This document shows, one piece after another, positions 1-11,784 of a stretch of DNA of 11,784 nucleotides. Numbering within the stretch: the first letter of the stretch is position 1; every line of letters begins with the position of its first letter. Below the pieces are notes generated by a model. That model saw nothing but the letters and a program-made list of their open reading frames with translations. It did no database searches and had not been told where the DNA came from. The translations under genes were made by a program, and so were the position numbers. The stretch is from a bacterium (GTDB lineage Bacteria; SM23-31; JAUVVT01): positions 1 through 11,784 of the forward strand of contig JAUVVT010000015.1 of NCBI GenBank assembly GCA_030604505.1, written 5' to 3'.

Positions 1-1184
1 AAGATAAATATATATTGCAATATAATACCAATGATGTTATTGAAGGATTAAAAGATGTAATAAATATAGTCGGTGCAAAAAAGGGAGTAATCGCATTAAA
101 AAGAAAATATAGAAAAATTGTAAGTTTAATAAATGATGCTGTTAAGAATGAAGAAAATATAGAAACTTTTACACTCAATGATTTTTATCCGTCAGGAGAT
201 GAACATATACTTGTCAATGAAATTACAGGACTTGTTGTTCCGGAAGGTGGAATTCCTCTTGATATTGGAATACTTGTCAATAATGTTGAAACAATATTAA
301 ATATTAGAAATGCTCTAAAGGGGAATTCCGTGACCAGAAAAACCATATCGGTTATGGGGGCTGTCAAATATCCAAAAGTAATAAACGTTCCTATTGGTAT
401 TTCTATTAACGAGGTGATTGCACTCATTGGTGGAACAACTGTTTCGGATTTTTCTGTTATAGTTGGCGGACCGATGATGGGTGAGGTTATTAATGATTTG
501 GATATTCCTATAAACAAACTTACAGCAGGAATAATTATTCTGCCTGCGGATTCGTTTCTTGTAACAAGAAGCAAAATACCATTTGAAAGGAATCTGAGAT
601 TATCGGCATCTGTATGTCTTCAATGTATTGAATGTACAGTATTGTGCCCAAGAAATCTTCTTGGTCATTCAATCAAACCGAATGAGATTATGAGGTCAAT
701 AAATTATAAAAAGATTGAACCGACAGACATCTTTACCGCATCATTCCTTTGTTCAGAATGCGGTATATGTGAAATCTACGGCTGTATAATGGGAATTTCA
801 CCAAAAATGGTTTACGTCAGAGTAAAAAAAGAATTAATTGCTCAGGGGGTGAGAAACCCTCATAATAATAAAAAACCCGTTCCTAATAAATTCATAAAAG
901 AGAGAAGAATTCCTGTCGACAGGTTGACTAACAGGCTTCGGCTTCCTCAATACGATGTGATGCCGGAATATAACGATATGGAAGTAATTGCCTCAGATGT
1001 AAAAATAAATCTGCTTCAGCATTATGGCGTTCCGGCGGAACCTGTGGTTAAGGTCGGTGACCTCGTGAAAGAAGGAGAAGTAATTGGAAAAGTTCCTGAT
1101 GATAAAATCGGTGCTTATGTTCATGCATCTATTAAAGGAACTGTTGCAAATATAAATTCTGAATATATAGAAATAAAGGCATAA
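1..1184 (+). CDS. pduS: PduS-like RnfC-family Fe-S flavoprotein (cobalamin reductase homolog), 5' partial; the ORF is open to the window edge
   Basis: There is no in-frame stop between position 3 and the TTG at 15, and the translation lacks the N-terminal GxGGAGFP nucleotide-binding segment, so about 70 residues lie upstream of the window. Strong PduS-like blocks are present: GVIALKRKYRK, FYPSGDEHIL, IGILVNNVETILNI, VTRKTISVMGAV, VPIGISINEVIALIGG, GGPMMG. There are two ferredoxin-type Cys motifs, CLQCIECTVLCPRN (CX2CX2CX3CP) and CSECGICEIYGC. The C-terminal barrel-sandwich segment VVKVGDLVKEGEVIG...YVHASIKGTV resembles the RnfC N-terminal and PduS C-terminal domain. It ends at TAA 1182-1184. 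Confidence 0.8.
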   Translation, partial: DKYILQYNTNDVIEGLKDVINIVGAKKGVIALKRKYRKIVSLINDAVKNEENIETFTLNDFYPSGDEHILVNEITGLVVPEGGIPLDIGILVNNVETILNIRNALKGNSVTRKTISVMGAVKYPKVINVPIGISINEVIALIGGTTVSDFSVIVGGPMMGEVINDLDIPINKLTAGIIILPADSFLVTRSKIPFERNLRLSASVCLQCIECTVLCPRNLLGHSIKPNEIMRSINYKKIEPTDIFTASFLCSECGICEIYGCIMGISPKMVYVRVKKELIAQGVRNPHNNKKPVPNKFIKERRIPVDRLTNRLRLPQYDVMPEYNDMEVIASDVKINLLQHYGVPAEPVVKVGDLVKEGEVIGKVPDDKIGAYVHASIKGTVANINSEYIEIKA

Positions 1185-1201
1185 AATATAAAGGAAATAA
1201 A

Positions 1202-1816
1202 GTGAATAATTCAAATAAAGACATTAATAATAAATCCGATAATAAGAGTAATACCTTAAGTGATTATAAGATGCCTGCAATTGCATTACTGGAATTTTCG
1301 AGTATTGCCGCAGGAGTCTCTTCTACTGATGAAATGATAAAAAAGGCAAAGATCGAAGTATTGGAATCTTCTCCAATCTGTCCCGGAAAATATCTGCTTT
1401 TGATTGCTGGAGAAGAAGGAGAAGTCGAAGCATCTTTTAAAAAGGGAAAAGAAATTTCAGATGGTTGGATTGTTGATGAACTCTTTATTCCAAATATTCA
1501 TAAACAGGTAATTCCTGCTATTAATGCTACAACTCAGATTAAAGACCTGAAAGCTATTGGGGTTATTGAAACATTTTCAGTTGCATCAGCTATAATTGCG
1601 GCTGACCAATCCGTAAAGAATGCTAATATCGATTTGATTGAAATTCGGCTTGCAAAGGGAATCGGAGGTAAAGCATTTTATACTTTTACCGGTCCTCTTG
1701 AAGAAATAGAGGCGGCAGTGGTGGCAGGTTCGGAATACCCAGAAAGTGTCGGATTAATGGTAAATAAAATCATTATTCCAAATCCAGATAAAAACATCTA
1801 TGAATTTATTTTGTGA
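1202..1816 (+). CDS. pduT: BMC-T shell protein, PduT-like, with tandem BMC (Pfam00936) domains and a conserved pore cysteine
   Basis: Two BMC domains are visible: AIALLEFSSIAAGVSSTDEMIKKAKIEVL... and AIGVIETFSVASAIIAADQSVKNANIDLIEIRLAKGIGGKAFYTF. The match to Salmonella PduT is close: SSPICPGKYLLL vs KTICPGKFLLM, IPNIHKQVIPAI vs LANIHPSVLPAI, IIPNPDK vs VIPRPHE. The Cys in ICPGKY corresponds to the PduT Cys38 that ligates a 4Fe-4S cluster. The GTG start at 1202 has a good SD (AAGGA, 6-nt spacer). An alternative ATG at 1271 (MPAIALLEF) aligns exactly with the PduT N-terminus and would remove an N/K/S-rich 23-aa extension. Confidence 0.85.
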   Translation: MNNSNKDINNKSDNKSNTLSDYKMPAIALLEFSSIAAGVSSTDEMIKKAKIEVLESSPICPGKYLLLIAGEEGEVEASFKKGKEISDGWIVDELFIPNIHKQVIPAINATTQIKDLKAIGVIETFSVASAIIAADQSVKNANIDLIEIRLAKGIGGKAFYTFTGPLEEIEAAVVAGSEYPESVGLMVNKIIIPNPDKNIYEFIL

Positions 1817-1902
1817 TATGGTACAATTTACGAAGTTTGAGTTTTTCATTATAGCCAATTCGTAAATCTAAAATCGTGTTTTGTATTTACAGGAGACAAA
1901 CA

Positions 1903-2202
1903 GTGCATCTCGGAAGAGTAATAGGCAACATTACAGCAACCAGGAAATATTCTGAGCTAAAAGGAGAGAAATTTATGATAATTGAACCTGTTGACCATTC
2001 CCTCCAGAAAAAGGGTGTGTCGGTCATTGCGATTGATGTTGCTCAGGCTGGTGAAGGAGATATTGTATATTTCATCGAGGGTAGAGAAAGTACTTTCGCA
2101 CTCGATTTTTATTACGTCCCTGTTGACGCAACAATTGTGGGAATTGTTGATAACGTTTATAAGGATAAAATATTATTTGGAGAATCAAGTGATACTATGT
2201 AG
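1903..2202 (+). CDS. BMC-P vertex (pentamer) shell protein, EutN/PduN/CcmL family, paralog 1
   Basis: VHLGRVIGNITATRKY...KFMIIEPVD...VIAIDVAQAGEGDIVYF...ATIVGIVDNV is the typical EutN_CcmL (PF03319) pattern. The start is probably the GTG at 1903, 7 nt after AGGAGA (1890-1895); the ORF track begins at an upstream GTG at 1876. About 99 aa. TAG stop at 2200-2202. Confidence 0.8.
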   Translation: MHLGRVIGNITATRKYSELKGEKFMIIEPVDHSLQKKGVSVIAIDVAQAGEGDIVYFIEGRESTFALDFYYVPVDATIVGIVDNVYKDKILFGESSDTM

Positions 2203-2464
2203 AGTGCTCGGAAATGTTACTTCAACTGTAAAACATCCTGAATATTCTGGAAAGAGGATTATGCTTGTGCAGCCGGTAAATCCTGAAACCTGTGAACCGT
2301 TGAGCAAATCATTCTTGTCCGTCGATACAGTATCATCCGGACCGGGAGAGATTGTGCTTGTAAACAAAGAGGGTGGCTCATCACGAATTGCTGTACGAAA
2401 TGAATGGGCTCCTGTTCACAGCACTATTACTGCTATTGTTGATAGTATTGATTTAAAAAAATAA
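2189..2464 (+). CDS. BMC-P vertex (pentamer) shell protein, EutN/PduN/CcmL family, paralog 2
   Basis: VILCRVLGNVTSTVKHPEYSGKRIMLVQPV...SVDTVSSGPGEIVLVNKEGGSS...HSTITAIVDSI is parallel to paralog 1 and to EutN/CcmL. The GTG start at 2189 is preceded by GGAGAA (2179-2184) and overlaps the 3' end of paralog 1 by 14 nt in another frame. About 91 aa. The upstream part of the 1982..2464 ORF is an out-of-frame shadow of paralog 1. Confidence 0.75.
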   Translation: MILCRVLGNVTSTVKHPEYSGKRIMLVQPVNPETCEPLSKSFLSVDTVSSGPGEIVLVNKEGGSSRIAVRNEWAPVHSTITAIVDSIDLKK

Positions 2465-2469
2465 AGATT

Positions 2470-2584
2470 CAAAGACACAGAGGCACGAAGATGCAAGGAA
2501 GAAAATTGTCATGTTTGAATAAAAGAGCATATTATCTTGCTTAATATTTTTATATCTTTGTGCCCTTTAGACTCTGTGTCTTTG
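2470..2584. repeat. Perfect 13-bp inverted repeat (caaagacacagag / ctctgtgtctttg) plus an inner ggcac/gtgcc pair, enclosing ~73 nt. This could be a long RNA stem-loop or a MITE-like element.
   Basis: 2470-2482 is caaagacacagag, and 2572-2584 is its exact reverse complement. The inner 2482-2486 ggcac pairs with 2560-2564 gtgcc, leaving a 7-nt bulge on the 3' side. A tiny ORF, atgcaaggaagaaaattgtcatgtttgaataa (MQGRKLSCLNK), lies inside. Confidence 0.6.
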
Positions 2585-2609
2585 CAAATATATCTGTAGG
2601 ATATTATTT

Positions 2610-3395
2610 ATGCCAGAAAGAGAAGCGAGAACAGAAATGATTAAGGTTTGCAAAAGACTTTATCAAAAGGAATATGTTACTGCTTATGACGGGAATGTAT
2701 CTATAAAGCTTAGCAGTAATAGATTTCTGATGACTCCATCAGGATTCTGTAAGGGAGACCTGACAGAAAGAGATTTAATTGTTTGTGATAATGAAGGTAA
2801 AAATTTATCAGGAGCGTATGATGTAACTTCAGAAGTAGTGATGCATTTAGAGGCATTTCGACAAAGACCCGATATTAATGCTGTCGTCCACGCCCATCCG
2901 CCTCTGGCAACGGCTTTCAGTCTTGCCGGAATTTCTATTGCAAGGTGTATTCTTCCAGAGGTCATCTTTACGCTCGGTTCAATACCAACAACAGAATACG
3001 CAACACCGACCACCCCAGAAAATGCAGATGTAATAAAGGATTTGATTAAAACACATGATGCGATGATACTCGACAGGCACGGCTCGCTTACTGTTGGAAA
3101 GGATGTCTGGTCAGCATACTTTAAACTTGAAAAAATTGAGCATACTGCAAAAATTACATTTGTCGCAAGACAGCTCGGTTCAATTAAAACCCTTTCATCT
3201 GAACAATTGAAAGCGGTTGCTGTAATTGCAGAAAAATTCGGTGTGCAAAGTGTCATCCAGGATTGCTTTAATTGCGGTGCCTGCGGAAAAGAGGTATCGG
3301 AATCCTCCGATATTCAGCATTCCGATAAGAATGAAAATGTAATTGAAAATGTTTCTAATGCAATTACTAATGAAATACTTAAAACTTATGGCTGA
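2610..3395 (+). CDS. Class II aldolase/adducin-family protein (L-fuculose-1-phosphate / L-rhamnulose-1-phosphate aldolase-like) with a ~45-aa C-terminal extension, a putative BMC encapsulation peptide
   Basis: YDGNVSIK...MTPSG...E..MH...AVVHAHPPLATAF (HxH zinc ligands) is diagnostic of FucA/RhaD/AraD class II aldolases. The catalytic domain ends near residue 215. It is followed by CFNCGACG, an acidic/Ser linker, and the amphipathic ENVIENVSNAITNEILKTYG. An SD-like AGGA sits 8 nt upstream of the ATG. TGA stop. Confidence 0.8.
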   Translation: MPEREARTEMIKVCKRLYQKEYVTAYDGNVSIKLSSNRFLMTPSGFCKGDLTERDLIVCDNEGKNLSGAYDVTSEVVMHLEAFRQRPDINAVVHAHPPLATAFSLAGISIARCILPEVIFTLGSIPTTEYATPTTPENADVIKDLIKTHDAMILDRHGSLTVGKDVWSAYFKLEKIEHTAKITFVARQLGSIKTLSSEQLKAVAVIAEKFGVQSVIQDCFNCGACGKEVSESSDIQHSDKNENVIENVSNAITNEILKTYG

Positions 3396-3441
3396 TGAAA
3401 TTATTATTGAACTTTTTTAAAATTAAGATGTTTATATAATT

Positions 3442-3879
3442 ATGGAAATACTGAAAAGATACGGCTCGGTTGTTTCATTATCAGGAGGCATTGCATATGT
3501 CTTTATGAGACATGAGAATGAATGCTCCGGAGACCACAACCAGTGTCCTTTTAAGGACAGCCATGTAAATACTATAATGATGAAAGAGTTTATTATTACT
3601 GCGAATAATAAAATAAATTCAAAAATCGGGCAGTTTGTGGAAATATCGGTATCGGAAAAGAATTTAAGCCGGTTTGCATTTTTATTATTCATCTTTCCGC
3701 TGTTGATGATATCTTTAGGTGCTATGCTTGGATATTTCATATCTGATGATTTTACTTCATATAATAATTTATTTTCAGTAATCGGTGGAATTTTCGGACT
3801 TTTATTGAGTATATACATTATCAGATTAATAGAAAAAAGGTCTAAGAATTCCTTTAATATTACTAAAGTAATCGCCTAA
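3442..3879 (+). CDS. RseC/MucC-family (SoxR-reducing / sigma-E regulator C-like) small membrane Fe-S protein
   Basis: The N-terminal GSVVSLSGGIAYVFMRHENECSGDHNQCPF matches the RseC G.V.S...A.V...CS.C....C pattern. GQFVEISVSEKNL is followed by two hydrophobic helices (FAFLLFIFPLLMISLGAMLGYFI and VIGGIFGLLLSIYIIRLI), as in E. coli RseC (GQKVELGIAEGSLL..., ILGGIGGFLIA). Confidence 0.65.
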   Translation: MEILKRYGSVVSLSGGIAYVFMRHENECSGDHNQCPFKDSHVNTIMMKEFIITANNKINSKIGQFVEISVSEKNLSRFAFLLFIFPLLMISLGAMLGYFISDDFTSYNNLFSVIGGIFGLLLSIYIIRLIEKRSKNSFNITKVIA

Positions 3880-3966
3880 TAAATCTTCTTTAATTTATTT
3901 ACTTCTTTTTTTAGTCCAAAAATAGAAAAATATTATAGCAGCGAATTACACGAATTGCTTAAATGT

Positions 3967-3994
3967 TCACTGTTGGTGTTGTCACCAACGGTGA
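3967..3994 (+). terminator. Candidate rho-independent terminator hairpin downstream of the RseC-like gene
   Basis: tcactgttggtg-ttgt-caccaacggtga forms a 12-bp stem (one G.U pair) with a 4-nt loop, followed by ttaatttctcc. It sits in the 225-nt gap before the next gene. Confidence 0.35.
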
Positions 3995-4236
3995 TTAATT
4001 TCTCCAACAGAAAATAAAATTATAGATTATTAATAAACTATTTTTTATATTGTAAAAATTGTACCGCCAAAAAATTAACATTAAAAAATCAAGCTATACA
4101 AAAAATGAAATCAAAACCCGATTGTATCCCTTGTTATTTAAAGCAGGTTTTATCTGCTTCAAAAGAAGTAACTGATGATTCTTCCGAAATATGGAGGATT
4201 TGAGCAGAAACCTCAAAAATAATTCCCAACTTTTCA

Positions 4237-4965
4237 ATGGATGCATCACCTGCGGAAAATTCAACCTATTCAATTTGGAAGGCAAACGAAATATTTAACA
4301 CAAAAGATCCTTTTGAAAAAAAGAAAAAATACTACAATGAGAAAGCTCTTTCAATGTATCCGGAGTTAATAAAAATGGTCGAAGATTCTGAAGACAGCTT
4401 TGAAGCCGCAGCAAGAGTGGCTGTAATAGGAAATGTTATCGACCTCGGAATATCGACAAATATAAATATAGAAAAAGCCATAGAAGAAGTCTTTTCAAGC
4501 GGATTTTCAATAAATCACATTAATTTTCTAAAAAATGATCTGAAATCTGCAAAAATGCTATTATATCTCGGGGATAATGCCGGCGAAATAGTTTTTGATA
4601 GAATTTTTATCGAAGAAATAAAGAAGTATGGAGTAGAAGTTGTTTTTGCTGTTAAGAGTGCCCCTGTATTAAATGATGTTACGGCTGTTGATGCACATGG
4701 TACAGGTATAGATGAGATTGCAAAGGTCATTGAAACAGGTTCTCCTATGATCGGAGTGATTTTAAAAACATGTTCCGATGAATTTCTGAAATATTTTAAT
4801 GAGGCGGATATTATTATTAGTAAAGGGCAGGGAAACTTTGAAACATTGGACGAAACAGATGCAAATATTTATTTTATTCTAAAAGCAAAATGTGATGTCG
4901 TTGCTGAAAGACTTAATGTTAAAATCGGTGACGTAATGCTGATTAAGAATAAAATTCTGAAATAA
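4237..4965 (+). CDS. DUF89 / ARMT1-like metal-dependent (damage-control) phosphatase. The conserved N-terminal 32 codons (4105-4200) are in the same frame but cut off by an in-frame TGA at 4201-4203.
   Basis: GNVIDLG, LGDNAGEIVFD and SKGQGNFE are DUF89 (PF01937) signatures. Upstream, ATG 4105 encodes MKSKPDCIPCYLKQVLSASKEVTDDSSEIWRI, the family's CxxC N-terminus, then TGA, then AETSKIIPNFS and the Met at 4237, all in one frame. It is either a pseudogene or sequencing error, or a recoded or read-through stop. Confidence 0.7.
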   Translation: MDASPAENSTYSIWKANEIFNTKDPFEKKKKYYNEKALSMYPELIKMVEDSEDSFEAAARVAVIGNVIDLGISTNINIEKAIEEVFSSGFSINHINFLKNDLKSAKMLLYLGDNAGEIVFDRIFIEEIKKYGVEVVFAVKSAPVLNDVTAVDAHGTGIDEIAKVIETGSPMIGVILKTCSDEFLKYFNEADIIISKGQGNFETLDETDANIYFILKAKCDVVAERLNVKIGDVMLIKNKILK

Positions 4966-5096
4966 CAAAAAAAATTTCTGAAGTATGGAATATAAACTGC
5001 AGTGAGTAAGTTAAATAAAGTGAAAGAAAATATCTTCATATTTAGTCAAACAAATAGCATGAAAAATGTTAAATAAAGAATAACTGTGTTTTTCCA

Positions 5097-7313
5097 ATGT
5101 CTAAGTTTTTTACAAAACTATTATTATTCTTGGCCATATTTTATTTATCCCCGGATATTTCTCTGTCAAATGAAAAAATTTTATCTGAAATAATACACAA
5201 AGCACAACAGAATAATCGTAAAATTTTTGAAAGTATCGATAATCTAAAATACAAGGTTCATTCAAGAACATACATTTACTTTGGTTTCACACCATTTGAT
5301 GTAAATCTTGTCCCATACTTTGAAGAATATTATGCTGATGGATACTGGGAAAAGCCGGACAGCACCGCTCTTAAAATATATGCCTTAAAAGTAATTAGTG
5401 CAGGTAAGGATTCATCAAAATCTTATTCTGTTGCAACTAAAGAATTATCCCTTCCCAATCCGTTTCTGTTCGATTACAATATTCTCTCGAAAAACAAAGG
5501 TAGTGTTCATAAACGTCCTTATTACCCTTTTTCAGAAGGAGCCGAAAAATATTACAATTACGAATATGAAGGTTTTGTAAAATCAGGAATGATGGATGTA
5601 ATTTCTATTGCCGTTACACCTAAATTTTTGGATGTCCCATCAGTTGAGGGTTCATTCTTATTAGATAGAAATGATTCCTGGATAGTCGCATCCGATTTTA
5701 AGTATAATGACGCTGCAAAATTTACTTCGCAGATTAGCAAAAAAAAGAGGTCCATCAGTATAAGTATAAAAATTACGAGTGCAGAAGAACGCACTGTCCG
5801 TACAAAGAAAAGTTTATATTATTCCCCTTTCTGGCTGCCTGAACTGATGGAAGAAGACTTTTTCCTATATATCTGGGGTATGAAAGTAAAGGTTCACAGA
5901 ATAATAGAATTTGACTCCTATGTTATTAATACCCCAAATTTCAAAACTGTAAAACCGGCTAAAAGAATTGAATATTCCATTGACAGTCAGTTGCAGGATT
6001 CAATTTTAACTCAACCAGAATATCCCGACAGATTATCAAAAGAAGAAGAGGAAGAGATACTGGCTAAAATTGAGGATAAAATACGTTCGGAAGAGCTGTT
6101 TAGTGACCTGAAAGACCTCGCAAAAGTTGCAGAAAAATCGGCAATGAAAAGACTAAAGGAAAAGGGGGGCAAACTCTTTTCTTATGGGGAAAGAACATTT
6201 AACTTCTTTCAATATAACAGGGTCGAAGGTCTCTATTTTGGAAATAATTATAAATTCGCAAATCCATATATTAAAAACTTTGCTCTCTCTGTTGCAGGTG
6301 GATATGGTTTTGAAGATAAAAAATTTAAAGGAGAACTGGTCTTATTAAAATTATTTGGCAAAAAAAGAAATTTTTTTGTAGATTTAAAAATTTTTAGTAA
6401 ATTAGGTTTTGAAGAAGAAGAAAATCTAATCTCTACAGGGAAAAATACATTTACTGCTCTATTTTCTAAAGAAGATTACAGAGATTATTATGCAAAGAAG
6501 GGATTTGCTTTTGACATAAGATACAAACTCCCCGAAAGCAATATAGGAATCGGTCTTTCATTTGTTTCTCAAATTGAAAGCTCAGTTGGAAAAAATACAG
6601 ATTTCAGTATTTTCAGAAGAAATCATCCATTCAGATTAAATCCTGAAGCAGTAGAAGGAAGATATAATGGATTGGAATTTTTATTGAAATATAACACCTA
6701 TCGTATAAATGCAGAAACTTATTTTAAGTACACAAACAGAGATATGCTTAAGAGTGATTTTTCTTATTCAATATTTGGCTTTAAGCTTGGATTAAAACAT
6801 AGACTCACATATTTCAGCAGATTATTTTTTAATCTGAATAGCGGCTTTTCGTCCGGTTCCGTTGCTCCTCAGAAATGGTTTGATTTTGGGGGTAAAGTTT
6901 TTGCAAATTATAGAGGCAAATTAAGAGGAGTTGATTATAAATATTTTACCGGCGACAGAATGGTCTCCAGTGTTATTGAATATCATCTTAACGGCAGAGC
7001 ATTAAAAAAGATTGGTCTGAACAATAAATTATTTTCAGCGGTGAAATTTATTTTGTATAATGGAGTTGGATGGAGCGAACTTTCTGACAGAAGTAGAAAA
7101 CTCTTAATTAGGCCACCAAGGTTGACACCTGATGGAGTTATAATTATGGATGTCAAAGGTAGAGGTAACTTAAATGTGCCGTCATTGACTACTGATGGAG
7201 TTTATTACGAATTTGGACTGGGTATCTCTGATATATTGAATATATTCCGCTTTGATTTTATTCATAATAATATAGACAACAAGATTATCTTTGAATTCAA
7301 CTTTCTCAGATGA
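5097..7313 (+). CDS. Hypothetical secreted / outer-membrane protein, 738 aa. It has an N-terminal signal peptide, a central acidic coiled-coil segment and a beta-strand-rich C-terminal half.
   Basis: The N-terminus MSKFFTKLLLFLAIFYLSPDISLS is a signal peptide. The central segment is KEEEEEILAKIEDKIRSEELFSDLKDLAKVAEK. The C-terminal ~350 aa show alternating hydrophobic/aromatic beta-strand patterning, ending ...IIFEFNFLR. I recognise no family with confidence. Confidence 0.5.
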   Translation: MSKFFTKLLLFLAIFYLSPDISLSNEKILSEIIHKAQQNNRKIFESIDNLKYKVHSRTYIYFGFTPFDVNLVPYFEEYYADGYWEKPDSTALKIYALKVISAGKDSSKSYSVATKELSLPNPFLFDYNILSKNKGSVHKRPYYPFSEGAEKYYNYEYEGFVKSGMMDVISIAVTPKFLDVPSVEGSFLLDRNDSWIVASDFKYNDAAKFTSQISKKKRSISISIKITSAEERTVRTKKSLYYSPFWLPELMEEDFFLYIWGMKVKVHRIIEFDSYVINTPNFKTVKPAKRIEYSIDSQLQDSILTQPEYPDRLSKEEEEEILAKIEDKIRSEELFSDLKDLAKVAEKSAMKRLKEKGGKLFSYGERTFNFFQYNRVEGLYFGNNYKFANPYIKNFALSVAGGYGFEDKKFKGELVLLKLFGKKRNFFVDLKIFSKLGFEEEENLISTGKNTFTALFSKEDYRDYYAKKGFAFDIRYKLPESNIGIGLSFVSQIESSVGKNTDFSIFRRNHPFRLNPEAVEGRYNGLEFLLKYNTYRINAETYFKYTNRDMLKSDFSYSIFGFKLGLKHRLTYFSRLFFNLNSGFSSGSVAPQKWFDFGGKVFANYRGKLRGVDYKYFTGDRMVSSVIEYHLNGRALKKIGLNNKLFSAVKFILYNGVGWSELSDRSRKLLIRPPRLTPDGVIIMDVKGRGNLNVPSLTTDGVYYEFGLGISDILNIFRFDFIHNNIDNKIIFEFNFLR

Positions 7314-7358
7314 TACTTATAATTAAATCTAACTTGAACTTAATATGAGAGGTGGGCC

Positions 7359-8075
7359 GTGAAATTAGCTAATATCTTCAAGAAAAATCAGATTAAATAT
7401 TTAATCGCATTATTAATCTTCTTTAATAATCTTACTTTATTATCAGCAGGTGAAATCGGTGGCGGAGTGGGATTTATGTATGGAGCTAAATTGGCAAACA
7501 TAAATGACTTAAATGACCAGCTTGTAGAGGACGGATTTCAGGAGTTTGACCCTATTTTACAATCAATAGGCGGTTTAGGTTATATTAATTATAATAAGTT
7601 TATTCTTTCGCCGGAATTTGCGAGTTTCAGTAAGAAATTAGCTTCCGGAAATACTGACATAAGCTATAAAGGTTCACAGATATTTGTTAACCTGGGTTAT
7701 GCAGTGGTGGAGGAGGAGAGAGCATTGGGATTTGTATATATTGGAGCCGGAAGGGGAAGTGCTTCTTTGAAATTTACTGATCCATCGGGTTTTGTTAATT
7801 TCGCTGATGAAGAAATCACATCCGCTGAAGAACTTAATACTGATACCTTTTTAATTAATTTGGGATATAGTTATCATTTTCTAATGAATTTTTCAAAAAA
7901 TCAGAACAGAAAGGCTGGTACGACAGTCGGAATAAGAGTAGGGTATATTTTTTCTCCCGGAGCCAAAAAATGGGAATATAGCGGAGCAGAAATAGCAGGA
8001 GCACCAGATGCTAAATTTAATGGAGTTTTTATTAGGTTAGTTATCGGTGGATGGATAAATAAAATATCTGAATAA
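7359..8075 (+). CDS. Putative outer-membrane beta-barrel protein (small porin/OmpA-like barrel), 238 aa
   Basis: GTG start with SD GAGAGGTGG. The signal peptide is KYLIALLIFFNNLTLLSA. Gly/aromatic-rich alternating strands (GYINYNKFILSPEF, FVNLGYAVV, LINLGYSYHF, GIRVGYIFSPG, FIRLVIGGWI) are typical of OM barrels. Confidence 0.5.
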   Translation: MKLANIFKKNQIKYLIALLIFFNNLTLLSAGEIGGGVGFMYGAKLANINDLNDQLVEDGFQEFDPILQSIGGLGYINYNKFILSPEFASFSKKLASGNTDISYKGSQIFVNLGYAVVEEERALGFVYIGAGRGSASLKFTDPSGFVNFADEEITSAEELNTDTFLINLGYSYHFLMNFSKNQNRKAGTTVGIRVGYIFSPGAKKWEYSGAEIAGAPDAKFNGVFIRLVIGGWINKISE

Positions 8076-8204
8076 CCTTACTCCATAAAAAAGATATTAA
8101 CCGCCAAGCATACGAAGAAAAAAAAGTAAAACAGTATAAAAATCAATTTTCTTTCGTTTCCTTCATGTTCTTTGCAGTTAATAAAAATAAAAAAACGGTG
8201 TATA

Positions 8205-9902
8205 ATGAAAAATTTAAAAAAAATTTTTATAATTACAGCAGCCTGTTTCCTGATTTTAAATTGTGGAGGAAAAATGCAAATAACCGATTTGGTTTTGAAA
8301 AACGGTAAAATTGTAACTATTGATAAAAATAATCCAAGAGCGGAAGCGGTTGCTATTAAAGATGACAAAATCATAGCAGTTGGAACAAATAAGGAAATCG
8401 ATAAATATACCGATATTCAGGTTACCAAAATAATTGACCTTGATGAAAGACTTGTTGTACCCGGATTTATCGATGCACATATTCACTTTGAAGGTGGGGG
8501 AGCTTCTTTGATGCAGATAGACCTTAACGGTGTTACAACATTGACAGAAATTCAAAAAAGAGTCAAAGAAAAGATTGATAAGGTTGAAGATGGTATTTGG
8601 ATTTATGGGCGTGGTTGGGACCATGAAATTCTTCCCGATAAAAAATGGCCCACAAAAGAAATTATCGATGATGTTGCGCCAAAAAATCCTGTGGTGCTTC
8701 GAAGGGTCGATGGACACAGTACTCTTGTAAATAGTCTTGTCCTTAAAATTTCCGGAATTACAGGGAATACACCTGACCCGCGGGGTGGAACAATTATTAA
8801 AAAACCATCTACTGGTAAACCAACAGGAATATTAAAAGAAACCGCTCAGGGATTGATTAAAAGTCCGAAATTATCGAAAAAAGAGAGTTACGATAATAGT
8901 AAGAAAGCTATAAAATTGGCTTTAAAAGAAGCTGCAAGGTTGGGTGTTACCGGTATACATAATTTAACAGGAAACTTTGAGATTTTTCAGGAACTGCTGG
9001 ATAGAAAAGAGCTTACAGTTAGGGTTTATGCATGTGCTTCGATAACTAAAGAAAAAAAAGTATTAGAATCATACAAGGAATGGCAGAAAAAATTCACTAA
9101 TAATAAAAATATGATAAAATTTGGATGCTTGAAAGGTTTTATTGATGGAACTCTTGGTTCGGGAACAGCCGCATTTTTCAAACCGTTTGACGATAACCCG
9201 TCAACAGCCGGTCTTCCAAGAATGACTCAAAAAGAGCTCAATGAACTTGTTGCGATTGTTGATAATGAGGGCTTTCAGATTGCAATTCACGCTATTGGAA
9301 GCAAAGCAAATAATATGATTCTTAATGCCTTTGAAGAAACAATTTCCATAAACGGAAAAAGGGACAGCAGACATAGAAGTGAGCATGCTCAGGTACTTAT
9401 CCCCCAAGACATTCCGAGATTTACACAACTTGGCATCATAGCATCTATGCAGCCAACCCACTGCATTACAGATAAAAAATTTGCAGAAAAAAGAATAGGA
9501 AAAGAAAGATGCAGAGGGGCTTATGCCTGGAAAAGTCTTCTGAATGCAGGTGCACATATAGTATTTGGTACCGACTGGCCCGTTGAACCTTTAGATCCTA
9601 TGGAAGGGCTGTATGCTGCTGTTACAAGAAAAGACCGGAAAGGTGAACCGGGTGACGGGTGGTTTCCTGAAGAAAAAATCTCTATGGAAAAGGCAATAGA
9701 ATTGTATACATTGGGTTCTGCCTATGCTTCATTTGAAGAGAACATAAAGGGTTCAATTCAAATAGGCAAACTTGCTGATATAGTCGTTCTATCACAGGAT
9801 TTATTTGAAATCCCGGAAAATAAAATCATGGATACAAAGGTGGTTTATACAATAATAGGCGGCAAAATAATCTATTCTTCAATCACAGATGCAGCAAATT
9901 AA
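8205..9902 (+). CDS. Amidohydrolase-family (Amidohydro_3, YtcJ-like) metal-dependent hydrolase, lipoprotein
   Basis: VPGFIDAHIHFEGGG is the canonical amidohydrolase metal-binding motif, and GTDWPVEP is a C-terminal family motif. The ATG at 8205 gives MKNLKKIFIITAACFLILNCGG, a lipoprotein signal with an LNC lipobox. The ORF track starts at an upstream TTG at 8172. Confidence 0.8.
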   Translation: MKNLKKIFIITAACFLILNCGGKMQITDLVLKNGKIVTIDKNNPRAEAVAIKDDKIIAVGTNKEIDKYTDIQVTKIIDLDERLVVPGFIDAHIHFEGGGASLMQIDLNGVTTLTEIQKRVKEKIDKVEDGIWIYGRGWDHEILPDKKWPTKEIIDDVAPKNPVVLRRVDGHSTLVNSLVLKISGITGNTPDPRGGTIIKKPSTGKPTGILKETAQGLIKSPKLSKKESYDNSKKAIKLALKEAARLGVTGIHNLTGNFEIFQELLDRKELTVRVYACASITKEKKVLESYKEWQKKFTNNKNMIKFGCLKGFIDGTLGSGTAAFFKPFDDNPSTAGLPRMTQKELNELVAIVDNEGFQIAIHAIGSKANNMILNAFEETISINGKRDSRHRSEHAQVLIPQDIPRFTQLGIIASMQPTHCITDKKFAEKRIGKERCRGAYAWKSLLNAGAHIVFGTDWPVEPLDPMEGLYAAVTRKDRKGEPGDGWFPEEKISMEKAIELYTLGSAYASFEENIKGSIQIGKLADIVVLSQDLFEIPENKIMDTKVVYTIIGGKIIYSSITDAAN

Positions 9903-9926
9903 ATCTTTTCTATTTGTTTCTTTACT

Positions 9927-9964
9927 AAAAGCTAATATCTGGTAGCTAATAACAGGCAGCTTTT
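9927..9964. terminator. Candidate bidirectional terminator in the convergent gap between the amidohydrolase (+) and GDPD (-) genes
   Basis: aaaagct (9927-9933) and agctttt (9958-9964) form a 7-bp inverted repeat flanked by an A-tract on one side and a T-tract on the other. The 24-nt loop is large, so confidence is low. Confidence 0.25.
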
Positions 9965-10879
9965 CTATCTCATATTCAATTTCTCAAGCACATTACTCAA
10001 TCTTCCCGGATAGTCTGTCATTATTGCATCGACGCCTATTTCGATAAGTTCTTCCATCCGTTTCTCGTCATTGATAACCCATGCGTGGAATAGCATACCT
10101 TTTTTATGAATAGTTTTTATCATAGAGGGCTGGGCAACCACAAAGACTTTTGTGGTTGCCGATGGCTGAAGCGCCTGATGTATCGGGCAATAAAAATAGC
10201 CAAGATGCAGTTTGTGTAAAATGTAAAAAAGAATTACATCCCATTTGTGGCAGAAGGATGCTATGTCGGGAGCTGATATTTTTAGCTTTTTTGAAACCGA
10301 AACAAGAGCAGAACCAAGAATAATCCTGTTTTTTAATCCTTTCTCTTTGATTATCTTTATTACTTTTTTTTCAATGGGAGGATTTTTTTGTTTGACTTCA
10401 ATATTAAATCTTAAATCGGGAAAAGTCTCAAAAACATCTATTAATCTGGGTATCTTCAAACCTTTACCTCTGTATGGATAATCGTTTTTTTCCTTGTCTT
10501 TGAACCAATAACCCGCATCTAATTTTTTTATTTCTTCATAAGTATGTTCTCTTATTCGTCCTTTCCCGTTTGTTGTCCTTTCCAATGTCTTATCATGAAT
10601 AACGACTATTTCACCATCCTTTGTTGAATGAACATCCATTTCAAGAACATCGGTATTATACTTTGCAACTGCCATACTGAATGCTAACATTGTATTTTCC
10701 GGATGTTCACCTGAAGCTCCTCTATGAGAAATATGCTTGTATTTCTCCTTAAGTTCAGGATTTACTGAAATAGTTTTAGGACTTTTTAAATATTTTATTG
10801 CGGCAATTAGAAAGAATATAATTAGGGTAATAAAGAAAGATAATATAAGATACGCCATCAGATAATTAACTCCCTGCAC
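9965..10879 (-). CDS. Glycerophosphodiester phosphodiesterase (GDPD family), membrane-anchored
   Basis: HRGASGEHPENTMLAF...LEMDVHSTKDGEIVVIHDKTLERTTNGKG...LDAGYWF is the GDPD catalytic signature (HR..PENT, E.D, HD). The N-terminal hydrophobic helix is LILSFFITLIIFFLIAAI. TAG stop. Confidence 0.8.
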   Translation of the reverse strand: MQGVNYLMAYLILSFFITLIIFFLIAAIKYLKSPKTISVNPELKEKYKHISHRGASGEHPENTMLAFSMAVAKYNTDVLEMDVHSTKDGEIVVIHDKTLERTTNGKGRIREHTYEEIKKLDAGYWFKDKEKNDYPYRGKGLKIPRLIDVFETFPDLRFNIEVKQKNPPIEKKVIKIIKEKGLKNRIILGSALVSVSKKLKISAPDIASFCHKWDVILFYILHKLHLGYFYCPIHQALQPSATTKVFVVAQPSMIKTIHKKGMLFHAWVINDEKRMEELIEIGVDAIMTDYPGRLSNVLEKLNMR

Positions 10880-10952
10880 TGTTGGGAAATTCGCAATAAT
10901 GTGATATTAGATCAAAAACAAAATAATAATTAATAATAAAAATGTCAAATAG

Positions 10953-11498
10953 TTATCTGATAATTTGAGAAATCTCCTTAAAATGCTTATCCTTGGAATC
11001 TTTAATCATCTGAAAAATTACCATTTCTAAACTCGATAACTTCGCTCCTTCAAGCTCCATTCTCCGCAGTGCAATATCACAGTCCATTTTTTGCCTCGAG
11101 GAAACGCCATTCGCAACAAGATGAACCTCATAATCCTTTAAAAGTGCACTTAAAATAGTCTGGATGACACAGACATGTGCTTCAATCCCGCAGATAATCA
11201 GTTGATTTTTATCCGAAAACTTATTCTCGAGCAAATCAGTAAAATCACTGTTCAGAAAACAATTAAAGCTAATTTTTTCGACATATTCATACTCTTTCAG
11301 TTCTTTCTTTATCTCTTTCATAGTCTCTCCCAATCCTTTCGGATACTGCTCACACACCAGTACAGGAATTTTCAATAACTGAAAGACCTTCACAAGTTTT
11401 ATAACATTGGAAATCAGCTCATCTGTATTGAATAAAACAGGTCTGAATTTTTCCTGAATATCAATAATTATAAGTAGAGATTTCTGTTGATCAATCAT
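10953..11498 (-). CDS. Isochorismatase-family cysteine hydrolase (YcaC-like)
   Basis: LLIIIDIQEKF near the N-terminus (catalytic Asp), plus ICGIEAHVCV (the catalytic Cys motif of the isochorismatase family). 181 aa. TAA stop. Confidence 0.75.
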   Translation of the reverse strand: MIDQQKSLLIIIDIQEKFRPVLFNTDELISNVIKLVKVFQLLKIPVLVCEQYPKGLGETMKEIKKELKEYEYVEKISFNCFLNSDFTDLLENKFSDKNQLIICGIEAHVCVIQTILSALLKDYEVHLVANGVSSRQKMDCDIALRRMELEGAKLSSLEMVIFQMIKDSKDKHFKEISQIIR

Positions 11499-11784
11499 AT
11501 CATTCCTTGCTTAAAATTACTGCAAAGTCAGAAAAACCAGCACGAAGATTGCGTATATTTTATATAGAGAGATTGCCAAATCTCTCGTAGTATAGAAGTC
11601 ATTCTGTAGTAACAATTATATTTCTAATCACACAGAACGAACTAATTTATGATTATAAACTAATTAACAAAGCTAAAGTGCCTAAATGAAATGACAATCC
11701 ACATAAATATTATTGATTATAATTATCATTAAATATTTTAATATAATAATTATTTGTTATAATAACAAACGATAATTATTGCTT

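Follow-up and report, generated by a model that had tools for sequence, protein, structure and literature searches.

The 11,784-bp stretch analyzed here (the window), a complete NCBI contig, probably carries one half, the downstream one, of a compact operon for a catabolic microcompartment (metabolosome) of the HO/SPU5 group; the upstream half is read from relatives. Loci of this HO/SPU5-like type are already catalogued and functionally unsolved. The original prediction read the genes correctly, and their combination is not new. The lineage is low-GC and uncultured, and its closest named relatives, at 62–66% amino acid identity, belong to candidate division KSB1.

Genes of the window

A Pfam profile search placed six genes on the + strand between positions 3 and 3879, each above the gathering threshold. 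All six had been called at these positions as a PduS-like protein, a PduT-like BMC-T, two BMC-P paralogs, a class II aldolase and an RseC-like protein, and the assignments to PF00936, PF03319 and PF00596 hold. The description of the region as the 3′ end of a BMC locus, carrying its electron conduit and vertex proteins, also stands, with both the module and the vertex proteins present.

The PduS-like gene (3–1184) is truncated at the contig end. Its 393 remaining codons lack about 46 N-terminal residues relative to the 439-aa homolog P0001, to which the protein is 93% identical; identity to most other PduS homologs is ∼40–48%. In the 393-residue fragment, PF01512 (84.5 bits) covers residues 1–102, the SLBB domain (PF10531, 28.7 bits) residues 115–160, Fer4_17 (PF13534, 42.4 bits) residues 205–266 and the C-terminal RnfC_N domain (PF13375, 48.9 bits) residues 331–387. 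MNdh/PduS proteins are told from RnfC by a circularly permuted domain order with PF13375 at the C terminus (PMC11626177). The fragment fits this MNdh order of PF01512, PF10531, 4Fe-4S dicluster and PF13375. Its two 4Fe-4S motifs, CLQCIECTVLC (nt 615–647) and CSECGICEIYGC (nt 750–785), are invariant across the four closest homologs.

The adjoining gene (1202–1816) encodes a PduT-type BMC-T^SE. PF00936 matched in two stretches (127 bits), consistent with a tandem BMC-T of the single-layer type that bears a cysteine in its pore. This cysteine is Cys60 (nt 1379–1381) in the motif ICPGK, and the position of the gene next to the PduS-like gene fits the pairing of MNdh with CP(G/S)K BMC-Ts. The protein has an N-terminal extension of ∼23 aa. 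Its best PDB matches were 3NWG and PduT (3PAC, 3N79), above HO BMC-T1 (5DIH), and the C-P-G-K column was aligned. CPGK is conserved in the relatives that contain PduS, and the PduS-less locus L013 has TPGK. The pore motif tracks the presence of PduS, L013 being without both, as reported in PMC11626177.

Two members of a BMC-P triplet follow. The second of the triplet (1903–2202; PF03319, 83.6 bits) has its longest ORF from 1876, but its true start is likely GTG 1903: AGGAG lies at 1891–1895, 7 nt upstream of this codon, and the L001 and L002 orthologs begin at the equivalent position. The third (2204–2464; PF03319, 62.8 bits) starts with GTG one base past the stop of the preceding gene. It shares 82–94% identity with its positional orthologs and ∼30–37% with the neighbouring paralog. 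The BMC-Ps match the HO BMC-P of 5V74 and 4I7A.

The aldolase gene (2610–3395) encodes a class II aldolase of 261 aa (PF00596, 158.8 bits), probably FucA-like and of the Zn type. Its core, residues 1–209, matches the fold of YgbL, FucA and DrdA (TM ∼0.9 of target over ∼210 columns). Residues N29, E75, H94, H96 and H157 did not vary among 75 homologs. In the alignment they correspond to FucA N29, E73, H92, H94 and H155, which include the Zn-binding His triad and the catalytic Glu. FucA Tyr113 aligns with Leu115, in a segment without Tyr. All NCBIfam equivalog models scored below cutoff; the best, OtnC (125 bits) and FucA_Meth (117 bits), were far under theirs.

About 50 residues extend past the ∼210-residue core of solved FucA/YgbL structures. 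They include a near-invariant CxxCGxC motif (C219/C222/C225, nt 3264–3284), of which no description was found in the searchable literature. The AlphaFold2 model (mean pLDDT 87.8) shows disorder at residues 232–241 and a terminal helix at 241–260 (nt 3330–3389). The amphipathic moment of the tail was 0.53, compared with 0.35 ± 0.09 in shuffles. In this model the C-terminal amphipathic helix resembles an encapsulation peptide (EP), and its EP role is putative.

The upstream half in syntenic relatives

Since the window is the whole contig, the genes upstream of the PduS-like gene can be inferred from relatives only. In L002, whose contig is 92.8% identical at the nucleotide level, the C terminus of an aldehyde dehydrogenase (AldDH) lies directly upstream of PduS. 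AldDH has the same place in L001, L004, L008 and L012; in the window this place falls beyond the contig end. In syntenic loci with a PduS identity of 65–77%, the full operon reads RpiR regulator, CcmP/CsoS1D-like BMC-Tdp, BMC-H, BMC-P, AldDH, PduS, BMC-Ts, BMC-P, BMC-P, aldolase and RseC. It is complete in L001/L004 and in L008. These operons open with the RpiR-type regulator, which has a SIS domain, and BMC-Tdp, and are preceded by unrelated or divergent genes. The remaining BMC-P of the triplet lies between BMC-H and AldDH in L001, L004, L008, L012 and L013.

The operon reaches beyond this clade. L012 (Nitrospinota) has the same ten-gene order, and L013 (Pseudomonadota) has the same order without PduS, with a BMC-Ts that lacks the pore cysteine. 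Both loci carry orthologs gene by gene at 40–80% identity, with the order kept.

The signature enzymes had been expected just upstream of the window. This was borne out for AldDH and BMC-H, which were present in every relative reaching that far (the AldDH C terminus in L002, the full set in L001, L004, L008 and L012). It failed for PduL/PTAC and alcohol dehydrogenase, which were found, like DERA and RpiB, in none of the syntenic operons.

The BMC-Tdp proteins of the relatives (204–211 aa, PF27545) have a near-cutoff CcmP match (NF053796, 292 bits vs a cutoff of 340). Their best PDB match was HO-5816 with 286 bits, followed by CcmP with 238 and CsoS1D with 216. The single BMC-H (97–113 aa) had HO-5815 as its best match among natural proteins. 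Judged by these matches, the shell of the relatives is HO-like. In the relatives, the N termini of AldDH (MEISEIEIKRIIEQVVEKI) are amphipathic and look like encapsulation peptides, a putative role.

Locus type and alternative readings

The gene content of the locus matches the published descriptions of SPU5 and HO type II (Sutter 2021), the comparison being one of text descriptions only. Shared with SPU5 (Sutter et al. 2021, Nat Commun, Supplementary Data 2) are an AldDH with an N-terminal EP, here seen in relatives, and a pfam00596 aldolase with a C-terminal EP, both EPs being putative here. Also shared are the BMC-P triplet, with two adjacent paralogs in the window and the third elsewhere in relatives, the PduS-associated BMC-Ts with a pore cysteine, and the absence of RpiB. 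The single BMC-H and the carboxysome-like BMC-Tdp, which is optional in SPU5, are seen in relatives only. DERA is often absent in SPU5. The locus differs from SPU5 in the RseC-like gene that closes the operon here.

With HO type II it shares the placement of two BMC-P genes and the aldolase together in the main locus. Among solved shell proteins, those of the HO BMC of Haliangium ochraceum are closest to the BMC-Tdp and BMC-H of the relatives, and the function of HO loci is likewise unsolved. However, the HO main locus usually lacks PduS and the H. ochraceum BMC-Ts lacks the pore cysteine, whereas MNdh and a Cys-bearing BMC-T^SE stand in the operon here. L013 is an HO-like version without PduS.

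The union of PduS/PduT with an EP-bearing aldolase in one operon had been taken as not textbook. Supplementary Data 2 of Sutter 2021 already gives this pairing for MIC4, MUF3 and SPU5; for PVM, ACI and HO it appears there in satellites. In MIC4 and MUF3, a single operon contains PduS, a pfam00596 aldolase and a BMC-Ts of the PduT type whose pore has a Cys, and MIC4 occurs in KSB1 and Ignavibacteria. In contrast to the syntenic operons here, which lack PTAC and acetate kinase, MIC4 and MUF3 contain both enzymes and have no BMC-Tdp.

It is unlikely that the locus is a true SPU (deoxyribose-phosphate) compartment, with DERA and RpiB encoded elsewhere and the aldolase as an accessory enzyme (e.g. 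condensing DHAP with GAP) and not the aldehyde source. In its favour, SPU5 is filed under SPU although DERA is present in just half of its loci, and in some HO genomes a DERA bearing an EP-like extension is encoded at a distal site. The SPU paper suggests that the aldolase acts in condensation, and the RpiR-type regulator has a SIS domain. However, no PF01791 (DeoC/DERA) or PF02502 (RpiB) gene was found in the window or in the fetched flanks of L004, L008, L012 and L013 (≤10 kb; several contigs end sooner). Among non-redox cargo enzymes, only the aldolase, with its targeting-like tail, is kept in the operon across three phyla.

The fucose/rhamnose and B12-dependent propanediol types, to which the original prediction had linked the aldolase and PduS/PduT, fit less well; judged by gene content, the locus is of neither the PVM nor the PDU type. 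We give little credence to a PVM or PVM-like compartment that acquired a PduS/PduT module and whose aldolase turns fuculose or rhamnulose 1-phosphate into lactaldehyde. PVM too has a class II aldolase extended at its C terminus; there, an aldolase-type signature enzyme likewise feeds AldDH and BMC-P genes likewise outnumber BMC-H genes. Satellite PduS/T pairs are found in 20 PVM genomes, and Zn and Glu residues of the FucA type are conserved here. PVM loci, however, have PTAC, acetate kinase, a DeoR regulator and a lactate/malate dehydrogenase-like gene, none of which is present in the syntenic operons, and they lack BMC-T proteins. Here the regulator is RpiR, BMC-Tdp occurs alongside BMC-Ts, the shell proteins most resemble those of HO, and the gene order is unlike that of PVM and is that of HO/SPU5-like loci in other phyla.

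A PDU-like, B12-dependent compartment with PduS as cobalamin reductase is hardly conceivable. The first descriptions of PduS and PduT came from the pdu operon (PMC2982820), but the two form a general NAD+ recycling module (MNdh/BMC-T^SE) that is widespread in BMC types not using B12 (Sutter 2024 PNAS, PMC11626177). No diol dehydratase (PduCDE), reactivase or adenosyltransferase gene was found in the syntenic operons examined (L004, L008, L012 and L013).

Proposed working and remaining elements

If the locus is a metabolosome of the HO/SPU5 group, a ketose phosphate would enter the shell, plausibly via the gated BMC-Tdp pore. The aldolase, brought inside by its C-terminal helix, would split it, yielding DHAP and a short aldehyde, a step with which the conserved metal and catalytic residues are consistent. 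The encapsulated AldDH, judging by its family, would convert the aldehyde to acyl-CoA and NADH. Because the operon has no alcohol dehydrogenase, NAD+ would be regenerated by MNdh. As the operon also has no PTAC, either the acyl-CoA would have to exit or CoA be exchanged, unless a PTAC is encoded elsewhere.

For NAD+ regeneration, MNdh would dock on the luminal face of BMC-T^SE, and electrons would pass from FMN through its two [4Fe-4S] clusters and the pore [4Fe-4S] of BMC-T^SE to an acceptor on the outside. A Clostridium botulinum pair was shown to work in this way (PMC11626177). The locus shares with the published module (Sutter et al. 2024) the C-terminal PF13375, two 4Fe-4S motifs, an adjacent CPGK BMC-Ts, AldDH and an operon without alcohol dehydrogenase; the N terminus of the present copy is off the contig. 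By analogy, the domain order, cluster motifs and pore Cys suggest similar electron export here.

The last gene (3442–3879) encodes a small membrane protein, a putative member of the RseC/MucC family (PF04246, 80.7 bits vs a cutoff of 24.4), with two hydrophobic segments, as judged by eye. RseC/MucC proteins have two transmembrane helices in their C-terminal part and an N-terminal Cys cluster, with four Cys in E. coli RseC. The copies in the window and L008 have two Cys and that in L001 has three. Orthologs occupy the same operon position in L001 (50% identity), L008 (60%) and L009. The gene is the final one of the operon in this clade, and it is absent from the Nitrospinota (L012) and Pseudomonadota (L013) versions. 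No description of this clade-specific gene was found in the searchable literature. Speculatively, the protein may be a partner or acceptor for the RnfC-like MNdh.

Downstream of the RseC-like gene, a terminator-like hairpin (3967–3994, + strand) has a 12-bp stem, of which 6 pairs are GC, and a T-rich stretch after it. Terminator-like sites in the region are no commoner than in shuffles, so this hairpin is weak evidence. A long intercistronic stem-loop (2470–2583, + strand; MFE −42.1 kcal/mol, z −4.2) separates the shell genes from the aldolase gene. It had no Rfam match and is absent from L001 and L012, and it also occurs in L002 and L008.

Gene content of the window and of its relatives

The genes of the window were called from the ORF listing together with Pfam and NCBIfam scans. 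Six + strand genes occupy positions 3-3879, and in the Pfam scan all six well exceed the gathering thresholds. The first is PduS-like and retains 393 residues up to the C terminus (3-1184; domains PF01512, PF10531, PF13534 and a C-terminal PF13375). It is followed by a tandem PF00936 protein, BMC-T (1202-1816), two PF03319 pentamer proteins, BMC-P (1876/1903-2202 and 2204-2464), a class II aldolase of 261 aa (2610-3395; PF00596) and an RseC/MucC protein (3442-3879; PF04246). These are the genes that the original prediction had called from the sequence, and all of the calls were confirmed. GTG 1903, which has AGGAG ahead of it and is the same in orthologs, is most likely the start of the first BMC-P. 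The second also starts with GTG, one base past the stop of the first. Residues 1-23 of the BMC-T (1202-1270) form an Asn/Lys/Ser-rich N-terminal extension (∼23 residues) that is poorly conserved in the clade. It is probably translated, because in the related loci L001 and L008 a Met is lacking where PduT usually starts.

A long intercistronic hairpin (2470-2583, + strand; -42.1 kcal/mol, z -4.2) separates the last BMC-P gene from the aldolase gene. The relative L002 shares it, and L008 has one with a different sequence; L001 and the Nitrospinota locus L012 do not have it. The hairpin has no Rfam match, and an Rfam search of the whole window gave none. It might set the ratio of shell to cargo expression or mark an RNA processing site. 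Promoter-like and terminator-like sites, including a terminator-like hairpin after the RseC gene, were no more frequent in the window than in shuffles.

The window spans a whole contig of 11,784 bp: its amidohydrolase is 100% identical to protein P0245, recorded on a contig of just that length, and exact matches to the aldolase, RseC and amidohydrolase led to no longer one. The PduS gene is cut at its 5′ side by the contig end, which is an assembly edge and no biological feature, so the genes upstream cannot be read directly in the window. Close homologs of the PduS fragment number only three (93, 74 and 65% identity), and identity then drops to 44-48%. L002, whose DNA is 92.8% identical to the window over 3,052 nt, has the C-terminal 99 residues of an aldehyde dehydrogenase (AldDH) encoded directly upstream of PduS. 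The full operon is seen in L001/L004 (PduS ∼65% identity) and L008 (aldolase 74% identity). It starts with an RpiR-type regulator (HTH_6 + SIS), a CcmP/CsoS1D-like BMC-Tdp of 204-210 aa, one BMC-H, a BMC-P and an EutE/PduP-type AldDH of 474 aa (NF011927, 652 bits), and continues with PduS, BMC-Ts, two BMC-P, the 261-aa aldolase and RseC. The genes 5′ of the regulator are unrelated or divergent (radical SAM, HD, ThyX). The window had been predicted to hold the end of a BMC locus with AldDH and BMC-H upstream, and both are present in these syntenic operons. PduL and alcohol dehydrogenase had been predicted there as well, and this part failed: none of PTAC/PduL, alcohol dehydrogenase, DERA and RpiB was found in the full syntenic operons of L001/L004 and L008.

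L012, from a Nitrospinota MAG, matches this operon in ten genes and in their order, each gene at 40-80% identity to its positional counterpart. L013, from a Pseudomonadota MAG (GCA_043799175.1), has the same operon minus PduS. A single ten-gene order is thus kept across at least three phyla: RpiR, Tdp, H, P, AldDH, optional PduS, Ts, P, P, aldolase. This order supports the class II aldolase as the conserved non-redox cargo enzyme. A metagenome scan matched SDBU01003551.1 and two short contigs. From a genome scan came a single close MAG contig plus three loci, deltaproteobacterial or myxococcal, with PduS and BMC-Ts; no aldolase was detected in the latter three within the flanks retrieved. The nearest named relatives of the lineage, which is low in GC and poorly sampled, are KSB1 at 62-66% amino acid identity.

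Locus type and the pore cysteine

To place the operon, its gene content was compared with known locus types. The PVM-like type of the original prediction did not hold, since window-type operons differ from PVM in having no PTAC, acetate kinase or DeoR and in having BMC-T proteins. Membership in PDU was rejected because the B12 enzymes are absent, and membership in canonical SPU because DERA and RpiB are absent from the syntenic operons. The pairing of PduS/PduT with an aldolase, which had been noted as unusual, turned out to be catalogued. In the 2021 catalog (Sutter et al.), MIC4, MUF3 and SPU5 each combine PduS with a Cys-bearing PduT-type BMC-Ts and a pfam00596 aldolase; MIC4 takes in KSB1 and Ignavibacteria. 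PVM, ACI and HO are listed there with satellite PduS/T pairs. The catalog further describes an HO type II with the aldolase and two BMC-P genes inside the main locus, and an HO AldDH nearest to that of SPU5/SPU7. Matched to these text descriptions, the operon fits with the HO/SPU5 group, at a level above the subtype. L013 is an HO-like form without PduS.

The shell proteins were also compared with solved structures. Among these, the BMC-Tdp of the relatives is closest to H. ochraceum HO-5816 (286 bits, versus 238 for CcmP and 216 for CsoS1D), and their BMC-H is closest to HO-5815. The BMC-P proteins of the window match the HO pentamer of 5V74 and 4I7A. The window's BMC-Ts resembles PduT-type proteins (3NWG, 3PAC, 3N79) more than it does HO BMC-T1, which lacks the cysteine. 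The group contains the main structural model shell, that of Haliangium ochraceum.

A 2024 PNAS paper (PMC11626177) renamed the PduS/PduT pair MNdh/BMC-T^SE and showed that it oxidizes NADH, the electrons crossing to the shell exterior by way of three [4Fe-4S] clusters. According to the same paper, conservation of the CP(G/S)K motif is limited to the neighbourhood of PduS homologs, and 361 loci contain the pair but lack an alcohol dehydrogenase; the present operon joins these loci. The BMC-Ts of the window, L001, L008 and L012 all carry (I/V)CPGK in the pore, where PduT ligates its [4Fe-4S] cluster. In L013, which has no PduS, the pore of the BMC-Ts (8864-9454) reads LTPGK. The pore cysteine co-varies with PduS in these loci, which reproduces the published rule, and L013 is a natural control for the pairing. 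The locus is a further member of a catalogued and functionally unsolved BMC type, in a poorly sampled lineage that has KSB1 as its nearest named relatives. For the window itself, the result is mainly correct annotation and taxonomic extension.

Aldolase core, cysteine motif and tail

The core of the aldolase resembles YgbL/OtnC, FucA and DrdA (∼25-30% identity, TM ∼0.9 of the target). N29, E75, H94, H96 and H157 are invariant in 75 homologs and align with FucA N29, E73, H92, H94 and H155, from which the aldolase is very likely an active metal-dependent enzyme. No substrate can be named for it, because FucA Tyr113 has no counterpart in the alignment and all NCBIfam equivalog scores are far under their cutoffs.

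Past residue 209, the AlphaFold2 model has a segment of moderate confidence, then disorder (232-241) and a helix (241-260). The helix is amphipathic, with a moment of 0.53 compared with 0.35 in shuffles, 3% of which are as high. Encapsulation peptides usually have this layout, so that the predicted tail may serve in targeting.

A C-x2-C-G-x-C-G-(K/R) motif (C219, C222, C225; window 3264-3284) separates the core from the helix. Of the 120 closest homologs 104 have it, as do all but two of the 75 aligned ones (73/75); homologs without it have other Cys-rich linkers instead. The motif occurs with or without PduS in the locus and is kept in L013. No description of it was found in the available text of the 2021 catalog or in the open-access literature searched. 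It could be a metal or Fe-S site, or a redox switch. Two further aldolases with the same motif and a C-terminal helix were seen at L010 10001-10771 (61% identity) and L011 3606-4388 (52%). No shell gene lies within 10 kb of either; both could be orphan copies or satellite genes for cargo.

A possible electron route and the RseC gene

We considered how the parts might work together, building on the observed domains, cluster motifs, co-variation of pore cysteine and PduS, catalytic residues, tail layout and operon order; from these we infer a substrate class, encapsulation, electron flow and any role of RseC. A sugar phosphate, sensed by the RpiR regulator, would enter the shell and be split by the aldolase to DHAP and an aldehyde. 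AldDH would convert the aldehyde to acyl-CoA with formation of NADH. MNdh docked on BMC-T^SE would then re-oxidize the NADH, and the electrons would leave through the pore cluster. Since the operon has no PTAC, this scheme leaves CoA recycling unexplained.

In the window, L001, L008 and L009, 46-74 bp separate the aldolase gene from the RseC gene after it (50-60% identity). RseC homologs were sought in all loci retrieved and found only in the window's own clade, being absent from the Nitrospinota and Pseudomonadota versions. In acetogens, RseC genes commonly adjoin rnfC and are required for Rnf function (PMC9124969), which by analogy makes a link between RseC and the RnfC-like MNdh plausible. 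No paper connecting RseC with a microcompartment was found in the open-access literature searched. Plain conservation of the neighbourhood could explain the presence of RseC, because the gene order is kept beyond the BMC operon: a DUF5686 protein (738 aa) and a 238-aa protein without a Pfam match follow in the window (5097-8075, + strand), and L008 likewise has a DUF5686 gene and a 239-aa gene after RseC. We regard it as improbable that the aldolase motif, as a metal or Fe-S site, and the RseC-like protein, as partner or acceptor of MNdh/BMC-T^SE, are two undescribed parts of electron export. If they were, the Cys centre would tie the cargo enzyme to redox state or shell assembly, and the RseC-like membrane protein would be the physiological partner of MNdh/BMC-T^SE or its outside electron acceptor, joining the compartment to the membrane. 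Both features are cheap leads for work on how microcompartments export electrons.

An ARMT1/DUF89 damage-control phosphatase gene lies downstream (4105-4965, + strand), with an in-frame TGA at 4201-4203. Read through the TGA, it covers PF01937 positions 3-309 of 311 with 247 bits; the ORF 4237-4965 alone scores 218 bits. The gene is missing here in L001 and L008, where DUF5686 directly follows RseC. The interrupted gene could be a pseudogene, an assembly error or a case of recoding. An amidohydrolase gene (8172-9902) was also seen beyond the BMC genes.

Follow-up and report, generated by a model that had tools for sequence, protein, structure and literature searches.

The first open reading frame of the 11,784-nucleotide stretch of DNA analyzed here (hereafter the window) probably encodes MNdh (metabolosome NADH dehydrogenase), a generalized PduS that acts with an adjoining BMC-T(SE) shell protein as the NAD+-recycling module of a B12-independent bacterial microcompartment (BMC) of the SPU5 type. 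The gene adds one more, unexceptional member to a known system, and our interpretation of it is supported rather than new. The initial annotation of this DNA had implied that such a shuttle module was novel. However, PduS/PduT pairs in non-B12 loci were already noted in 2014 (PMC4207490), SPU5 was catalogued in 2021 and the function of the module was tested in 2024. The accompanying statement that no function had been demonstrated for such a module in an aldolase-type BMC is still true; the pair that was tested is the GRM1 pair of C. botulinum.

The PduS-like open reading frame

The genes of the locus that lie within the window are the following.

3..1184, + strand: probable MNdh, a PduS-like flavin and 2x[4Fe-4S] NADH dehydrogenase (Pfam domains; 93% identity to P0001)
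1202..1816, + strand: BMC-T(SE), a PduT-like tandem-BMC shell protein with the pore motif ICPGK (Pfam BMC x2, 2.2e-37)
1903..2202, + strand: BMC-P pentamer (EutN/CcmL family), second of the locus triplet (Pfam EutN_CcmL, 1.4e-23)
2189..2464, + strand: BMC-P pentamer, third of the triplet (Pfam EutN_CcmL, 2.5e-19)
2610..3395, + strand: class II (FucA-like) aldolase with a C-terminal CxxCxxC and an amphipathic tail (Pfam Aldolase_II, 1.8e-46)
3442..3879, + strand: RseC/MucC-family small membrane protein (Pfam RseC_MucC, 1.1e-22)

Nucleotides 3-1184 of the forward strand form a single open frame that ends with a TAA stop codon at 1182-1184. The frame specifies the C-terminal 393 amino acids of a PduS/RnfC-like protein of about 439 amino acids, and its alignment with P0001, a full-length relative of 439 amino acids that is 93% identical, begins at P0001 residue 47. 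About 46 N-terminal residues are missing, and their content is presumably that of P0001. Because the match to the Pfam Complex1_51K profile (8.9e-24) covers positions 45-149 of 150 and thus starts at position 45, the N-terminus must have been cut off; this 5′ truncation is due to the contig edge and not to mutation. The missing segment spans Gly-rich GVVGAGGxGFP and NGxECEP motifs, which are visible in the relatives only.

The remaining Pfam matches were to SLBB (1.2e-6), Fer4_17 (1e-10) and a C-terminal RnfC_N barrel (7.1e-13, fragment residues 331-387). The domain order is therefore Complex1_51K, SLBB, 4Fe-4S dicluster and RnfC_N barrel, the first domain being cut by the contig end and all four being present in P0001. 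Inspection of the translation identified GGPMMG, a first Fe-S motif, CLQCIECTVLCP (CxxCxxCxxxCP), and a second Fe-S motif, CSECGICEIYGC (CxxCxxCxxxxC). Thus, Pfam and the translation together confirmed the earlier claim that the protein retains both Cys motifs, GGPMMG and the C-terminal barrel.

All eight Fe-S Cys residues were invariant among 61 aligned homologues. We considered the CxxCxxCxxxxC spacing as a possible peculiarity of this protein and rejected the idea, since the four-residue spacing is the norm and is invariant family-wide in the same 61 homologues. The window clade has Ile after the last Cys of the second motif (CI) whereas the consensus has Pro (CP). Scans of genome contigs and of metagenome contigs with the clade alignment, whose patterns were clade-specific, gave four and three loci, respectively. 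YPSGDEH and GGPMMG, both of which are in the window, align to RnfC, as does GVVGAGGSGFP, which is cut from the window and was seen in the 93% relative P0001 only. By resemblance to the RnfC/NuoF family, these three are candidate FMN/NADH-site motifs. The site residues of MNdh and RnfC are reported to align (Sutter et al. 2024, PMC11626177).

The nearest database relatives of the PduS-like protein had E-values of 2e-240 to 5e-174, and 1359 homologues were found at E ≤ 1e-20, which excludes chance resemblance. Sequences of the window clade are 40-48% identical to the other MNdh sequences retrieved. Structure prediction, a check suggested in the initial annotation, was run on P0001. AF2 returned a confident model (pLDDT 92.9, pTM 0.91) with a predicted RnfC-like fold, the best structural match of which was the NADH-bound RnfC of A. 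woodii (9eri_C; E 1.5e-24, rmsd 2.7 Å, 335 columns).

The adjoining shell protein genes

The order of genes downstream in the window is PduS-like, PduT-like BMC-T, two BMC-P and class II aldolase. The PduS-like gene had been described as sitting beside the aldolase. The aldolase is indeed part of the locus, but it is not the immediate neighbor: the PduT-like gene and two BMC-P genes separate it from the PduS-like gene. The PduT-like neighbor was also thought to have an Fe-S pore, and the pore Cys is kept, within ICPGK (codon at nucleotides 1379-1381). Two start codons are possible for this gene, GTG at 1202 and ATG at 1271, and the best NCBIfam family for its product is eut_PduT. The pore Cys was kept in all nine aligned BMC-T homologues that adjoin MNdh, an alignment into which distant MNdh loci of other types (L005, L006, L007 and L010) entered for this purpose only. 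In the lone aligned BMC-T(s) without an MNdh neighbor, from locus L017, the Cys is replaced (HRGK). Small as the sample is, it agrees with the published rule that the pore Cys tracks the presence of MNdh.

The second BMC-P gene likely starts with GTG at 1903, preceded by AGGAG 8 nt 5′, as judged from the sequence and from comparison with the L002 orthologue. The third likely starts with GTG at 2189, overlapping the stop codon of the preceding BMC-P gene, and its product is 83-96% identical to the orthologues in L001, L002 and L008.

Locus organization and upstream context

Relatives in which the upstream region is intact are L001 (PduS 93% identical), L008 (77%) and L004/L002 (65-66%). In every one of them the gene directly upstream of the PduS-like gene encodes a CoA-acylating AldDh of the EutE/PduP type (NF011927, 652 bits versus a cut-off of 403). 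Synteny with these relatives suggests that an AldDh gene lies just beyond the contig end of the window. Farther 5′ of AldDh, the relatives have genes for BMC-P, BMC-H, BMC-T(dp) and an RpiR regulator; beyond these the genes are unrelated and vary from lineage to lineage. The fixed order of the locus is RpiR, BMC-T(dp), BMC-H, BMC-P, AldDh, PduS-like, BMC-T, BMC-P, BMC-P and aldolase. The nearest named relative of the window lineage is a candidate division KSB1 bacterium, and the same 10-gene order recurs in one Nitrospinae MAG and two metagenome contigs. Co-occurrence of PduS/PduT with class II aldolases had been put forward as a further check; the order does recur in relatives, in a comparison that comprises a small set of loci.

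Searches of the window, L001, L008 and L004/L002 gave no match to any family of B12-dependent enzymes or adenosyltransferases. Similarly, PduCDE, EutBC, PduO/EutT and PduGH were absent from the window and from five related loci read together with their 10-kb flanks (L008, L004/L002, L012, L014 and L015). The initial annotation had proposed a B12-independent context and had named pduCDE, pduGH or pduO immediately upstream as the arrangement that would speak against it. None of these was found; AldDh occupies that position in L001, L008 and L004/L002, and the proposal holds for the window and those loci.

The five related loci also lacked Fe-ADH, PTAC and GRE, as well as rnfA/B/D/E/G genes. DERA of the DeoC family (pfam01791) was absent from L008, L004, L012, L014 and L015 and was present only in the SPU3-like locus L017. 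Because the loci contain no alcohol dehydrogenase, MNdh is the only encoded candidate for NAD+ recycling. The locus has no PTAC that could recycle CoA.

The class II aldolase is the only candidate for the aldehyde-generating signature enzyme of the locus. In alignments with FucA and other aldolase structures its HxH, H and SE motifs are conserved, and it scores under every NCBIfam equivalog cut-off. Its tail resembles an encapsulation peptide (EP), like the C-terminal EP of the SPU5 aldolase described by Sutter et al. 2021. The CxxCxxC in this tail is an extra feature, as is the RseC-like gene. A role for the motif as a redox link to MNdh was considered and rejected, since it also occurs in the aldolases of the MNdh-free locus L017 and in the L011 and L016 aldolases, which have no BMC genes within 10 kb, and is thus not tied to MNdh.

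Proposed path of electrons and alternative functions

The following features of the MNdh family were found: the permuted four-domain order, two complete [4Fe-4S] motifs, an adjoining BMC-T(s) with CP(G/S)K, and a locus bearing AldDh, the last as seen in the relatives. With its C-terminal barrel the protein shows the circular permutation by which MNdh differs from RnfC, and so it fits MNdh as defined in PMC11626177. The domain architecture, the cluster ligands, the RnfC-like predicted fold, the CPGK partner and the locus composition of the relatives were all seen directly, and published work on a homologous pair suggests how they would operate. The encapsulated class II aldolase would cleave a phosphosugar, probably a ketose-1-phosphate, to DHAP and an aldehyde, which an encapsulated CoA-acylating AldDh would convert to acyl-CoA with reduction of NAD+ to NADH. 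By analogy with that pair, MNdh would be docked to the BMC-T(SE) trimer from the lumenal side and would reoxidize NADH at its FMN site. Electrons would then pass through the two [4Fe-4S] clusters of MNdh to a further [4Fe-4S] cluster, coordinated by the three pore cysteines of BMC-T(SE), and from there would exit the shell to an outside acceptor.

From the AldDh step onward, this path is the MNdh/BMC-T(SE) model of Sutter et al. 2024 (PNAS, PMC11626177), in which NADH from AldDh is reoxidized via FMN and two [4Fe-4S] clusters, with exit through the shell cluster. [quoted passage not shown] 2024, PMC11626177). The earlier suggestion that electrons shuttle through the PduT Fe-S pore is thus supported, by analogy, in the form of this published mechanism.

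It is unlikely that electrons flow in reverse, from an external low-potential donor through BMC-T(SE) to the PduS-like protein, which would then reduce NAD+ or another lumenal acceptor. Rnf complexes are reversible, and reverse flow would support, for example, reduction of an aldehyde to an alcohol; the locus has no AlcDH. Axen et al. 2014 speculated that PduS may replace a missing alcohol dehydrogenase (PMC4207490). However, an NAD+-consuming AldDh is encoded and an NADH consumer is not, so that stoichiometry calls for NADH oxidation. In addition, EPR and voltammetry on the homologous pair favor flow from NADH to FMN, the Fe-S clusters and BMC-T(SE) (PMC11626177).

We also considered a classical PduS function, in which the protein would serve as a cob(III)alamin/cob(II)alamin reductase and renew the adenosylcobalamin of a B12 enzyme encoded elsewhere. 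The protein is homologous to PduS, for which corrin reductase activity has been shown in vitro (PMC2982820), and the window is a whole contig, so a B12 enzyme could sit elsewhere in the genome. Conversely, the window and the 10 kb upstream in each of the five related loci contain no B12 enzyme, PduO/EutT or PduGH; the B12 signature enzymes and B12 recycling genes that accompany PduS sensu stricto are not alongside in any of these. Moreover, as argued by Sutter et al. 2024 (PMC11626177), the RnfC-like fold leaves scant space for a corrin, and NADH oxidation is B12-free. We therefore regard a cobalamin reductase as improbable, and MNdh remains the preferred identity of the protein.

That the protein is instead the RnfC subunit of a membrane Rnf complex (ferredoxin:NAD+ oxidoreductase), with incidental BMC adjacency and the RseC-like protein as its membrane partner, is scarcely credible and conflicts already with the order of the domains and with the surrounding genes: although many homologues are named 'RnfC subunit' by JGI, the top solved-structure matches are RnfC and an RseC-family gene is in the locus, the barrel is C-terminal here and N-terminal in RnfC, the TIGR01945 rnfC score of 229.6 bits is below the cut-off of 245.95, no rnf genes occur in any locus examined, and the strict pairing with a neighboring Cys-pore BMC-T is in keeping with MNdh.

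An RseC-like gene at the end of the locus

The last same-strand gene of the locus, in the window clade only, encodes the RseC-like protein. It directly follows the aldolase gene in L008 and L002 as well, and no such gene follows the aldolase in L012, L014 or L015. A word-indexed homologue search with the RseC-like protein gave five matches, all of them clade members. An alignment with the E. coli RseC sequence indicated that two of its four Cys residues are conserved. A terminator-like hairpin is present at 3967-3994, 3′ of the RseC-like gene in the window, and nothing comparable follows the gene in L008 or L002.

Whether the RseC-like protein belongs to the BMC system is uncertain. E. coli RseC acts with the Rnf-homologous Rsx complex, and by this parallel the protein could conceivably be a dedicated external partner of MNdh/BMC-T(SE), a membrane-anchored acceptor or docking site for the exiting electrons, an idea to which we give little chance. 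If true, a BMC would for the first time have a specific electron acceptor assigned to it in vivo; Sutter et al. 2024 (PMC11626177) describe this acceptor as unknown. RseC as a general partner of MNdh was rejected because it is absent from L012, L014 and L015 and because only two of the four canonical Cys residues are kept.

Comparison with known systems

[quoted passage not shown] It differs from RnfC in that its barrel is permuted to the C-terminus, membrane Rnf partner genes are absent and its score is below the NCBIfam cut-off. PduS and PduT of Salmonella and Citrobacter are homologues that share the cofactor motifs and are likewise encoded side by side, but PDU loci carry B12-dependent PduCDE, PduGH, PduO, PduQ and PduL, none of which is found here. 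The C. botulinum MNdh/BMC-T(SE) module has the same permuted four domains, eight Fe-S Cys residues and RnfC-like fold (predicted here), the same adjoining CP(G/S)K BMC-T(s) and AldDh, and likewise no B12 enzyme and no alcohol dehydrogenase. That pair belongs to a glycyl-radical choline (GRM1) locus, whereas the pair described here belongs to an aldolase/SPU5-like locus.

Like the present locus, PVM, PVM-like and ACI loci have a BMC-P triplet and, as candidate signature enzyme, a class II aldolase that carries a C-terminal EP. However, PVM loci carry PTAC, acetate kinase, an LDH-like dehydrogenase and a DeoR regulator, with PduS/T mostly in satellite loci, and ACI has a hydroxyacid dehydrogenase, with AldDh in a satellite locus. 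PVM-like loci belong to the BMC types reported to have no MNdh (Sutter et al. 2024, PMC11626177). On composition, we rejected PVM, PVM-like, ACI and HO as the locus type.

For SPU5, Sutter et al. 2021 (Supplementary Data 2) list 8 loci, with the hosts given as eight Proteobacteria and one Chloroflexi. In this type AldDh is always present with an N-terminal EP, pfam02502 (RpiB-type isomerase) is absent, and some loci have a pfam00596 aldolase with a C-terminal EP. SPU5 loci also have a BMC-P triplet, BMC-H, a PduS-associated Cys-pore BMC-T(s) and an optional BMC-T(dp) of the CsoS1D clade; DERA occurs in only 4 loci, and the AldDh phylogeny is nearest to HO (Sutter et al. 2021). We found this composition in the window together with L008, L004 and L002, and again in L012, L014 and L015, with EPs recognized by sequence pattern only. 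The locus fits the SPU5 type, as assigned by comparing its composition with the published description. SPU BMCs in general have DERA (pfam01791) as the signature enzyme (PMC11585597), and by this broader definition L008, L004, L012, L014 and L015 differ.

A PduS homologue without B12 can thus be viewed as an instance of the recently established principle that BMC shells conduct electrons, which lets NAD+ be recycled inside the organelle, and B12-free PduS is removed as a false lead. Because these loci have neither an alcohol dehydrogenase nor DERA, they offer an uncomplicated setting in which to test the MNdh model for aldolase-type BMCs. Relative to SPU5 as published, the loci examined here are without DERA, their hosts are the candidate division KSB1-like window clade plus Nitrospinae and metagenome contigs, and the window clade adds the RseC-like gene. 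The 10-gene locus from RpiR to the aldolase, formerly represented by the 8 SPU5 loci, is now extended to a Nitrospinae MAG, two metagenome contigs and the window lineage.

The PduS-like gene is cut by the contig end

Inspection of the 5′ part of the window revealed a PduS-like open reading frame followed by shell protein and aldolase genes:

3-1184, + strand, PduS-like ORF, a single frame of 393 residues ending in TAA at 1182-1184
1202/1271-1816, tandem-BMC shell protein with the PduT-type pore cysteine (ICPGK) in its first domain
1903-2202, BMC-P pentamer gene
2189-2464, BMC-P pentamer gene
2610-3395, class II aldolase with a C-terminal extension
3442-3879, RseC/MucC-family membrane protein, same strand as the aldolase

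The 393 residues matched four Pfam domains, namely Complex1_51K, SLBB, a 4Fe-4S dicluster and a C-terminal RnfC_N barrel. All of the PduS features named in the initial annotation (both Cys motifs, GGPMMG and the barrel) were recovered, the motifs reading GGPMMG, CLQCIECTVLCP and CSECGICEIYGC. Since the Complex1_51K match (8.9e-24) covered only profile positions 45-149, the N-terminus is missing. Alignment to the nearest full-length relative (P0001, 439 aa, 93% identical) placed the start of the ORF at P0001 residue 47, so that the window lacks about 46 residues, among them the Gly-rich GVVGAGGxGFP stretch. As the window is the entire contig, this 5′ cut is the contig end, and the gene itself is not truncated.

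In an alignment of 61 PduS-like homologues, the eight cluster cysteines and the YPxGDE and GP.G cores were invariant, the whole GGPMMG stretch was invariant or nearly so, and the N-terminal Gly-rich motif was nearly invariant. The invariant cysteines indicate that a CxxCxxCxxxxC spacing in the second motif is normal for this family. By sequence, the closest solved structures were RnfC subunits (7zc6_C, 9e-57, followed by 9eri_C and 8ahx_C), and the protein scored under the NCBI cut-offs for rnfC, RsxC and PrdC. Because its barrel aligned to the RnfC N-terminus and the remainder to RnfC residues 124-411, the PduS-like protein is a circular permutation of RnfC. Structure prediction, which the initial annotation had proposed, was carried out on P0001 and gave a confident AlphaFold2 model (pLDDT 92.9, pTM 0.91). 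The best superposition of the predicted fold was with A. woodii RnfC in its NADH-bound form (E 1.5e-24, rmsd 2.7 A, 335 columns), and NuoF-type subunits were the next structural matches.

Related loci supply the upstream region

Because the contig ends inside the PduS-like gene, the upstream region was taken from relatives. In L001 (PduS 93% identical), the C-terminus of an aldehyde dehydrogenase lies directly upstream of the PduS-like gene. The region is complete on a single 19.7-kb contig in L008 (PduS 77%), and complete only when combined in L004 and L002 (PduS 65-66%). The clade loci have a fixed order: an RpiR-family regulator (HTH_6 + SIS), BMC-T(dp), BMC-H, BMC-P, a CoA-acylating aldehyde dehydrogenase (AldDh), the PduS-like gene, the Cys-pore BMC-T, two BMC-P genes, the class II aldolase and RseC. 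The AldDh is of the EutE/PduP type (NF011927, 652 bits vs a cut-off of 403). Since the genes upstream of RpiR vary by lineage (a radical SAM gene, DUF4832 and ThyX in L004; an HD-domain protein, an S9 peptidase and a PD40 protein in L008), the locus begins at RpiR. We also observed that the AldDh C-terminus matches both strands at the start of another compared contig (L003 1-212; 121-2 minus, 33-212 plus), which probably reflects a palindromic misassembly of the contig terminus.

The window contained no B12-related genes, and the reconstructed clade loci contained no diol dehydratase, ethanolamine lyase, glycyl radical enzyme, PduGH or PduO, nor any Fe-alcohol dehydrogenase, PTAC (pfam06130), DERA or RpiB. 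The B12-independent context proposed in the initial annotation, against which pduCDE, pduGH or pduO immediately upstream would have spoken, is thus supported by the window and these loci; in the relatives AldDh occupies that place instead.

Distribution of the locus and its module

A wider search used the aldolase as query, and the gene contexts of six homologues were read in addition to the window clade. A Nitrospinae MAG (L012) and two metagenome contigs (L014 and L015) carry the ten genes from RpiR to the aldolase in identical order, with protein identities to the window clade of about 40-80%. Two further aldolase homologues (L011 and L016) had no BMC genes within 10 kb. The nearest named relative of the window lineage was a candidate division KSB1 bacterium (aldolase 66% identical).

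The sixth homologue lies in an SPU3-like locus (L017 4177-10705) with the order RPI-DERA fusion, BMC-T(dp), BMC-H, BMC-P, AldDh, BMC-T(s), BMC-P, BMC-P and aldolase. Gene order is shared with the window locus type, whereas RPI-DERA replaces RpiR at the 5′ end, the gene for the PduS-like protein (MNdh, metabolosome NADH dehydrogenase) is missing between AldDh and BMC-T(s), and the BMC-T(s) pore reads HRGK rather than CPGK. In a ten-protein alignment, the pore cysteine was kept in all nine BMC-T(s) adjoining a PduS-like gene and lost in the one without. The comparison with L017 illustrates that MNdh and its PduT-like, Cys-pore partner, BMC-T(SE), form an exchangeable module.

The aldolase and the 3′ end of the locus

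Between the aldolase fold and a C-terminal helix resembling an encapsulation peptide is a CxxCxxC motif (CFNCGACGK; 3249-3275, residues ~214-222), a possible metal or Fe-S site. Of the 120 closest aldolase homologues, 105 carry the motif, among them those of L017, which lacks MNdh, and of L011 and L016, outside BMC loci. The passages on cysteines in the BMC catalogue supplement do not mention it. An imperfect inverted repeat (2461-2593; 22-nt arms, 82% complementary, 89 nt apart, with a perfect 12-bp core AAGACACAGAG/CTCTGTGTCTT) fills most of the 145-nt intergenic gap that separates the third BMC-P gene from the aldolase; the corresponding spacer measures 65 nt in L002 and 7 nt in L012. For the repeat, a regulatory hairpin and a small inserted element are both conceivable.

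In all three clade sub-lineages the RseC gene directly follows the aldolase, 46-75 nt downstream (L008 13842-14276; L002 6289-6723), and it is absent from that position in L012, L014 and L015, which are otherwise identical. Its product keeps only two of the four cysteines of E. coli RseC, both N-terminal. The bacterial microcompartment literature searched contained no link to RseC. Its conservation in the clade could be functional, or it could be mere lineage synteny, given that DUF5686 further downstream is syntenic too. Neither the RseC gene nor the aldolase CxxCxxC alters the verdict on the PduS-like gene.

Two further features lie beyond RseC:

3967-3994, + strand, terminator-like hairpin, 88 nt past the RseC stop and ahead of the DUF89 gene
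4237-4965, DUF89/ARMT1 damage-control phosphatase gene, between RseC and DUF5686

Within the first 5.2 kb the hairpin (12-bp stem, 6 G-C pairs, T-rich tail) is the sole strong candidate on the + strand, and a search of L008 and L002 gave no counterpart. The DUF89 gene is absent in L002, and a 24-aa remnant of its C-terminus (87% identical) just upstream of DUF5686 in L008 (14450-14521) suggests that the gene was recently deleted there. The rest of the window encodes the DUF89 and DUF5686 proteins, an unknown 238-aa protein, an amidohydrolase, a GDPD-like phosphodiesterase and an isochorismatase-like hydrolase; the genes from DUF89 to the isochorismatase-like hydrolase have no evident microcompartment link.

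Proposed mechanism and comparison with published systems

In the most likely scheme, the encapsulated aldolase would split a phosphosugar to yield an aldehyde, which AldDh would convert to acyl-CoA, producing NADH. MNdh would then reoxidise the NADH and export the electrons, which would leave via BMC-T(SE). For the window locus we infer the enzymatic activity, the direction of electron flow and the aldolase substrate, the last because the aldolase scored under every NCBIfam equivalog cut-off (best matches OtnC and FucA). The scheme would also call for CoA recycling by a route other than PTAC and for an electron acceptor outside the shell.

PduS homologues in loci without B12 enzymes have been described for the GRM1, GRM5 and SPU types and for one called 'SPU-like', which has a class II aldolase; electron transfer via the conserved PduT cysteine was proposed in the same study (Axen et al. 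2014, PMC4207490). The description of the SPU5 locus type (Sutter et al. 2021) agrees with the reconstructed locus in every feature, an assignment made by composition. The names MNdh and BMC-T(SE) were introduced by Sutter et al. 2024 (PNAS, PMC11626177), who found MNdh in 2,172 BMC loci, with the partner gene adjacent in 97%, the CP(G/S)K motif universally conserved, MNdh co-occurring with AldDh, and alcohol dehydrogenase missing from 361 loci. Their activity assays, EPR, voltammetry and footprinting of a GRM1 pair from C. botulinum support a path in which electrons pass from NADH to FMN, through two Fe-S clusters and on to the shell cluster. A 2024 SPU paper cites MNdh/BMC-T(SE) as the NAD+-recycling route of SPU loci. 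The electron shuttle through the PduT pore suggested in the initial annotation is therefore well supported as a mechanism but is not novel, as it equals this published and experimentally supported model. We conclude that the PduS-like gene of the window is a further case of the already published MNdh/BMC-T(SE) system.

Follow-up and report, generated by a model that had tools for sequence, protein, structure and literature searches.

Gene content and architecture of the locus

The window analyzed here, an 11,784-nucleotide stretch of a bacterial contig, carries a class II aldolase-family gene that lies amongst bacterial microcompartment (BMC) genes (Table 1). Only the 3' part of the locus falls in the window, namely the genes for PduS, BMC-T(s), two BMC-P proteins and the aldolase. 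An Rfam scan of the window returned no match, and the GC content was 34%.

The wider context was drawn from the syntenic locus L001, which belongs to P0002, a homolog 74% identical to the aldolase. L001 encodes a full-length PduS/MNdh homolog of 439 amino acids and adds the rest of the HO/SPU set, consisting of BMC-T(dp), BMC-H, one more BMC-P (the third) and an AldDH that bears an encapsulation peptide (EP) at its N-terminus. The order BMC-P, BMC-P, aldolase is repeated in L001 and in three further loci (L003, L005 and L089). The HO/SPU-like locus described by Sutter (2021) comprises a BMC-P triplet, BMC-T(dp), BMC-H and AldDH, with BMC-P, BMC-P and aldolase adjacent to one another, and its function is still called enigmatic; published HO type II loci likewise have the aldolase gene adjoining BMC-P genes. 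The first-pass annotation had pointed to Planctomycetes/Verrucomicrobia-type (PVM) loci for comparison. The marks of that fucose/rhamnose type (a lactate/malate-DH-type AlcDH, acetate kinase and a DeoR regulator) were absent from both the window and L001, as was any DeoC/RpiB gene, and L001 carries an RpiR/SIS regulator along with PduS. Judged by its predicted genes, the locus appears HO/SPU-like in architecture rather than PVM.

Table 1. Coordinates of the aldolase gene, its subregions and the neighbouring genes in the window.
Feature	Position (nt)	Strand	Basis or remark
PduS/MNdh-type (RnfC-like) flavo-Fe-S protein gene, truncated by the 5' edge of the window	1-1184	+	Complex1_51K, SLBB, Fer4_17, RnfC_N
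BMC-T(s) tandem-BMC shell gene with CPGK Fe-S pore motif	1202-1816	+	PF00936 (twice); PduT-like TIGR02526
Two BMC-P (EutN/CcmL) pentamer genes, 1876-2202 and about 2189-2464	1876-2464	+	PF03319, E 1e-23 and 1e-18
Class II (Zn, DHAP-type) aldolase-family gene	2610-3395	+	ATG start; 261 aa plus stop; ORF and translation
Catalytic domain, residues 1 to ~213	2610-3248	+	PDB sequence and fold matches, AF2, invariant columns
Catalytic residue codons E75; H94; H96; H157	2832-2834; 2889-2891; 2895-2897; 3078-3080	+	Invariant, alignment A1
Cys113 codon (TGT), in the loop (106-115) that follows helix 98-105; putative fourth Cys-site ligand	2946-2948	+	Conservation, covariation
CxxCGxCG motif C219-F-N-C222-G-A-C225-G226, residues 219-226	3264-3287	+	Conservation; probable metal-binding clasp
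Acidic/Ser-rich spacer KEVSESSDIQHSDK, residues 227-240, true flexible linker	3288-3329	+	AF2 pLDDT <50 (227-239); variable among homologs
Amphipathic helix ENVIENVSNAITNEILKTY, residues 241-260, putative C-terminal EP	3330-3389	+	AF2, hydrophobic moment, EP definition
RseC/MucC-family membrane protein gene, directly downstream	3442-3879	+	PF04246, E 1e-22; same position in L001

Catalytic domain and family assignment

The aldolase matched the Pfam model Aldolase_II (PF00596) at residues 9-183 (E 1.8e-46; 158.8 bits versus a cutoff of 22.2). The zinc ligands H94, H96 and H157, of which the first two form the HxH signature H94-A-H96, were without variation in an 88-sequence alignment (A1), as was E75, and the four residues pair with H92, H94, H155 and E73 of Escherichia coli FucA. 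Foldseek comparisons gave TM-scores (on the target) of 0.88-0.90 against 6vop and 1e4c, and the AF2 model had a mean pLDDT of 86, with values >85 across most of the catalytic domain. Up to about residue 213 the protein adopts the class II aldolase fold, in which the Zn triad, E75 and the phosphate-binding residues are all preserved, and the earlier claim of a class II aldolase with an HxH zinc site was borne out. The search found 2380 homologs, the best of which was 90% identical over the full length. Of the named relatives, only a protein of the KSB1 candidate division exceeded 60% identity (66%), and the nearest species match in a GTDB scan was 51% identical.

The fold of FucA is shared together with its Zn triad, and the equivalents of its Glu73, Asn29 and Ser71/Ser72 are conserved, but identity is only 28% and the query has no clear equivalents of Tyr113' and Tyr209'. 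The active-site cleft of FucA is lined by two elements of the adjoining subunit, its Tyr113' loop and its C-terminal tail (residue roles from PMC11841055). A pairwise MAFFT alignment placed Leu115 at the position of FucA Tyr113 and, by offset count, Gln213 at that of Tyr209; alternative alignments moved the loop by 2-7 residues, and no conserved Tyr was found there. Since the three alignments of loop 106-116 disagree, equating Cys113 of the query with FucA Tyr113' was dropped, and no such equivalence is claimed. The best solved-structure match by both sequence and fold was the 3-oxo-tetronate 4-phosphate decarboxylase YgbL/OtnC (6VOP/6VOQ), which differs in being 30% identical, in having no C-terminal extension and in not being BMC-associated.

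The aldolase reached no substrate-level NCBIfam family. It scored below the equivalog cutoffs for FucA (TIGR01086, 71 versus 400 bits; NF005302, 99.6 versus 264; NF040649, 117 versus 250) and for RhaD (NF002963, 49 versus 170), and its top model, the OtnC decarboxylase NF043034, also stayed below the cutoff, with 125 versus 250 bits. The previous assignment to fuculose- or rhamnulose-1-phosphate cleavage, yielding lactaldehyde, found no support in these scores or in a locus that appears HO/SPU-like rather than PVM. We infer a ketose-1-phosphate/DHAP-type aldol reaction.

Beyond this domain lies a C-terminal extension. Sequence alignments to YgbL (6vop) and to E. coli FucA (1fua) stopped at about residue 186-213, the fold matches to solved structures spanned 207-213 columns, and the final domain helix in the AF2 model was 197-209. 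Because the structure matches and the last domain helix end there, the query truly extends some 45-50 residues further, as had been proposed along with the alignment to FucA. The last residue of FucA itself is 215, precisely the point at which the cysteine motif of the query starts.

A spacer and a terminal amphipathic helix

The distal part of the extension consists of a spacer and a helix. The spacer has a net charge of -2 (residues 227-241), and across the family spacers are rich in Pro and Gly (23% in sum). AF2 predicted the helix at residues 241-260 with pLDDT values of 72-81. Its hydrophobic moment (residues 243-257) was 0.44, as compared with 0.22 +/- 0.11 in 10,000 shuffles, of which 3% reached 0.44, and on a helical wheel V244, I245, V248, A251, I252 and I256 share one arc of 80-220 degrees. 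The same property is seen in 119 tail-bearing homologs, where the hydrophobic moment of the best 14-mer was 0.60 versus 0.41 after shuffling (p 4e-20).

[quoted passage not shown] C-terminal EPs have been reported for the class II aldolases of PVM, PVM-like, GRM5, ACI, HO and SPU5 microcompartments (PMC4594438, PMC8217296, PMC11585597), and an EP at this position of a microcompartment aldolase is not new, having been published since 2014-15 (PMC4594438, PMC8217296). The query resembles these cases in enzyme family, in the C-terminal position and in a helix, some 17-20 residues long, that follows an extension of 23-81 residues. By analogy with this enzyme class, helix 241-260 would target the aldolase to the microcompartment. 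The EP proposed in the first-pass annotation was supported by the AF2 model, the helical-wheel and hydrophobic-moment analyses, the conservation in 119 homologs and the shell genes upstream.

Linkage of the tail to shell genes was examined in GTDB loci with informative flanks. Shell genes lay near 59 of the 62 loci whose aldolase has a Cys-bearing tail, and a close relative outside any BMC locus, P0099, is tail-less. The first-pass annotation took a tail on non-BMC homologs as evidence against an EP, and three loci partly point that way: L090 (whose aldolase is 61% identical), L013 and L055 carry the same tail, yet shell genes are absent from the +/-10 kb around them. These three, along with the occurrence of helix-less homologs in shell loci, could indicate that the helix serves oligomerization or regulation and that shell genes are neighbours through shared metabolism only. 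We regard this as very unlikely, given that about 95% of the informative Cys-tail loci are near shell genes and that the length, terminal position and amphipathicity of the helix, together with the P/G-rich spacer, fit the EP definition. In this locus type the AldDH has an analogous helix at its N-terminus, and HO-type genomes are described as placing some BMC genes in scattered satellite loci.

A conserved cysteine motif coupled to Cys113

The literature on BMC aldolase EPs counts the whole stretch between domain and helix as unconserved linker. The query differs in that the first eight residues of this stretch are an invariant CxxCGxCG motif. C219, C222 and C225 were unvarying in 106 of the best 120 of the 2380 homologs (45-90% identity), and together with C113 they showed no variation in alignments of 88 (A1) and 63 (A3) sequences. 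Over 141 sequences the family consensus was C-x-[NEQ]-C-[G 74%]-[A 60%]-C-[G 53%]-[K/R]. Our search of the BMC literature for cysteines on microcompartment class II aldolases found no mention of the motif.

That the cysteines are no more than a chance feature in the composition of a flexible linker would agree with the description of aldolase linkers as lacking sequence conservation by Aussignargues et al. (PMC4594438), although Table 2 of the same paper gives these linkers 5.5% Cys, the highest of all linker classes. Conservation in 106 of the 120 top homologs and in 141 of 351 wider relatives, the conserved Gly, Ala and Lys/Arg flanks, and the covariation with C113 described below already rule out this explanation, to which we give practically no credence. 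Residues 219-226 are conserved and hence, by this sequence evidence, should not be classed as linker. The first-pass annotation had likewise placed the CxxCxxC cluster in a linker, and this reading was abandoned for a motif that is invariant, coupled to C113 and kept where the helix is absent.

Cys113 lies in the catalytic domain, about 106 residues upstream of the motif. All 106 CxxCxxC sequences among the best 120 homologs possess it, and the five homologs of that set without tail cysteines do not, nor does E. coli FucA, which was added as a reference. Amongst 351 relatives, 141 had both features, 66 had C113 only, 7 had the motif only and 137 had neither (odds ratio 42, p 1e-36). Phylogeny was handled only crudely in these statistics, by clustering at 60% identity, which left 32 clusters with both, 39 with C113 only, 4 with the motif only and 87 with neither. 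Expressed differently, C113 was present in 141 of 148 CxxCxxC sequences, column 113 contained 0% Cys in the group with neither feature, and at least one tail Cys was found in 200 of the 207 sequences with C113. A fourth Cys occurred inside the tail in 4 of the 7 CxxCxxC sequences that lack C113.

On account of this conservation and covariation, our best reading is that CxxCGxCG and C113 would form a four-cysteine metal site (Zn or Fe-S) by which the C-terminal segment is clamped in place. Other lineages of BMC aldolases show other Cys patterns, such as A113 with two Cys in ACI aldolases, C113 with a single Cys in Latescibacteria and P113 with only three Cys in Moorella, and a strict Cys4 site is therefore not universal.

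Alternatively, the cysteines could bind no metal and form reversible disulfides (C113-C219 and/or between tetramers), so that aldolase activity or cargo condensation inside the compartment would be switched by redox state. Many relatives retain just C113 and one Cys at the equivalent of C219 (the "PDPAC" of Latescibacteria), a pair more in keeping with a disulfide than with a metal site, and AF2 shows no confident knuckle at the motif. Redox-sensitive cysteines also regulate the carboxysome scaffold CcmM. We nevertheless consider disulfides unlikely. Three invariant tail cysteines exceed the need of one disulfide, and metal knuckles typically show the spacing of CxxCGxCG, in which Gly follows the second and the third Cys. 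Additionally, the tail supplies a fourth Cys when C113 is missing, which points to a requirement for four ligands.

The four-cysteine site, if present, has familiar parallels. The structural Zn site of alcohol dehydrogenases (CxxCxxC-x7-C) and the [4Fe-4S] site of ferredoxins (CxxCxxC...CP) have the same three-Cys spacing, with Gly after the second Cys and the fourth Cys from elsewhere. The query differs from both in that no sequence model matches and in that its fourth ligand would come from a different structural element, far upstream. No Fer4 or other Pfam model matched the tail (four isolated tails were compared with Fer4 even at E <= 10), and no fourth ligand of the Cys-Pro type was found. 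In the monomer AF2 models, pLDDT at the motif was only 52-67, in the query and in a helix-less homolog alike; around Cys113 of the query it fell locally to 71. The tail also matched a consensus finger from the PDB (E 3.8e-5); as His236 is missing in the closest homologs (P0001-P0003), we rejected a C2H2 zinc finger and regard the match as a chance likeness.

A more specific role would be that of a [4Fe-4S] cluster in an electron-export chain running from PduS/MNdh to the CPGK cluster of BMC-T, or in docking to the Fe-S pore of BMC-T. CxxCGxC represents the first three Cys of ferredoxin-type motifs. The motif occurs together with PduS and a CPGK BMC-T in the window and in L001, L009, L012, L021 and L023, and an RseC-family gene directly follows the aldolase. 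We judge this role quite improbable all the same. Aldol cleavage does not require electrons, the Fer4 and Cys-Pro searches above were negative, and the motif is also found in Acidobacteriota, Myxococcota and Nitrospinota. These three lineages are counted among the aerobes. The idea that the motif tracks the conduit was rejected with L003 and L005, which share the motif and have a BMC-T without CPGK and no PduS. The conduit of PduS/MNdh and a PduT-type BMC-T(s) has been described (PMC11275729), and both of its components lie just upstream of the aldolase, the BMC-T with CPGK; the aldolase, however, is not among its parts, and loci that have neither component also carry the motif.

Two separable modules and their possible roles

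The motif and the helix are separable in evolution. The helix-less homologs P0088 and P0100 end right after the motif, which they keep, and both are in shell loci; conversely, P0077 has the helix without the motif or C113 and adjoins BMC-P genes. Clasp-only and helix-only variants thus both occur beside shell genes, and this separability, together with the coupling to C113, distinguishes the query from the published aldolase EPs.

Altogether, we think it probable that the aldolase is a lumen enzyme of an HO/SPU-like BMC and that its C-terminal extension consists of two separate modules, a Cys clasp and an encapsulation helix. In the first, CxxCGxCG and Cys113 would form the four-cysteine site, as structural Zn or an Fe-S cluster, and pin segment 210-226 onto loop 106-115. 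Because the corresponding regions of FucA line the cleft from the neighbouring subunit, the clasp would probably shape or gate the active site and fix where the tail exits the tetramer. In the second, the disordered 14-residue spacer and the 20-residue helix would act as a classic EP that draws the enzyme into cargo core and shell at assembly, a targeting role suggested by the literature on this class of enzymes.

A further proposal, which we offer tentatively and consider doubtful, is that C113 and CxxCGxCG make up a second metal centre (Fe-S or Zn) of microcompartment aldolases, one that has so far gone undescribed and lies at the mouth of the active site between subunits. It would act as a redox- or metal-dependent switch gating catalysis or cargo assembly, and would be a conserved regulatory device of HO/SPU-type organelles that is independent of the helix.

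The Cys clasp is common to well over a hundred microcompartment aldolases from many phyla, amongst them Polyangia/Polyangiaceae relatives of the model organism Haliangium ochraceum. If our reading is true, aldolase tails that are borrowed as targeting tags would need to be cut differently, with the real linker beginning after the motif, and expression for active enzyme would be affected with respect to metal supply and anaerobiosis. Should the clasp be a metal or redox site, it would also provide a clue to the workings of the "enigmatic" HO/SPU organelles.

Fold and C-terminal tail of the aldolase

The aldolase open reading frame starts with ATG and encodes 261 residues, a translation identical to that of the first-pass annotation, whose listed elements were all found in place. 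Pfam Aldolase_II covered residues 9-183 (E 1.8e-46). The residues for metal binding and catalysis (E75, H94, H96 and H157) and N29 were invariant in an 88-sequence alignment and aligned with E73, H92, H94, H155 and N29 of E. coli FucA, whose active-site residue roles are summarised in PMC11841055. Sequence matches to solved structures (YgbL 6vop, S. pneumoniae FucA 4c24 and E. coli FucA 1fua) stopped at residue ~186-213, and fold comparison gave 207-213 aligned columns with TM 0.88-0.90. In the AF2 model (mean pLDDT 86), the final domain helix (197-209) is followed by the Cys motif region (pLDDT 53-62), residues 227-239 (pLDDT <50) and a predicted helix at 241-260 (pLDDT 72-81). The hydrophobic moment of residues 243-257 was 0.44, versus 0.22 +/- 0.11 for shuffles (matched by 3% of them), and V244, I245, V248, A251, I252 and I256 lie on a single helix face.

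Residues 222-237 (CGACGKEVSESSDIQH, window 3273-3320) were also considered as a C2H2 zinc finger, given their likeness to the consensus finger 1mey (E 3.8e-5). This likeness looks coincidental, because the closest homologs lack the His.

The C-terminal helix as a probable encapsulation peptide

In 119 homologs reaching 25 or more residues beyond the Cys motif, the best 14-mer of the last 25 residues had a hydrophobic moment of 0.60 versus 0.41 for own shuffles, with 95% exceeding their shuffle mean (Wilcoxon p 4e-20), and the P+G content was lower in the helix (6%) than in the spacer (23%). HMMs of shell proteins from the loci in this analysis were run on 80 GTDB loci: aldolases with Cys-bearing tails had flanking shell genes in 59, while 3 with full flanks had none. 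The tail-less homolog P0099 (56% identity) is flanked by an ABC transporter gene on one side and a HemN-like gene on the other, and is outside any bacterial microcompartment (BMC) locus. These observations support the proposed encapsulation peptide (EP). Such a peptide is already known on BMC class II aldolases, and the query adds no new feature in this respect: it was described in 21 of 23 BMC-associated aldolases, after an extension of 23-81 residues, with its absence from 12 non-BMC controls implied by the text (Aussignargues et al., PMC4594438), and was reported for the ACI aldolase (Sutter et al., PMC8217296) and the SPU5 aldolase (PMC11585597).

The restriction of the tail to BMC aldolases, on which the first-pass annotation had made this reading depend, held only in part: the tail occurs with no shell genes within 10 kb in loci L090, L013 (Anaerolineae) and L055 (Alphaproteobacteria), yet 59 Cys-tail loci have shell genes and P0099 has no tail. 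The L090 aldolase, P0010 (61% identity), has the same C113, the motif CYECGACGK and the helix, on a 1.47-Mb contig; it is flanked (9044-12497) by four co-directional ORFs of 115, 194, 124 and 438 aa without Pfam match. As satellite loci with dispersed BMC genes are known from HO-type genomes (Sutter et al., PMC8217296), these three aldolases may be satellite cargo genes.

Conservation and covariation of the cysteine motif

C219, C222 and C225 of the motif CxxCGxCG (residues 219-226) and C113 of the catalytic domain were invariant in the 88-sequence alignment, as they were with 63 sequences. CxxCxxC was present in 106 of the top 120 hits (45-90% identity), all 106 of which carried C113, and 10 further C113 homologs among the top hits had different multi-Cys tails. 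The five homologs without tail Cys all lacked C113 (P0077 A, P0094 N, P0099 D, P0110 A, P0113 E), and E. coli FucA, added as reference, has I at this position. Across 351 family members, 141 had motif and C113, 66 C113 only, 7 the motif only and 137 neither (odds ratio 42, p 1e-36); crude thinning to 60%-identity clusters left 32, 39, 4 and 87, respectively. At least one tail Cys was found in 200/207 C113 proteins, and no Cys column besides C113 and the motif separated the groups. A fourth Cys lies within the tail in four of the seven motif-only sequences (e.g., CSACVGCGAC, CMNCGTCTGAESC), which suggests that the site would need four ligands. The motif consensus was C-x-[N/E/Q]-C-[G 74%]-[A 60%]-C-[G 53%]-[K/R].

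Motif and helix were separable. P0088 (ending ...CEQCGVCKT) and P0100 (ending ...CNLCGTCGKSGPDDS) lack the helix and follow two BMC-P genes in complete shell loci; this helix-less type made up 17/141. P0077 has an EP-like helix with neither motif nor C113 (A113), and also follows two BMC-P genes. Its locus, L089, holds a tandem pair of class II aldolase genes (1666-3275) behind these, of which P0077 is the first; the second, of 246 aa, is extended at its N terminus and lacks a C-terminal helix.

In other lineages, ACI Acidobacteria aldolases combine A113 with APAPIC...CQVV, clostridial PVM-like aldolases Y113 with HPGCKRC...C.C, Latescibacteria aldolases C113 with one tail Cys, and a Moorella aldolase P113 with CTGCGAC. 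Across BMC aldolase lineages, the Cys retained most broadly is that at the C219 position.

The Cys element, flagged as unusual in the first-pass annotation, is thus real and family-wide, but it is not the Cys-rich linker described there, being invariant, covarying with C113 and kept in helix-less homologs. No mention of a conserved Cys in the aldolase tail was found in the BMC literature searched; Aussignargues et al. (PMC4594438) list aldolase linkers at 5.5% Cys, top among linker classes (Table 2), and term the linker unconserved in the text.

Genetic context and substrate

Features of the window around the aldolase gene
Feature	Position	Strand	Context
PduS/MNdh-type flavo-Fe-S protein gene	start of window, cut by its edge	+	upstream of aldolase
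Tandem-domain BMC-T gene, CPGK Fe-S pore motif	after PduS/MNdh	+	upstream of aldolase
Two BMC-P genes		+	between BMC-T and aldolase
Hairpin	2461-2593		in 145-nt spacer between second BMC-P and aldolase start
Aldolase gene	2610-3395	+	
RseC/MucC-family membrane protein gene	3442-3879		directly downstream of aldolase
ARMT1/DUF89 phosphatase gene	4237-4965		between RseC and DUF5686
DUF5686 protein gene (Pfam), then unrelated genes			downstream of ARMT1/DUF89

No record of the exact query protein was found. The 19.8-kb contig of P0002 (74% identity; locus L001) has the same gene order and supplies the 5' part missing from the window: RpiR/SIS regulator, CsoS1D-like BMC-T(dp), BMC-H, BMC-P, AldDH with an N-terminal amphipathic helix, PduS, BMC-T(s), BMC-P, BMC-P, aldolase, RseC and DUF5686. 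The window locus is not of the PVM fucose/rhamnose type. The HO-type locus is described as "enigmatic" in function and close to SPU5/SPU7 (Sutter et al., PMC8217296). In L005/L006, an RpiB-DeoC fusion gene (4177-5580; SPU3-type signature) heads the locus, while shell-gene order and a helix-less CxxCxxC aldolase otherwise agree with the window's locus type; this locus is a link between HO-like and SPU architectures.

Within window 1-1816, the PduS/MNdh gene and the BMC-T(s) with its CPGK 4Fe-4S pore motif form the published NAD+-recycling electron export pair, in an HO/SPU-like setting. The RseC/MucC-family protein, syntenic in L001, has an N-terminal C-x6-C pair and C-terminal hydrophobic stretches and could be a membrane-side partner of this shell electron conduit; the MNdh paper (PMC11275729) makes no mention of RseC. 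The ARMT1/DUF89 damage-control phosphatase, missing from the corresponding position in L001, may bear on sugar-phosphate side products.

The spacer hairpin (24-bp stem, MFE -42.1 kcal/mol, z = -4.4; 0/200 shuffles fold equally well) matched no Rfam family, and the homologous L001 spacer carries an analogous inverted repeat, GGCACAAAG/CTTTGTGCC. It may serve in processing, stability or attenuation within the operon.

The query reached none of the NCBIfam equivalog cutoffs, scoring 125 bits for OtnC (cutoff 250), 71-117 for FucA (250-400) and 49 for RhaD (170). The FucA tyrosines showed no recognisable conservation in alignments that are ambiguous around loop 106-115, no fucose or rhamnose genes occur in the window or L001, and SPU aldolases were proposed to work in the synthetic direction on GAP + DHAP (PMC11585597). 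Cleavage of fuculose- or rhamnulose-1-phosphate to lactaldehyde inside the shell, as first suggested, is therefore unsupported and is an assumption brought over from PVM/GRM5.

A putative cysteine clasp

The motif starts where E. coli FucA ends, by offset count from the pairwise alignment. C113 and C219/C222/C225 probably bind a metal, as judged from their conservation and covariation. The Cys are spaced as in the structural Zn site of alcohol dehydrogenases and as the first three cluster ligands in ferredoxins; profile searches on the tails gave no match backing either likeness. A role of the motif in electron export is unlikely, since loci L003 and L005 carry it with both PduS and CPGK absent, making it independent of that conduit.

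Schulz-group mutagenesis reportedly showed that the mobile C-terminal tail of FucA, including Tyr209', is contributed by the adjacent subunit. The active-site cleft is likewise shared with that subunit, the source of Tyr113' (PMC11841055). Given this arrangement of cleft and tail, a metal clasp joining loop 106-115 and residues 219-225 would keep the C-terminal segment at the entrance to the adjacent subunit's active site, and would also set the exit point of the flexible linker and helix from the tetramer. The motif reaches only moderate confidence in AF2 monomer models (pLDDT 52-67), and alignments of the loop to FucA disagree at residue level. Altogether, the Cys element, probably a metal clasp, is the part of this aldolase that deserves experiment.

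Follow-up and report, generated by a model that had tools for sequence, protein, structure and literature searches.

A divergent RseC/MucC-family gene with a histidine-containing loop, adjacent to a bacterial microcompartment locus in one clade

The stretch of DNA analysed here, called the window below, covers 11,784 nucleotides of contig JAUVVT010000015.1 (assembly GCA_030604505.1; GTDB lineage Bacteria; SM23-31; JAUVVT01) and carries a bacterial microcompartment (BMC) locus of the metabolosome type on its forward strand. It opens inside the gene for PduS (1-1184, + strand), a homologue of RnfC and NuoF also known as MNdh, which is truncated at the 5′ side by the contig end; the full-length orthologue in a related locus, L001, has 439 aa. 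The domains of PduS follow the order Complex1_51K, SLBB, Fer4_17 and a C-terminal RnfC_N. We considered this C-terminal RnfC_N as a novelty and rejected it, since it is a published circular permutation (PMC11626177). The next gene (1202-1816, + strand) encodes a PduT-like shell protein with tandem BMC domains, of the BMC-T(SE) type, in which PF00936 matched two stretches with 127.3 bits. The protein scored 129.8 bits with TIGR02526 (eut_PduT), below the cut-off of 250.3, and it retains the ICPGK motif, as read from the translation. Two genes for EutN/CcmL-type BMC-P vertex proteins follow at 1909-2202 and 2189-2464 (both + strand; PF03319, 83.1 and 74.0 bits), overlapping by 14 nt, the second with a GTG start at 2189. 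The locus has as its signature enzyme a class II aldolase (2610-3395, + strand; PF00596, 158.8 bits), and this gene lies directly upstream of that for RseC. The C-terminal tail of the aldolase contains C219-x2-C222-x2-C225-GK and then an amphipathic helix, which is likely an encapsulation peptide; the orthologue in locus L014 is 69% identical to it and conserves the tail motif.

These domain matches bear out the PduS (RnfC homologue) and PduT context that the original prediction placed upstream of RseC, PduS being 5′-truncated in the window. The PduS domain set stands beside a tandem-BMC PduT-type protein, as in the MNdh/BMC-T(SE) module, and the window has the published domain order of that module, including the C-terminal RnfC_N permutation (PMC11626177). 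In a recent interpretation, PduS is an NADH dehydrogenase (MNdh) and PduT an electron-conducting shell protein, BMC-T(SE), which together export electrons (PMC11626177). According to this 2024 study the export regenerates NAD+, and the outside acceptor was left unnamed; a survey of MNdh/BMC-T(SE) loci found no specific acceptor protein co-occurring with them (PMC11626177).

L001 is the sole relative in which the whole locus is visible (13.8 kb were read from a 19.7-kb contig). Here the gene order is RpiR/SIS regulator, CsoS1D-like BMC-T, BMC-H, BMC-P, AldDh, PduS, PduT, BMC-P, BMC-P, aldolase and RseC. Genes for alcohol dehydrogenase and phosphotransacylase are absent from this complete locus. 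Since L001 has no alcohol dehydrogenase, NAD+ is presumably recycled through PduS/PduT electron export, which needs an acceptor outside the shell.

The last gene of this string is an ORF of 145 aa with an ATG start (3442-3879, + strand). Its product matched PF04246 (RseC_MucC) with E 1.1e-22 and 80.7 bits, the gathering score being 24.4; residues 10-144 align with profile positions 1-128 of 130, so that the earlier RseC/MucC-like assignment holds over the full length of the domain. No other Pfam domain scored above cut-off in the protein. With NCBIfam model NF008115, the equivalog of the SoxR-reducing RseC of E. coli, the score was 34.5 bits, under the cut-off of 184, and the window protein is thus a member of the family, not an orthologue of the studied E. 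coli protein. Five close homologues show 56-100% identity, and an additional orthologue, in L014, shows 50%. In a library of 1.8 billion proteins, 1701 representatives matched at E <= 1e-3 and two of these were below 1e-30, which indicates a small clade, divergent inside a large family. Historical annotations call the family a positive regulator of sigma E.

An antisense ORF of 128 aa (3432-3818) overlaps the RseC ORF and might be taken for the true gene, or the RseC ORF itself for a chance product of AT-rich DNA; in DNA of 34% G+C long chance ORFs are rarer, yet do arise. Such readings are extremely improbable in view of the full-length Pfam match at E 1e-22, the 1701 representatives at E <= 1e-3, and the orthologues on at least eight independent contigs, which have 50-98% identity and the same start, length and motif. 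The antisense ORF was dismissed as a real gene on the RseC homology evidence. The ORF 3442-3879 is a genuine, divergent RseC/MucC-family gene.

The only cysteines of the window protein are C28 and C35. They belong to the loop H24-ENE-C28-SGD-H32-NQ-C35-PF, that is H24-x3-C28-x3-H32-x2-C35, and H24, C28, H32, C35, P36 and F37 are invariant in five homologues. None of the three-Cys motifs of the family (CX2CX5C; C-x3-C-x2-C(-x3-C); C-x2-C-x2-C) is present, the middle position being occupied by H32. The "CS..C...C" motif of the original prediction was a misreading of this two-cysteine protein, and the label "Fe-S protein" comes from the family, as a two-Cys loop does not allow it to be read from the window sequence itself. 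In the L014 orthologue the loop is C-PEG-C-GG-C, with Cys at the H32 position; such a His/Cys exchange is what is expected at a metal ligand. Among 154 aligned sequences, which include 149 of the best 150 library representatives and four other close homologues, C-x3-H-x2-C occurs in 13, most of the others having three or four Cys. Its recurrence defines a subfamily, of which we found no description in the literature searched. The window loop appears to be a His-for-Cys variant of the three-Cys Fe-S site of the family, in which H24 is possibly a fourth ligand, and this 2-Cys/2-His loop may bind metal.

The two transmembrane helices expected for the protein are supported by hydropathy, charge distribution and the AlphaFold2 model alike. 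Hydrophobic segments were detected at about 74-102 and 108-131; K73/R77 and R128/K132/R133/K135 flank this hairpin, while D102/D103 lie in the short acidic loop. The positive-inside charge pattern is consistent with a predicted N-in/C-in hairpin. The AlphaFold2 model, based on 56 homologues, has a mean pLDDT of 80.6. It shows N-terminal strands at 4-14, 17-22, 50-55 and 65-70, which form an OB-like beta-barrel on the cytoplasmic side, helices at 73-101 and 105-133, and, at the C-terminus, a strand (138-144) that folds back against the barrel of the N-domain. Residues 23-49, the loop, are the low-confidence part of the model. Foldseek found no match to the model in the PDB at E <= 0.001, and the top, non-significant fold matches were OB-fold proteins (cold-shock domains, eIF5A and the MalK regulatory domain). 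When PDB sequences were searched with the profile of the family, no meaningful match and no solved relative came up. The model contains no encapsulation peptide: no terminal helix exists besides those of the transmembrane hairpin, and the protein ends in a beta-strand. As a membrane protein, RseC could act only outside the shell.

The spacer between aldolase and RseC (3396-3441, + strand) is AT-rich and has no terminator-like hairpin. Its length of 46 nt is exactly the distance originally given, and RseC continues the BMC locus on the same strand. The spacer blocks TGAACTTATTTTAG and ATGTTTAATA are common to L001, L018 and L019; in the spacer alignment such blocks are shared by the closest loci only, with no reliable extension to L014 or to the loci with thyX described below. 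Downstream, a pattern scan detected a terminator-like hairpin (3967-3994, + strand) with a 12-bp stem and a loop of 4, followed by TTAATTTCTC. It begins 88 nt past the RseC stop, has a folding energy of -19.6 kcal/mol (z = -4.5 versus shuffles), and likely closes the transcription unit of RseC, in agreement with the predicted place of RseC before a terminator, at the 3′ end of the co-directional BMC genes. The short gap, lacking anything terminator-like before RseC, and the strong hairpin after it make co-transcription with the aldolase likely; in the clade RseC is probably transcribed as the last cistron. Scans for sigma-70 promoters near RseC stayed at background level (12 found versus 8.4 ± 3.3 expected), and an Rfam scan of 3300-4300 detected no RNA family. 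By base-composition profile RseC was not separable from either of the neighbouring blocks.

If RseC closes the BMC gene string in the window, then we can ask: Is this arrangement kept in related genomes? Synteny in relatives, which the original prediction had named as a refuting check, presents a mixed picture. The aldolase-RseC adjacency is kept in L001/L002, L014, L018 and L019, with spacers of 46-74 nt, and we count five distinct adjacency loci if the 98%-identical RseC variant P0344, known from the protein alone, is included. P0344 apart, the RseC proteins of these loci are 50-66% identical to that of the window. L001 and L002 carry the same RseC on different contigs. In L014, the identities to the window are 63% for PduS, 69% for the aldolase and 50% for RseC. 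The flank upstream of RseC in L018 ends with ...AISSEILKAYG*, which is the aldolase C-terminus; in L019 it ends with KIYG*, and the spacer there resembles that of L001. In a sister lineage represented by two contigs (L003/L004 and L005, the latter from the MAG CSMAG_2693, JAUWXV01), the upstream neighbour is different: RseC lies directly after thyX and is followed by an ARMT1-like gene. In L005 a fucose-isomerase-family gene is located past thyX on the opposite strand. The RseC proteins of this lineage are 57-58% identical to that of the window and 90% to each other, and all motif residues are intact.

The sole breakpoint seen in the clade thus separates RseC from the aldolase and leaves it joined to a conserved downstream neighbour. 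In the window this neighbour is a gene for an ARMT1/DUF89-like damage-control phosphatase (4105-4965, + strand; PF01937, 218.5 bits), which lies outside BMC function and has an in-frame TGA at 4201-4203. The start of an intact orthologue follows RseC in L003 and L005, and L001 has only a deletion remnant. RseC itself is intact where the ARMT1-like gene decays or is deleted, an observation that runs counter to an explanation by lineage-specific gene order alone. A DUF5686 gene is found downstream of RseC in the window, L001, L002 and L014, the window and L001 versions being 73% identical. The whole region is therefore collinear, unrelated downstream genes included, which makes adjacency alone weak evidence; general collinearity of fairly close relatives explains much of the apparent "conservation". 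In a neighbour-joining tree of the 145-aa proteins (without bootstrap), the thyX-linked pair was placed beside L014, inside the aldolase-linked group. This nesting suggests, weakly, that the BMC-adjacent state of RseC is probably the ancestral one. The clade is rare: a profile scan of genome contigs with the RseC alignment yielded one locus, L005, and a scan of metagenome contigs yielded only L006, which is identical with L001.

Outside this clade the pairing disappears. No PF04246 gene was found in four more distant PduS/PduT loci (L015, L016/L017 and L020), which have PduS proteins 48-52% identical and belong to the sugar-phosphate type (DeoC + RpiB). Co-occurrence of RseC with PduS/PduT, an analysis suggested in the original prediction, is therefore not conserved across independent loci and lineages, within a small sample. 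From the side of RseC the picture is similar, as no BMC genes were found near three distant members of the C-x3-H-x2-C subfamily. In L007 such a member adjoins a VIT1-like gene; in L009 its direct neighbour is a Zn-ribbon gene, with SufBD, thioredoxin and DsbD genes nearby; and in L011-L013 it adjoins Thioredoxin_3/DsbD_2 genes beside arsenic-resistance genes. These are settings of thiol redox or metal handling. The subfamily proteins (among them P0128-P0134, P0275, P0280 and P0297), some of which are annotated as "SoxR reducing system RseC family protein", share with the window protein the variant loop, which in them reads ACSGxHxxCP[WF], and the same architecture. They are, however, only about 22-35% identical to it, have longer Cys-rich C-terminal tails, and have VIT1, Thioredoxin_3/DsbD, SufBD or ars genes as neighbours instead of BMC genes. 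Besides the RnfC-homologous PduS, there are no rnf/rsx subunits in the 11.8-kb window or in the 13.8 kb of L001, and none are visible on the contigs of the close clade. Neither RseC nor PF04246 is mentioned in the full text of two BMC catalogues, in the catalogue supplements or in the MNdh paper (PMC11626177), and we found no literature linking RseC to microcompartments, co-mentions being incidental. The remark that RseC-like genes are not described as BMC components thus agrees with the literature searched, and RseC is not an established BMC component.

Two studied proteins allow comparison. In E. coli, RseC has a cytoplasmic N-domain and two transmembrane helices with both ends cytoplasmic, as mapped experimentally, and its CX2CX5C motif assembles an O2-labile [4Fe-4S] cluster (PMC11729352). 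The window protein belongs to the same Pfam family, is similar in size, and shares the metal-loop N-domain, the two transmembrane helices and the predicted C-terminal packing. In contrast to E. coli RseC, it has C-x3-H-x2-C with two Cys instead of the CX2CX5C triad, its C-terminal tail is much shorter, and its gene is outside any rpoE-rse operon, with no rsx, rnf or soxR gene visible on the contig. Proteins of the RseC family do work with Rnf/Rsx complexes, as the original prediction stated, but its link through the RnfC homologue is weaker, because the reported contacts of E. coli RseC are RsxB and RsxD, not RsxC (PMC11729352). In Clostridium ljungdahlii, rseC (CLJU_c11350) lies directly upstream of rnfC, and its deletion lowered rnf transcription and abolished autotrophy, although the authors could not exclude an indirect effect (PMC9124969). 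This case resembles the window in having a small PF04246 protein with two predicted transmembrane helices in a gene string with an RnfC-type flavo-Fe-S protein. The differences are that rseC is the first gene there, beside a complete membrane Rnf complex (rnfCDGEAB), while in the window RseC closes the gene string and the RnfC homologue, four genes ahead of it, is the BMC enzyme PduS/MNdh of the lumen; no other rnf subunits occur in the window or in the part of L001 read.

What role, then, does RseC have at this position? We prefer, with moderate confidence, to regard the protein as a divergent RseC-family membrane redox relay or adaptor whose gene is probably the tail of the BMC operon and not a dedicated BMC part. 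On the evidence of gene order, the juxtaposition of RseC and BMC genes would be best explained as lineage-specific order rather than a dedicated BMC role, because the block RseC/ARMT1-like/DUF5686 is collinear in relatives and is kept when the upstream neighbour changes. Several observations count against this preference: the aldolase adjacency kept in five related loci, RseC intact beside a decaying or deleted ARMT1-like gene, the probably ancestral BMC-adjacent state (weakly supported by the tree), the lack of an alcohol dehydrogenase in L001, the fact that Rnf/Rsx, the usual partner of the family, is not visible on any contig of the clade, and the low model confidence of the putative metal loop. 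The original prediction had instead proposed a membrane-anchored redox partner of PduS/PduT. In essence, RseC would be a membrane acceptor or docking site for electrons that exit by way of PduS (MNdh) and the PduT pore with its Fe-S centre, and would tie the regeneration of NAD+ in the lumen to a redox chain of the membrane. Short spacing and kept adjacency speak for this proposal: the gene is co-directional with the last BMC enzyme gene and 46 nt past it, the strong hairpin comes only after RseC, and five distinct related loci, with RseC identities as low as 50%, keep the adjacency even as the downstream gene decays. L001 moreover has AldDh, MNdh and BMC-T(SE) with no alcohol dehydrogenase, and the physiological outside acceptor of the module was explicitly left unnamed (PMC11626177). 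The O2-labile cluster of the family, its work with Rnf/Rsx (PMC11729352) and the neighbourhood of rseC and rnfC in C. ljungdahlii (PMC9124969) point the same way. The proposal is nevertheless possible rather than probable, and we would place it on the doubtful side. The only rearrangement in the clade cuts precisely between aldolase and RseC, which stays with its downstream gene; RseC occurs in none of the four distant PduS/PduT loci, and the three distant subfamily members all lie away from BMC genes. Collinearity that reaches unrelated genes leaves adjacency as weak evidence, the published survey saw no specific protein co-occurring with MNdh/BMC-T(SE) (PMC11626177), and the contacts of E. 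coli RseC do not include the RnfC homologue (PMC11729352). A hairpin of two helices, moreover, has no cofactor site with which it could itself move electrons into the membrane. The published acceptor candidates are small soluble redox proteins (ferredoxin, flavodoxin) (PMC11626177); RseC would be membrane-anchored. With the pairing limited to one narrow lineage and broken in its sister lineage, a working BMC link is at most possible.

RseC might also be a membrane redox sensor that tunes the adjacent operon without carrying any electron flux, as proposed in C. ljungdahlii. The effect of the rseC deletion on rnf transcription and autotrophy there (PMC9124969) and the historical annotation of the family would fit such a role, and an O2-sensitive cluster would suit a sensor. 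We consider it quite unlikely, as the protein has no DNA-binding domain (PF04246 is its only Pfam match, and the fold is an OB-like barrel with a transmembrane hairpin), an RpiR/SIS regulator is already encoded in the L001 locus, and the C. ljungdahlii effect is possibly indirect according to its authors (PMC9124969). The breakpoint, the distant loci and the collinearity count against a regulator of the BMC operon as they do against an electron acceptor.

Under the preferred reading, a relay or adaptor of the RseC family, the OB-like N-domain and the short C-terminus would be cytoplasmic, anchored in the inner membrane by the two-helix hairpin. In analogy to the E. coli protein, a labile Fe-S centre, or one of another metal, may sit in the loop, at the surface of the membrane. 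RseC would then be a relay or a docking adaptor for redox partners, either soluble or in the membrane, and in the close clade it would be transcribed as the last cistron behind the BMC aldolase.

The RseC/MucC family itself is known; new here are the His-containing loop variant and its BMC-adjacent position in one clade. A membrane-anchored RseC at the end of such an operon would be a concrete, testable acceptor candidate. It is unlikely, in our estimate, that RseC is the missing outside partner of MNdh/BMC-T(SE) in this uncultured lineage, a protein with an Fe-S or His/Cys-metal centre, tethered to the membrane, which docks to the shell and takes electrons from the lumen to a membrane redox system. 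If true, a metabolosome that lacks alcohol dehydrogenase would have a respiratory-type way to regenerate NAD+, and RseC would for the first time connect a microcompartment physically with the membrane. As the evidence stands, the locus presents mainly an ordinary RseC-family gene with an unusual, putative His-containing metal loop, and the His-for-Cys subfamily is of modest interest for what RseC proteins bind.

Downstream of the gene for RseC, the RseC/MucC-family protein, lies an ARMT1/DUF89-like damage-control phosphatase gene (window 4105-4965) that contains an in-frame TGA at 4201-4203. Its true start is at 4105 (MKSKPDCIPCYLKQ...), and the TGA stands at the position of a Leu in the orthologue of the sister-lineage locus L003. 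Among the related loci with aldolase-RseC adjacency, L001 keeps the gene only as a fused remnant (MKSKP...SPMIGVILKTCSDEF, L001 10600-10660), and it is missing from L002 and L014. It appears either that the gene is decaying in this clade, or that the TGA of the window is a sequencing error.

The region between RseC and this gene carries an AT-rich block of about 37 nt (window 4016-4052) with the core ATTATRGATTATTWRT (4019-4034). Relatives keep the block in the same intergenic region (L001 10518-10533; L003 1343-1358), and L005, the other sister-lineage locus, has two copies (3369-3384 and 3487-3502) with a GC-rich hairpin between them. No further copies turned up elsewhere in the window, nor in any other locus. 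The block may be a promoter or operator of the downstream ARMT1-like gene.

On the other side of RseC, the C-terminal tail of the class II aldolase (residues 219-261, window 3264-3392) is conserved and carries the motif C-x2-C-x2-C-G-K, which reads CFNCGACGK in the window, CVECGGCGK in L002 and CQNCGGCGK in L014. After the motif comes an amphipathic helix resembling an encapsulation peptide. The three cysteines sit between the catalytic domain and the putative targeting helix.

In the PduS homologue (window 1-1184; L001 6160-7479) the RnfC_N barrel-sandwich domain is C-terminal rather than N-terminal. We rejected this as an unusual feature because it is the already published circular permutation of MNdh, the NADH dehydrogenase of metabolosomes. 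The two genes for BMC-P (EutN-type vertex proteins) overlap by 14 nt (window 2189-2202), the second beginning with a GTG at 2189 within the 3′ end of the first.

No BMC genes were seen on the 3.9-kb L005 contig, which belongs to the lineage in which thyX precedes RseC. Just past thyX it encodes a fucose-isomerase-family protein (PF02952; 140-1549, minus strand), so the neighbourhood still holds genes of sugar catabolism with a relation to the aldolase pathway. In L014, the 370-nt gap after RseC includes a GC-rich, strongly palindromic element (…TCATTTCGACCGAAGTTCCGTCCCGCTATGCAGGACGGGACGAAGTGGAGAAATCTC…; 6780-6960) that the window lacks and that resembles a small repeat or mobile element.

The distant RseC members with a C-x3-H-x2-C motif have gene contexts (L007 1540-2850; L009 5000-8700; L011 6000-8500) in which the neighbours are VIT1-like, Thioredoxin_3, DsbD-type, SufBD and arsenic-resistance genes. 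These neighbours hint at a role of this subfamily in thiol-redox or metal handling rather than in a link to Rnf.
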